DNA of 56,544 nt from contig CAZTCX010000003.1 in the NCBI GenBank assembly GCA_964612515.1, forward strand, positions 1 to 56,544, given 5' to 3'. The first letter of the stretch is position 1. Each line of letters starts with the position of its first letter. Under the pieces are notes generated by a model, which did not search any database, was not told the origin of the DNA, and saw only the letters and a program-made list of their open reading frames with translations. Both the position numbers and the translations under genes were made by a program. The DNA comes from an uncultured Lentimicrobiaceae bacterium. Lineage in GTDB: Bacteria > Bacteroidota > Bacteroidia > Bacteroidales > 4484-276. Positions 1 to 56,544 of this stretch are shown here, piece after piece.

Positions 1-19
1 GTTGTGCATTCAGGATTTT

Positions 20-517
20 TTACTTTTTGATAGAAACCCGCACGGCGGCAATGCCTTTGGGTCCCATTTCCACTTCAAAACGCACCAGGTTGCCTTCTCT
101 GATATCTTCGAGCAGATTGACGGCATGAACGAAAACGCTCTCTTTGGTTTCGCTGTCGCGGATAAAACCATAGCCTTTGCTGTCGTTGAAGAAAGTCACC
201 GTGCCGGTACGGATGGGATCCATGGGTTCGTTGTTGCGTTTGGGAACGCCGATCTCGATGTCTTCAACATTAATTTCTTGTTTTAGGGCGGGATCGGGAG
301 CCGTTTCGCTCAGGCGGCCAAACTCATCCACATAGGCAATCATATCGTCCAAATCGCCTTTTTTGTCGCTCTCGCGCCTTGCAAGTCGCTTTTTCTCTTT
401 TTCTTTTCGCTTCTTCTCTTGCTTATTTCTTACTTCTTTTTTGTTGAATGTGTCTTGTGATCTTCCCATGGGTTTGTCTGAATCGGTGTTTTTATTATAA
501 ATTTTTCTTGTATTCAA
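20..517 (-). CDS. Cold-shock domain protein with Lys/Glu-rich N-terminal extension
   Basis: 165-aa ORF. The C-terminal ~65 aa is a CspA-type cold-shock domain (GTVTFFNDSKGYGFI ... SVFVHAVN). The N-terminal ~100 aa is low-complexity and K/E/R-rich. Confidence 0.85.
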   Translation of the reverse strand: MNTRKIYNKNTDSDKPMGRSQDTFNKKEVRNKQEKKRKEKEKKRLARRESDKKGDLDDMIAYVDEFGRLSETAPDPALKQEINVEDIEIGVPKRNNEPMDPIRTGTVTFFNDSKGYGFIRDSETKESVFVHAVNLLEDIREGNLVRFEVEMGPKGIAAVRVSIKK

Positions 518-727
518 TGTGTGCTTGGTAACAAAGCAATACCCATTCCGTGCCGTAGCCGTGAATGGGTATTGTCATCAATTCCGATTTAAAGGTTTCA
601 AATGTTGTATTGTCCTCTCTAAAGTTTTTTCGGTTTGTACAAGCTGGCAATTTCTCGCCAGCTTTAATGAGTTTTCAAATGTGATGCTTCCGCAAATTGT
701 TTGGAGGCATCCCATTGATACCTCCGA

Positions 728-988
728 TTAGCGATCGTAATCGGTTCTCTTGGGACGTGCTTCATTCACGATGATGTCACGGCTTTGAAATGCACTGCCG
801 TTTAACTCTTTGATAGCCTGTTTGGCTTCTTCGTCGTCATCCATGGTAACAAAACCAAAACCTTTGCTTCTGCCACTGAATTTATCAACGATAACTTTGG
901 CTGAACTTACGTTGCCATACGATTCGAATAACCCTTCCAGGTCGTTTTCATTTACCTTGAAATCAAGGTTTCCTACATAAATGTTCAT
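728..988 (-). CDS. RRM-type (RNP-1) RNA-binding protein
   Basis: 86-aa ORF with RNP-2 (IYVGNL) and RNP-1 (KGFGFVTM) motifs at canonical spacing. Confidence 0.9.
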   Translation of the reverse strand: MNIYVGNLDFKVNENDLEGLFESYGNVSSAKVIVDKFSGRSKGFGFVTMDDDEEAKQAIKELNGSAFQSRDIIVNEARPKRTDYDR

Positions 989-1289
989 TGTCTGATAAAA
1001 TTTAATTAAAGTAATTTTTGTTATTCAAAATGTTTGAGATATTAACTCAAAAATCTTCAAAATGTTTAAATGGGATTTATGCAAACGGGCAGTGAGGTAC
1101 TGTGAACAACAAGGTAAACTAGTAGAGCAAAGCTCAAAATTATAAATCGGTGGCAAAGATAGTTTTTTTATTTTGATAATCATTTGTGTAATTATTTTGC
1201 ATTTGCCTATCCAACCCCCTTTATTGTAGCGGCATTGGCAATGTTAAAGATTGCATATAAAAACATTTCGCCACCTCCGCGCGCTTCCT

Positions 1290-1297
1290 TACTTTTG
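1290..1297 (+). promoter_or_regulatory. Bacteroidota sigma-A -7 box (TACTTTTG) upstream of ftcD
   Basis: Exact TAnnTTTG match 43 nt upstream of the ATG at 1340. Confidence 0.45.
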
Positions 1298-1339
1298 TGC
1301 TTTCTTGTAGAAATCTCAAAATTGATAAAAAATTATAAA

Positions 1340-3025
1340 ATGAAACAACTGATCGAATGCGTTCCCAACTTTAGCGAAGGCCGCGATATGAGCATCATCC
1401 GGCAAATTACTCAGGAGATAGAAACAATAGAAGGTGTAAAACTGCTTGATGTGGACCCCGGCAAAGCTACCAACCGCACGGTGGTGACTTTTGTAGGCAC
1501 GCCCGAAGAGGTGATAGAGGCAGCTTTTCTGGCTGTAAAAAAAGCATCACACCTTATTGATATGTCCAAGCACCGTGGCGAACACCCGCGCATGGGCGCT
1601 ACCGATGTGTGTCCGCTGGTGCCGGTATCCAATATTACCATGGAAGAAACTGTGGAGTATGCTCACAGACTTGCCAAACGAATCGGCGAGGAGTTGCAGA
1701 TACCAGTTTATTGTTACGAAAGTGCTGCCCTTATCGAAAAGCGTCGCAACCTGGCAGTTTGTCGTTCAGGCGAATATGAAGGGTTGGCTGATAGGCTGGG
1801 GAAACCGGAATGGAAACCCGATTTCGGCCCGGCAAAGTTCAATGCACACAGCGGAGCCACTGCTGTGGGGGCACGCGATTTTTTGGTCGCTTACAATGTC
1901 AACCTCAACACAACTTCTACGCGCCGGGCTAACTCCATCGCTTTCGACATTCGTGAAAAGGGCCGTGTGAAACGCGAAGGCAATCCTGTAACAGGCAAAG
2001 TTGTAGTTGACGAGCAGGGCAACAAAGTTTATACTCCCGGCACACTTAAGTCGGTGAAAGGAATTGGTTGGTACATCGAAGAATACGGCATCGCCCAGAT
2101 CTCGCTCAATCTTACCAATATCAGCATCACGCCTGTGCATGTGGCGTTTGAAGAAGCGAGCCGCAAAGCTGCCGAGCGCGGTGTGCGTGTTACCGGTTCG
2201 GAACTGGTTGGCCTGGTGCCACTCAAAGCGCTGCTGGACGCCGGAAAATACTTTTTGCGTAAGCAACAACGATCTGTTGGCGTGTCGGAATCAGAGCTTA
2301 TCAAAATAGCTGTGAAATCCCTTGGACTGGATGATCTGAAGCCTTTCAATCCGAAAGAAAAAATCATCGAATACATGCTGGCCGCAGACCAAAATAAAAA
2401 GTTGGTGGATATGAGTCTTGCTGCTTTTGCTGACGAAACGGCCTCCGAGTCGCCGGCGCCGGGAGGTGGTTCCATCTCAGCTTACGCCGCCGTCATGGGC
2501 GTGTCGTTGGGTACGATGGTAGCTAACCTGAGTTCGCACAAGCGTGGCTGGGACGATCGCTGGGAAGAGTTTTCCGACTGGGCCGAAAAAGGACAAGCTT
2601 TCAAAGATGAGCTGCTCCACCTTGTGGATGAGGACACGCAAGCTTTCAATAAAATAATGGACGCCTTTGGGATGCCCAAAAATAGCGACCACGAAAAAGC
2701 CGACCGCAAATTGGCCATCGAAGAAGCCTCGAAATACGCAATGCAGATTCCTTTTAGGGTGATGCAGAAGTCATTCGAATCGATGCAGGTGATGAAAGCC
2801 ATGGCCACCATCGGCAATCCCAATTCGGTGTCGGATGCAGGCGTGGGTGCCCTCTGCGCAAGGGCTGCCGTAAGAGGCGCCTTCATGAATGTTCGCATCA
2901 ATGCTTCGGGCGTTGAGGATAAAGTATTTGTAGAAAAACTCATCAGCGAAGGCAAAGAGATCGAGAAAGCCGCCGAGGCACTCGAAAAAGAAATTGTTGC
3001 GCTGGTGGATGAAAAAATAAAATAG
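1340..3025 (+). CDS. ftcD: Bifunctional glutamate formimidoyltransferase / formimidoyltetrahydrofolate cyclodeaminase
   Basis: The N-terminus MKQLIECVPNFSEGRD is the typical formiminotransferase start. The ~330-aa transferase part is followed by a ~200-aa helical cyclodeaminase domain (SPAPGGGS...). I trimmed the track ORF (1184) to the ATG at 1340, which follows a TACTTTTG box at 1290. Confidence 0.85.
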   Translation: MKQLIECVPNFSEGRDMSIIRQITQEIETIEGVKLLDVDPGKATNRTVVTFVGTPEEVIEAAFLAVKKASHLIDMSKHRGEHPRMGATDVCPLVPVSNITMEETVEYAHRLAKRIGEELQIPVYCYESAALIEKRRNLAVCRSGEYEGLADRLGKPEWKPDFGPAKFNAHSGATAVGARDFLVAYNVNLNTTSTRRANSIAFDIREKGRVKREGNPVTGKVVVDEQGNKVYTPGTLKSVKGIGWYIEEYGIAQISLNLTNISITPVHVAFEEASRKAAERGVRVTGSELVGLVPLKALLDAGKYFLRKQQRSVGVSESELIKIAVKSLGLDDLKPFNPKEKIIEYMLAADQNKKLVDMSLAAFADETASESPAPGGGSISAYAAVMGVSLGTMVANLSSHKRGWDDRWEEFSDWAEKGQAFKDELLHLVDEDTQAFNKIMDAFGMPKNSDHEKADRKLAIEEASKYAMQIPFRVMQKSFESMQVMKAMATIGNPNSVSDAGVGALCARAAVRGAFMNVRINASGVEDKVFVEKLISEGKEIEKAAEALEKEIVALVDEKIK

Positions 3026-3170
3026 CATTGTCAGCTAAAGATTAAAACAAAGTGACCTTTTTAATAGGAGATGGGAGTGGAAGTAAATTCTTCGCTCCCC
3101 TTTTCTTATTACTAATCCGACTAAACATCCATTGCAGAGTGTGAAATATATCACGCCCTGATGAAAAGTT

Positions 3171-3178
3171 TATCTTTG
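3171..3178 (+). promoter_or_regulatory. -7 box (TATCTTTG) upstream of the Crp/Fnr gene
   Basis: TAnnTTTG match 22 nt upstream of the ATG at 3200. Confidence 0.45.
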
Positions 3179-3199
3179 TTTCCATTAAATTTTGGATGA

Positions 3200-3907
3200 A
3201 TGGCCACAAGAAAAAAACGAAAATCTGCTGGTTCGGGATGTTTACTCTGCCATGAGGCCTTTTGTGCGGTGGCTTCTCTCACGCAATCGCAGTTAAGTCT
3301 GTTGTACGGAAGTTCGCACGAAATGATTCTTACGCGCGGCGAGCATATTTACCAGCAGGGTGTACCCACATCTCACATCGCTTATCTGCGCAAGGGTCTG
3401 GTGATGGAGTATTTCCGTGCCGATAACCAACCTGACCGCATCATCAACATTGTGAAAAGCCGCGCCTACCTTGGGTTGCACTCATTATTTGGCGACGAAG
3501 CAAACCATTATTCATACAAGGCCCTCCAGGAGCTGCATGTTTGTTACATCGACGTGGAATCTTTTAAAAACCTGGTGCGTACCAACAATGAATTTGCTTA
3601 CGAGATACTGGTGTCGGTAAGCCGAGACAGTCTTAGCGGGCATCATCGGTTTTTGAATATCAATGCCAAGCAAACCTATGGTAAGGTGGCCGATGTGCTG
3701 TTGTATTTTGCACATATCGTTTACGGGAACAACAAGTTTGAATTGCCGCTAACGCGCCGGGAAATCGGCAGTATGATCGGCATCACGCGTGAAAGTACGA
3801 CCAAGGCGCTCGCCAAATTCCAGAGTGAAGGATTTATTGCTGTGGAAGGTAATATTCTGGAAATTTTAATGCCCGGTCAGCTCGAAATTATCAGCCGCAA
3901 TGGTTAG
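3200..3907 (+). CDS. Crp/Fnr-family transcriptional regulator with an FNR-like Cys cluster
   Basis: 235 aa with a cNMP-binding beta-roll followed by a C-terminal HTH (REIGSMIGITRESTTKALAKF). N-terminal C14-x2-C17-x4-C22 plus C115. Confidence 0.85.
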   Translation: MATRKKRKSAGSGCLLCHEAFCAVASLTQSQLSLLYGSSHEMILTRGEHIYQQGVPTSHIAYLRKGLVMEYFRADNQPDRIINIVKSRAYLGLHSLFGDEANHYSYKALQELHVCYIDVESFKNLVRTNNEFAYEILVSVSRDSLSGHHRFLNINAKQTYGKVADVLLYFAHIVYGNNKFELPLTRREIGSMIGITRESTTKALAKFQSEGFIAVEGNILEILMPGQLEIISRNG

Positions 3908-3909
3908 TG

Positions 3910-4350
3910 CTATCTGGTAATTGTGCTGGTCACCTTTTTTTCGAGCGTCAGGATGTTCCTGTTTTTCTCGCGTTTGTAAATTATCCTATCAGTAAGCTGA
4001 CGTACCAGATGAATTCCCAACCCACCCGGTGAACGCTGCAGGACAGGCAGCTCCAGGCTAGCTGGTGGAGGGGCTTCCAACGGATTAAAAGCTGCTGCAT
4101 CATCCCGTATTTCGACGCGCATCAAATGATTCTCCAACACTACCTTTACGAAAATAGCATGCTCTTTTTTATCATCATAGCCGTAATTGATCGTGTTGGT
4201 GATTACTTCTTCCGTGGCAAGCATGAGTTGCAAAACGTCATCCTGAACCAGGTTGCTTTCGACACCCAGTTGTTCTATCATCGCGCTCACCAGACCAATT
4301 TGGGAGATGTTGTTATTAATAGTTAGTTCGCTTGTTGCAGCAACAGCCAT
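3910..4350 (-). CDS. RsbW/SpoIIAB-like anti-sigma-factor serine kinase (HATPase_c family)
   Basis: 146 aa. N-box-like EEVITNTINYG and G-box-like PGGLGIHLVRQLTD, with length and layout typical of partner-switching kinases. ATG at 4350. Confidence 0.7.
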   Translation of the reverse strand: MAVAATSELTINNNISQIGLVSAMIEQLGVESNLVQDDVLQLMLATEEVITNTINYGYDDKKEHAIFVKVVLENHLMRVEIRDDAAAFNPLEAPPPASLELPVLQRSPGGLGIHLVRQLTDRIIYKREKNRNILTLEKKVTSTITR

Positions 4351-4789
4351 GACGAAAATTTTTTACGAAAATAAAGAAATCGCTGAAACGAAGCCTGTTC
4401 ATTTAATAGGTAAAATATTAGGTTTTAATTTTAATAAGCCAGCGACTAAAGACGATTGTTGGGATATTCCTGCTCTTTTAAAAGAAAGGACATTCCTTTT
4501 TAATACACATTCCCTTCTGATTGCATCTTTTCCATCCTGCATCAAAAACTCCTCATTTTATTCAAATCCAAGGTTAAAGTTTGGATTTACAAAAAGTCAA
4601 TAGAGTTTTGAAGTTTTAATAAATTTTCTTTTCAACGGAGCAAAAACCCTGAATTTATTCCTGAAATAGCCATTTTTCATGGTTTTATTCTAAATTCCTT
4701 TTAAATTGATGTAAGAAAATGTTTCTTTGTCGCCAATAAAATTAAATTTGCCCACTGCAAATAAACTTAAACACAAAACGTCAACTTTT

Positions 4790-7327
4790 ATGAAGAAAAT
4801 TCTAACCTTTATGGCAGCGGCTCTGCTACCTGCCATTACCTTTGCGAGCGAAGCTAATCTGGTCATTCCCGCCGGGATACAGGATGAAACAATCCTGTAC
4901 TGGGGCTTTTTGATTACGTTCGCTGGCTTTTTATTTGGGCTTTATCAATTTGTGAAGGTCAAAAAAATCAGAGCCCACCAATCGATGCTCGATGTGGCAC
5001 ATGTGATTTACGAAACTGGCAAGACCTATCTGATACAGCAGGGAAAGTTTTTGGCAATTTTATTTTTATTCATTGGCGCTGCCGTAGCCTTTTATTTTGG
5101 CTACCTCTCGCAGCATGAGATCATCGATCCGGTAACAGGTCAGACGCACCTTGAAAATTCCTTTGGTATCGGAGGCGTGTTGATGATTTTGGGGTGGACC
5201 GTGGTAGGTATTCTGGGCAGCTACAGCGTGGCATGGTTTGGCATCCGTATGAATACGCTTGCCAACTCGCGCATGGCTTTTGCCTCTCTGGAACGCAAGC
5301 CAATCAAGTTGTTGAATATTCCGCTCAATGCCGGCATGAGTATCGGCGTAGTGTTGATTTCGCTTGAGCTAATTATGATGCTCATCATTTTGCTGTATGC
5401 TCCCGGCGAATATGCCGGCGCCAGCTTTATCGGGTTTGCTATCGGCGAATCATTGGGTGCCTCGGTTTTGAGGATTGCTGGCGGTATCTTTACCAAAATT
5501 GCCGACATCGGTTCCGACCTGATGAAAGTGATCTTTAAAATTGGTGAAGACGACCCGCGCAACCCCGGCACCATTGCCGACTGTGTGGGCGACAATGCCG
5601 GCGATAGCGTTGGCCCAACCGCCGATGGTTTTGAAACCTATGGCGTTACAGGTGTAGCGTTGATTGCATTTATTTTGCTTGCCATTTCCTACAATCTGGG
5701 AAACATTGCCGACTTCAATCCTCAGTTTGTAACTTCGCTTGCGGCGTCACTAAATGTCGAGTCATTCTCTTTAAGCAGCAGCGAATCACTGAAAGTCCTT
5801 AGCGAAACCTTACAGGTTAAAATGCTTACGTGGATTTTCCTCATGCGTATTCTGATGATCATAACCTCGGTAGTCTCTTTCTGGATAAACAAAGCCCTAA
5901 CCAAATCCAAATACGAAAATGTCGATGATCTCGACTTTGAGAAGCCACTCACCTCATTAATATGGATCACCTCGCTGCTTTCTATCGCCGTAACCTTTGT
6001 GCTGAGCTATTTTGTCATCGGCAACCTGCCTGGCAATCTTTGGATTGTCCTTTCGGTAATTATCAGCGTCGGCACACTCGGTGCAGCAATTATCCCCGAA
6101 TTCACCAAGCTTTTTACCAGCCCCAAATCTACCCATGTAAATGAAGTGGTAGAAGCTTCTAAAAAAGGCGGCGCCTCACTAAATATTCTTTCGGGCCTGG
6201 TAGCCGGTAACTTCAGTGCCTTCTGGATGGGCATCGTCTTTTTTGTATTAATGTTTGTAGCCTACTATACCAGCACTTTTGGCTTGAGCGAACTTATGAT
6301 TTACCCGTCCATTTTTGCCTTCGGGCTGGTAGCTTTTGGGATGTTGGGCATGGGTCCGGTTACCATTGCAGTGGATAGTTATGGTCCTGTGACGGATAAC
6401 GCGCAATCCATTTATGAGCTTTCGCTGATTGAGGAACTACCTGGTATTTCTGCTGAGATTGAAAGAGATTTTGGCTTTAAGCCTGATTTTGAAAAATCAA
6501 AATATTACCTCGAAGCCAACGATGGCGCTGGCAATACTTTTAAAGCCACGGCAAAGCCCGTGCTCATTGGCACTGCTGTGGTTGGCGCTACCACCATGAT
6601 CTTCTCGTTGATTTTGGTGATAAAAGGAAAGCTGGGCGTGAATCCGGCAGAAATCCTCAACTTGCTCAACCCATACACCATCCTGGGATTCCTTCTGGGC
6701 GGTGCGGTCATCTATTGGTTTACGGGAGCATCCATTCAGGCAGTTACCACTGGAGCTGCCCGTGCCGTTGAGTTTATCAAAGTAAACATCAATCTCGACC
6801 CTAACGCTCCCAAGAAAGCCGACGTGGAGAAGTCGAAGCAGGTGGTACAGATTTGTACCCTTTACGCACAAAAAGGGATGTGGAATATTTTTATTGCCAT
6901 CTTCTCTTTTGCTTTGGCATTTGCACTGCTTTCGGCACCTTCGGAAAGCAATCTTCCTGTATCGCTCTTTGTAAGTTATCTTATCTCCATTGCCTTCTTC
7001 GGACTTTTTCAGGCGGTATTTATGGCCAATGCAGGTGGTTCTTGGGACAATGCTAAAAAAGTAATTGAAGTGGATATGAAAGAAAAAGGCACCGAGCTGC
7101 ACGCAGCCTCCGTGGTAGGCGACACAGTAGGCGACCCGTTTAAGGATACCTCCTCGGTAGCGCTTAATCCCATCATCAAATTCACTACGCTCTTTGGCTT
7201 GCTGGCCATGGAAATATCGCTGGCAGAAGGCTTCCGCGCCTATGCTCCTTATGTTGGCCTGGTATTCCTGCTTGTCGCGCTTTATTTTGTTTATCGTTCG
7301 TTTTACAAAATGCGCATTAATCAATAG
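4790..7327 (+). CDS. hppA: Membrane-integral proton/sodium-translocating pyrophosphatase
   Basis: Polytopic protein with M-PPase signatures GGIFTKIADIGSDL, DCVGDNAGD, GGSWDNAKK and GDTVGDPFKDTS. Start moved from TTG 4727 to ATG 4790 (MKKILTF...). Confidence 0.92.
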   Translation: MKKILTFMAAALLPAITFASEANLVIPAGIQDETILYWGFLITFAGFLFGLYQFVKVKKIRAHQSMLDVAHVIYETGKTYLIQQGKFLAILFLFIGAAVAFYFGYLSQHEIIDPVTGQTHLENSFGIGGVLMILGWTVVGILGSYSVAWFGIRMNTLANSRMAFASLERKPIKLLNIPLNAGMSIGVVLISLELIMMLIILLYAPGEYAGASFIGFAIGESLGASVLRIAGGIFTKIADIGSDLMKVIFKIGEDDPRNPGTIADCVGDNAGDSVGPTADGFETYGVTGVALIAFILLAISYNLGNIADFNPQFVTSLAASLNVESFSLSSSESLKVLSETLQVKMLTWIFLMRILMIITSVVSFWINKALTKSKYENVDDLDFEKPLTSLIWITSLLSIAVTFVLSYFVIGNLPGNLWIVLSVIISVGTLGAAIIPEFTKLFTSPKSTHVNEVVEASKKGGASLNILSGLVAGNFSAFWMGIVFFVLMFVAYYTSTFGLSELMIYPSIFAFGLVAFGMLGMGPVTIAVDSYGPVTDNAQSIYELSLIEELPGISAEIERDFGFKPDFEKSKYYLEANDGAGNTFKATAKPVLIGTAVVGATTMIFSLILVIKGKLGVNPAEILNLLNPYTILGFLLGGAVIYWFTGASIQAVTTGAARAVEFIKVNINLDPNAPKKADVEKSKQVVQICTLYAQKGMWNIFIAIFSFALAFALLSAPSESNLPVSLFVSYLISIAFFGLFQAVFMANAGGSWDNAKKVIEVDMKEKGTELHAASVVGDTVGDPFKDTSSVALNPIIKFTTLFGLLAMEISLAEGFRAYAPYVGLVFLLVALYFVYRSFYKMRINQ

Positions 7328-7348
7328 TGCCATTACCGATTTAAAATC

Positions 7349-7379
7349 AGCCGGATGCCACGTGTGTCCGGCTTTTTTT
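7349..7379 (+). terminator. Rho-independent terminator after hppA
   Basis: AGCCGGA ... TCCGGCT stem followed by a T7 run. Confidence 0.8.
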
Positions 7380-7442
7380 GTTTTAAAAAGGAAAAGAATT
7401 CTTTCTGTTTTAAAGTCTCATTCCATACTTGCAAGCTTCTAT

Positions 7443-7450
7443 TATCTTTG
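7443..7450 (+). promoter_or_regulatory. -7 box (TATCTTTG) upstream of the S8 protease gene
   Basis: TAnnTTTG match ~116 nt upstream of the ATG at 7566. Confidence 0.35.
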
Positions 7451-7565
7451 CTTTTTAATAAATAATAATTGTGCATGAATGATAAACCGATCAAACATGA
7501 ACCTAAAGTCGATCGGGATCGTTTATCAGTACAACCAATTAATTGATGACTAAATCAAATATCTT

Positions 7566-9275
7566 ATGATCAAAAAACTTACACTACTCCTTATCTTTGG
7601 CTTTTCAATGTTGTTTGCTTCGGCACAAATTAATGAAGGCGACAAGTATTTTGTAGCTTTTACCGACAAAGCCAATTCTCCTTTTTCGATAGAAAACCCT
7701 CAGGAATTCCTTTCGCAACGAGCCATCGAACGACGTGATCGCTTCAACATTCCGGTGGATGTCAATGACCTGCCGGTAAACCCGGCGTATGTTCAGGCTG
7801 TAGCCGATATTGGCGTGGCCATAACTTATCCCGTGAAATGGCTAAACGGGGTAGTGGTGCAAACCAACGATCCCAATAAGATTGTGGAAATAGAGGCACT
7901 TCCTTTTGTTAAAAATACCGTAAAGAATGTCGGGCTTAAAAGCGACGATTTGAAATTAGATGAATCGGATATTTTCGGGATGAACAAGCCTTACGAAATG
8001 AAGGAGTTTATCACTGAAGTTAAGGGTGTTTCTAAATCCGGTTCCGCTGTCAATAGTTTCGACTACGGCCCCAGCCTCAACCAAATTGAGATGATTGGTG
8101 GCGTTGCGCTTCACGACGACGGCTACCAGGGACAGGGAATGGTGATCGCCGTATTGGATGGCGGTTTCCTTTACACCGACCAAATGATAGCCTTCGACAG
8201 CCTGCGCCTCAATGGGTTAATCCTTAGCACCCGCGATTTTACGGAGCCTGGAAATAATGTTTATCAGAGCAGCACCCACGGCACATCGGTGCTTTCGACG
8301 ATGGGAGCTTACCTGCCAGGACAAATTATAGGCACAGCTCCTAAAGCAGCCTATCACCTGATCCGCACCGAATACACGCCCAACGAATACCTCATCGAAG
8401 AATACAATTGGGTGGCTGGCGCCGAATATGCCGACAGTGCCGGCGCCGATGTCATCAACTCATCACTGAGCTACAAGACTTTTGATAATCCAGCTCAAAA
8501 CCACGTGTACGCTGATATGGATGGTAACACAGCACCCGGAACCATCGGGGCTGATCATGCAGCGAGCGTTGGGATGATTGTGGTAAATAGCGCCGGCAAT
8601 TCCGGAGGATCCGACTGGCCATGGGTTGGCTCTCCGGCTGATGGCGACAGCGTTTTTTCGATTGGCGCCGTCAATGCAAGCGGGCAGTATGTCAGCTTTA
8701 GTTCCATTGGCCCCACTGCCGACGGTCGCCAAAAACCAAATGTTGTGGCACAGGGCGCCAGCGCGGTGGTCGCTTCGATAAATGGTGGCATTTCCAACGC
8801 AAGCGGCACCTCATTTTCTTCGCCTATCATCGCCGGAATGACCGCCTGCCTTTGGCAAATGGCACCCGACCTGCGCAACACTGACATTATGAATGCCATC
8901 CAGCAAAGCGCCTCCCAGTCCACCAATCCTGATTATCTGCTAGGCTATGGCATCCCCAACTATAGCGTGGCCGGAATTATCCTTTCGGGCTTCAACAGAA
9001 GCCGTGTGACCAGTGAAAACCGAATAAACATTTACCCAAGTCCTTTCACCGACCAGATTAACATCGTTTATCACTCAAGCGACACGCAAACTGTTACTAT
9101 TCAAATTGTGGATATCGCTGGCCGGCTGGTTTACCGCAAAGAAAATGTAGTACACAAGCAGGGTATCAACTATATTAAAGTACCTCAACTTCAGTCGCTC
9201 AAAAGCGGAGTGTACGTTGTTAAGATTTTCTCGGAAGGAGAGGTGATCTCACGCAAAATCCTTAAAACACTGTAA
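7566..9275 (+). CDS. Secreted subtilisin-family (S8) serine protease with T9SS C-terminal sorting domain
   Basis: Signal peptide. Catalytic triad contexts VAVLDGG (Asp), HGTSVLST (His) and SGTSFSSPIIAG (Ser). The last ~83 aa form a Por-type sorting domain. Confidence 0.9.
   Translation: MIKKLTLLLIFGFSMLFASAQINEGDKYFVAFTDKANSPFSIENPQEFLSQRAIERRDRFNIPVDVNDLPVNPAYVQAVADIGVAITYPVKWLNGVVVQTNDPNKIVEIEALPFVKNTVKNVGLKSDDLKLDESDIFGMNKPYEMKEFITEVKGVSKSGSAVNSFDYGPSLNQIEMIGGVALHDDGYQGQGMVIAVLDGGFLYTDQMIAFDSLRLNGLILSTRDFTEPGNNVYQSSTHGTSVLSTMGAYLPGQIIGTAPKAAYHLIRTEYTPNEYLIEEYNWVAGAEYADSAGADVINSSLSYKTFDNPAQNHVYADMDGNTAPGTIGADHAASVGMIVVNSAGNSGGSDWPWVGSPADGDSVFSIGAVNASGQYVSFSSIGPTADGRQKPNVVAQGASAVVASINGGISNASGTSFSSPIIAGMTACLWQMAPDLRNTDIMNAIQQSASQSTNPDYLLGYGIPNYSVAGIILSGFNRSRVTSENRINIYPSPFTDQINIVYHSSDTQTVTIQIVDIAGRLVYRKENVVHKQGINYIKVPQLQSLKSGVYVVKIFSEGEVISRKILKTL
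9024..9272 (+). other. T9SS (Por) C-terminal sorting domain of the S8 protease
   Basis: INIYPSPF...GVYVVKIF...ILKTL, the typical beta-sandwich CTD pattern at the extreme C-terminus. Confidence 0.75.
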
Positions 9276-9312
9276 TTGTTCCTGATTGTATCAGAAATCA
9301 TAAATATTTAAG

Positions 9313-9338
9313 AGCCGGAATTTTTCCGGCTTTTTTTG
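9313..9338 (+). terminator. Rho-independent terminator after the S8 protease gene
   Basis: AGCCGGAA-TTT-TTCCGGCT stem-loop followed by a T-run. Confidence 0.85.
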
Positions 9339-9806
9339 TGCTCTTTTATTAAATGGGAAATTGAGGTAATTTACAAACCATATCAATTTGCCTGCGTGAT
9401 ACTTGCACCCTTCCTTTTGTCAAATCCAATCACTTTTATCTTCTAATGGTTCAAATATTTGGCAGTCCGGAACATCTATGTAAGGAAAATAGTTGCCAAT
9501 GCCACTCATTTAGAAATTGCAAGCCTTATCAATAGCTCTTTCAAGTAAATCATTAGCCGCCCCGAACATTTAATTCTTTCTCAGCATTACAAAATTGTAT
9601 CGGAAGGAGTAGGGCTACGTTTTGTATTGCCTTCTGAAATTGAATCAATAACTTTCCTACACCTTTTATCCTATCGCTCCACTCCCAACCGAATCGGAAG
9701 GAGAGGGGTTGAAGTAGGCGTGTCATTTTTTAAATGTCCTCTGATGGTATCGAATGATGGATAGAATGACCAACATCCGCAAACGTCAAGTCTAATTTTA
9801 ACATTA

Positions 9807-9903
9807 ACAAATGTAAATCAATAAAACGTTACACGTGTAAATATCAATAACATTCACAAATGTAATGTTAAATCACATTTGTATTCATCATCACATCTGT
9901 AAA
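9807..9903. repeat. Five tandem ACAnnTGTAA(A/T)-type elements
   Basis: ACAAATGTAAAT 9807, ACACGTGTAAAT 9831, ACAAATGTAAT 9856, ACATTTGTATT 9875, ACATCTGTAAA 9893. Spacing is 24/25/19/18 bp. Exact ACATTTGTAAA also occurs at 10113 and 10179. Confidence 0.7.
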
Positions 9904-10177
9904 CTATTACCTAAATAGTCTATTTCTTTTAACATTTGCCATCATTATTTATTAATTCATTAATAACCAGTGCATCCATTGATTTACCTTAACCATAACA
10001 ACAAACTTTTGCAATTAATTAGTAGCTGTACTAAACGTACTTTTCCAAACTAACGTTAGTGTTGATAATCAGTATATTATTTGCTTCATTTCAATCAAAC
10101 TACCATAAAATCACATTTGTAAATCACTAAAAGAATTGTGAATTTGCACATCAACAACCCGTGCATTTAAAATGAAG

Positions 10178-10185
10178 TACATTTG
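10178..10185 (+). promoter_or_regulatory. -7 box (TACATTTG) upstream of the HTH gene
   Basis: TAnnTTTG match 22 nt upstream of the ATG at 10207. It overlaps an ACATTTGTAAA element. Confidence 0.45.
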
Positions 10186-10206
10186 TAAAATTAAAGGAAA
10201 TAGGAA

Positions 10207-10734
10207 ATGGATAAACTCAAAGAGAGAATAGAATTGTTAATCTCGACCAAAGGAATGACTAATGCTGTGTTTGCTGAAAGCATCGGTGTACAACCCAGCA
10301 ACATCTCGCACAGCCTTTTGGGGAGGAATAAGCCCAGCCTGGATTTGGTAAATAAAATTTTGGAACGTTTCAAAGAAGTGCGCACAGAGTGGATCATCAA
10401 TGGAACAGGGCCAATGACACGCGACTATTCTTTATTTGATGAAAATGAGCCACCGGCACAGCCGTCGATGGCACGGAGACCTGCTCCAGAAATGACCAGG
10501 CCTGTATCACAACCGGAAACGACAGAAATATCGCAGCCAGCAGATGCAAAAAAAATAGATGAAGAGTGGGAAAAAGTTGAAAATGAGGAAGGTACTATAT
10601 CAAAACGACCTGTAGAGCAGACACAAAAATATCATGCAGAAAAACCGACGATGGGAATCCCTGGAAGAGAAATAGAAAAGATTGTGATTTTCTACAACGA
10701 TAAGACCTTTACAGTGTATTCTCCTCAAAATTGA
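10207..10734 (+). CDS. XRE/Cro-type helix-turn-helix DNA-binding protein
   Basis: The N-terminal ~65 aa is an HTH_3-like domain ([36 protein letters not shown]), followed by a Pro/Glu-rich linker and a short C-terminal beta-rich tail. A TACATTTG box lies 22 nt upstream. Confidence 0.7.
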
Positions 10735-11149
10735 ACCGTTCGAATCCGGCGAAAAAGAAGTTGGCCTCGATCTGTGCATTTTCGTCACTGTCGGAGCCAT
10801 GGACTGCATTGGCCTGCATGCTGGTACCAAATTGCTTACGCACGGAACCTTCTTCAGCTTTGGCCGGATCGGTGGAACCGATAAGATGACGGTATTCTTC
10901 AACAGCATTTTCGCGCTTAAGAATAGCAGCTACAATAGGGCCTGACGACATAAAATCTACGAGGGAATTGAAGAATGGTCTCTCCTGGTGAACCTCATAA
11001 AACTTTTTGGCTTGCTCCACAGTAAGACGTGTAAGCTTGAGTGCCGTAATTTGAAATCCGGCATCGATAATTTTGGTAAGAATATGACCTGCATGACCTC
11101 TTTGGAGGGCCGTAGGTTTGATCATTGTAAAGGTGATATTGCCTTTCAT
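10709..11149 (-). CDS. ndk: Nucleoside diphosphate kinase
   Basis: [12 protein letters not shown]... and NAVHGSDS (active-site His) match NDK along the whole length. Start trimmed to the ATG at 11149. The 3' end overlaps the convergent HTH gene by 26 nt. Confidence 0.92.
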
Positions 11150-11270
11150 TGCGGGATGTTTTTGTTGAGGCAAAAGTAGCAAAACCGCCAACGGCCACCG
11201 TGTTTTAACGTTTTTTATTATACTTTTACCGTCTTGTAGTTGTTAATGGAAATCTAAAAACTTAAAAATC

Positions 11271-12299
11271 TTGACCGATACACAAATCACTGCCATCAAG
11301 CAATTGCTGGAAAACACCAAGAACATACTCATTACTACCCATTACAATCCTGATGGTGACGCTATTGGCAGCAGTATGGCATTGTTTCATTCACTGCATG
11401 GTGCTGGTATAAAAAGTCAGGTGGTGGTGCCTAATACGATTCCGGATTCGATTCGCTGGATTGAAAAGAGTGATGAAATCCTCATCTTCGAGGAGCGGGA
11501 TACTGATGAAATGGCCAGATTATTTGATGATGCCGGGTTGATTTTTTGTCTCGATTACAATGCACCCAAGCGTGTTGGTGAAAAGATGCAAAAACCGCTT
11601 GAAGCCTCGAAAGCAGTAAAAATCCTCATCGATCATCACCCACAACCCTCCGTAGGAGTTTTTGATTTTTTGTATTCCGAAACATCGGCATCTTCTACTG
11701 CTGAGCTGGTTTATAAATTTCTACAGAAGTTGGAATTTGAGAAATTCATCAATCAGGCTGCTGCTGAAAGCCTTTACACGGGTATTATTACAGATACCGG
11801 CTCATTCAGCTTTGCAAGCAATCATCCCGATGTTTATCTCATCACTGCCGATTTGATAGAGCGGGGCGTAAATGCCGAACTGCTGCACCGGCGCATCTTT
11901 GATACGTTTTCCGAAAAAAGACTGCGACTAATGGGATTTGCCTTCGATCAGAAATTGATCGTGCTGGATTCTTTTCGTACAGCTATTATCTCGCTCACCA
12001 AAGAAGAGTTGGAGCGTTTCGACCATAAGTCTGGCGACACCGAAGGAATTGTCAATTTCCCTTTATCAATTAGCACCATAAATGTTTCCATATTGCTTAC
12101 CGAGCGCGATGATCTGATTCGGTTATCGTTCCGTTCGAAGGGTGATTTTGAAGTAAATAAGCTGGCCAGTGATCATTTCGATGGGGGTGGCCACCGAAAT
12201 GCGGCTGGGGGCGATTCTAAACTTTCCATGCAAGAAACTATCGAAAAGATAAAAGCAATTTTACCGTTGTATCAAGATGAATTGCAATATCAAATCTGA
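11271..12299 (+). CDS. nrnA: DHH/DHHA1-family bifunctional oligoribonuclease / pAp phosphatase (NrnA-like)
   Basis: Motifs HYNPDGDAIGS, DHH (LIDHHPQ) and GGGHRNAAGG. TTG start in the track; no in-frame ATG nearby. Confidence 0.8.
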   Translation: MTDTQITAIKQLLENTKNILITTHYNPDGDAIGSSMALFHSLHGAGIKSQVVVPNTIPDSIRWIEKSDEILIFEERDTDEMARLFDDAGLIFCLDYNAPKRVGEKMQKPLEASKAVKILIDHHPQPSVGVFDFLYSETSASSTAELVYKFLQKLEFEKFINQAAAESLYTGIITDTGSFSFASNHPDVYLITADLIERGVNAELLHRRIFDTFSEKRLRLMGFAFDQKLIVLDSFRTAIISLTKEELERFDHKSGDTEGIVNFPLSISTINVSILLTERDDLIRLSFRSKGDFEVNKLASDHFDGGGHRNAAGGDSKLSMQETIEKIKAILPLYQDELQYQI

Positions 12300-12309
12300 C
12301 CAAAAGCAG

Positions 12310-12852
12310 ATGACAATCTCAAAATTGACACTTTTTACGTTGATCGTGGTATTCTTTCTTTTCGGCTGTAGCCGACATTCCCAAAACGACAAATCACAAA
12401 ACCAACGTCCAAAAGATAAAGCATTGCAGGAGAAACTATTTGATGCCAATCGGCAGGCCATGAGGGTAGAGGATCAGCAAATTGGTGATTTCGCAGAGCG
12501 CTATGGCTGGGAGATGAAAACCACCGGTACCGGGCTGCGTTACCTGATTTATGAAAATGGCACCGGCAAACAGGCTGAGGATGGAATGCTGGCCACCATT
12601 GATTACCAGGCCAGGCTGCTGAATGGTGAACTTATTTACAGTTCCCAGCCTGGAATTCCACTTACGTTCAGAATCGGCCAGGATGCTGCCGTTCCCACAG
12701 GGATACATCAAGGAATATTATTATTACGCCAGGGAGACCATGCCAAATTTATTCTACCTTCGCACCTTGCTTTTGGGCTTACCGGTGACCAAAAAGAAGT
12801 ACCCCCAAAATCAACTTTGGTGTATGATTTACAGCTTGTTGCGCTCAAGTAA
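12310..12852 (+). CDS. FKBP-type peptidyl-prolyl cis-trans isomerase lipoprotein (GldI-like size and architecture)
   Basis: Lipoprotein signal (FFLFGCS) plus one FKBP domain (TGLRYLIYENGTG ... LTFRIGQDAAVPTGIHQGILLLRQGD ... LVYDLQLVAL). Start moved to the ATG at 12310. Confidence 0.8.
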   Translation: MTISKLTLFTLIVVFFLFGCSRHSQNDKSQNQRPKDKALQEKLFDANRQAMRVEDQQIGDFAERYGWEMKTTGTGLRYLIYENGTGKQAEDGMLATIDYQARLLNGELIYSSQPGIPLTFRIGQDAAVPTGIHQGILLLRQGDHAKFILPSHLAFGLTGDQKEVPPKSTLVYDLQLVALK

Positions 12853-12865
12853 TTTTTAAAAATTA

Positions 12866-13729
12866 ATGATGAAAAAACTCTTTTTTTTGAAGCATTTTTT
12901 GTGGATTTTTATTGCCGTCATGCTATTCAGTTGTAATAGTAAGGATAAGTTTGAAAAAACAGCCAGTGGGCTGGAATACAAATTTTATATCAAGAATGAT
13001 ACGGCTCGTCAGGTAAAACTATACGATATTGTGGAAGTACGCATGAACTACCGCACCAAGGATAGCGTGCTCTTTGCCAGCGGCAACAGCACGCTACCTT
13101 TTCAGATTGACCCAATCTACGAGGGCGATTTGCTCGAAGGCATGATGATGATGCACCAGGGCGACAGCGCCACTTTTGTTATTAATACAGAAGATTTTTT
13201 TATCAAAATGATGCAGTCGCCACAGATTCCGGATTATGCCGATGGGGAGGATAAATTATATTTCGATCTGAAAGTGATGAAAATCACCAGCGAAACGCCC
13301 GACGTAAAAGCCCGTCGTCTGGAAGCTACCGAAAGGAAATCGTCGGAGCAACAAGCTATTGATAATTATATCAGCCAAAACAATATTGAAGTCAGCCCCA
13401 CAGAAAGCGGGTTGTATTATATTTCGGTTACCGAAGGTAGCGGCCCCAAAGCGAAAGCCGGAGATACCGTAAAAGTTAACTACACCGGATCGCTGCTTGA
13501 TGGTACGATTTATTATTCGACATACGACCACGGAATGCCGCTCACTTTTGAGGTAGGCGGTGGCGAAATGTTGGCAGGTTGGGAAGAGGCCATATTAATG
13601 ATGAAACAAGGGGGCAGAGCAATATGGATAATGCCCTCTTCGCTGGCTTACGGAAGCTACGAGCGACAAGGCGTGAAACCCTACAGCCCCTTGATTTTTG
13701 ACGTTGAACTTATCGAAATTATGGATTAA
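12866..13729 (+). CDS. FKBP-type peptidyl-prolyl isomerase, two-domain (degenerate N-terminal plus canonical C-terminal FKBP)
   Basis: Signal/lipobox (LFSCN). The C-terminal domain carries VKVNYTGSLLDGT...FEVGGGEMLAGWEEAILMMKQGG...LIFDVELIEI. Confidence 0.85.
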   Translation: MMKKLFFLKHFLWIFIAVMLFSCNSKDKFEKTASGLEYKFYIKNDTARQVKLYDIVEVRMNYRTKDSVLFASGNSTLPFQIDPIYEGDLLEGMMMMHQGDSATFVINTEDFFIKMMQSPQIPDYADGEDKLYFDLKVMKITSETPDVKARRLEATERKSSEQQAIDNYISQNNIEVSPTESGLYYISVTEGSGPKAKAGDTVKVNYTGSLLDGTIYYSTYDHGMPLTFEVGGGEMLAGWEEAILMMKQGGRAIWIMPSSLAYGSYERQGVKPYSPLIFDVELIEIMD

Positions 13730-13778
13730 TTTTTTATTTATAAACTGACAATTATTAGCAAATTAAAAAAGTAAAATT

Positions 13779-14651
13779 ATGATGAGAAGCAAACTGATGC
13801 TTATGATGGTTGCAGTCACCCTGTTGACTGCAATGAATGCCTGTAACGGACAAGGTTACAAAACCACTGACAGTGGACTGAAGTACAAAATTCATGTGGT
13901 GAACAAGGATCAGCCCACGCCTAAGGATGGCGATATTCTTTCGATGAAGATGACCTACGGAACTCCCGACACCTTGTTTTTTAACTCTGCTGAAATGCCC
14001 GAAAATAAAATGATGCTGGCCATGCAGGAATCGACCTATCCCGGCGATTTTTATGAAATGATGGCGATGCTGCATCAGGGCGATAGCGCTACTTTTATCC
14101 TTGCTGCCGACTCATTCTTTCTGCAAACAGCAGGTTACCCCAAACTCCCGGATTTTGCCAAGGACCTGAAAGAGCTGGAGTTTAACGTGATGCTTACAAA
14201 AATCCAGACTGAAGAAGAAGTAATGGCAGAAATGGAAGCCGAACGCGATCAAATGCGCGACGAAGAAGGTGCAACCATCGCGGCTTATGTTCAGGATAAT
14301 GGCATCGTTGCTATGCCCACCGAATCTGGAATGTATGTGATTGTAACTGAAGAAGGTAAAGGTCCAAAACCCGTTGCCGGCGACAAAGTGAAAGTACATT
14401 ACACCGGTAAGCTGCTGGATGGAACCAAATTCGACTCATCCGTTGATCGTGGAACGCCATTCGAGTTTGTGCTTGGAGAAGGCCGTGTAATCAGAGGTTG
14501 GGACGAAGGTATCGCCATGCTCAATGTTGGCAGCAAAGCTACTCTTATCATTCCAAGCGAACTGGGCTACGGCGAACGTGGCGCGGGCCGCGACATTCCT
14601 CCTTTTGCTCCGCTGGTATTTGATGTTGAGCTTATCGACATCGTAAAATAG
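13779..14651 (+). CDS. FKBP-type peptidyl-prolyl isomerase, two-domain paralogue
   Basis: Same architecture as the preceding gene. The C-terminal domain carries VKVHYTGKLLDGTKFDSS...FEFVLGEGRVIRGWDEGIAMLNVGS...LVFDVELIDI. Confidence 0.88.
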   Translation: MMRSKLMLMMVAVTLLTAMNACNGQGYKTTDSGLKYKIHVVNKDQPTPKDGDILSMKMTYGTPDTLFFNSAEMPENKMMLAMQESTYPGDFYEMMAMLHQGDSATFILAADSFFLQTAGYPKLPDFAKDLKELEFNVMLTKIQTEEEVMAEMEAERDQMRDEEGATIAAYVQDNGIVAMPTESGMYVIVTEEGKGPKPVAGDKVKVHYTGKLLDGTKFDSSVDRGTPFEFVLGEGRVIRGWDEGIAMLNVGSKATLIIPSELGYGERGAGRDIPPFAPLVFDVELIDIVK

Positions 14652-14710
14652 TTATGTCAAAAACGATTACAGGCAAGAGTTTGTAATTGCTAAAAAAGAC
14701 AATCTTTCAG

Positions 14711-14750
14711 AAAACGCCGGATTCATCACAGATGAGCCGGCGTTTTCGAT
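14711..14750 (+). terminator. Rho-independent terminator after the third FKBP gene
   Basis: AAAACGCCGG ... CCGGCGTTTT 10-bp stem followed by a T-rich tail. Confidence 0.75.
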
Positions 14751-14836
14751 TTTAAGGCTAATCATCTTTTTTTCAACGGTTAAATTTATTTTACAAATCC
14801 TTTCAACGCCAGAGCCTGTTAGCTTATCCTGATTTT

Positions 14837-15613
14837 ATGGTGTCGGAAATGATTTATTTTGTAATTCAAAAAATACCACCCGAAATGAAGCTTTTAATTA
14901 TAGCAGCAATTGCCCTCGTTTTGATAATCATACTTATCAGGATGTACCCACTTCTACACATTTGGGGAACACGCTTATTTTTTGGTAAGTACAGTTCGCG
15001 CTATGTAGCCACCTACAAGCGTTACACCAACCAAAGTCCTTATTCTTATTGTATCAAGGATGATTTTATTAATCATCTGGCAAGCGTTTACAAATTACCT
15101 CCAGATTTGCCGATTCTTGATTCAGAACTGGAAATTGAATTTTCGGATATCGCTTTTGGAAAAAGCTTTAAGGAAGTTATTAAAGCTTCCCCAAAACCAA
15201 TTTGTGCCAATGCCGTCAGGCTTCCAGCCTTTGAGCTACAGACGCTGGGTTACAAAAGTCAGGTATTTAGCCTGGATATGAAGAAATATTGCTTTTTTGC
15301 TAATGGAAAGTTTTTCATGGGCCAGTTTACTTTCAACAAATCCACTACTGAGAATCGGGCTGAACTGACCAATGTGTTGCAAAAAAAATATCTCAATGGA
15401 TTAAAAACTTCGTCAGAAGGCTTTATGATTCGCGGCAAAAACCAGAGTTTACTTCGCTGCGAATACAATGGTTTTTATTTGATACTCACCTATTTTTCTC
15501 GTAGTACTGGTGCAGACATCATTGCTCTGGTTGATGAACATTGGAATAGTAACATACCAAGCCAAACGATTTCACAGTCGACTTTGCAGGCTGAATTGAT
15601 GGATAAATTATAA
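14837..15613 (+). CDS. Hypothetical single-pass membrane protein
   Basis: 258-aa ORF with one N-terminal TM helix (KLLIIAAIALVLIIILI) and a ~200-aa domain I do not recognise. An alternative start is the ATG at 14885. Confidence 0.5.
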   Translation: MVSEMIYFVIQKIPPEMKLLIIAAIALVLIIILIRMYPLLHIWGTRLFFGKYSSRYVATYKRYTNQSPYSYCIKDDFINHLASVYKLPPDLPILDSELEIEFSDIAFGKSFKEVIKASPKPICANAVRLPAFELQTLGYKSQVFSLDMKKYCFFANGKFFMGQFTFNKSTTENRAELTNVLQKKYLNGLKTSSEGFMIRGKNQSLLRCEYNGFYLILTYFSRSTGADIIALVDEHWNSNIPSQTISQSTLQAELMDKL

Positions 15614-15713
15614 AATGAACATGCCAGGATTCCACATCCCTGCGCATTGGCTATCTAATTCGTTGTAACATATTGCAGATGCATATCCATGCATCTTTGC
15701 AAAGAAGAATTCC

Positions 15714-15757
15714 AAAAAAAAACTGCATCGCTCACACGGAACGATACAGTTTTTTTA
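15714..15757. terminator. Bidirectional terminator between the hypothetical gene (+) and clpC (-)
   Basis: An A-run, an AACTGCATCG ... CGATACAGTT stem (one mismatch), then a T-run. It sits between convergent genes. Confidence 0.7.
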
Positions 15758-15781
15758 TTGTTAATCAGATAATTCCAGATC

Positions 15782-18367
15782 TTAATTTACTGAAGGCAAC
15801 TGTTTTGCGATAGCAACTTCCTTTTTGATGCTGATATTAAGTTCTTCCTTACCTTCTTCAGCTTCCACCATTATGTGATCGCCTTCGGATATGGTGGTCT
15901 TGATGATTTCTTCGGCAAGCGGATCTTCTACATATCGCTGTATCGCCCGCTTTAACGGACGTGCGCCATATTGGGCATCCCATCCTTTTTCGACGATAAA
16001 GTCTTTGGCTTTTTCCGAAATTTCGATGGTGTAACCAATCTCTTTCACGCGCTTGTAAAGATGGCCAAGTTCAATGTCGATAATCTTATGAATGTCTTCA
16101 CGCTCCAGATGGTCGAAGATTACGATATCGTCGATACGGTTAAGAAACTCAGGGGCAAAAGTTTTCTTCAAAGCATTTTCGATCACACTTTGCGAATGTT
16201 TTCCTTTTGATGTTTCGCGTGCCGAGGTATTAAAACCTACACCAAGTCCAAAATCTTTCAACTGACGCGATCCAATGTTGGAGGTCATGATGATGATTGC
16301 ATTCTTGAAGTCGATACGTCGACCCAGACTGTCGGTGATGATCCCATCGTCGAGTACCTGTAGCAAAAGGTGATAAACGTCGGGGTGCGCTTTTTCTATC
16401 TCGTCGAGAAGAATGATGGAGTAGGGTTTGCGACGGACTTTCTCAGTAAGTTGCCCACCTTCTTCGTAGCCTACGTATCCCGGAGGAGCGCCCACCAGAC
16501 GCGAAACGGAGAATTTCTCCATGTATTCGCTCATGTCGATGCGGATAAGCGCTTCTTCGCTATCGAAAAGATAACGTGCAAGTACTTTTGCCAGGTGCGT
16601 TTTACCGACGCCTGTGGGGCCCAGAAAGATGAAACTTCCAATAGGCTTATTGGGGTCTTTCAGTCCGGCACGGTTACGGCGAATAGAACGAACCACTTTT
16701 TGAATGGCTTCATCCTGACCTATCACAGAATCTTGTAGCTCGAATTCCATTTTCACGAGTCGGTTACTTTCCGTTTGCGCAATTCGCTTAATTGGAATTC
16801 CTGTCATCATAGCCACAACTTCGGCCACATTTTCTTCAGATACGGTCTCGCGATTGATACGTGCATCTTCTTCCCACTTTTTCTTTTCCACTTCAAGCTC
16901 CTCAAGCAGTTTGCGCTCCAGATCGCGGAAGCGGGCGGCTTCTTCAAATTTCTGTCCGCCGATGGCCTTTGCTTTTTCAGCTTTCACCTCTTCAATACGG
17001 CTTTCAATTTTGATGATTTGGGAAGGCACATGCATGTTGGTAATGTGCACCCTCGAACCAGCTTCGTCAAGTGCATCGATGGCTTTGTCGGGCAAATAGC
17101 GGTCGCTGATGTATCGGTTGGTGAGGTGTACACAAGCTTTGATGGCGTCTTCAGTATATTTTACAAGGTGGTGATCCTCATATTTTGCTTTGATATTGTT
17201 GAGGATGACAGCGGTTTCGTCGGCAGTGGTCGGATCGACCAGCACTTTCTGAAATCTGCGCTCCAGCGCGCCATCTTTTTCGATGTATTGGCGGTACTCG
17301 TCGAGTGTAGTGGCACCGATACATTGTATTTCGCCACGTGCCAGTGCAGGCTTAAACATATTGGACGCATCCAATGAACCGGAAGCATTACCGGCACCTA
17401 CAATGGTGTGTATCTCGTCGATAAAAAGTATGATATCTGGGTTTTTCTCCAGCTCATTCAGGACGGCTTTCATGCGTTCTTCAAACTGACCACGGTATTT
17501 GGTACCTGCTACAATAGATGCCAGGTCGAGTGTGATAACTCGTTTGTTGAATAATGCCCGCGAGACTTTTCGTTCAACAATTCGTGAAGCCAACCCTTCG
17601 GCTATGGCACTTTTACCAACGCCAGGCTCGCCAATGAGGATTGGGTTGTTTTTTTTGCGTCGGCTTAGAATCTGCGCAATACGTTCGAGTTCTTTCTCGC
17701 GGCCTACGATTGGATCAAGCCGGCCTTCTTCGGCAGCTTTGGTGAGGTCGCGTCCAAAATTATCGAGAACCGGAGTCTTTGACTTCGTTTCACCGGGCTT
17801 TTTGCCTTGTTTTTCGAAACCCCGGCCTTCTTCGAAGTCATCATCCATCGAGCCTGGAAATTCATCCACAGGATCCATTCTTTGGGCAGCACTGCTCTCT
17901 TCAGCCTTTTCAGGATGATGCCCGGTCATGATCGATTGCAATTCTTCTTTAACAGAATCGTAATCAACGCCAACCGATGTAAAGGTCTGCGTTACGATGT
18001 TGTCTTCATCTTTGAGAATGGCCAGGAGCAAGTGCTCGGTGCCGATTAGATCGCTGTTGAAAAGCTTTGCTTCCAGATAAGTTAGTTTCAGTGCACGTTC
18101 GGCCTGCTTTACCAATGGGAGATTCACCATTTTTTTCTCACCTTTCACTGTAGCACCTTGCTTTCCGATAGATTGCTCAATGCTGCTGCGGTAAGTTTTC
18201 AGATCCACACCCAGATAATTTAATATTTGTACGGCCAATCCTTCGCCTTCGCGCAGAATACCAAGTATCAGATGTTCAACTCCAATATAATCGTTTTCCA
18301 AACGTAAAGCTTCTTCCCGGCTGTAGTTAAGGACATCCTTAACACGTTGTGAAAATTTTGCTTCCAT
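15782..18367 (-). CDS. clpC: ATP-dependent Clp protease ATP-binding subunit ClpC
   Basis: Two Clp_N repeats, two AAA+ modules (GEPGVGKS and GPTGVGKT Walker A motifs) and a UVR-like linker ([13 protein letters not shown]). Confidence 0.9.
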
Positions 18368-18586
18368 TATATTTTATTCCTTTCATTATTAATACAAATC
18401 GCGTATGAATCAAATAACGTTCCAATTGATAAATAGTTTTTAGCCTGCGAATTTAGTTACCCTATCGAACATCCGACAAAAATAAAGCTCTTTGCTGGTG
18501 CTAATTGCCGTTGCAGAGTCGTTTTTATCAACAAAAATATGTTAGTTAATAAAAGGTTTAGCTGTGCCGGCAAACATAAAAATACC

Positions 18587-18594
18587 TACTTTTG
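18587..18594 (+). promoter_or_regulatory. -7 box (TACTTTTG) upstream of gyrA
   Basis: Exact TAnnTTTG match 51 nt upstream of the ATG at 18645. Confidence 0.45.
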
Positions 18595-18644
18595 CTGGTC
18601 GTTACACTTTGATATTAAAGTATTATTATTGAATAAGTTAGTAG

Positions 18645-21188
18645 ATGGAAAACAATCAGGAAGGCGAAAGAATAGTTAAGGTAAATATTGAAAATCAAAT
18701 GAAATCGGCCTACATCGATTATTCGATGTCGGTTATTGTTTCGCGGGCGTTGCCTGATGTTCGTGATGGTTTAAAGCCGGTTCACCGCCGGATTTTATTT
18801 GGGATGCTCGATCTGGGCAACCTTTCCAGTCGACCTTATAAGAAATCAGCGAGGATAGTAGGGGAGGTGCTTGGTAAGTACCATCCGCATGGCGACTTCT
18901 CTGTTTATGATGCAATGGTACGAATGGCGCAGGAATGGTCGTTGAGGTATCCGCTCATCGATGGGCAGGGAAACTTCGGTTCTATCGACAACGACAGTCC
19001 GGCAGCTATGCGATACACGGAAGCGCGCTTGCGCAAACTAGCCGAAGAAATGCTGGATGACCTCAGCAAAGATACGGTCGATTTCCAGCCCAACTTCGAC
19101 GATTCACTCGAAGAGCCTACCGTGCTGCCAGCCAGAGTCCCCAACCTGCTCATCAATGGAGCTTCTGGTATTGCCGTTGGGATGGCTACCAATATGCCGC
19201 CGCACCACCTGGGAGAAGTAATAGATGGTACGATTGCGTACATCGATAACCACGACATCACCATAGAAGAGCTGATGAAATATGTCAAGGCTCCTGATTT
19301 CCCGACAGGCGGTATCATCTATGGCTACGACGGCGTTAGGGAAGCCTTTTTGACAGGCCGTGGACGCATTGTCATCAGGGCGGAAGCTACCATAGAAAGC
19401 ACCAGCAGCGGACGCGATCAAATCATCGTCACCACTGTACCTTATCAGGTGAATAAAGCTGAGATGATCAAAAAAACGGCTGATCTGGTGAATGATAAGA
19501 AAATAGAAGGAATAACTGATATCCGCGATGAGTCTGACCGCACCGGTATTCGTATCGTTTATGAACTAAAAAGAGATGCTGTAAGCAATGTTGTGCTCAA
19601 CAAGCTCTATCAGCAGACAGCTCTTCAGACTTCCTTCAGTGTCAATAATATTGCTTTGGTAAACGGCCGGCCAATGCAGCTCAACCTGAAAGATATGATT
19701 CGGCATTTTGTCGATCATCGCCATGTTGTTATTATTAGACGCACCGAATACGAGCTTCGCGAAGCCGAGAAACGCGCCCACATCCTCGAAGGACTGCTCA
19801 TCGCATTGGATCATCTGGATGAGGTAATTACATTGATTCGGCAATCGCAAACCCCCGACGAGGCTAAAAATGGTTTGATGACCACTTTTAACCTGTCAGA
19901 ACTACAGGCCAAAGCCATCCTCGAAATGCGTTTGCAGCGCCTTACAGGCCTGGAACGCGATAAGATAAAGGAAGATTACAATGCATTGATGGAACGTATT
20001 GCCTACTTCAAGCGCCTACTCGAAAACGAAGACCTGCGCATGGAATTGATCAAAAATGAGCTGCTTGAGATAAAGGAAAAATACAAAGACGAACGACGTA
20101 CCCGAATAGAATATTCCGCCAGCGACTTCCGTATTGAAGATACCATTCCCGATGATGAGGTGGTGGTGACCATTTCGCACATGGGCTACATGAAGCGTAC
20201 GGCATTATCTGAATACAAAGTACAGGGTAGGGGCGGGCGTGGATCTAAAGCTTCGGCGGTGCGACAAGAGGATTTCCTGGAACATCTGTTTGTTGCTTCC
20301 AACCATAATTACATGTTGTTCTTTACTGAAAGTGGCAAATGTTTCTGGCTTCGGGTTTTTGAAATCCCGGAGGGTACGCGACATTCAAAAGGAAGAGCTG
20401 TTCAAAATCTAATCAATATTTCTTCAGAAGATAAAATCAAGGCGTTTATAAATACCAAGGATCTAAAAGATGAAGATTACGTCAAGAGTAATTACATCAC
20501 CATGGTGACGGTGCGCGGTATTATCAAAAAAACCAGCCTTAAGGAATATTCGCGTCCGCGGCAAAATGGTATCAACGCCATCGTGGTGCGCGATGGAGAT
20601 GCGTTGCTTGAAGCACGCCTGACCAATGGTGAAAACGAAATCATCATCGCATTGCAATCAGGACGTGCCATTCGTTTCAACGAAACAAGAGTTCGCCCGA
20701 TGGGTCGCAATACAAGCGGAGTAAGAGGCATAACCCTGGCCAACGAAAAGGATGCTGTGGTTGGAATGATCTGTTTGGAAAACCCCGAATATGACGTTTT
20801 GGTAGTTTCAGAAAATGGATATGGAAAACGTTCCAAACTTGAAGACTACCGCATTACAAACCGCGGTGGAAAAGGAGTGAAGACGTTGAATATCACCGAG
20901 AAAACCGGCCAGCTTATCGCGATCAAAAACGTTACAGATACTGACGACCTGATGATTATTAACAAATCAGGACTTACCATACGCCTGGCTGTAAGCGAAC
21001 TGCGTGTGATGGGACGTGCCACACAAGGTGTGCGACTGATTAATCTGCGCGACGACGATGCCATAGCTGCCGTTGCTAATGTGATGCGGGAAGAAGAGGA
21101 AGATGAGGAAATCATTATGGATGAATTAGAAAATAATGATGAGAATATCGCAACTGAGGAGGATGAACAAACTACAACTGAGGAATAA
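18645..21188 (+). CDS. gyrA: DNA gyrase subunit A
   Basis: Full-length match, including the YHPHGD region and the active-site Tyr context [10 protein letters not shown], plus a C-terminal beta-pinwheel and acidic tail. Confidence 0.95.
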
Positions 21189-21284
21189 TCATTTATCGAA
21201 ATAAAAAATCAGCCAGACTGATATTCTTTCTGGCATGACTATTGAAAAGCAAACAAATTTAACAAACTAAACTTTGCAGGAAAA

Positions 21285-22424
21285 ATGAAAAAATTCGTAG
21301 TGTTATTAATTACAGTCATGGCCTTTTCGGGTATTTATGCCCAACCAAACAACGTGGTAGCCGCGTTCAACTACCTGAATCGCGGCAAGCTCGACAAGGC
21401 CAAAGAAGCCATTGACAAGGCCACCGAGCATGCTAAAACAATGAATGATGCAAAAACGTGGTTTTACAGTGGTAATGTGTATTTATCCATACAATTAACA
21501 GACGAGGAGGCTTACAAAAATCTTGATCCAGACCCTTTGGATAAAGCCTATGCAGATTACAGGAAATCGCTTGAACTCGATACCAAACATGAGTATTCTG
21601 ACCAGGTAAAAGATAGGATCCAAGTGTGCGCGGAGCAATATTTTAATAAAGGAGTAACAGATTACAACGAGCAGAATTACAAAGCTGCTTCCGAGGCTTT
21701 TGCAAAATCTGCGATGATTCGTCAGGAAGTGGGTGCCACCGATACCATTTCAGCGTTTTATGCCGGACAGAGTGCCTATCTTGCTCAGGACTATGCAACT
21801 GCCCGCAAGTATATGAATCAGGTGAAGGAGCTAAAATACGGCGATCCTGCTGTTTACAGCATCCTGGCCAACATCTATAAAGTAGAAGGCGATACCACTT
21901 CAGCCATTGCAGTAATCAACGAAGGCCGCCACGTGTATCCTGAAGATTACAGCTTGATTATTGATGCTGCTAACCTGTACCTTGCAACTGGTCAAAGCCA
22001 GGAGGCTTTGGATGTTTTAAATATTGCCATCGAAAAAGATAAAACTAATCCATCGTTGTTTTTTGCCGTCGGAACTATTTACGACAAAATGGGAAATTTC
22101 GAAAAAGCGCGCGACATGTATGTAAGTGCCATCGGTGTAGATCCCAATTATTTTGACGCAAACTACAACCTTGGAGCACTATATTTTAATAAAGCTGTTG
22201 AAGTGATTACTGAAGCCGGAAATCTACCGCTTAACGAAACAGCTAAATACGACCAGATGATGGCTGAAGGCAAGGTAATGATGGAGAAAGCCCTGCCATA
22301 TCTCGAAAAAGCTGACTCCATCCAGGAGAGCGATCAGATAACCTTGCAAACACTCAAAGAGATTTATACCCGTTTGGGAATGATGGACAAAGTGAAAGGC
22401 ATAAACGAGCGCCTGAACAATTAG
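21285..22424 (+). CDS. Secreted tetratricopeptide-repeat (TPR) protein
   Basis: Signal peptide followed by repeated 34-aa TPR-like units (A..Y..A, NLGALYFNKA etc.). Its own hairpin terminator lies at 22453-22490. Confidence 0.75.
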   Translation: MKKFVVLLITVMAFSGIYAQPNNVVAAFNYLNRGKLDKAKEAIDKATEHAKTMNDAKTWFYSGNVYLSIQLTDEEAYKNLDPDPLDKAYADYRKSLELDTKHEYSDQVKDRIQVCAEQYFNKGVTDYNEQNYKAASEAFAKSAMIRQEVGATDTISAFYAGQSAYLAQDYATARKYMNQVKELKYGDPAVYSILANIYKVEGDTTSAIAVINEGRHVYPEDYSLIIDAANLYLATGQSQEALDVLNIAIEKDKTNPSLFFAVGTIYDKMGNFEKARDMYVSAIGVDPNYFDANYNLGALYFNKAVEVITEAGNLPLNETAKYDQMMAEGKVMMEKALPYLEKADSIQESDQITLQTLKEIYTRLGMMDKVKGINERLNN

Positions 22425-22452
22425 GCGGAAAATTCTGTTTTACACAAAAACG

Positions 22453-22490
22453 AAATGGAGAGATCAGAAATGATTCTCTCCATTTTTTTA
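22453..22490 (+). terminator. Rho-independent terminator after the TPR gene
   Basis: AAATGGAGAGA ... TCTCTCCATTT 11-bp stem followed by a T-run. Confidence 0.8.
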
Positions 22491-22513
22491 TTAATCAATA
22501 AAAACTTAACGTT

Positions 22514-22804
22514 ATGGAAACCTTTGAAGAAAAACGGCAACAGTACCAAAAGCAAATCGACAACAGCCCATCGCAGTTTGAGCCAAATTATGGGATGGGG
22601 AAACTCTATTACGAACAGGCTACTCAGGCAGGCAGTACCGAACCTTCGGCAACACAGTGGCTGAAACAATCGGCTCAATATCTCGAAAAGGCCGATCAGA
22701 TAAAACCTGACAGCCGTGAAAATCTGACGATGCTACAGAAGGTGTACACCAGGATTAACGATTCTGAAAAAGTGAAGGGCATCAACGAGAGACTGAAAAA
22801 TTAA
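22514..22804 (+). CDS. Small TPR-like protein, a paralogue of the C-terminal ~95 aa of the upstream TPR protein (may be a gene fragment)
   Basis: 96 aa. ...QYLEKADQIKPDSRENLTMLQKVYTRINDSEKVKGINERLKN aligns with ...PYLEKADSIQESDQITLQTLKEIYTRLGMMDKVKGINERLNN at the end of 21285-22424. Confidence 0.45.
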   Translation: METFEEKRQQYQKQIDNSPSQFEPNYGMGKLYYEQATQAGSTEPSATQWLKQSAQYLEKADQIKPDSRENLTMLQKVYTRINDSEKVKGINERLKN

Positions 22805-23050
22805 GTTTCGTTTCATGAATTAAGAGGAGGGTGGGCTGCAAAGGATTTAGTAGCCAAGACTTAATTCTTCCAGCGTTAAAGATCCAGCCAATATTCTGTT
22901 TAAAAAGATAGGATTTGGAAAACATGATTTAACATAATATTAATTATCGGACATAAATCCGAATTTCAATTTCCCAGCTTTTAGGGTCGTAAGCTTCAAT
23001 TTTAATGAATCCGTTTTTTTAAGGCAGGATTATTAGATTTTCAGCCGGCA

Positions 23051-24289
23051 TTATTTTTTCTTTGGTTTTCTTTTTCCTTTAACACCTGTAGCTTCGTCTT
23101 CATTCAACAATGCCCGCCAGTCGTTTTTTGGAGTTTGTGCTTCAAGCAACACTTCGTGGTATTCCTTTCCAGTCATCACGATGCGGTGAATCGGTTTGCC
23201 AAGTGAAGCTTCAATTTCCTCAAGGATAGGTTTTTCTTCGCTGCTGCAAAAAGCAATAGCTTGTCCTTTGGCAGTTCCGCGTCCTGTGCGGCCAACACGA
23301 TGCACATATTGTTCGGCGCTGTCGGGCAAATCATAGTTGATTACAAAATGTACATCTGGAATGTCGATGCCACGGGCGCTCACATCGGTAGCGATGAGGA
23401 TTTTAAGTTCATCAGCTCTGAAGTTTTTCATCGTCAGTTCGCGAACCGATTGCTCTTTGTCGCTGTGAATGGTTTCGGTTGGAATTCCTACACGCTCCAT
23501 AGCAGCCTTCACGCGCTCAGCACGGACTTTGGTGCGCACGAAGACTAGCATTTTTTTATCAGGATTTTGTTTAATAAAATCTTCGAGAAAAAACCGTTTG
23601 TCGTCCATTTCCACAAAAGCAACCCCGTGTTCGATGTTTTTGGCTACCGGATCTTTGGGCGAAATCTGAATTCGTATCGGATTCACTACCAGCGAATAAG
23701 CAAGGTCTTTGATGGTTTCGTTGATGGTTGCAGAGAAAAACAATGTCTGTCGCTTTTTGGGCAATAGCCGCATCAAGTCTCGGATATCTTTAATAAAACC
23801 CATGTCGAGCATGTGGTCAGCTTCGTCGAGTACAAGGATTTCAACGCGGGTAAGGCGCAGCGCCCCCTGGCTTACCAGGTCGAACATGCGGCCGGGTGTA
23901 GCCACCAAAACATCTACACCTTCATTTAGTGTATCGATCTGCGGCTGCTGATCTACACCACCGTGAATACAAAAGGTGGTGACACGTGTATGTTTGCCAA
24001 GTGTAGTAAAAACGTTGGCGATTTGTATAGCAAGCTCGTGCGTTGGTGCCATCACCAGGCATTTTACTCCGTCGGGTCTGCCGGAAATTTTACGGCTTTG
24101 CAGCAAATGCAAAATGGGAATGGCAAAAGCTGCAGTTTTGCCCGTACCTGTCTGCGCTATTGCAAGCACGTCCTCCCCTTTCAGGATGGCAGGTATCGAC
24201 TTGAACTGTATGTCGGTAGGTTTTTTAAACTCCAGCTTCGATAAGCTGGTTTTGATGCCTTCGTGGATGTTGTATTGATCGAATTTCAT
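23051..24289 (-). CDS. rhlE: DEAD-box ATP-dependent RNA helicase (RhlE-like)
   Basis: Q-motif, AQTGTGKT, DEAD, SAT and HRVGRTGR motifs in order, with a Lys-rich C-terminal tail. Confidence 0.9.
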   Translation of the reverse strand: MKFDQYNIHEGIKTSLSKLEFKKPTDIQFKSIPAILKGEDVLAIAQTGTGKTAAFAIPILHLLQSRKISGRPDGVKCLVMAPTHELAIQIANVFTTLGKHTRVTTFCIHGGVDQQPQIDTLNEGVDVLVATPGRMFDLVSQGALRLTRVEILVLDEADHMLDMGFIKDIRDLMRLLPKKRQTLFFSATINETIKDLAYSLVVNPIRIQISPKDPVAKNIEHGVAFVEMDDKRFFLEDFIKQNPDKKMLVFVRTKVRAERVKAAMERVGIPTETIHSDKEQSVRELTMKNFRADELKILIATDVSARGIDIPDVHFVINYDLPDSAEQYVHRVGRTGRGTAKGQAIAFCSSEEKPILEEIEASLGKPIHRIVMTGKEYHEVLLEAQTPKNDWRALLNEDEATGVKGKRKPKKK

Positions 24290-24379
24290 AAGCTAAAAAT
24301 GTGGCTGCAAAGATAGCCAAATGAACAAAGCAGGCTTGCCGATGCTTTAGGGGCAGCTATTGATTAACAACAATATGAA

Positions 24380-25426
24380 ATGAAAGAAATCGACAAAAAG
24401 GCTCCTGTAATGGTCACCGGCGCAACGGGTTATGTAGCAGGTTGGTTGGTAAAATTACTGCTCGACAAGGGTTTTACCGTCCATGCTCCCATTCGTAATC
24501 CTAACGACAAGAACAAAACGAAATATCTCGACAATCTGGCAGTCTCAGCGGCGGGCAAACTCCTGTATTTTGAGGCCGATCTGCTGCGTGAAGGCTCCTA
24601 TGATGAAGCAATGCAAGGCTGCGAGCTAGTTTTTCATACGGCTTCTCCTTTTGTTTTGAATGTCAAAAATGCACAGCGCGATCTTATTGATCCGGCAATA
24701 AAAGGAACCCGCAATATTTTAAATTCGGTTAATAAAACTGCAACGGTAAAACGCTTAGTGCTTACCAGCAGCGTGGCAGCTATGTATGGCGATAACAAAG
24801 ACTTAAAATTGTGTCCAGATCGTACAATTACAGAGGAGTGCTGGAACACGACTTCATCGCTGAAACATCAGCCTTATAGCTATTCCAAAACGATGGCCGA
24901 AAAAGAAGCCTGGAAAATGCAAAGTCAGCAGCAGCGCTGGGATCTGGCGGTAATAAATCCATCGTTGGTGATGGGACCGGGAATAAGTCCGGATATTACT
25001 TCCGAGAGTTTTAAGATTATAAAACAACTTGGTGACGGCACCACTAAAATGGGTGCACCAGATTACGAAATCGGGCTTGTGGATGTGCGCGATGTGGCGC
25101 AGGCGCATTTTGCATCAGGCTTCACTCCCATGGCCAACGGGCGCTATATAATCTCCGGCCATAACTCCTCCATATTAGAAGTTTCAAAAATGCTGCGGGA
25201 TGTTTATGGCAGCAAATACCCTTTTCCCGCGCGAATAATCCCAAAATTTCTACTATGGATCATTGGCCCTTTGGCAGGATTTTCACGCAAAATGATCAGC
25301 CGGAACATTGGTTATCCATTCCGTGCCGACAACACCAAAAGCATCGAGGAACTCGGCATGTCGTATCGTCCGGCACAGGTTTCGGTGGTGGATTTTTTCA
25401 GTCAGGTGGTGGAAGCTGGGAAGTAG
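24380..25426 (+). CDS. NAD(P)-dependent extended SDR (dihydroflavonol/cinnamoyl-CoA reductase-like aldehyde reductase)
   Basis: Rossmann motif GATGYVAGWLV and catalytic YxxxK (YSYSKTMAEK). ~348 aa, typical of the epimerase/dehydratase-like SDR group. Confidence 0.8.
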   Translation: MKEIDKKAPVMVTGATGYVAGWLVKLLLDKGFTVHAPIRNPNDKNKTKYLDNLAVSAAGKLLYFEADLLREGSYDEAMQGCELVFHTASPFVLNVKNAQRDLIDPAIKGTRNILNSVNKTATVKRLVLTSSVAAMYGDNKDLKLCPDRTITEECWNTTSSLKHQPYSYSKTMAEKEAWKMQSQQQRWDLAVINPSLVMGPGISPDITSESFKIIKQLGDGTTKMGAPDYEIGLVDVRDVAQAHFASGFTPMANGRYIISGHNSSILEVSKMLRDVYGSKYPFPARIIPKFLLWIIGPLAGFSRKMISRNIGYPFRADNTKSIEELGMSYRPAQVSVVDFFSQVVEAGK

Positions 25427-25523
25427 AAATAGGAGGTGAATGATGAGGAAGAAGTGCGAGGGATGCCAGCCTGAGTCTTTATAGGACAAGACAGCAACAG
25501 GCAGAGCCTTTAGAAAATAGAAA

Positions 25524-25564
25524 GGACGAGGTTTCGGTGGCTGAGCTTATCGAAGCCCTCGTCC
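25524..25564. terminator. Long hairpin between convergent SDR and SMP-30-like genes (REP-like / bidirectional terminator)
   Basis: GGACGAGGTTTCG ... CGAAGCCCTCGTCC imperfect stem. No clear T-run. Confidence 0.45.
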
Positions 25565-25601
25565 AAACACCGCGATGGTTACAACCCGACAAATCCTTTT
25601 T

Positions 25602-26465
25602 CTAATCCAGGATTTTATAGGCAACTACGCGGTTGTCGAAAAAGGTAGGAACTAGCAGTATATTTTCATCCACCATCAGATGGATGTCGGCAGCATTCAC
25701 TTTTTCGTCGGTGGTGTTAAAAAGAACTTCCGGTTCTCCTCCTGCCGTCACACGCCGAACAAGGCCACTCCAATCCGAAAAGATAAAGTTGCCCGACTTG
25801 TCAATCTCCAGCCCATCCACGCCTCCGTCAAACTCGGCCACTACCTTTTGTATTTTGTTTGATGGATCGATGCGCACGATCTTTCCTTTGGCACCCACAT
25901 AAAGAAAACCGTCTCGGTAGTTGATACCGTTGGGACTGTCGAAAGTGCCCGCTGGCAGCCACGCTTTAATTTCGCCATCGGCAATCCTGTAGATCGTGCC
26001 AGTCATCATATCCGTCATGTAAATCCGGCCTTCGTCGCCTACAATACAGTCGTTCAAAAACTCCGCTGAGTCAGCCTCATAAAATTTCACGATTTTTCGT
26101 TTATCAAGATCAATTTCTGCAACACGATCTACGTCAGCTACGAACAGCCTGTCGCCAAGCATGGTCATACCTTTGGGAGCATGCAATCCTGTAACCCACT
26201 CCAGGCGGGTGATTCGACCATCGGGTTCCATGGTCGAAATAAAACCATTGGAATCTTTTTCATTTGATTTTCCATTAATATTTGCAACATACAACACCTG
26301 ATTGTTTGCATCGTAATAAACCGACTCGGGAACCAGAAAAACCTGATCGGTAGCCCACAGTTGCTTTACTTTTTCAGTGGCAGTTTCTTGCCCGATAGCT
26401 GAATTTGGAACGAAAATCAAAGCCATTGCGAAAGCGAAAAGAGAAATTGGAGTTTTATTTTTCAT
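25602..26465 (-). CDS. Secreted SMP-30/gluconolactonase/LRE-like beta-propeller protein
   Basis: Signal peptide (MKNKTPISLFAFAMALIFVPNSAIGQ) and repeated propeller-blade-like segments (LYVANI, LFVADV, IYMTDM, LYVGA). Start trimmed from 26678 to the ATG at 26465, because the extension would run through the upstream terminator hairpin. Confidence 0.6.
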   Translation of the reverse strand: MKNKTPISLFAFAMALIFVPNSAIGQETATEKVKQLWATDQVFLVPESVYYDANNQVLYVANINGKSNEKDSNGFISTMEPDGRITRLEWVTGLHAPKGMTMLGDRLFVADVDRVAEIDLDKRKIVKFYEADSAEFLNDCIVGDEGRIYMTDMMTGTIYRIADGEIKAWLPAGTFDSPNGINYRDGFLYVGAKGKIVRIDPSNKIQKVVAEFDGGVDGLEIDKSGNFIFSDWSGLVRRVTAGGEPEVLFNTTDEKVNAADIHLMVDENILLVPTFFDNRVVAYKILD

Positions 26466-26499
26466 AATAAAATATGTTTTGTGATTGGCTTTAAAACAC

Positions 26500-26530
26500 G
26501 AAAGCCTGCTCTTTTGTTGAGCAGGCTTTC
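26500..26530 (-). terminator. Hairpin terminator after the blaR1-like gene
   Basis: GAAAGCCTGCTC-TTTTGTT-GAGCAGGCTTTC 12-bp perfect stem. Confidence 0.65.
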
Positions 26531-26580
26531 GCCAAATGTTTTCTACGTTAAACTTGTCCGGATGACTTCTGCCTGAAAGT

Positions 26581-27906
26581 TTATTTTTTGGGGTAAGTTT
26601 CCTCCTTGTCCTGATCTTTGTCAGCATCCAGCGTAAACTTGATGGGCATGGTAAATTGAACAGCGACTGCTTCTCCATCCTTCTTTCCGGGTTCCCAGGC
26701 AGGCATTCCGTTTATAGCATCCAGTGCACTTTTGTCGAGTGCCTCACCTAATCCACGAAGCACTTTTACATTGGTAATCTGGCCATCAGCTTCCACCACA
26801 AAAGTGATGTAAACGATGCCTTGTTCACCAGCCTTGCGAGCCGATTCAGGATAAATAATATTTTCCTGAAGATACTTCATACGGCCTTCATCGCCACCCG
26901 GAAACTTTGGCATTTGGTCAACTACCTGGAATATTTGCCGCTCAGGGCTAAGTGTGTCGGGTGTAATAGCGATAGGTGAAGAAGTAGCTTGTGGAAATTC
27001 AGCGGCAGATGAAGAAATCTTTTTCACAAGCTCGCCGGCAGGCAGGCTGTAAGTAAAAGCCGCAATGAGCAGCAGTGTCAGTGGAAGCGCCAGCAGTACC
27101 CTGAGCTGTGAGCGCCGGCGCGATTTGTTTTTTGTCATCATAATAATGCGTGTTTTGATTAATGAATGATTAAAATGGTTGGCAAAGCCAAAGGCGGAAA
27201 CACCCGAAGCCTGCACTAATAAAAGATTTTGATAACTAATGGGTTCGTACCCTTTTCGCAGCACGCCCTCGTCGGCCAGGTATTCATGCACGGTTTCCAA
27301 CGACTTACGATAAAGCCAAGCAAATGGGTTGAACCACTGGAAAATCGTCAGCAACTCCGCCAACAGCAAGTCAGCCGAATGAAGCTGGCGCCAATGCACT
27401 TGTTCGTGGGCCACAATGGCTTCGAACTGCTCCGAATCCATTTCCGAACGATTAATAAAAAGATAATTAAAGAATGAAAATGGAGCCATCTCCTCCTCCA
27501 TCACAACAAGATTCCACGATCCGTAGCTTGTCACTTCACTGCCATGGATGAGCCTGAAAAGTTGCACCAATTTTATCACAAGCCGAAGCGCAAGAAAAAT
27601 AACGCCGAGAAGATACATTCCGGTCATTATCTGGAAGATACTAATATGCTGCTGCGCCATTTGCCGCACATCCGAGCCGTTGATAAACAAGGTGTCGAGA
27701 ACGATCATTGTGGGGGCTGGCATGGCAGCCGTTCCAAAAATATTGACTTTGGCCAATGGCAACAACAGCGAAGCAACTGCCGCAAGCAAGAAATAAACGC
27801 GGTTGAGTGTAAAATGCGTTTCACGCCGCAGTGCCAAACGATACAGCAGATAAAACAGCGACAAGGCGCCAGCCGATTGCAATAGATATAGGATGAAATT
27901 TTCCAT
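26581..27906 (-). CDS. BlaR1/MecR1-like M56 peptidase sensor fused to a TonB C-terminal domain
   Basis: N-terminal TM helices, the HExxH zinc motif (AHEQVHWRQLH), a later TM segment, then a TonB_C-like domain (QMPKFPGGDEGRMKYLQENIIYPESARKAGEQGIVYITFVV). Confidence 0.8.
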   Translation of the reverse strand: MENFILYLLQSAGALSLFYLLYRLALRRETHFTLNRVYFLLAAVASLLLPLAKVNIFGTAAMPAPTMIVLDTLFINGSDVRQMAQQHISIFQIMTGMYLLGVIFLALRLVIKLVQLFRLIHGSEVTSYGSWNLVVMEEEMAPFSFFNYLFINRSEMDSEQFEAIVAHEQVHWRQLHSADLLLAELLTIFQWFNPFAWLYRKSLETVHEYLADEGVLRKGYEPISYQNLLLVQASGVSAFGFANHFNHSLIKTRIIMMTKNKSRRRSQLRVLLALPLTLLLIAAFTYSLPAGELVKKISSSAAEFPQATSSPIAITPDTLSPERQIFQVVDQMPKFPGGDEGRMKYLQENIIYPESARKAGEQGIVYITFVVEADGQITNVKVLRGLGEALDKSALDAINGMPAWEPGKKDGEAVAVQFTMPIKFTLDADKDQDKEETYPKK

Positions 27907-27936
27907 ACAAATCTGTTTTTTTAAAGGTTCAATAGC

Positions 27937-28335
27937 TTATTCCGGGTCTTGTTTTTTCTTTTCAATTTGTGCATCAATCAGGCTGCGGATTTCCTCCATC
28001 TCCTGCACGCTTAGGTTTTCTTCTTTAGAAAAAAAGGAAACCAACTGCTTGTAAGATCCGCTGAAATAGCCCGACATGAGTCCGCTCAGGTAGCTTCGGG
28101 TGTACTCCTTTTTGGTGATCAGCGGATAATACTTATGACTTTTGCCATACGTGTGATGACCGACATATTCCTTTTTTTCGAGGATGCGCACCACCGTCGA
28201 TACGGTGTTGTAGGCGGGTTTGGGTTCGTCAAATTCTTCGAGGATGTCGTGCACAAAACATTCGCCTTTGCGCCACATGATTTGCATGATCTCCTCTTCG
28301 GCTCTGGTAAGTGGTTTCATCTGTTTTATTTTCAT
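27937..28335 (-). CDS. BlaI/MecI/CopY-family transcriptional repressor
   Basis: Winged-helix N-terminus (LTRAEEEIMQIMW...AYNTVSTVVRILEKKEYV) plus a C-terminal dimerisation helix. ATG at 28335 chosen; the TTG at 28353 and the ATG at 28320 are alternatives. Confidence 0.85.
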   Translation of the reverse strand: MKIKQMKPLTRAEEEIMQIMWRKGECFVHDILEEFDEPKPAYNTVSTVVRILEKKEYVGHHTYGKSHKYYPLITKKEYTRSYLSGLMSGYFSGSYKQLVSFFSKEENLSVQEMEEIRSLIDAQIEKKKQDPE

Positions 28336-28359
28336 AATAATTTCAAAACGCAAACATAA

Positions 28360-28396
28360 AACTATTATTTTAGTTAGATAACTAAGTTGATAGTTA
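28360..28396. promoter_or_regulatory. Two tandem dyads, AACTA-N6-TAGTT (28360-28375) and TAACTA-N6-TAGTTA (28379-28396): candidate BlaI-family operator
   Basis: Perfect inverted-repeat arms with centres 20 bp apart, 25-60 nt upstream of the blaI-like ATG (28335, minus strand). Confidence 0.5.
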
Positions 28397-28599
28397 ATTA
28401 ATATTAAAAATTACTATTTCCCTCCACAGTCCGCCCCATGCCACAGTAACACCGTGAATGCTGTTTAAGCCAGAAACACAATTTCCGAGCTTTTTATCCG
28501 CTGGTTTGGCGTAATTCACAGTGTTACTTGCAAAATACCCTTTCCCCATTTTTATAGAAATAGGTTTGGGGAAAATCAGATAATTTCCTGAATGGGATG

Positions 28600-28682
28600 T
28601 CGCCCCGTTGGGGCTTTATTCGTTTCGCCTTTTAATATCACAGCGCTGTGCGCTGCGCTAATGATTTCGCCCCGATGGGGCT
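28600..28682. repeat. REP-like GC-rich hairpin pair (TCGCCCCGwTGGGGCT x2) flanking a CAGCGCTG palindrome
   Basis: Copies at 28600-28615 and 28667-28682. Each folds as GCCCC-loop-GGGGC. They lie just downstream of the dnaE2-like stop. Confidence 0.6.
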
Positions 28683-28736
28683 ATAATTCGATATTCAAAA
28701 TTAATTTCCAAAAATCCTCCTGCCAACCCTCTCGCA

Positions 28737-31682
28737 TCACCCATTCCTGGGGTCTTCCACCACGGGCAGGCGCGCCATCTTCTGCACCACCAGGCTGGGA
28801 AAGCCAAACTCCTCCTCTACTCTGCCCAAAATAAGATACACGCCATAGCCCTGAAAGTTGTATTGCCTCAATGAATTGGGAAAATGGGTGGTGTCGAAAA
28901 ATTCGCCCTCGTCGTCGATGAAAGTACCAAAGTGCATGATCTCGCCACGGACGGTCTTCACATATTTCCGCGTAACCAACTGACCGAGCATGCGCACGGT
29001 TTGCCCGACGTACTCCAACATCTCACGGGCTTTTATCTCACCTCGAAAATTGGTTTTTAATAAATCAAAATAGCTAATCGTTACGGGAAATCCGATGAGT
29101 TCTATCTCGTCGTAAGCGTCTTCCACGCTGCTGTGGTCGAGCTGTGGCAGGGTAAACTGTTTGCCGCTTACTTTGAAAAGCGTGTTTTGGATGACCTCAT
29201 TTTTTCGTTTTCCAAAAAAAAGATGTGCCTCCCACAGCAGACGGCTCTTGGTGTTGCCGGTAAAGCGCAGCGCTCCGGTGCGAATCAGCAAAATCATCTG
29301 CTCGATGCCCGGATGCACCCGCGTGACGAAATCTTCCAGATCGGCATACACGCCACTGATGCGGCGCTCCTCGACGATGCGTAGCGCCAGCTTTTGCTCC
29401 AGGTTTTGGATGTGGATAAATCCCACAAAAATTTCTTTGTCATAAATGGTCGTTTTGTACTCGCTGCGGTTGACGCACGGCAGCGCGATGGCAGCCCCGC
29501 AGCGGCGCGCTTCATTAAAATAGACCCACGTATTATAATAACCGCCAAAGTTGTTGATGACTGCCGTCATAAATTCCAACGGAAAATGTGCTTTGAGGAA
29601 AAGGCTCTGAAAGCTTTCGACGGCGTAGGATGCAGAGTGCGCTTTGGAAAAAGCATATCCGGCAAACGATTCTACCTGTCGCCACACCTCTTTGGTGGTG
29701 GCTTCGGGGCGGCCAAGCTGTAGCGACTTTTCGAAAAATCGATCCACAATCCTCTGAAACTCCTCTTTGCCGCGCATCTTGCCGCTCATAGCACGGCGCA
29801 GCACATCCGATTCGGCCAGGTCGAGGCCAGCGTAGTGATGACACACTTTGAGCACATCTTCCTGATACACCATCACACCGAAAGTTTCGCGAAGCTGTTG
29901 TTCCATCACCGGATGGAAATACTCAAAATCATTAGGATGATGAAACCTGTGGATGTATTCGCGCATCATACCCGAGCGCGCTACGCCGGGGCGCACGATG
30001 GAGCTGGCTGCTACCAGCGTCAGATAATTATCGCAGCGTAGCTTGGTGAGCAACGAACGCATAGCAGGACTTTCTATGTAAAAGCACCCGATAGTCTCGG
30101 CGCGTTTGAGCTGCGCTTTCACCTGCGCATCTTTTTTAAATTTGGGAATGTTGTGCACGTCCACCTCCAGGCCGCGGTTGCGCCGGATGATGTCGGCACA
30201 TTCTTTAATATGTCCGATGCCACGCTGACTTAGGATGTCCATCTTTTCAAAACCCAGCTCCTCGGCCACATACATGTCCCACTGGGTTGTCGGGAAACCT
30301 TTGGGCGGCATGTCCAACGCGGTGTAGCAGGTGATGGGTTCTTCGGAGATGAGCACTCCACCGGCGTGAATGCTGCGCAGGTTCGGGAAATCTGTCATGC
30401 GGGCAGCTACCTGAAGCACTTGTGCGGTAATGCTGTCGTGCTGCTTCCTCTGACGCTCCGGAAAATCTACCAGAGTGTCAATCTCTGCTTTGGGCAGCCC
30501 GAAAGCTTTGCCTATTTCACGGATCGGAGATTTGTCGCGGAACGTAGAAATGGTTCCCATCAGCGCGGTGTGCTCGCGGCCATAGCGCTTAAAGATGTAG
30601 TCGATCACCTCATCGCGTTCTTTCCACGAATAATCGATATCAAAATCTGGCGGGCTGGTGCGTTTGGGATTGATAAAACGTTCAAAATACAAATCAAGCT
30701 CAATGGGGTCAACATCCGTAATTTTCAGGCAATAAGCCACCACGCTGTTGGCACCACTCCCCCGCCCCACATGATAAAATCCGCGCGACATCGAGTAACG
30801 CACAATGTCCCACGCCATTAGGAAATACGACGAAAAGCCAAGCTTATCGATGATGGCCAGCTCATGACGGATGCGTTCGGCGGCTGTTTTGTCGGCAGCG
30901 CTATAGCGATATTTCATGCCGTCGTAAGCCAGTTTTTCGAGCAGCATCTTGTCGCTGCAGCGTGTATCGGTGAAAATCTGTTTGTTTTTTACAGTTTTAA
31001 AATCAAAATCTATCGAGCAGTCGTCCAGGATTTTTTCGGTATTAATAATAAGTTGAGGATAATCGGAAAATTGCTTTCGCAGATCATCGGGCGTGCGCAT
31101 CATCTCATCAGCCGCAGCCACATCGGCTTCGGTGAGTTTGCTGATGAGCGTATTTTTATGAATAGCCCGCAGGTTGCGATGCAACAAATAGTCGTCGTGA
31201 TCACGGAAAGTAACCGGAGCCCAAACGAGCAATTTGGACTGCCGGCCGGCAAATTGGGAAGTTATCAGCCTCCGTACCTGCGCAGGTTTTACACCAATAA
31301 ATTCATTGTCTTCCAACTTTCGTTGAGGCGCCAGCTCCAACGGCCACACCACATACGCATCATCAAAAGCTGGAGGCGCATCGGGCAAGTCAAGTTTTTG
31401 AAGGCTGTAATGGGTATAAAATTCATTGATCTGGCGAAAGCCGGCATTGTTGCGCGCCAGCAAAGTGTAAAGTACTTTATCGTCGCGCCGGCACTCCATC
31501 CCTGCGATGGGTTTGATGCTTTGTTGGCGGCATGCTTTCACAAAGTCGATGGTACCGGTGGAGTTATTGATATCGGTAAGCGCCAGGGCTGAGTGACCAT
31601 GACGGGCAGCATCTACAACCAGCTCCTCAATAGAATAGGTGCCATAGCGCAGACTGTAATATGAATGAGCGTTGAGAATCAA
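28737..31682 (-). CDS. dnaE2: DNA polymerase III alpha-subunit homologue, short error-prone DnaE2/ImuC-like type
   Basis: 981 aa. N-terminal PHP domain (LNAHSYYSLRYGT...ALTDINN), pol III alpha core and a C-terminal OB region. It is shorter than replicative DnaE, and the N-terminus matches the DnaE2-type pattern as I remember it. TTG start. Confidence 0.7.
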   Translation of the reverse strand: MILNAHSYYSLRYGTYSIEELVVDAARHGHSALALTDINNSTGTIDFVKACRQQSIKPIAGMECRRDDKVLYTLLARNNAGFRQINEFYTHYSLQKLDLPDAPPAFDDAYVVWPLELAPQRKLEDNEFIGVKPAQVRRLITSQFAGRQSKLLVWAPVTFRDHDDYLLHRNLRAIHKNTLISKLTEADVAAADEMMRTPDDLRKQFSDYPQLIINTEKILDDCSIDFDFKTVKNKQIFTDTRCSDKMLLEKLAYDGMKYRYSAADKTAAERIRHELAIIDKLGFSSYFLMAWDIVRYSMSRGFYHVGRGSGANSVVAYCLKITDVDPIELDLYFERFINPKRTSPPDFDIDYSWKERDEVIDYIFKRYGREHTALMGTISTFRDKSPIREIGKAFGLPKAEIDTLVDFPERQRKQHDSITAQVLQVAARMTDFPNLRSIHAGGVLISEEPITCYTALDMPPKGFPTTQWDMYVAEELGFEKMDILSQRGIGHIKECADIIRRNRGLEVDVHNIPKFKKDAQVKAQLKRAETIGCFYIESPAMRSLLTKLRCDNYLTLVAASSIVRPGVARSGMMREYIHRFHHPNDFEYFHPVMEQQLRETFGVMVYQEDVLKVCHHYAGLDLAESDVLRRAMSGKMRGKEEFQRIVDRFFEKSLQLGRPEATTKEVWRQVESFAGYAFSKAHSASYAVESFQSLFLKAHFPLEFMTAVINNFGGYYNTWVYFNEARRCGAAIALPCVNRSEYKTTIYDKEIFVGFIHIQNLEQKLALRIVEERRISGVYADLEDFVTRVHPGIEQMILLIRTGALRFTGNTKSRLLWEAHLFFGKRKNEVIQNTLFKVSGKQFTLPQLDHSSVEDAYDEIELIGFPVTISYFDLLKTNFRGEIKAREMLEYVGQTVRMLGQLVTRKYVKTVRGEIMHFGTFIDDEGEFFDTTHFPNSLRQYNFQGYGVYLILGRVEEEFGFPSLVVQKMARLPVVEDPRNG

Positions 31683-31948
31683 AGGGATACTTTGTTAATG
31701 TTTAGATTATAATCATTTTTGGAGCTACAAGATAAACAAGAATTGATAAACTAGAAGAAGTTGTTGGATTGTGAAGTAAAGAAAAAGCAGGGCGCAAAGA
31801 GCAGGAAATAATATCGAAAGTTGAAATATTAAAAAGAACTATTGACTGCTGTCTGCCTTTGCTGACGTTGAACACCGACTCCTCCCGGAATTAACGAATT
31901 TTATCTAAACTCTTGTTAATGCTTCAGAGGCTGCGTTATCAATCAAAT

Positions 31949-31956
31949 TACTTTTG
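31949..31956 (+). promoter_or_regulatory. -7 box (TACTTTTG) upstream of pruA
   Basis: Exact TAnnTTTG match 33 nt upstream of the ATG at 31989. Confidence 0.45.
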
Positions 31957-31988
31957 CTCCTTATTAATTACACCAAAAAAATAAAGAT

Positions 31989-33617
31989 ATGTCACGAGGA
32001 AGTTTCAGCATACCAAAAGCACAAAACGAATCAGTGCTGAGCTACGCTCCGGGCAGCCCCGAACGCGCAGCCGTAAAAGCAATGATCGCAAAATTAAGAT
32101 CCACACCTGTGGACATCCCTATGTATATTGGCAGTCAGCAGATTCGTACCAACGACAAGCGTGAGATTCGTGCGCCGCACGATCATTCGCAGTTGCTGGG
32201 ACATTATTATATGGGTGGCAAAGAACATGTGGAGCAAGCCATCAGCGCCGCGCTGGAAGTACGTCGCCACTGGCAGTCGCTGCCGTGGCACCAACGCGCC
32301 AGCATTTTCCTTAAAGCTGCCGACTTGATTTCGGGTTCCTATCGCGCCAAAATAAATGCAGCCACTATGTTGGGGCAGTCCAAAAACGTGTATCAGGCTG
32401 AGATTGATGCCGCCTGTGAAACGGCAGATTTCCTGCGTTTCAACGTGCAGTATATGGCGTCGATTTATCAGGAGCAGCCGATTTCGTCAAAAGGCGTGTG
32501 GAACCGCATGGAGCACCGCCCGCTCGAAGGGTTCGTTTACGCTCTTACGCCCTTCAATTTTACTTCCATTGCTGCCAATCTCCCCACAGCACCCGCCATG
32601 ATGGGCAACGTGGTAGTGTGGAAACCTTCTTCCACACAGATTTATTCGGCTGCGGTGATCATGGAAATTTTGCGCAAAGCAGGTTTGCCGGATGGTGTTA
32701 TAAATATGGTGAACGTTCCAGGCCCTGTGGGTGGCAAAGTTATGTCGCAGCATCCTGATTTCGTAGGCGTGCATTTCACGGGTTCCACCGAAGTCTTTAA
32801 AAAAGTATGGAAGGCTATCGGCGACAATGTTATGATTCATAATACCTATCCGCGCATTGTTGGCGAAACGGGAGGCAAAGACTTTGTGATGGTGCACTCC
32901 TCCGCCGATGCGCATCAGGTGGCTACGGCACTTTCGCGCGGCGCCTTCGAATATCAGGGGCAGAAATGCTCGGCAGCTTCCCGGGCATACATTCCACGTT
33001 CGCTGTGGCCAGCAATAAAAGAGCATGTTGTTGCCGATCTTAAATCTTTCAAAATGGGAAGCCCTGAGGATTTTCGGAATTTTATTAATGCAGTGATCGA
33101 CGAGCCTTCCTTTGATAAAATTGCCGGCTACATCGACCGCGCCAAAAGCGATGGTCTGGAAGTGGTTGCAGGCGGCACGTATGATAAGTCCAAAGGTTAT
33201 TTCATTGCTCCCACTGTCCTGCTCACCGACGACCCGAAATACGTGACCATGCAGGAAGAAATCTTTGGTCCGGTGCTGACTGTTTATGTTTACGACGACG
33301 ACAAGTACGAAGAAACGTTGCATCTGGTTGACAAAACCTCACCTTACGCACTCACAGGCGCTATCTTTGCGCTCGACAGATACGCGGTTGAGCTTGCCTC
33401 GGAAATACTGCTGCATGCCGCCGGAAATTTCTATATCAACGACAAACCCACGGGCGCTGTTGTAGGGCAGCAGCCGTTTGGCGGCGCACGTGCGTCGGGC
33501 ACCAACGATAAGTCGGGCAGCTACTTAAACCTGCTGCGGTGGGTTTCGGCACGCTCCATCAAAGAAAATTTTGATCCGCCCACCGACTACCGATATCCTT
33601 TCATGGATGAAGAATAG
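31989..33617 (+). CDS. pruA: L-glutamate gamma-semialdehyde (1-pyrroline-5-carboxylate) dehydrogenase
   Basis: Aldehyde dehydrogenase fold with catalytic Glu (VGETGGKDF) and Cys (GQKCSAASR) contexts. Length and termini are typical of PruA/RocA. Confidence 0.85.
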   Translation: MSRGSFSIPKAQNESVLSYAPGSPERAAVKAMIAKLRSTPVDIPMYIGSQQIRTNDKREIRAPHDHSQLLGHYYMGGKEHVEQAISAALEVRRHWQSLPWHQRASIFLKAADLISGSYRAKINAATMLGQSKNVYQAEIDAACETADFLRFNVQYMASIYQEQPISSKGVWNRMEHRPLEGFVYALTPFNFTSIAANLPTAPAMMGNVVVWKPSSTQIYSAAVIMEILRKAGLPDGVINMVNVPGPVGGKVMSQHPDFVGVHFTGSTEVFKKVWKAIGDNVMIHNTYPRIVGETGGKDFVMVHSSADAHQVATALSRGAFEYQGQKCSAASRAYIPRSLWPAIKEHVVADLKSFKMGSPEDFRNFINAVIDEPSFDKIAGYIDRAKSDGLEVVAGGTYDKSKGYFIAPTVLLTDDPKYVTMQEEIFGPVLTVYVYDDDKYEETLHLVDKTSPYALTGAIFALDRYAVELASEILLHAAGNFYINDKPTGAVVGQQPFGGARASGTNDKSGSYLNLLRWVSARSIKENFDPPTDYRYPFMDEE

Positions 33618-33661
33618 ATTAAAAAATTGTTTCCGCTGCATGTTTCCTATCAAAAAATATA

Positions 33662-33669
33662 TACTTTTG
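33662..33669 (+). promoter_or_regulatory. -7 box (TACTTTTG) upstream of the YfgM-like TPR gene
   Basis: Exact TAnnTTTG match 26 nt upstream of the ATG at 33695. Confidence 0.45.
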
Positions 33670-33694
33670 CACCTCAAAATTTGAAGTAAAAGTT

Positions 33695-34381
33695 ATGGCT
33701 AAAAAAACCACGAGAGCAGAGGAAAACATTCAAGCCGTTGAGGAAGCATTAAGCAGAACCGAACGCTTTATCGAGGATCACCAAAAACCGATACTCACCG
33801 TCATTGGTGTGTTGGTAGTAATCATTCTTGCATTTTTTGCTTTTCAGCGATTTTATCTCTATCCCAAAGAGCGCACCGCACAGGAGCAGATATTCATGGC
33901 ACAGAAATATTTCGGCGAGGATTCCCTTAATCTGGCGCTTAACGGCGACGGAATCAACCCGGGTTTTCTCGACATCATCGACGATTACAAATGGACAGAG
34001 TCGGCCAACCTGGCGCATTATTATGCAGGTATCATCTACGTAAAGCAAGGCGAATATCAGGCTGCCATCGATCAACTTAAGAAGTTTAGTTCTGATGATG
34101 TGCTGGTTCAGTCGATGGCCTATGGCGCTACCGGCGACAGCTACATGCAGCTCGGTAAATCCGATAAGGCAATCGAGTATTATAAAAAAGCGTCTGACAA
34201 AGGTGAAAATGAGCTTACCTCACCAGCATTTCTGATGAAAGCAGGATGGGCTTACGAGATTCTTGGAGACTACAAAAAAGCCGTAGAGGTTTACAAGCAG
34301 ATCAAAGACAAATATCCCAGAAGCCAGGAGGCAAGAGAGATCGATAAGTCGATTGGCTATGCTGAAGGGATGATCAAATAA
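33695..34381 (+). CDS. Membrane-anchored TPR protein (YfgM-like)
   Basis: N-terminal cytoplasmic segment, one TM helix (ILTVIGVLVVIILAFFAF), then TPR-like repeats (AHYYAGIIYVKQGEYQAAI, AYEILGDYKKAVEVYKQI). Confidence 0.6.
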   Translation: MAKKTTRAEENIQAVEEALSRTERFIEDHQKPILTVIGVLVVIILAFFAFQRFYLYPKERTAQEQIFMAQKYFGEDSLNLALNGDGINPGFLDIIDDYKWTESANLAHYYAGIIYVKQGEYQAAIDQLKKFSSDDVLVQSMAYGATGDSYMQLGKSDKAIEYYKKASDKGENELTSPAFLMKAGWAYEILGDYKKAVEVYKQIKDKYPRSQEAREIDKSIGYAEGMIK

Positions 34382-34402
34382 AATATTGACTAAAAAATGA
34401 CG

Positions 34403-34437
34403 AATACCTGTTCAAACTACGAACAGGTATTTTTTTT
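34403..34437 (+). terminator. Rho-independent terminator after the YfgM-like TPR gene
   Basis: AATACCTGTTC ... GAACAGGTATT stem followed by a T7 run. It ends 12 nt before the fmt ATG. Confidence 0.8.
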
Positions 34438-34448
34438 ATCTTGTCGCC

Positions 34449-35420
34449 ATGAATAAAAAGCTACGGATCGTTTTTATGGGCACGCCGGAATTTGCGGTAG
34501 CTTCGCTGGAAGCCTTGCTGGCGGCTGGCTTTGAAATAGCGGCAGTAGTTACAGCACCCGACAAGCCCGCAGGACGTGGCAAAAAAATGATGCAGTCGGC
34601 AGTAAAAATTGCAGCATTAAAGCACGGGCTCACGGTGCTACAACCCGAAAGACTCAAAGCTCCCGAATTTGTGGAAACATTCAGAGCATTGCGTGCCGAT
34701 CTTGGCGTGGTGGTAGCTTTCCGCATGCTGCCGGAAGTAATCTGGGCCATGCCACGGCTGGGAACCATTAACCTGCATGCTTCGCTCCTGCCCGATTACA
34801 GAGGTGCAGCACCCATCAATCACGCCATCATTAATGGCGAAACGGAAACGGGTATCACTACTTTTTTCCTTCAGCATGAGATTGATACCGGCGACATTAT
34901 TTTTAGTGAGAAAATGCCGATAGGACCTACCGAAACTGCTGGTGAGCTTCACGACCGGCTAATGCATGCAGGAGCAACGTTGGTGGTGAGGAGTGCCGAA
35001 GCCATCAGTCAGGGGGATTTCATAAAACAAAGCCAGCAATGGCCAGCACAAATGAATCGGCTACCTCACCAGGCCCCCAAAATCTTTAAAGAAGATACCC
35101 GGATCAACTGGGAAAATCCGGTAAAAAAAATATACGATAAAATAAGAGGGCTAAGTCCCTACCCCACTGCCACCGCGACTTTCAGAAGTCCGGAGGGATT
35201 GATATTTCCTGTTAAAATATACAGCGCAACTTACGAAACCTCCCCTACCACAAGAGCTGCAGGAAGTATCGCCACCGACTCCAAAACGTATTTGAGGATA
35301 TATGCTGAAGATGGCTTTTTGGAGATACTCGAGCTTCAAATGGCTAGCAAGTCGAGGATGAGCGCCAGAGACTTTCTCAACGGATTTGAAATTACGAATG
35401 ACTGGAAAGCGATGTCATAA
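34449..35420 (+). CDS. fmt: Methionyl-tRNA formyltransferase
   Basis: MGTPEFAV..., the HASLLPDYRGAAPI active-site motif and a C-terminal tRNA-binding domain. Confidence 0.92.
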   Translation: MNKKLRIVFMGTPEFAVASLEALLAAGFEIAAVVTAPDKPAGRGKKMMQSAVKIAALKHGLTVLQPERLKAPEFVETFRALRADLGVVVAFRMLPEVIWAMPRLGTINLHASLLPDYRGAAPINHAIINGETETGITTFFLQHEIDTGDIIFSEKMPIGPTETAGELHDRLMHAGATLVVRSAEAISQGDFIKQSQQWPAQMNRLPHQAPKIFKEDTRINWENPVKKIYDKIRGLSPYPTATATFRSPEGLIFPVKIYSATYETSPTTRAAGSIATDSKTYLRIYAEDGFLEILELQMASKSRMSARDFLNGFEITNDWKAMS

Positions 35421-35528
35421 GCACCGAATAACGCTGTATCCCTCTGAAATTAAGGATTTTTAACGTGCTTTATTAACAAAACCGCTAATTTATTAACAAA
35501 AAAATATTTTTTAACAGGTATAACTTGC

Positions 35529-35536
35529 TACTTTTG
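35529..35536 (+). promoter_or_regulatory. -7 box (TACTTTTG) upstream of hup
   Basis: Exact TAnnTTTG match 62 nt upstream of the ATG at 35598. Confidence 0.45.
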
Positions 35537-35597
35537 CGGTTTGACTTATATTTGTATTCGATTTGAAAATTTATTGTTAATCAAATTTTTTTATACC

Positions 35598-35870
35598 ATG
35601 AACAAAGCAGAATTAATTGATGCAATGGCCAGTGAGGCTAACATCACCAAAGCAGAAGCAAAAAAAGCACTTGATGCTTTTGTAAAAACCACAGGCGAAG
35701 CCCTGGCCAAAGGCGACAGAGTTGCATTGGTAGGCTTCGGGTCGTTTAGCGTTGCTACGCGCGCTGCACGTACCGGCCGTAATCCACAAACCGGAAAAGA
35801 ACTGAAAATTGCTGCCAAGAAGGTCGTAAAATTCAAAGCCGGATCAGAACTAGCCGATACCGTTGCTTAA
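35598..35870 (+). CDS. hup: DNA-binding protein HU
   Basis: 90 aa: [11 protein letters not shown]...[37 protein letters not shown]. Start trimmed to the ATG at 35598, downstream of a TACTTTTG box at 35529. Confidence 0.9.
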
Positions 35871-35890
35871 GCTAAGCATGAAAACAAGAA

Positions 35891-35921
35891 AGCCCTGGGA
35901 GATTTCCCGGGGTTTTTTTTT
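35891..35921 (+). terminator. Rho-independent terminator after hup (between convergent hup and mpg)
   Basis: CCCTGGGA ... TCCCGGGG stem followed by a T9 run. Confidence 0.8.
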
Positions 35922-35924
35922 GTT

Positions 35925-36536
35925 TTATTCTACCACAAAGCGATAGGGCAATGCAGCATCAGCACCCGCATACTCCACACCAATGCGAGGCGTAGCCTTG
36001 ATTGTATCCTTCGGAAAAGCAATCTGATGATCTTCTATAAACACCTTCCCATCCTTATCAGTAAGCGATAAACCTGAATGGGAATAGTGGATACCTAAAA
36101 GTTTAGAAACATTTCCGGGGCCAATACCAAAGGTCTTGCTTGGGCGCTCTCGACCTGCCCGTTTCAGCATGATCTCTTCACCTTCTAACGGACGAATGGC
36201 ACGGATCAGCACGGCATTTGGAACTCCGATAACATTTGTCACCACGTTGAAGAGCGAATGAATGCCATAGCAGAGATACACGTACGCATATCCCCCTGCG
36301 CCATACATAATCTCGGTACGCGCCGTGCGACGGTCGTTCCAGGCATGGGATGCACGATCGATAATTCCGGCATAAGCTTCTGTTTCGGTGATGATACCTG
36401 CAGTACGTTGCCCGTCAAAATTCGTAACCAGTACTTTCCCAATAAGTTCATAAGAAATCGCAACCACATCCGGGCGTAGGTAAAAATCGCTGCTGAGAAT
36501 CGTTGGAGTATCTGAAGGTTGAAACTTTTGAAGCAT
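35925..36536 (-). CDS. mpg: DNA-3-methyladenine glycosylase (Mpg/AAG family)
   Basis: LGKVLV...GIITETEAYAG..DRASHA...RT.RTEIMYGAGGYAYVYLCYGIHSLFNVV matches the AAG family. Start trimmed to the ATG at 36536, 4 nt after the upstream gene's stop. Confidence 0.85.
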   Translation of the reverse strand: MLQKFQPSDTPTILSSDFYLRPDVVAISYELIGKVLVTNFDGQRTAGIITETEAYAGIIDRASHAWNDRRTARTEIMYGAGGYAYVYLCYGIHSLFNVVTNVIGVPNAVLIRAIRPLEGEEIMLKRAGRERPSKTFGIGPGNVSKLLGIHYSHSGLSLTDKDGKVFIEDHQIAFPKDTIKATPRIGVEYAGADAALPYRFVVE

Positions 36537-36540
36537 ATCG

Positions 36541-37290
36541 TTAAGTTTTGGGTGCATAAAGCCGCGCACGAATGATGCCTTTCCGATGTAAATAGTGGAG
36601 CATTGAAGTTTGAAGGACACCTAAGCCATACTTGATGCTGCGCTGGAAATTGATACTTGATGCATCATCGAAATATTTTGTGGGGCAAGTTATTTCGCCT
36701 ATTTCGTAACCCAGCATAAAAATCTGAGATAGCATCTGATTATCAAAAACAAAGTCATCTGAGTTGTTTTCAAAATTGACACTTTGAAGTACTTCCCGGG
36801 AAAATGCGCGGTAGCCGGAATGATATTCTGAGAGCTTGCGATCGAGCAGGATGTTTTGCACAAATGTCAGCAGGCGGTTGGCAACATATTTATAAAATGG
36901 CATTCCTCCTTTTAACGCACCACGGCCGAGGATACGGGAGCCCATTACCACCGGATAAATGTTGTTGGCGATTACATACACCATCGAAGGGATAAGGCGC
37001 GGAGTGTACTGATAGTCGGGGTGCAGCATCACCACAATGTCGGCTCCAAGTTCGAGTGCCTTTTTATAACAGGATTTCTGATTTCCGCCGTAGCCAGTAT
37101 TGGCGGGATGTATCACGATGTGTCGGATACCAATGCGCTGTGCCACTTCCACAGTATCATCGGGACTGTGGTCATCCACTATCACCACCTCATCCACGAT
37201 ATCATGAGGAATTTCGCGGTACGTGTTTTCAAGTGTTTTGCCGGCTTTGTAAGCTGGCAGTACTACAACTACTTTTTTATTATTAATCAT
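36541..37290 (-). CDS. Family-2 glycosyltransferase (polyprenol-phosphate sugar transferase-like)
   Basis: VVVVLPAYKAGKTL, the DDHSPDDT (DxD-type) motif and overall GT2 layout. 249 aa. Confidence 0.85.
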   Translation of the reverse strand: MINNKKVVVVLPAYKAGKTLENTYREIPHDIVDEVVIVDDHSPDDTVEVAQRIGIRHIVIHPANTGYGGNQKSCYKKALELGADIVVMLHPDYQYTPRLIPSMVYVIANNIYPVVMGSRILGRGALKGGMPFYKYVANRLLTFVQNILLDRKLSEYHSGYRAFSREVLQSVNFENNSDDFVFDNQMLSQIFMLGYEIGEITCPTKYFDDASSINFQRSIKYGLGVLQTSMLHYLHRKGIIRARLYAPKT

Positions 37291-37317
37291 TGCTAAAAAT
37301 GAATGACTGAACCCAAG

Positions 37318-38646
37318 CTATTTTATGTTTGCTGCTGCCGAAACAGCCTCCTTAGCAAATAATTCCTGTAGCTTGCTTTTAACTTCTTCAAAATCCGGAT
37401 CAATATCAAAGATAAGTTCAGGCTCGAGATAATACAATTTATTCTCCTTTTTGAAACGTTCCTCGCCCCCTCCTGTAATGTTGATCATGATCAGTGCATC
37501 GGGTGCTACCGTTTTATTATTTACAGCTTCTATCAATGAAGCCACGGCCACCGCTGCTGCAGGATGCAGGTCGATACCTTCGAGGTTTTCAAATAAAGCT
37601 GAGGCCTGACGTGCCTGCCGGTTATCGACGGTGAGCACGTCGCCCTGTGTATCTTTGAGGGCATCATACAATCCGCCTGCAAGACCATAAGGTGGCTTGC
37701 GGTTGCTGAGTACTTTAGCGTCAATCTGATCTGCCTGTGCACGCGCCACGGCAACACTGGTAAAAGAAAGCTCACGCGAATCAGCTTTCCAGGCATGATA
37801 AAGCGGGATAAAAGGTTCGTTTTGCGAGACCATCAATCGCATCTTATTACTACCAAAGCGACCGTCGTCGATCAGTCGCATGTTTGCCTCCCACGCAGCT
37901 ATGGCTCCGGTACCACTTCCTACCGCCTGGAAATAAAAATCAGGAATACGTCCAATAGTAGTAACAGCTGAGAGTACAGTAGTTCCCATTCCATCACGAC
38001 GCGCTACGTTTTTGGCTCCTCCTTCCATAATAAAGTTATCAACTTGACAAGCCAGGTTTGAAAGATGTATCGCATCGAAATAGTCGCTACCTTTCTGTGA
38101 AGCTATCAGTTTAACGCAATCGCTGATGGGTTCGTCGAACCACAAAACTTCCACCCGATCTTCAGGAACGCAAAGCAGCAAAGGAATTTTGTTGTCGGAA
38201 CAGACGCGGGCAAACGCACGGGCAGTGTTGCCCGCCGAAGCTACCACCAGCACTTTTCCACTTTGGTGATCGAGGCGACCGCAAACCGCGTAAGCTTCAG
38301 TTTCCTTGAAGGAGCAGGTGCGCATTCCGGCGCCCTTCTCCGGCCAATAGCCGCTAAAGGTCACCCAAAGGTTGGTGAGTCCCAGATGCCTGGCCAGATG
38401 CTCACTCCGATAGGTAACGGGCGCCGATGAACCTTTGAGGTATTCATGCACCGGCAGCCAGTCCGCGAATTGATAAAGCCCGAGGCTTTCATCTTTTAGC
38501 GTAAGCTGACGCGCCTCGTATATGGTGCGCAACAATCCCGGTTTGTCCGATTGCTCATCTTCGAGTATCCAGCCAGTGTCTTCGAAAATTCGTCCTGTGA
38601 CAAGTGATTGCAACTGGTAGTGGGGTGCGTGGAAATTTTGCTTCAT
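37318..38646 (-). CDS. PLP-dependent threonine-synthase-fold enzyme, cysteate synthase-like
   Basis: 442 aa. Lys in the SFKETEA context (PLP-binding position of the Thr-synthase family). The N-terminus HYQLQSLVTGRIFEDTGW...LLRTIYE...GLYQFADWLPV resembles Bacteroidota cysteate synthases as I recall them. Not verified by search. Confidence 0.55.
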   Translation of the reverse strand: MKQNFHAPHYQLQSLVTGRIFEDTGWILEDEQSDKPGLLRTIYEARQLTLKDESLGLYQFADWLPVHEYLKGSSAPVTYRSEHLARHLGLTNLWVTFSGYWPEKGAGMRTCSFKETEAYAVCGRLDHQSGKVLVVASAGNTARAFARVCSDNKIPLLLCVPEDRVEVLWFDEPISDCVKLIASQKGSDYFDAIHLSNLACQVDNFIMEGGAKNVARRDGMGTTVLSAVTTIGRIPDFYFQAVGSGTGAIAAWEANMRLIDDGRFGSNKMRLMVSQNEPFIPLYHAWKADSRELSFTSVAVARAQADQIDAKVLSNRKPPYGLAGGLYDALKDTQGDVLTVDNRQARQASALFENLEGIDLHPAAAVAVASLIEAVNNKTVAPDALIMINITGGGEERFKKENKLYYLEPELIFDIDPDFEEVKSKLQELFAKEAVSAAANIK

Positions 38647-38702
38647 TTGTTTTTATGTATGATAACAATAATTTAAAGGCGACAAAGGTAGTTTAAAAGC
38701 AC

Positions 38703-38735
38703 AAAAAAACCTGCCCATATTTCTACAGGCAGGTT
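38703..38735 (-). terminator. Rho-independent terminator after the giant T9SS gene
   Basis: AACCTGCC ... GGCAGGTT stem. On the minus strand it is followed by a T7 run (A-run 38703-38709 on plus). Confidence 0.75.
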
Positions 38736-38777
38736 TTCTGAGGGTAAGGATGATGTCATCCAGCCCTTAAAGAATTG

Positions 38778-41700
38778 CTATCTCACAACCAACTTCACAG
38801 TTTTGGTTCCCTGATCACTCACCAGTTTTACAAAGTAAAGGCCTGATGGCTGTGAACTAAGGTCGAGCTGATGTGCTGCTTCGATAGAGATATTGCTGAT
38901 GATCTGTCCCTGCGTATTGGTTACCATCACCTTGGTGGTACTTGTGATACCGTCGATGGTGATGATGCCTGTGGTAGGATTGGGATAAACAGCAAAAGTA
39001 GTAGTCGTTACATCGCCAATAGAAGTAGCGCCGGCTTTGAACGAATCGATCATGGTAAGACCATTGATGACATAGGTTCCACTATAATCTGGCATGCTGC
39101 GACTGTAAGCAGGCTGCACGTCGATGGTTTCGTTGTCTCTAAAGATTTTCACCAGCAGAGTTTCACCTTCCAACATGCCATCGGTGGCAATGGTGGTGGG
39201 ATCGTCAGCGTAAGCTGCAAGAGCAAAGGCTTTGTTGTCGCCATTGTAAAGAACCATACCTGTACATTGTCCGTCGGCATTAAAAACACCAACAACATCT
39301 CCCGGAAGCAGCTCAGCAGCAGCTTCAGCAGAGATACCGATGATGTGAACATCGCCAGTGTAATTAACGTCGTTCCAGGTGGTGTAATTCACACGGGAAG
39401 CTGGCTTATTGAAAACTAAACTACTGGATTTGGCAACATTGAAGTCGAGGGTAGCCGGAGCGCTGAATCTAACCAGATATCCGTAGCCGGGGATGAGTTC
39501 CTCGAGGGTGTAAATGCCTCCGTAAGGCCAATAGATGGTTCCATCCAGACCAAAGGCAAACTCTACAGGCTGACCGCCGAAAACGGTAGTGGCAAGAATT
39601 GGATTCTGGCTAAGAACCGGGACAATATAGGTTCCGGTGTTAGAGCTAACAATCTTGTCTTCTACCGGATTACCATAGAATGCCAGAGCAGCGTCAGCAG
39701 CCATTTTGAGTTTATAACCCTGATAGGTGTCGTACTCGCCAATGGTGTTGATGTTGAATTCGGGCCAGAAGATTCCTGTTTTACCAAGCATAATCACCAT
39801 GTCGTCAGCAATGTCAGCCATTACTTCGTCCACGCTCATTTTTGCATTCATGCCAATGTAAGTTGAAATGTAACCCCATTGTCCGGGCTCTGGAATCATG
39901 ATTTTCTGTCCGGACTGATCCGTAACTTCAAAATGTACCAGAACTGATTCAACAAAAATTCCATTAGCACCAGTGATGATCACTTCCGATTCGTAAACTC
40001 CGGGAGCTATGGCATCAGCATCAAGTGTGAGAATGATGGTTTCGGTTCCTGGCATTAGATTGCCTGAAGTCTTACTGAGAGACATGGCTGCGTTAGCCGG
40101 AACGATTTGAGTATTCCAACCAATACCACCTAGGCCAAAGTTTTTAATATCAATATCATAGTTGATGGATTCACCAGCAAATAGGATATCGTGAATAGAT
40201 TCGGGCTGTACTTCAAAGAGTTTGTTGGTAACAATGATATTGTCGATCAGCCACCAATTGATATTAAAAGTACTCTCCCCCTCAGCTCTGAAACCAATCT
40301 GGAATAAGCCACCGGCTACCAGATCACTGATGTCGTAGGTATTCGTTTGCCATGGGATACTGCCCCAATAGTTATCAAACGCTCCCACGACATGCCATGC
40401 CGTGCCATCGTACACTTCAAATTGCATTGTCTCCAAATAATCCCAGTCATAATTGTTAAGCAAAAGGTCAAACTGCACATAAACTTTTGTTTCGTTCGTG
40501 GCATCAATAAAATGACTCTTTAGCAGCATGTTATAATTGATAGCTTCAGGATCCCAATAGAATATAGCAGAGGGGCCAGGATTTCCATCCAGATACAAAG
40601 CCCAGTTGCTTGGACTTGTACGCGTCCATTTTTGTGTGCCGTAGGAACCACTTGACCAGGTTTCGGTGAAGGGCATCGTATAGGGAACTTCCGGAACCAT
40701 TTGTACAGCAAGCTGAACGGTTCCCAGAGTTTGCAGAGTTTGCAGTGGTGTACTCAAGGTTACGTAGCCATACTTTTCGTAAACGATGTTATAAATACCG
40801 GATTCAAACTCAAAAGTCCAGGAGCCGTCTGCGGCAGTAGTCACATCGAAAGTGAGGCCAGCGTGAGGCAAGATCTCTGTCAGTTTTACTGTTACATCTC
40901 CCAAAGGTAATCCGGTAACGGCTTCTGTAACCATGCCTTCAAAAATACCGGTAAAAGGAGTGGTGAAATACCAGGGAATACATTGTTCAGGAGCACCAGC
41001 ATTGTTGTACGGGAAAATGAGCCAAACGTAGTCTTTGCCCCAGCCCCATCCGCCAGCGGGCAGATATTCGGTAACAAGGCCAATATCGTCACCATTTTCC
41101 TGATCATCAACTAGCCAAATATCGTCGGTTATGTTGTAAAGCAACAATCTGTATCCGGTTGCCGGAGCAGAACCTACAGGCAATTCCCATTGCAGTGGTT
41201 CATAAGGCAGCACACCACCAAGGTTGTCGGGTGGGAAAACCAACTCGGAACAATCAGGAGGAGGAATGGGTGCAAGGGTTGCATTTTGGACAGTGGTCAT
41301 TCCACTTTCGACAAGAATTCCTGAAATAGTGGTTTGGTAGTAATCGGGCAGATCGAAAGTCAATTCATACATTCCTAAATCCAACTCCAGCGAATAGTTG
41401 CCCAAAGCATCTGTTACATCTGCAACACCACCAGGCATAGCAGTGACAGTAACACCCGCAAGCGGATCACCTGTTGCAGCATTGGTGACTAAACCAGTGA
41501 TGTAACCTGGGGCGGGAGCTTCTTCTATCGAGATGTCATCAATAGAAATATACCAGGGAGAAGAAGTTAAACTGGCTTTAATTCCGATGTAGTAAATTCC
41601 ATCAGCAGCAGGTGTAAACACACCCAAAAGTTGCTGGTAATCACCGTTTACAATAATGGTTTCGGCTATAATTGGATTAACCATAGCTGCGGCATTGGCG

Positions 41701-43718
41701 GCATCGCCATAACTCACCGTAAGCGCAGCTCCTGTTGTAGCATCCTGGCGGGCAAACATCGAGAAAGCATATTTAACGCCACCTGTGAGCTGCACTCCTG
41801 TGAACATCCAACGTGTGTTTGAATACTGTAAGAAAGCATTCCAACCACCGGTTTTGGGCGCACGATTGTAGGTAGTCAGGGTATTATTGGCCGTCCAGTT
41901 ACCAGCTCCTAAAACTGCCTGCTGCGTCCATTCTTTAACTGGCAGATTATGGGTATTGCCCACTTCAAATCCTTCGAAGAAAGGAATCCCGTTTACAGTT
42001 TTGAAAATGAAAGGTCCGCTCCAAGTACTTAGATCTTCGGCATTACAATCGGCCTGCACATAATAAGCATAAAAAGTGCCGGGTGACAAACCGTTAATCT
42101 GATAAGGATTGTCGACGCCAATAGCTGTAGGAACCCCAGTTGGTGCAAAGCCAGCCGGACCTACTTCGATATTCCATGAGGTTGCCGTTCCGTTTTCTGT
42201 CCAACCCAGCATTGCACTGGTGGTGGTAATGTCGGTTGCGGTAAGCGCAGATGGTGCTATACATGCGGGGGGAAGTTCCATCGAAAAGTCATCGATAAAC
42301 ATATTATTCCCGTAAGCAGAAACCCCTTGTATGATAACATAAAAAATTCCTTTACCACTATTGGTAATGTTAAAAGTATATTCGTACCATCCCGCTCCCG
42401 TTTCGGCCGGTGCAAGGGTCATATTACGATTTATAGTTCCCAGTAAAGTAGCACCCGTGACATTTGCAGCCGTATTGGTGTAAACTTCTACTTTGTCGGC
42501 ATTGCTTGGATAGCCTGCATCCCGATACATCCAAAGTTTGGCTTGCACGATAGGATCAGCCACATTCACGGGTGGGCTGATAAGTGCACCTGTGGTTCCT
42601 CCGGTTAAACTAAAACAATTATACCGTGCCATGGCTGCGCCGCTATGCGGTGAACAGGTAGGGTAAGTCCCTGCTGTTTGTCTGTCCCAAATTCCGGGTG
42701 TACCGCTGCCAGCTACTTTAATATTTGTCCATCCTGTTGGAGGAAAAGTAGTCGCATCAAAACTTTCTGCATAGGGTAAAACTGTAATGGAAGGATCGGC
42801 CATAGTTGTAAAACTCCATACCGAACAGCCTGTAGCAGAACCCACTACATTATAAGCTACAATCTGCCAATAATAGGTGGTGCTGTAAGCAAATGGAGAT
42901 GCAGGAGTAAACGTGGTTACATTGCCTACATCCGTTCCATTAACAATATTGGTGGGAGGATTATCAGTACCTAAAAACAACGTGTAGCCTGTTGGCAATC
43001 CGCCGCCCGAAGCCCATTGCAGTTGCTGTGCTATGTTTACAGCCACTGCTGCATTGGCAGGTGAAGTTATCAAAGCACAGTTAGGTGGAAGCGTTGGGAC
43101 ATATGCAGCCATTTCAAACTGCACCTGCGATAATGTGGTGGTGAGAGAATAGGCTGTAGGTGGTGACGCCGGATCAGGGTTGGTACCGTCGGCGCGGTAA
43201 TAGATGGCTCGGTTAGTAGTGGCAGTATATGATCGCCAGGCCGCTGAGCATGAGTACCCGGCTGCATTTTCATCTACAGCTACCACCAGGTTGCCTCCGG
43301 TGTAATCGAAAGCAACCGGAAGGGTAAATTCAAGCCATGTACCTGCAACTTGTGCCGGAATAGTTCCTGAAAAGACCTGGGTAAGCCCACTCAACGGCAC
43401 CCAGTCGGTAGTACTCGCAAAGACACTCTTTGCGGTATTGCCCAGGTATATAGTCCAGTTGTTCCAAGCGGTTAAGGTTGTGCCTCCTGATGCATAAAAA
43501 AACCTGATTTTTGTGATGGGACCAGAACCTCCTCCTCCATCTCCTATCTCACTTGCTAAATAAATTTGCTGTGAATAGGAAAAGTCATAACATGATAAAA
43601 CAGGAACATTTGTATTGGTTGTAGTTCCTGTACCGATTTGCACAGTGACTGCCTGTGCCGTGAAAGCCCATAAAAACAAGGCAAACATTAAACTTAGCGT
43701 AATTGTAAATTTTTTCAT
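38778..43718 (-). CDS. Giant multidomain T9SS-secreted surface protein (adhesin-like)
   Basis: 1646 aa from the ATG at 43718 (MKKFTITLSLMFALFLWAFTAQA signal). It contains repeated FN3-like units (e.g. PSALTATDITTTSAMLGWTENGTATSWNIEVG), MAM/choice-of-anchor-J-like units (...IDDFSME, ...IDDISIEE, ...LIDNIIV), two CarboxypepD_reg-like units (GLVTNAATGDPLAGVTVTA, GMVTEAVTGLPLGDVTVKL), a ~300-aa module shared with 44208-47495, and a Por CTD. Confidence 0.8.
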   Translation of the reverse strand: MKKFTITLSLMFALFLWAFTAQAVTVQIGTGTTTNTNVPVLSCYDFSYSQQIYLASEIGDGGGGSGPITKIRFFYASGGTTLTAWNNWTIYLGNTAKSVFASTTDWVPLSGLTQVFSGTIPAQVAGTWLEFTLPVAFDYTGGNLVVAVDENAAGYSCSAAWRSYTATTNRAIYYRADGTNPDPASPPTAYSLTTTLSQVQFEMAAYVPTLPPNCALITSPANAAVAVNIAQQLQWASGGGLPTGYTLFLGTDNPPTNIVNGTDVGNVTTFTPASPFAYSTTYYWQIVAYNVVGSATGCSVWSFTTMADPSITVLPYAESFDATTFPPTGWTNIKVAGSGTPGIWDRQTAGTYPTCSPHSGAAMARYNCFSLTGGTTGALISPPVNVADPIVQAKLWMYRDAGYPSNADKVEVYTNTAANVTGATLLGTINRNMTLAPAETGAGWYEYTFNITNSGKGIFYVIIQGVSAYGNNMFIDDFSMELPPACIAPSALTATDITTTSAMLGWTENGTATSWNIEVGPAGFAPTGVPTAIGVDNPYQINGLSPGTFYAYYVQADCNAEDLSTWSGPFIFKTVNGIPFFEGFEVGNTHNLPVKEWTQQAVLGAGNWTANNTLTTYNRAPKTGGWNAFLQYSNTRWMFTGVQLTGGVKYAFSMFARQDATTGAALTVSYGDAANAAAMVNPIIAETIIVNGDYQQLLGVFTPAADGIYYIGIKASLTSSPWYISIDDISIEEAPAPGYITGLVTNAATGDPLAGVTVTAMPGGVADVTDALGNYSLELDLGMYELTFDLPDYYQTTISGILVESGMTTVQNATLAPIPPPDCSELVFPPDNLGGVLPYEPLQWELPVGSAPATGYRLLLYNITDDIWLVDDQENGDDIGLVTEYLPAGGWGWGKDYVWLIFPYNNAGAPEQCIPWYFTTPFTGIFEGMVTEAVTGLPLGDVTVKLTEILPHAGLTFDVTTAADGSWTFEFESGIYNIVYEKYGYVTLSTPLQTLQTLGTVQLAVQMVPEVPYTMPFTETWSSGSYGTQKWTRTSPSNWALYLDGNPGPSAIFYWDPEAINYNMLLKSHFIDATNETKVYVQFDLLLNNYDWDYLETMQFEVYDGTAWHVVGAFDNYWGSIPWQTNTYDISDLVAGGLFQIGFRAEGESTFNINWWLIDNIIVTNKLFEVQPESIHDILFAGESINYDIDIKNFGLGGIGWNTQIVPANAAMSLSKTSGNLMPGTETIILTLDADAIAPGVYESEVIITGANGIFVESVLVHFEVTDQSGQKIMIPEPGQWGYISTYIGMNAKMSVDEVMADIADDMVIMLGKTGIFWPEFNINTIGEYDTYQGYKLKMAADAALAFYGNPVEDKIVSSNTGTYIVPVLSQNPILATTVFGGQPVEFAFGLDGTIYWPYGGIYTLEELIPGYGYLVRFSAPATLDFNVAKSSSLVFNKPASRVNYTTWNDVNYTGDVHIIGISAEAAAELLPGDVVGVFNADGQCTGMVLYNGDNKAFALAAYADDPTTIATDGMLEGETLLVKIFRDNETIDVQPAYSRSMPDYSGTYVINGLTMIDSFKAGATSIGDVTTTTFAVYPNPTTGIITIDGITSTTKVMVTNTQGQIISNISIEAAHQLDLSSQPSGLYFVKLVSDQGTKTVKLVVR
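38781..38996 (-). other. T9SS (Por) C-terminal sorting domain
   Basis: FAVYPNPTTGIITIDG...GLYFVKLVSDQGTKTVKLVVR at the extreme C-terminus. Confidence 0.8.
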
Positions 43719-43771
43719 AAAAGTTAGGTTTAAAATTAATACTTCATTGAAATTTTTTGATGTCATTGTTG

Positions 43772-43787
43772 TGATCTTCGAAGATCA
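43772..43787. promoter_or_regulatory. 16-bp perfect palindrome TGATCTTCGAAGATCA upstream of the giant T9SS gene
   Basis: Lies 54 nt upstream of the ATG at 43718 (minus strand). A second palindrome, TTTGATCAAA, is at 43807-43816. Confidence 0.4.
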
Positions 43788-44139
43788 ATCATTTTTTTGA
43801 TAAAGGTTTGATCAAAGGAATTTTACCATAGGCTTGTCGTTGTTTTTGATTTTTAAATTGTTATCATTGAAAGTCAATTGTTTATTCAAACTATCATCTT
43901 TAAAAATTAGAGTAAAATGAAAAATGGCAGGTTTTGTCGCGAAATGAACAAGTCATGTCTGTGAAATTCTTAAAAGTCATCTTTGCAAATAATTTTCGTT
44001 CCTACTCAAAATCCATTTAAAGCCTACAATTATAGGAATATTTTCCGGTTGAATGGCAGCTTTTATCGATAAAAATTCATTATTGGAGAAGTATAGTTTC
44101 ATTCTAAATAGCAAATCTACTTAAACAGCTGATGGTCAG

Positions 44140-44175
44140 GCCATAAAACAACAAACCCGGACTTTGCCGGGTTTG
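44140..44175 (-). terminator. Terminator after the T9SS alpha/alpha-toroid gene
   Basis: CAAACCCGG-ACTTTG-CCGGGTTTG stem-loop. On the minus strand it is followed by TTGTTGTTTTAT. Confidence 0.7.
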
Positions 44176-44207
44176 TTGATTACAAATAAAAAAATCACGA
44201 ATGGTGA

Positions 44208-47200
44208 TTATTCCACCACAATTTTTCTAAAAACAAGATTATTGCCGTCAGCGGCTTTCATAAAGTAAATACCTTTTTCGAGTTGTGACAGATCGATGGT
44301 AACAGCATTTTGCATGGTTACCTCTTTTACAATTTGTCCGGCAGCATTGAGCAATGTGATGTTGTAGTTGCCGTCAGCAGCGATATTTAGCATTCCGGTG
44401 GTCGGGTTAGGATAAATATTAAATCCAGCTTTGGTAACATTACCAATACCCAGAGCACCCAGCTTCAAAGCTTTGATGACAGAGGTGGCTCCGTTTTCAT
44501 AAATCCCCTGATTGAACGATGCATCAAAAGTAACGTCGAGGTGGTAAACCTGGTCGGTGGCAGCACGATACACGCTGAAAGTCATCGCTTCCCCTTCCGA
44601 CAGTCCTTCTTTAATGGCGGTAGTAAAGTCGTCGCCATAGGCTACCAGTAGAAGGTTTCTACCAGGCTGTGCGTAACTGGCTAAACCAGCAATATTACCT
44701 GCCTGATTGAAAACGCCAATGTAATCGCCTGGCTCCAATATCGACAGCGCTTCAGCAGAAACTGAAATCATGTGCGGGTTACCAGTATTCACTGGGTCTT
44801 TCCACAGCGACGTATTCACTGGCTTAACAAATTGTTGTGGCTCTGCAGCGTACTTCGGAGCAAAATCAACAGTCACCGGAGCCTTCAGATTCACCAGATA
44901 ACCCATTCCGGGATTCAGTGGATTGATATTGTAAATTCCGCCGGCGGGCCAATACATCAGTGAATGTTGAATGTCGAAAGCATAATTAAGTGCGGCACCC
45001 ATATCAGCAAAAATCTGATTGGAAACAGGCACCGATGACAGCACGGGCATAAAGCTCATTCCGGCAGGAATAGTAACCTGTGAACCGGCAGGGAAACCAA
45101 ATATTTCGAGTAGCGCAGGCTCAATGATCTTGATTTTGTAGCCTTCGTAGCTATTCCAGTTGCCAATGAGGTTGATGTTGTGGCCAGGCCAGTAAATGCC
45201 ATTCTTTGCCAAAATGATCTCCATTTGATCTTCAATACCCGAAAGAACTACTTCAATGTCGGGATCAGTTGGAATGATGTAAGATGAAATTCCAAGCCAT
45301 CCTACGGGTAATTCGATTGCCTGATCGGCCTGGCTGCCGGTGCCATTTTGAGTTACAATAAAAGTAAGCTCTGTATTAGCAGCAAGTGGAGAAGAAATGG
45401 TGAGCGTACCAACGCGTCCTACTGCCGAGTTATTAGCAGCATAGTTAAAGGTAATGGTAGCATCATTGTCGCCCATATCGGGTGTAGCAGTGAGCCAGGC
45501 AGCATCGGAGGTAATCGTCCAGTCGGCGCCAGTTGTTCCTGTAAAATTAAGCGCAAAATTCCCTGAACCGGCATTAAAAGGAACTGTAGCCGAAGCTGGG
45601 TTGATGGACATTTCAGGCGCACCTATTTTTAATGTCACTGACCGCACCTGATCAGGTGTCTGAATTGTAATGACTGCTTCAAACAAACCGATTGGATTGG
45701 GTAAGCTGGCGGGGGTAACCAAAGTTACATCCACTGTAGCGGATTCACCTGCCAAAATCAAAGGAATACTAATTGGATTGATAGTAAAAGCCGATGAGGG
45801 AATAACGTTGCCATTTTGATCGGTAACATCAGAAGCATAAATGTTGATGTTGGTAATGGGTGTCAAGCCGCCCAATTCATTAATATCAAACTGGAAGTTG
45901 TAGGTATGGCTGAATTCAAACGGATTGAATCCTACAACATTGGGATCAATCTGCATCACGGGCAGCGGAGTGGGTGGAACAACAATAATTACGTTCAGGC
46001 CACCAATAGCATTAACAAATCCGGTAGCACCAATGGGTGTGAATGGTGGAACATCTTCCAGCAGGAAGCATTCCTCATCTGTGAGTTCATCAAGCAAAAA
46101 AGTTCTGTAACATAATTCAGCAGATTTGAATTCACCACAAGTATTTACGATCTGTGCGCCGTAGTTACCCGATTCAAGTACTTGAATTTCGATTTCAAAA
46201 TAATCGCCAGAGGTGGAGGTCCATTCCGAAAGTGGGATATTGGTGTACCAAACACCATTGTCTCTTCCGGCGGAATTACCCTGATCATCAAATACTGTAA
46301 ATTCAAAGCAGTCTTCTTTGGCTGGATCGGTATCAAGCGAGATTTTCAGGGTACTTCCTTCTGGCACTCCCGAAGTTTGCAAGCACAATAGTGCAAGTGC
46401 AGTTTCGAGCACAGGTCCCTGGCTGCCCCACTGATCCCAATAATAATTGCCATTGCCATCAGTGAAATGCTGGCCTTCGATGGCATTGTAAAGATATTCG
46501 TACCAATTGCCTCCAGCAAAGATGGTTTGAGCACTCAATTGCATGGCTTTTGAAAACCCGTAGAGGTAATAATAGTAGCCACCACCAGAATAAACATAAT
46601 TGTAATTAACCTGGCCGGGATCGATAAGCTGTGAGAGTGTGAAATTGTCGAGGTAATTATAATAACGGGTTTTGAGATTATTGGCAGCAGCCACACCTTT
46701 GTCAGCAGCCAAAACTGCGCCCCAAGTGCCGGAACAGGTATTGCCATGGGTCCAGGTATTACATTCTGTGTAACCAATGTAAGAGTAGTCGCCCGATGAG
46801 CAGCTTCTGTTTAATTGGTAGTTATAAATTTTATTCCAGATGTCTTTACCAGTATAATTCATGATGTCGAAAGCCAAATAGACCCATTGGTTTACAGACA
46901 TGTCACCAGTAAACTGGCCAGTATAGCCGCGGTTGTATCGCCAACTGACGGCAGTCCAGGCATCCTGAACATCCTGGGTGTAGTAATTTAACCCCAAATC
47001 CAGCGCGGTATTAATGCTGGTTGCAAGTGCACCTGAGATGAATCCACCACCGTTAAGTGGGGTTATCAGCGCAAGTTTAAGTGCAAAAATACACTGAGCT
47101 GTTTCATAACCATTTTCACCTGTATTCCCAAATCCTCCGGCATAATATCCAGTCGTGGTTTGCTGTGACAAGATGTAGTTGATGGCGTTTGTAACAACAG

Positions 47201-47495
47201 TGCCGTAAAGTGGATCATCGATGTTGTGGCCATCGTTCAGGAAAGCCTGAAGACAAAGTGCACTAGTACCGGGTCTTTGCCACTGGCCAACAGCTTTTGA
47301 TTCTGGTATTACGGCGGTGGGATCTGTACTTCTACCCATAATGCCGGGTTCGTATCCTTTGCTGGTGCTTTGCACCGAAGCCAAATAAGCCAATCCTTTT
47401 TCTATCAGGATATTCGACTTCTGGGCTTCTGCCTGCGAGCTAAAAAGCAGTACGGCTCCAGCCATTAAAAAAGTAAATAAAAATTTTAGTTTCAT
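44208..47495 (-). CDS. T9SS-secreted protein with an N-terminal prenyltransferase/squalene-cyclase-like alpha/alpha-toroid, Ig/BACON-like domains and the shared pre-CTD module
   Basis: 1095 aa with a signal peptide. The first ~370 aa are helical-repeat, Gly/aromatic-rich (YILSQQTTTGYYAGGFG, ...PVLETALALLCLQ). A BACON-like unit follows (DWTITSDAAWLTATPDMGDNDATITFNYAANNSAVGRVGTLTISS). The C-terminus is a Por CTD (FNIYPNPTTGMLNI...GIYFMKA...KIVVE). Confidence 0.7.
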   Translation of the reverse strand: MKLKFLFTFLMAGAVLLFSSQAEAQKSNILIEKGLAYLASVQSTSKGYEPGIMGRSTDPTAVIPESKAVGQWQRPGTSALCLQAFLNDGHNIDDPLYGTVVTNAINYILSQQTTTGYYAGGFGNTGENGYETAQCIFALKLALITPLNGGGFISGALATSINTALDLGLNYYTQDVQDAWTAVSWRYNRGYTGQFTGDMSVNQWVYLAFDIMNYTGKDIWNKIYNYQLNRSCSSGDYSYIGYTECNTWTHGNTCSGTWGAVLAADKGVAAANNLKTRYYNYLDNFTLSQLIDPGQVNYNYVYSGGGYYYYLYGFSKAMQLSAQTIFAGGNWYEYLYNAIEGQHFTDGNGNYYWDQWGSQGPVLETALALLCLQTSGVPEGSTLKISLDTDPAKEDCFEFTVFDDQGNSAGRDNGVWYTNIPLSEWTSTSGDYFEIEIQVLESGNYGAQIVNTCGEFKSAELCYRTFLLDELTDEECFLLEDVPPFTPIGATGFVNAIGGLNVIIVVPPTPLPVMQIDPNVVGFNPFEFSHTYNFQFDINELGGLTPITNINIYASDVTDQNGNVIPSSAFTINPISIPLILAGESATVDVTLVTPASLPNPIGLFEAVITIQTPDQVRSVTLKIGAPEMSINPASATVPFNAGSGNFALNFTGTTGADWTITSDAAWLTATPDMGDNDATITFNYAANNSAVGRVGTLTISSPLAANTELTFIVTQNGTGSQADQAIELPVGWLGISSYIIPTDPDIEVVLSGIEDQMEIILAKNGIYWPGHNINLIGNWNSYEGYKIKIIEPALLEIFGFPAGSQVTIPAGMSFMPVLSSVPVSNQIFADMGAALNYAFDIQHSLMYWPAGGIYNINPLNPGMGYLVNLKAPVTVDFAPKYAAEPQQFVKPVNTSLWKDPVNTGNPHMISVSAEALSILEPGDYIGVFNQAGNIAGLASYAQPGRNLLLVAYGDDFTTAIKEGLSEGEAMTFSVYRAATDQVYHLDVTFDASFNQGIYENGATSVIKALKLGALGIGNVTKAGFNIYPNPTTGMLNIAADGNYNITLLNAAGQIVKEVTMQNAVTIDLSQLEKGIYFMKAADGNNLVFRKIVVE
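44211..44426 (-). other. T9SS (Por) C-terminal sorting domain
   Basis: GFNIYPNPTTGMLNIAADGNYNITLLNAAGQIVKEV...GIYFMKAADGNNLVFRKIVVE. Confidence 0.8.
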
Positions 47496-47558
47496 AAGTA
47501 ATCCTCCTTAAAAATTTGATGAATAATAAATGAGTTGAGCTTTTGTATTGATCGATAA

Positions 47559-48725
47559 TTATTTAAAAATCACATTGCGTTTTTTCACCGTAGTACTTTC
47601 AGGCAGACCAGCGATTTCCTCCAGTGTCAGCAGCACATAAGCAGTAACGAGCACCGGATTATTTTCCCACCAGCGACCGTTTTCGTTTACCCAAAATCCA
47701 TCAGCCGACTGCGTTTTGAGCAATTGGTTGGCCAGATCGTTGCGCCACTCATGCGCGGTTCCGTCAGGGCTTTGGATAATTTCGGTGCCATAGGCATTCA
47801 TAGCCTTGGCCATAGTTTGGTAATAATAATAGAGACCTTGCAGCCCCATCAGAGGAGTAGTCTCGATGGCGTAGTTGCTGCTGATCCAGTTGTAGGCGGC
47901 CTGAACCCTGGGGTCATCCTTAGCAACGCGGGCATAGATCATACTCTTCATGCCAGCGTATGTCATGCTTGCATAAGAGTCAGAGCCGCCTGCTTTGCTT
48001 ACACCGGGGTTGTACATAAATCCACCATCGTTTTGTGCATACGATTCCGGGTTCACGTTTTGAAGATTCTGGCAACGTGCCAGAAATACCAAAGCTTTGT
48101 CATAAAAGAGTTTCTTGCCCATGATCCTGTTTTTCTCTTCATCGGTCATGTTTTTTTCAGGATCATACGCTTCGCGTTCGTCAATGGCCATAGCCTCAAC
48201 AGCCCATTGCAGATTAGAGAGGTCGGGACGATGTTCGCCGTCATAACCCATTCCGCCATAAAACAAACTGTCGGTAGTCATGTCGATGGTTTCGTCCACC
48301 TGCAAGCCCATTAGGAAGTCCTCGGCATTTTTTATTATCTGATCATAAGCCGGATTGTTGGCATCTTTGAAAGCAATCAAACAAATAGAAGTATTGTAAG
48401 TTGGCATGTCGTCGGTATAAATGCTTCCATCGGGCTTTATGCAACTGCTAAGAAACGTAAAGCCGTTGGCAATCATAGGTTCAGACTCGCTAATGCTCGG
48501 GTGGGCACGCAGATAGGCCGAGAGTACCAGACCTGTAATGGCCGGATAATGCTGCCACGAGCCGTCATCTTCCTGTTGATCGTAAAGATATTTAAGGCCT
48601 AATTTGATGGAGTGGTCTATCTCCTTGGCCAGCGAAAGTTCAACTTTGGGAGCTGATTCCTGAGCAAAAATGCTTGGCGAGAAAAGGAGCAAAAGAAAAA
48701 TCCAGGTGTAGGTTTCTAATTTCAT
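47559..48725 (-). CDS. Secreted prenyltransferase/squalene-oxidase-repeat (terpene-cyclase-like alpha/alpha-toroid) protein, probably non-catalytic
   Basis: 388 aa with a signal peptide. QW-type repeats YLYDQQEDDGSW and LLKTQSADGFW, plus YGGMGYDGEHRPDLSNLQWAVEAM. No DxDD catalytic motif seen. Confidence 0.7.
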   Translation of the reverse strand: MKLETYTWIFLLLLFSPSIFAQESAPKVELSLAKEIDHSIKLGLKYLYDQQEDDGSWQHYPAITGLVLSAYLRAHPSISESEPMIANGFTFLSSCIKPDGSIYTDDMPTYNTSICLIAFKDANNPAYDQIIKNAEDFLMGLQVDETIDMTTDSLFYGGMGYDGEHRPDLSNLQWAVEAMAIDEREAYDPEKNMTDEEKNRIMGKKLFYDKALVFLARCQNLQNVNPESYAQNDGGFMYNPGVSKAGGSDSYASMTYAGMKSMIYARVAKDDPRVQAAYNWISSNYAIETTPLMGLQGLYYYYQTMAKAMNAYGTEIIQSPDGTAHEWRNDLANQLLKTQSADGFWVNENGRWWENNPVLVTAYVLLTLEEIAGLPESTTVKKRNVIFK

Positions 48726-48730
48726 AGGCT

Positions 48731-49459
48731 TTATTTTATTGTTTTAATGGTTAAGGTAACTGGCTCACCGATTATCAGATTTTTGTTTTTGTTGACATAA
48801 AAAAGCTCATCGTTAAATTTGGATTGTGCGTTGAGTTCCATCAGTGCAATGGGATCGCTGTAGGTGGCAATCATTGTAACGTCAGGATCGATAATCACAT
48901 GACCGCTGCGATGCGTCACCGGCCCACGAAAAAGCCAGGTAGATTTTCCTAATTCCTTTTTTACAGTTTCATCAAAAACAAAATGCTCAATGGGTTCGGT
49001 CACTTGTTTGCCATCCCGCTGAAGGGATAGGGTTATAACCACACTATCGCCGGGCGTTTCGATGGTGGTAAAGTTAGAAAGAGGGTCAGCTTTGGCAGGA
49101 TCGTCAGGTTCTTCGTTTACCGGATCAAGCCCCAACAACAGCAGCGCCGTTTGAAACTCCATAGGGGTTACGGTTGTCGAAAGCAGGCTCTCATGCAGCT
49201 TTCCTTCTTTGGTGCAAAGAATCACTTCGACCAAACCATCGTTCATGTTAACCAAGCAAGGAAAAGATATACTTCCCGCCTCGGTATCAATGACAACATC
49301 GTTGAGCTGATAGGTGGTTTTGTCTTTCTTTTGCAACACAGGCTTTTCATTTGAATCCTGCGCTTGCCCTACAAATGGTACAAGGAATATAAGGCAAACT
49401 GCTGCTACCAGACACTTTCCAGCTTTCCTTTTCTTCTGAAGAGCATTCAACATGCCCAT
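48731..49459 (-). CDS. Secreted hypothetical protein, YdjY-domain-like
   Basis: Start trimmed to the ATG at 49459 (MGMLNALQKKRKAGKCLVAAVCLIFLVPFVGQAQ signal). The core ISFPCLVNMNDGLVEVILCTKEGKLHESLLSTTVTPMEFQTALLLLGL resembles the YdjY-domain pattern from memory. Its stop is 5 nt before the next gene's start. Confidence 0.45.
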   Translation of the reverse strand: MGMLNALQKKRKAGKCLVAAVCLIFLVPFVGQAQDSNEKPVLQKKDKTTYQLNDVVIDTEAGSISFPCLVNMNDGLVEVILCTKEGKLHESLLSTTVTPMEFQTALLLLGLDPVNEEPDDPAKADPLSNFTTIETPGDSVVITLSLQRDGKQVTEPIEHFVFDETVKKELGKSTWLFRGPVTHRSGHVIIDPDVTMIATYSDPIALMELNAQSKFNDELFYVNKNKNLIIGEPVTLTIKTIK

Positions 49460-49804
49460 TATTGATATTTGATGAATACCCATTACAAATAGTTTTATTA
49501 AAACGGTTGATTTCTTTTCGTGATACAATAGTAAGAAAGTTTCAATTACCAAATCAATATCAATAGATTTTTTAACAAAATAATAGCTTTTAAAAATCAA
49601 TTGTGCTTAGCTCAATAACTTTAAGAAGTTAAAATTCCTTACTTGACAACCTGAAAAGCGATTTTGACATTCATATTCCAACGTATTGATTAATAATAGA
49701 AAAAGCACCTATTGACACCTCATAGGGCGCCTAATTTTGGGCTTCTAAGAGTGTAGAAATATTTTTAAGAAAACTTTTTCTTGGTGGTCAAAAATTTTTA
49801 ATTC

Positions 49805-49812
49805 TAAATTTG
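49805..49812 (+). promoter_or_regulatory. -7 box (TAAATTTG) upstream of the first TonB-dependent receptor
   Basis: TAnnTTTG match 30 nt upstream of the ATG at 49842. Confidence 0.4.
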
Positions 49813-49841
49813 CTGACGGAAAACCTAATAAATCCAATATT

Positions 49842-52040
49842 ATGACAAAGAACATAAACCTTCGAAAATCCTTTTTGCTACCTGCAGTTATCATCGTTTT
49901 ACTGCTATTTCAATATTATTATGCAAATGCCAGTGCAAATGAGCCTGACACTTTGCGACAGATCACTATGGATGAAGTAGTGATTACCGCCAATCGTTAC
50001 AACCAGGAGCTTATCAACACCGGCGCCTCTTTGAATGTGCTGCGTGCCGGTGAGATCAATCAATTGCCAGCACTGAACTTCACGGGTATTCTCAGCTACC
50101 TTCCGGGGATATATTCCACCTCCAACGACGGCATGGGGCTTAACCCACAAATCAGCATTCGTGGTTTTTATGGTGGTGGCGAAGCCGAATATCTCACCGT
50201 GCTGGTGGACGGCATTCCTGTAAACGATTTGGAATCAGGATTAGCCAACTGGAACCAGGTTCCGCTCAACGAGATCAACCGCGTGGAACTGCTGCGGGGA
50301 GGCTCTTCCACCATTTATGGCGATGCCGCTATGGGAGGCGTGCTTAATATAAGGACTACCGGCAACGGAAAACCTTTCACCACTGCGAACATCGGATATG
50401 GCTCATTCAACACGTATGAGATAGGGGCGGCACATGGCGGCAAATTAGGTAATGGCACCTATGAACTCTATGCCAATCACAACACAACCGATGGTTTCAG
50501 GGATCACGCTAAGTGGAGTACCATCAACTTTGGAGGTAAAGTAAAGCTGCCCATCAGTCGCAATTCCACAATAGGCTTTAGTACATTTAACCAGATACTT
50601 TCTTCAGACGATCCTGGTTTTCTTTTCCAACAAAACATCGACACCAACCGCACTGCCTCATTGCCGCAATTCCGTGCTGACGGGCAGGATATGCAGAAGT
50701 ATCTTGTAAATCTCGATTTGCAAACCCGCATCAACGCTAGAACTGACCTGGGCATCAACTTGAGCTACCAGCATAAGAACAGCGAAAAGACCCGCACTTT
50801 TGCTCAAATTCCTAATATTCTTGCATTCGGCGATTATGGTCCTTACCCAATTGGCTTATACGATACTACCGCCTACGGCGATACCAAAAAACGTAACCTC
50901 GACACCGATCAGTTGAATCTGGCTATTCGCCTCCACAGCGAAATTCCCGATGCAGGAGTGCGCATCACTGGTGGCATCGAAGGAGGATATGGTGGTTACA
51001 ACAGCGAATATGCCGATATTTTCAGAGGTTTCGAATATGATTATCAAAATAACTACACGCCCTGGGATTCGCTTGATGCACGCGGCGATGGTTATCGTTT
51101 TACCGCAGCAGCTTACATCAACGGTGAAATACGCCTTGCCGAGCCACTTACGTTGCTGGCAGGCCTGCGCTACGACGTGATATCCGACAAATATACCGGC
51201 AAGGTTCCGGACACTACTATTAATAAAACCAATTCGGCGCTAAGCCCAAAAATTGCATTGAACCTGAGCACCGGAAAAACCGACAACTACTCCGGGAGTA
51301 TCTTTGTGAGCTACGCCACCGCCTTTAAAGCACCTACCATCGACCAGCGCACCGACCTGAAAAGTCTCAATTATTTTATGTTTATTGATGCCGGCCCAGC
51401 GTACATTCCAATCCAAATAAAGGCGGATCCTTTCGCCAATGCCGATCTGAAACCCCAAACCAGCTATAACTACGAAATCGGCACTTATCAATTCTATAAG
51501 TTCTCCGACAACTTTACCACAGAGATAAGCCTTGCTGGTTATCTGATAAAGGTGAAAGATGAGATCGATTTTGATCTGATGACGCAGAAATACAAAAACA
51601 TCATCGACACCGAACATACCGGCCTGGAGACCAGTGTAAAAGTAAATGTGTACAAAAACTGGAACGGTTTTGTGAATTATAACTTCACACAGGTTGAGTT
51701 TTCGTCTGGCGAAAATGAAGGTAAACAGCTTAAAGGGATTCCTCAAAATGTTGTTTCGGCAGGCATTGCGTATGCTCCCGAAACCGGTTTTGGTGCTTCG
51801 CTACTTTTAGATGGTGCCAGCAAAATATATCTCGACGATCAAAATTCAACTACGCTTGACGGGCACACCATCCTCGGTACCCGCTTGCAATACAACCTGA
51901 GTTTTGTAACTTTTTATGTTGATATCAAAAACATCTTCGGCACCGACTACAGTGGCACCGGCTATGCACTGGATGGGGTAAGCTATTTATATCCCGCCGC
52001 CGGAAGAATGTTTTTTGGCGGTGCAAGCTTCAGTTTTTAA
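49842..52040 (+). CDS. TonB-dependent outer-membrane receptor
   Basis: Signal peptide, TonB-box-like DEVVITA, plug (VELLRGGSSTIYGDAAMGGVLNIRT), a long beta-barrel and a C-terminal aromatic (GGASFSF). No SusD-like partner. Confidence 0.85.
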   Translation: MTKNINLRKSFLLPAVIIVLLLFQYYYANASANEPDTLRQITMDEVVITANRYNQELINTGASLNVLRAGEINQLPALNFTGILSYLPGIYSTSNDGMGLNPQISIRGFYGGGEAEYLTVLVDGIPVNDLESGLANWNQVPLNEINRVELLRGGSSTIYGDAAMGGVLNIRTTGNGKPFTTANIGYGSFNTYEIGAAHGGKLGNGTYELYANHNTTDGFRDHAKWSTINFGGKVKLPISRNSTIGFSTFNQILSSDDPGFLFQQNIDTNRTASLPQFRADGQDMQKYLVNLDLQTRINARTDLGINLSYQHKNSEKTRTFAQIPNILAFGDYGPYPIGLYDTTAYGDTKKRNLDTDQLNLAIRLHSEIPDAGVRITGGIEGGYGGYNSEYADIFRGFEYDYQNNYTPWDSLDARGDGYRFTAAAYINGEIRLAEPLTLLAGLRYDVISDKYTGKVPDTTINKTNSALSPKIALNLSTGKTDNYSGSIFVSYATAFKAPTIDQRTDLKSLNYFMFIDAGPAYIPIQIKADPFANADLKPQTSYNYEIGTYQFYKFSDNFTTEISLAGYLIKVKDEIDFDLMTQKYKNIIDTEHTGLETSVKVNVYKNWNGFVNYNFTQVEFSSGENEGKQLKGIPQNVVSAGIAYAPETGFGASLLLDGASKIYLDDQNSTTLDGHTILGTRLQYNLSFVTFYVDIKNIFGTDYSGTGYALDGVSYLYPAAGRMFFGGASFSF

Positions 52041-52062
52041 TGATTAATAAAACCAGGCTTTT

Positions 52063-54321
52063 GTGAAAAAAAGATTTTTATTCCTGGCTATTTTACTTGC
52101 CGGATGGGGCTATATGCTTTCGGCCCAAACCATCTCGGGCACTGTGGTGGATACCAAAATGGATAAACCGCTTAGCAATGCTACGGTGATGATAAATGAA
52201 ACCGGAACGGGTGTTTACAGCGACGACAAGGGATTTTACAGCATTGATGTACCCGCGGCAGGAACCTATACAATAAGCGCCTCGGTGGTAGGATTTCAAA
52301 TGGCCAGACAAACTATTGTCGTTGGTTTCACCGATATCAAAAACTACAACCTTTACCTTCAGCCCACTTTTATAACACTCAACAACGAGTTTGTTGTAAC
52401 AGCGAGTCGCATCGAAACGGGTAGTTATTCTTCGCCCGAAGCCGTCACTATTGTCGATGCCACCGACCTGGAGCATGAGGCGCCGCGTACTGTGCCAGAA
52501 GCTTTAGAAGGAACAGCAGGGGTTTTTATGCAAAAAACCAATCACGGCGGCGGATCGCCAATTATCCGGGGTCTTACCGGCCACCAAAACCTGATGCTCA
52601 TCGATGGCATCCGCCTCAACAACGCCACATTTCGGGGTGGCCCCAATCAATATCTCTCCACGGTCAACCCACAGATGATTCAAACCATCGAGGTGGTTCG
52701 CGGTGCCGGCTCCGTACTTTATGGCAGCGACGCGCTGGGCGGTGTGGTGAATCTCATTACCCGCACACCTGCTTTTGCAGCGAATGGATGGAAAACCGGT
52801 GGCGAAGTGTATGGCAAATTCATGACCGACGACATGCAAAAAACCGGGGGAGTGCGTATTAATAGTGCCAATAGTAAAATGGCCGTTACCGCAGGTTTTA
52901 TCTATAATGATTTTGGCGACATCGTGGGTGGCGACACTACCGGCAAACAAACACCTACGGGATATCAGGCCATGGCCGGCGACGTGAAGCTACGCCTGAG
53001 AATTACCGAAAACAGCCAGCTCATCCTGGCCTATCAATACGATCGCCAGACGGACGTTCCACGCTACGACAAAATCATTGTCAATTATGACAAGTATAAT
53101 TTCGACCCACAGATCCGACAACTGGGCTATGCACGGTTTATCAACGAATCGCACAACAAATGGGCAAAACAGGTCTCAGCCACCCTTTCCATTAATCAAT
53201 CGGACGAAACGAGAATCCTGCAAAAACGTGGTTCGCAAACCATCACCAATGAACATGATCTGGTGAACACGTGGGGCGCAACGGTTCAGGTGAACTCCTA
53301 CCCCACTGCCGCGTGGCATTTTGTGTCGGGAGTTGAGTATTATTATGATAAAGTTCACAGCGAATCAACAAAAACTGAAGGCACCACCACCACCGCCAAA
53401 CGCGGCCTCTATCCCGATAATTCCACACAATCGAGCGCCGCAATTTATACTTCTCACACCGTCGATTGGAAAAACCTGAGCTACATCGCCGGCGTGCGTT
53501 TCAACGCCGTGACGGCAAAAGCACTCGACACTGAGTTTGGGGATATCGACGTAACTCCGTCAGCACTGGTTGGAAACGCTTCGGTGGTTTATCATGCCGG
53601 TAAACATTACAATCTGATTGCCTCCGTTTATTCGGGATTTCGTGCTCCAAATATCAGCGATCTCACTGGATTTGGCAGCTTCAACTATGGGATAAAAGTT
53701 CCTAACGGAGACCTAAAACCCGAGAAATCGTTCAACATGGAGTTGGGCTCCAAGATGATTTACGAAAACTTGTCGGCATCTCTATTTTTATACCAAAACA
53801 ATCTTACCGATCTTATCAGCAGTGTTCCCGGTACGTGGCATGGCAGCGACAGCCTGGACGGGGAGCGCGTTTACACTTCAAAGAATTTTGAAGAAGCGGT
53901 AATTCGCGGCATCGAAGCTCAGTTGCAATATGCTTTTACAGCAAATTGGTCGGTGGACGGAAATATTACCTACACCTATGGCGAAAACAAAACCGCCGAT
54001 CAACCGATGTCGAAAATACCCCCGCTGAATGGCTTGCTGGCGCTTAATTACCATTTCAACAACGGATTGTGGATACGCGGCGAATGGCAATCAGCAGGTA
54101 TGCAGGACAGGCTTTCATCAGGCGATGAAAGTGACAGCCGCATTCCGGATGGCGGCACGCCCGGCTGGAACATTTTAAACCTGCGTTCAGGCTATCAATG
54201 GCAGTGGCTTCACCTGACTGCCGGCCTCAACAATCTGCTCAACGAAGACTACCGCATCCACGGCTCAGGCGTCAATGGCTATGGACGTAGCGCATGGCTT
54301 GCCGTAAAAGTGGTTTTTTAA
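52063..54321 (+). CDS. TonB-dependent outer-membrane receptor with N-terminal CarboxypepD_reg-like domain
   Basis: GTVVDTKMDKPLSNATVMI (carboxypeptidase-regulatory-like), plug (IEVVRGAGSVLYGSDALGGVVNLITR), barrel, C-terminal WLAVKVVF. GTG start 22 nt after the upstream TBDR stop. Confidence 0.88.
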   Translation: MKKRFLFLAILLAGWGYMLSAQTISGTVVDTKMDKPLSNATVMINETGTGVYSDDKGFYSIDVPAAGTYTISASVVGFQMARQTIVVGFTDIKNYNLYLQPTFITLNNEFVVTASRIETGSYSSPEAVTIVDATDLEHEAPRTVPEALEGTAGVFMQKTNHGGGSPIIRGLTGHQNLMLIDGIRLNNATFRGGPNQYLSTVNPQMIQTIEVVRGAGSVLYGSDALGGVVNLITRTPAFAANGWKTGGEVYGKFMTDDMQKTGGVRINSANSKMAVTAGFIYNDFGDIVGGDTTGKQTPTGYQAMAGDVKLRLRITENSQLILAYQYDRQTDVPRYDKIIVNYDKYNFDPQIRQLGYARFINESHNKWAKQVSATLSINQSDETRILQKRGSQTITNEHDLVNTWGATVQVNSYPTAAWHFVSGVEYYYDKVHSESTKTEGTTTTAKRGLYPDNSTQSSAAIYTSHTVDWKNLSYIAGVRFNAVTAKALDTEFGDIDVTPSALVGNASVVYHAGKHYNLIASVYSGFRAPNISDLTGFGSFNYGIKVPNGDLKPEKSFNMELGSKMIYENLSASLFLYQNNLTDLISSVPGTWHGSDSLDGERVYTSKNFEEAVIRGIEAQLQYAFTANWSVDGNITYTYGENKTADQPMSKIPPLNGLLALNYHFNNGLWIRGEWQSAGMQDRLSSGDESDSRIPDGGTPGWNILNLRSGYQWQWLHLTAGLNNLLNEDYRIHGSGVNGYGRSAWLAVKVVF

Positions 54322-54352
54322 AACAAAAGATTTCGATAACTTTTTCTCTCAC

Positions 54353-55669
54353 CTACTTCTCCAGATAAACCTCAAAAACCCTGTTTACAGAAATGCTTGT
54401 GCCAAGTGGGCGCAGGAAGATGTTGGGATGCGAACTTTGTAACCCACCATAAATATAGCCGATTAGCTGATGACCCGGTGGCAAACGATCAAAGTCGATA
54501 ATTTTATGATCGATAACAGGAACGTTGGGCGCCAGGATAAAAGAAGCCCCTGCTCCCAGCAGCGCCGGCATGCGAATGTCCAACAAAGTTTCGTGAAGTG
54601 AGCCGTCAGCGTGACGCGTAACCTGCGCAATGGTATTAACACTGGGAACCAATGGATCGTCCATCACCTCTCCACTTTTTGCATCGGGAAAATAGCGCGC
54701 CATGCCACCAAAAAACAGATTGTACATGTGCTGCCGGCTTTGGCAATACAACGGAATGCTGGCGCAGTGGTAGTTGTTAAATTTCTGTTCAAAGTTAGTT
54801 ACAGCCACTGCTTTATCAGCCATGATATCAATCGGATAAAGCCACGGGAAGTTTCGATCGTACTGAAACACACCGCTAAAGGCAGTATATCCAGATGACC
54901 CGTCGGGAAAGATTTGCGGCAACAGGTTGTAGTCGCGGCGGTGAAAATGGATTGTGTCAGTTTGTGCGCCGCTGTGCTCAATCTTTCCATCGGCGTCGAG
55001 CGTAAAGCGGCGAATTTGATGCGTGTATTGTTGTCGATGTTCGTGGTTGGGCTGGGTGGTATAGCGCCCGTCAAAACGCTGGCCGAACACCAGCAGATAT
55101 TCTTTGCCGATGCGCCCCATTGCTCCGCCTGCAACCGCCATCAGCGAGTCGGTTATCTGCGTAAAGCAAGGGGTGGCTTCAGTATTCTGAATGATTGCCG
55201 ATGCGAGAGCTTCTACATCCACGATCAGTAAATAGGGAAATGTGACGTAGCTTTCGCTGGATTGGCTCCAGCCATAGCCTCCGGCAATCAGCAGTTGGTT
55301 TTCATTTTGATAAAAAGCTGCATTAACACCTTGCAACTGCTCTCTAATATGGATGGGTAGATCATTCAGCGGCTTTTGCCAAACCAGTTTGCTCACCGGA
55401 TCAATCAGCCAGATGGCATTGGCAGCGCTGTCGGGTGGATAGGCCCGCTCCGGACGATGGTCGTGCAAGCCATCGAGGCGCCCGCCAAGAACCAACCAAC
55501 GCCCGCCGATGGTGGCATGAGCAAAGCCATTTAATGCTGGCGCCGCCGGAATTTCAATTTCCGTTAGTGTTATCTTTAGGACATCATCTGAAGTACTGGA
55601 TTTGCTACAACTGCTTACAATCCATATCAGGATTAAGCCCATCGTTATTTTCAGGAAGGGGTCTTTCAT
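54353..55669 (-). CDS. Hypothetical lipoprotein, Kelch-like beta-propeller suspected
   Basis: Lipobox (IVSSCS). Recurrent blade-like motifs (WLVLGGRLDG, LLIAGGYGW, LLVFGQRFDG, LFFGGMARY). Confidence 0.55.
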   Translation of the reverse strand: MKDPFLKITMGLILIWIVSSCSKSSTSDDVLKITLTEIEIPAAPALNGFAHATIGGRWLVLGGRLDGLHDHRPERAYPPDSAANAIWLIDPVSKLVWQKPLNDLPIHIREQLQGVNAAFYQNENQLLIAGGYGWSQSSESYVTFPYLLIVDVEALASAIIQNTEATPCFTQITDSLMAVAGGAMGRIGKEYLLVFGQRFDGRYTTQPNHEHRQQYTHQIRRFTLDADGKIEHSGAQTDTIHFHRRDYNLLPQIFPDGSSGYTAFSGVFQYDRNFPWLYPIDIMADKAVAVTNFEQKFNNYHCASIPLYCQSRQHMYNLFFGGMARYFPDAKSGEVMDDPLVPSVNTIAQVTRHADGSLHETLLDIRMPALLGAGASFILAPNVPVIDHKIIDFDRLPPGHQLIGYIYGGLQSSHPNIFLRPLGTSISVNRVFEVYLEK

Positions 55670-55823
55670 CTTCTTGTTTTTAAACCATTAATAAAACACA
55701 TCATACGTTTTGGGCTGTTTCGAAACTATTTTACAAAAATGCAGATTATTCCAAACCCTTTTGTAATCCTTTACCTACAATAGTTCGGTTAATTAGTATC
55801 AACATTTGTAAAGAAACAATTTT

Positions 55824-56480
55824 ATGACTGCTGTGTTATTAAGTATTGAAAATCACTCAAAAGAAAACTTTATCAGCATGGTCGATAATTTCCCCTTGTT
55901 TCCCATTGGCATCATCATATTTCCCGGTGAAATACAACCGCTTCATATTTATGAGTCGCGTTACAAGCAGCTCATTCACGAGATGACCGAAACCAAAGGT
56001 TCTTTTGGTATTCCTTACCTGAAAGATGATTCCATTTGCGAGTTCGGTTCCGTAGTAACAGTGCACAAGATTTTAGCAACCAGCCATACCGGTGAAATGG
56101 ACATTCTGGTACGTGGCGAACGGCTTTTTCGTATTAAAACAATTTCTGAACACCTGCCCGGCAAATTATATGGTGGTGGCAGCGTAGAGTTTCTGGATAT
56201 GTTCAACCGAAAGGTTTCTGCTAAGCTTGCCGATCATTTTGGCAATTACCGGCAACAGATTAAAGAGATCGATCAGGACAAGTCGAAGCAGGTGATCGGT
56301 AATCCACAGCACATTTTTGAAATTGCAGGGCAGCTTCCGCTTGATATCGAAGAGAAATATGCGCTCATAAGAGCTTCTGGCCACAGTGCACGTGAGCAAC
56401 TACTTATTGATAAGCTTCATTTTCTGCTGATGATCAACAAGAAGCTCGAAGAGGTTGGATATCGGTTTTATCTGAACTAA
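55824..56480 (+). CDS. LON substrate-binding (Lon N-terminal) domain protein
   Basis: FPLFPIGIIIFPGEIQPLHIYESRYKQLI is the hallmark start of the Lon N-domain / PUA-like fold. There is no AAA+ or protease part. An alternative start is the ATG at 55878. Confidence 0.75.
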   Translation: MTAVLLSIENHSKENFISMVDNFPLFPIGIIIFPGEIQPLHIYESRYKQLIHEMTETKGSFGIPYLKDDSICEFGSVVTVHKILATSHTGEMDILVRGERLFRIKTISEHLPGKLYGGGSVEFLDMFNRKVSAKLADHFGNYRQQIKEIDQDKSKQVIGNPQHIFEIAGQLPLDIEEKYALIRASGHSAREQLLIDKLHFLLMINKKLEEVGYRFYLN

Positions 56481-56544
56481 AGAATTTTTTTGTAACCAAA
56501 TTACAAGAAAAGGAACTCCAATACTCCGGCAACTTCACAACCCA

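Follow-up and report, generated by a model that had tools for sequence, protein, structure and literature searches.

Two neighbouring genes of an uncultured Lentimicrobiaceae bacterium encode T9SS cargo proteins that share, directly before a type A T9SS C-terminal sorting domain (CTD), a two-domain cassette whose all-beta units, here called A and B, are autonomous and unannotated. In this bacterial family the cassette has undergone massive amplification and occurs in dozens of secreted proteins, and A and B co-occur across genomes. It is also regularly split: A is either followed by B and the CTD or forms the C-terminus of a CTD-less secreted protein (X-A, X being the passenger), and free B, a separate subtype, stands after a signal peptide, directly before A, or alone before a CTD or lipoprotein anchor. 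Read from domain arrangement and phylogeny, A and B may be cognate partner domains, with anchored B docking A-tagged cargo, including cargo that lacks a CTD; this interpretation is tentative, with a little less than an even chance of being correct.

The window, that is, the whole stretch of 56,544 nucleotides that was analysed, contains both genes on its minus strand. BLASTP of the 1662-aa ORF against the 1095-aa ORF returned one significant alignment, joining residues 1284-1662 of the former to 722-1095 of the latter with 137 of 385 positions identical (36%, E 1e-59), and the motifs listed in the original prediction are present. Since every other segment had E > 1, the N-terminal parts lack BLASTP-detectable likeness and are unrelated, as had been proposed, and so are the two passengers. 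The Por_Secre_tail family of Pfam covers only the last residues (aa 1593-1661 and 1027-1094), which leaves some 305-309 aa of shared sequence ahead of the CTD, so that the similarity extends well beyond the sorting domain. Searches of Pfam, NCBIfam and PDB sequences returned no match covering the shared module, in agreement with the earlier view that it is not a recognised named domain. For the first protein, translation more probably initiates at the ATG at 43718, which gives a 1646-aa reading and from which the signal peptide MKKFTITLSLMFALFLWAFTAQA runs. Boundaries of A, B and CTD were set by paralogue alignment and HMMs, and window coordinates were checked by translation:

38781-43766, minus strand: 1662-aa ORF
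39909-43718, minus strand: passenger of the first protein, with signal peptide, FN3, two CarboxypepD_reg-like domains and others (BLASTP, Pfam)
39438-39908, minus strand: domain A, aa 1287-1443 of the 1662-aa protein (paralogue HMM)
39648-39908 and 39438-39647, minus strand: repeats 1 and 2 of this A
39369-39437, minus strand: A-to-B linker of 23 aa, with a conserved W at its end (TTWND; alignment)
39030-39368, minus strand: domain B, aa 1467-1579, 'down' (pre-CTD) subtype (HMM, B tree)
38991-39029, minus strand: B-to-CTD linker ATSIGDVTTTTFA (HMM spacing)
38781-38990, minus strand: T9SS type A CTD (PF18962 E 1.8e-12, TIGR04183 E 1.1e-13)
44211-47495, minus strand: 1095-aa ORF
45324-47495, minus strand: passenger of the second protein, with signal peptide, N-terminal region and BACON at aa 629-716 (BLASTP, Pfam)
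44859-45323, minus strand: domain A, aa 725-879 of the 1095-aa protein (HMM, AlphaFold)
45075-45323 and 44859-45074, minus strand: repeats 1 and 2 of this A
44796-44858, minus strand: A-to-B linker of 21 aa (alignment, linker statistics, translation)
44457-44795, minus strand: domain B, aa 901-1013 (HMM)
44418-44456, minus strand: B-to-CTD linker ALGIGNVTKAGFN (model, HMM spacing, translation)
44211-44417, minus strand: T9SS type A CTD (PF18962 E 1.3e-15, TIGR04183 E 1.2e-13)

What had been described as one module of about 300 aa is instead two independent domains that are also found apart. Domain A, of about 157 aa, consists of two tandem repeats of about 75 aa arising from an internal duplication (hhalign of the two halves, probability 99.2%, E 1.5e-19) and carries the motifs GW, YWP, INT.G and PG.xY, and domain B, of about 113 aa, carries H.I.I, GD.IG.F, C.G and FGDD..T..DG..GE. 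Profile comparison found A, B and CTD mutually unrelated, and the probabilities of A and B against a 183-member CTD profile (0.4% and 0.3%, hhalign) ruled out the cassette as a CTD homologue. Both window tails are bona fide type A CTDs, scoring 47.8 and 57.9 bits with PF18962 (cut-off 27) and 50.9 and 50.8 bits with TIGR04183 (cut-off 23), and the A-B cassette lies outside the match; the type A CTD adjoins the cassette and defines the cargo class, the cassette being unrelated to it.

The spacing of the domains is narrowly constrained, with an A-to-B linker of median 23 aa (IQR 22-26, 183 relatives) and a B-to-CTD distance, from HMM end to HMM start, of median 11 (IQR 11-11.75, range 7-16, 172 proteins). 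The latter linker is the candidate region of T9SS sortase cleavage and attachment. With this nearly fixed 11-aa spacing, B holds the position of the Ig-like (IgSF) domain that in the gingipain RgpB and other T9SS cargo separates the catalytic domain from the CTD and is likewise beta-rich, directly before a type A CTD and next to the sortase cleavage site. B is nevertheless a distinct, unannotated family paired with a second domain, and A and B are found in further settings: in proteins that lack a CTD, at N-termini, in tandem arrays and in minimal B-CTD proteins.

AlphaFold predicted A of the 1095-aa protein alone with very high confidence (pLDDT 98.0, pTM 0.90), and Foldseek found no neighbour of this model in the PDB (best E 0.52, none at E <= 0.001, TM <= 0.24). 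The three-domain model of A, B and CTD of the same protein (pLDDT 91.6, pTM 0.76) shows B as about seven beta strands with one short helix; its CTD part matches solved T9SS CTDs (8glk_D, TM 0.84; 8qb1, TM 0.72), and the remaining Foldseek alignments are generic multi-Ig ones at TM < 0.2 that identify neither A nor B. The B-CTD linker is the sole stretch of low pLDDT, the A-B linker reaching 85-91, and a contact between A and B in cis is suggested by the model's pTM together with the linker statistics. Among viral predicted structures, Foldseek gave A a single match (E 2e-3, TMq 0.62), which comes from an uncultured marine phage and is named 'putative hemin binding protein'; it is probably a relative of bacterial type and says nothing of function.

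The module is matched at 55 places in this genome of 4 Mb, which encodes 28 scattered X-A-B-CTD proteins. A place directly upstream of the CTD, as originally described, holds for the two window genes but is not universal; in the same genome 16 X-A proteins and four of the form B..A stop 0-7 aa after A without a CTD, and B follows a signal peptide in about ten proteins, a broadened HMM having found no additional, more divergent B domains in this genome. The X-A proteins bear the usual Sec signal peptides, and their passengers are of kinds typical of surface cargo, among them M14 and C25 peptidases (one a gingipain-like C25 peptidase with propeptide), starch-binding and LRR proteins. Their leaders are of the ordinary signal-peptidase-I type and not those of lipoproteins, and the recurrence of stops at the domain boundary in many genomes speaks against an origin by read-through or frameshift. 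No B was found in any frame downstream of the X-A stop in most cases, and the X-A genes of this genome have no conserved downstream gene, many being followed by convergent genes.

About 20 Sec-exported, cargo-like proteins thus end precisely in A without a CTD, as would be expected if C-terminal A were itself a non-canonical sorting domain, read by the T9SS or by a carrier of its own. Such a signal is known from F. johnsoniae ChiA, whose C-terminal region is not known to resemble either type A or type B CTDs, and there is a superficial likeness between the closing residues of A (L..L.PGKAYLVK...) and the final strands of type A CTDs. Such a role is nonetheless very improbable, given that in about 70% of cases A is internal, with B and a canonical CTD behind it, which would be odd for a signal, that its profile matches the CTD profile with the negligible probability given above, and that A has twice the known CTD size and a different predicted architecture. 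Nor do the domains belong to the type B CTD (PF13585 CHU_C / TIGR04131), which only 3 of 26 cassette-plus-CTD members matched, at E of at least 0.014, and none of nine X-A proteins scanned.

The same arrangements recur widely. All 18 sampled genomes of the family contain A, in 34 to more than 120 copies each, and the A profile matches 15,464 protein clusters worldwide; among the best 150 of these, the tail after A measures 201-260 aa in 103 and 0-20 aa in 35, the latter lacking both B and CTD, a second departure from an invariable pre-CTD position. At 80 loci of related MAGs, sought with an 8-sequence A alignment, about 60 A-B-CTD and 28 A-terminal proteins were found. In two genomes (G036 and G289, loci L112 and L129) an X-A gene is directly followed by a gene encoding signal peptide, B and, further on, a CTD, and in six further genomes an A-bearing gene precedes a gene that starts with B. 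Other lineages have anchored B as minimal signal-peptide-B-CTD proteins of 240-320 aa or as lipoproteins ending in B, and there X-A genes also precede lipoprotein-B genes. In a 400-genome sample of the phylum, A was present in 25 of 28 genomes with B, and B in 21 of 22 with a strong A match.

B divides into two subtypes, of which the free one likewise departs from the pre-CTD location. Only six changes between pre-CTD and free B were needed on a 145-leaf tree, on which no far-N-terminal B copy had a pre-CTD B as its nearest neighbour; among 11 B-CTD copies without A, one did (O7358), which is probably what a contig edge has left of an A-B-CTD protein. In 39 contiguous B-A-B-CTD cassettes the first B is of the free type and precedes A by 4-8 aa. 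Terminal A was ruled out as a separate subfamily, being interleaved with cis A through at least 11 switches on the tree.

Under the docking interpretation, pre-CTD B would end up adjoining the anionic-LPS anchor once the CTD is removed, and together with A it would give the cargo a rigid base close to the membrane. Free anchored B would serve as the dock and C-terminal A as the plug, so that CTD-bearing partners would retain CTD-less X-A proteins and perhaps take them out of the cell, and the N-terminal B of giant proteins may clasp back onto the basal A. In function the whole would correspond to cohesin-dockerin assembly, here serving T9SS cargo and using folds unrelated to those of cohesin and dockerin. 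The fixed A-B linker, the split architectures, the fission pairs, the phyletic coupling of A and B and the B subtypes all argue for docking. Against it stand the lack of a conserved B-type neighbour of the X-A genes in this genome, the excess of free A (about 20) over free B (about 10) in the same genome, and the finding that a B-CTD gene lies directly downstream of only 2 of 8 X-A genes examined in distant genomes. The alternating A/B arrays could, moreover, be mere beads on a string, no precedent for T9SS hitch-hiking was found in the literature searched, and the interleaving of terminal and cis A is explained equally well if recombination has simply added and removed B-CTD.

This last point bears on an alternative in which A-B is a passive stalk, a spacer or pedestal that holds passengers off the outer membrane, as the Ig-like domain before the CTD does in gingipains, and has spread among cargo genes by duplication and recombination; X-A proteins would then be truncation products kept in the periplasm or released otherwise, and free B would represent unrelated uses of a generic beta-sandwich. 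The fixed position and linker lengths before the CTD, a family-wide expansion resembling cassette shuffling, the merely generic multi-Ig likeness of the three-domain model and the interleaved tree, from which it follows that B-CTD was often gained or lost, are all as a stalk would have them. We regard it as unlikely: X-A proteins end 0-11 aa from the A boundary in many genomes, retain a full-length, high-scoring A and contribute roughly one in four of the best 150 matches worldwide, there is nothing to space in minimal B-CTD proteins, and neither X-A / B-CTD neighbour pairs nor the phyletic coupling of A and B would be expected of a spacer.

Searches for known relatives bear on a further possibility, namely that A, perhaps with B, is lectin-like and binds either a glycan of the cell's own surface (anionic LPS, O-antigen or capsule) or a substrate polysaccharide, A retaining proteins at the surface non-covalently and being linked with B only indirectly. 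The tandem repeat of A is rich in invariant aromatics (GW, YWP, GY), B has the invariant acidic motifs GDD / DG / GE, as in many sugar- or Ca-binding modules, the A profile gave very weak matches to clostridial cell-wall-binding repeats (E 1.8-4.8), and A occurs at the C-termini of enzymes, where carbohydrate-binding modules often occur. We hold this to be quite unlikely, given that no significant likeness to any carbohydrate-binding module, GW or cell-wall-binding family was found (GW module PF13457 in 1 of 26 cassette members, E 0.46), that the A-B co-occurrence, fixed geometry, fission pairs and anchored minimal B are left unexplained, and that the export problem of X-A proteins remains. 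Listeria GW modules, SLH and choline-binding repeats are comparable as tandem aromatic-rich C-terminal repeats with possible non-covalent surface retention, but they lack significant similarity to the cassette and their ligands are Gram-positive wall polymers, glycan binding by A or B being putative. The A and B profiles found nothing significant among PDB chains, and an FN3/Ig-like identity of A was rejected, the profile matching only the FN3 L.PG.xY motif (E 0.15-0.46) with no stretch passing alone.

For docking between A and B, the closest analogy is the cohesin-dockerin system (PF00963 / PF00404), with which the proposed logic shares a C-terminal plug on many enzymes, an internal duplication within the plug, an anchored receptor repeatable on scaffolds, and the assembly of extracellular enzymes on the cell surface. 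The two differ in that neither A nor B has any sequence or profile similarity to cohesin or dockerin (neither domain was matched up to E 10, nor were 26 cassette members up to E 1), that A is a 157-aa all-beta domain and dockerin a 70-aa Ca-binding helical duplication, that the setting here is Gram-negative T9SS cargo with a receptor anchored by CTD/LPS or lipid, and that most A and B share a single polypeptide, their binding being putative. One X-A protein has a sub-threshold cohesin match (21.7 bits, cut-off 24.1) in its passenger, outside A.

Exit of X-A proteins from the periplasm in complex with B-CTD partners would require piggy-back carriage, as in Tat 'hitch-hiker' co-export and peroxisomal piggy-back import, where a signal-less folded protein is carried by a signal-bearing partner. 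The T9SS transports folded proteins (PMC9251779); the T9SS counterpart of such carriage is purely hypothetical and, unlike the Tat case, is not described in the literature searched, which likewise gave nothing pertinent on an A-B family, T9SS docking pairs or CTD-less T9SS cargo. The most far-reaching version, a previously unrecognised T9SS docking system in which anchored B receptors and A plugs display CTD-less enzymes and possibly carry them across the outer membrane, with giant adhesins clasped at both ends, is somewhat unlikely; if true, it would bring the cellulosome principle to Gram-negative bacteria and be the first case of hitch-hiking by way of the T9SS.

At present the C-terminal sorting domain is the only feature by which T9SS cargo is recognised, and the A-B findings go further. 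The A/B pair occurs in 1-3% of the genes of a family common in anaerobic digesters and sediments, and its spread, together with the confident fold of A without a solved relative, justifies two new domain-family entries and structure determination. CTD-less, cargo-like enzymes ending in A, such as peptidases and starch binders, number dozens per genome and offer a testable handle on CTD-independent surface delivery, and, should A and B bind each other, surface display in Bacteroidota would gain an orthogonal docking pair that is ready for use.

The original prediction had also taken the presence of the module in neighbouring genes to point to a common role, such as surface anchoring, co-assembly or a shared binding partner. 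A role of this kind is favoured by the comparative evidence, whereas the neighbourhood itself is incidental: the 28 cassettes lie dispersed through the genome, and neither window copy is the nearest paralogue of the other, the module of the 1662-aa protein being 44% identical to a copy on contig C103 and 38% to that of its neighbour.

The similarity reported in the original prediction between two neighbouring T9SS cargo proteins (the first and the second protein below) was confirmed by BLASTP, which aligned residues 1284-1662 of the first protein with residues 722-1095 of the second (36% identity over 385 columns, E 1e-59) and found nothing significant between them outside that alignment.

38781-43766, minus strand: ORF of the first protein, 1662 aa counted from the first ATG
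44211-47495, minus strand: ORF of the second protein, 1095 aa

Since Pfam and NCBIfam confine the type A T9SS sorting domain (CTD) to the last ~70 residues of both proteins, ~305 shared residues lie upstream of it. The passengers consist of FN3 and CarboxypepD_reg-like domains in the first protein and of a BACON domain, preceded by a separate N-terminal region, in the second. The shared stretch had no Pfam, NCBIfam or PDB-sequence match, permissive thresholds included, and neither had 26 paralogues scanned singly, in agreement with the prediction that it is not a named domain. As to the start of the first protein, the long ORF has its first ATG at 43766, which puts 16 residues (MTSKNFNEVLILNLTF) before a textbook signal peptide, MKKFTITLSLMFALFLWAFTAQA (43671-43766, minus strand); because this peptide begins only after those residues, the ATG at 43718, which gives the 1646 aa originally predicted, is the likelier start.

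In the organism's own assembly (4.03 Mb, 338 contigs, 91.6% complete), the module is matched in 55 places; stop-to-stop ORFs were then called and searched with HMMs made from paralogues. About 20 ORFs stop 0-7 aa past its first ~157 aa and carry no CTD, and about 10 bear its second ~113 aa directly behind a signal peptide; since both parts also occur apart, the proposed single ~300-aa module resolves into two autonomous domains, here called A and B, and is not tied to a position before a CTD. An HMM built from the genome's own tails recovered 183 type A CTD ORFs, roughly 5% of the genes in these 4.0 Mb, of which 28 (15%) have the order X-A-B-CTD, X being any passenger, with a tail of always 76-93 aa, that is, the CTD, behind the module. 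SprA is encoded (2606 bits), and a T9SS is therefore present. Although both window copies of A fall in one clade composed entirely of cis A (A followed by B-CTD in the same chain), they are not each other's closest relatives, and the adjacency of the two genes, taken earlier as a sign of a common role, looks incidental on this phylogeny. Just past the window, the contig carries a third X-A-B-CTD gene (C3:66645-69620, plus strand, a partly masked 992-aa frame). Elsewhere in the assembly, overlapping frames at C38:5719-11570 (one starting with B, then one ending with A) and at C104:2239-8636 (one starting with B, then an A-B-CTD frame) would read, when joined, B-X-A and B-X-A-B-CTD, and are probably single genes split by masked (N) stretches or frameshifts.

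Domain A is an internal duplication, its ~75-aa halves aligning with an hhalign probability of 99.2% (E 1.5e-19) and sharing GW..., a short helix, YWP...I.TL and L.PG.xY, while B is marked by the motifs H.I.I, GD.IG.F, C.G and FGDD..T...DG..GE; profile comparison among A, B and the CTD revealed no mutual relationship. Linker lengths were compared across 225 diverse family members: between A and B the median is 23 aa (IQR 22-26), and between B and the CTD it is 11 aa (IQR 11-11.75, range 7-16). The latter linker is a candidate site of PorU cleavage and LPS attachment; its coordinates in the window, like those of all A, B, linker and CTD parts there, were verified by translation.

38991-39029, minus strand: B-to-CTD linker of the first protein, near-constant in length, loose consensus K.GATGI.(D/E)
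44418-44456, minus strand: B-to-CTD linker of the second protein, of the same kind

A far more divergent A-like double repeat (GWNWMSF...GFGWFGTL...PGKGYQI) occurs in the same genome at C78:69-584, at the N-terminus of a 1766-aa frame that runs off the contig. Together with many weak A matches in other classes (E 1e-6 to 1e-10, up to nine scored per genome, in G133, G169 and G197), this copy points to a broader superfamily to which the ~75-aa repeat would belong.

The A-B-CTD part of the 1095-aa protein, modelled with AlphaFold2 on an alignment of 26 paralogues (pLDDT 91.6, pTM 0.76), is predicted to be all-beta apart from a few short helices, and only the B-CTD linker is disordered, the A-B linker having a pLDDT of 85-91. 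For a chain of three domains with a flexible tail this pTM is high, which suggests that A and B are held rigidly against each other in cis. Its CTD resembles solved T9SS CTDs (8glk_D, TM 0.84; 8qb1, TM 0.72), and the remainder gave only generic multi-Ig matches. Modelled alone from 47 sequences, A reached a pLDDT of 98.0 and a pTM of 0.90, and Foldseek against 350,542 PDB chains returned no neighbour (best E 0.52, TM at most 0.24); the fold of A is thus predicted with confidence, and Foldseek detects no solved analogue of it. The sole structural neighbour across all libraries searched came from viral predicted structures, namely BFVD A0A8D9C8P8 (587 aa; E 2e-3, TMq 0.62), which is listed under an uncultured marine phage as a 'putative hemin binding protein'; most likely this is a bacterial-type relative, and the entry may be either a phage-borne copy or a contig of bacterial origin deposited as viral.

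The A profile, run with HMMER against 1.84 billion cluster representatives, matched 15,464 of them at E <= 1e-3, 7,412 at <= 1e-10 and 1,651 at <= 1e-30. Among the best 150 of the 15,464, the tail after A measured 201-260 aa in 103 (median 226, equal to B plus CTD), at most 20 aa in 35 and otherwise in 12. Close homologues that carry a name come from Bacteroidales, Lentimicrobiaceae or 'Bacteroidetes' MAGs, each with many loci. Within the close-relative set, all 18 genomes of the same family contain A (34 to more than 120 matches each), and only 4 of 12 other families of the order have any (1-5 matches). A striking lineage-specific expansion is certain. In a phylum sample of 400 genomes, A was found in 47 and B in 28, mainly in other classes; neither occurred in the genomes of the same order or in most of those of the same class. 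Within this sample, A occurs in 25 of the 28 genomes with B, and B in 21 of the 22 with a strong A match, a coupling that we read only as a qualitative sign, since kinship inflates such counts. Neither the domain and structure databases (Pfam, 2025 copy; NCBIfam, June 2026; PDB) nor the literature that could be searched yielded a description of the cassette. A and B certainly constitute two new and very large families of domains, one of which has an unmatched predicted fold. The tails of both window proteins are true type A CTDs; no significant match placed the A-B cassette itself in the CTD family, with cohesins or dockerins, with FN3 or GW domains, or with type B CTDs.

At 80 loci of related MAGs, about 60 A-B-CTD arrangements were counted versus 28 proteins stopping 0-11 aa past A, and the architectures of the 225 fetched proteins indicate that A and B alternate.

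Table. Domain architectures among the 225 fetched proteins
A-B-CTD: 131
A only: 40
B-A-B-CTD: 21
A-B-A-B-CTD: 10
B-A: 6
B-B-A-B-CTD: 5
Other (ten rarer architectures): 12

Of 54 extra B domains, 39 sit 4-8 aa upstream of A, and a minority are N-terminal, separated from A by a passenger of up to 3,600 aa. In a 145-leaf tree, pre-CTD B (the B between A and the CTD) parts from all other B by only six changes; a pre-CTD B is the nearest neighbour of none of the far-N-terminal B domains and of only one of 11 B-CTD copies lacking A (O7358, probably an A-B-CTD protein cut short by the contig edge). From this separation and nearest-neighbour pattern, two tree-defined B subtypes are recognised, one per side of A. 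The A tree shows no split by architecture, terminal and cis copies being interleaved with at least 11 switches, and B-CTD has therefore often been gained or lost.

The CTD-less X-A proteins of the organism's own genome carry ordinary signal-peptidase-I type leaders, as CTD-bearing proteins do, and typical surface or extracellular cargo. The nine proteins scanned include two M14 carboxypeptidases, a gingipain-like C25 peptidase with propeptide and Ig-like domain, LTD (Lamin Tail Domain), CHB_HEX_C and Kre9_KNH domains, and a string of starch-binding modules; a further one was judged leucine-rich-repeat-like from its LxxLxL-type repeats. The N-terminal part of a 410-aa X-A protein (C32:24522-25778) has a sub-threshold Pfam cohesin match (E 2.5e-4, 21.7 bits against a cut-off of 24.1). 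Inspection of the X-A gene neighbourhoods in this genome revealed no conserved neighbour.

In other genomes, the gene immediately behind an X-A gene encodes signal peptide-B-...-CTD (G036, locus L112; G289, L129), giant A...CTD genes precede small B-like-CTD genes (G036, G344), and A-B-CTD genes precede genes opening with one to three B domains (G281, G365, G344, G005). Moreover, at least eight genomes encode minimal proteins of ~240-320 aa consisting of signal peptide, B, short linker and CTD. Downstream of B-A-B-CTD genes at L139 (G333:C25) and L140 (G169:C125) lie lipoprotein genes (Cys after the leader) with CarboxypepD_reg-like repeats and B at the extreme C-terminus, in which, as read from the leader, a lipid replaces the CTD as anchor of B. 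Because split pairs, minimal B-CTD proteins and B lipoproteins recur in distant genomes, the comparison identifies B as the recurrent membrane-anchored piece and A as the piece that can go without an anchor.

Hypothetically, A and B bind each other. In Porphyromonas, type A cargo is known to be processed by the sortase (PMC4560394, PMC8545088); after such processing, a CTD-adjoining B would end beside the LPS anchor, A and B would jointly form the base of the cargo, and a free anchored B would accept an A from the C-terminus of another protein or, in giant proteins, of its own chain. Several weak points attach to this docking mechanism. We know of no route by which CTD-less proteins cross the outer membrane. 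The T9SS transports folded proteins by pulling the PorV-bound CTD out of SprA (PMC10994853). Furthermore, partner synteny is absent in the organism's own genome and free A is more numerous than free B. Three rival readings would make the cassette a passive stalk spread by recombination or a lectin-like tether, or a C-terminal A a non-canonical export signal. Docking is favoured because the pair takes four forms (fused A then B, contiguous B-A, a passenger between B and A, and neighbouring X-A and B-anchor genes), which, added to the co-occurrence of A and B across genomes and to what looks like a rigid placement in cis, make up the classical comparative signature of mutual binding. In logic, the cassette stands nearest to cohesin-dockerin pairs and to the gingipain pre-CTD Ig-like domain. 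Given the two-repeat build of A and a B subtype on either side of it, one may speculate that each repeat offers one B-binding face.
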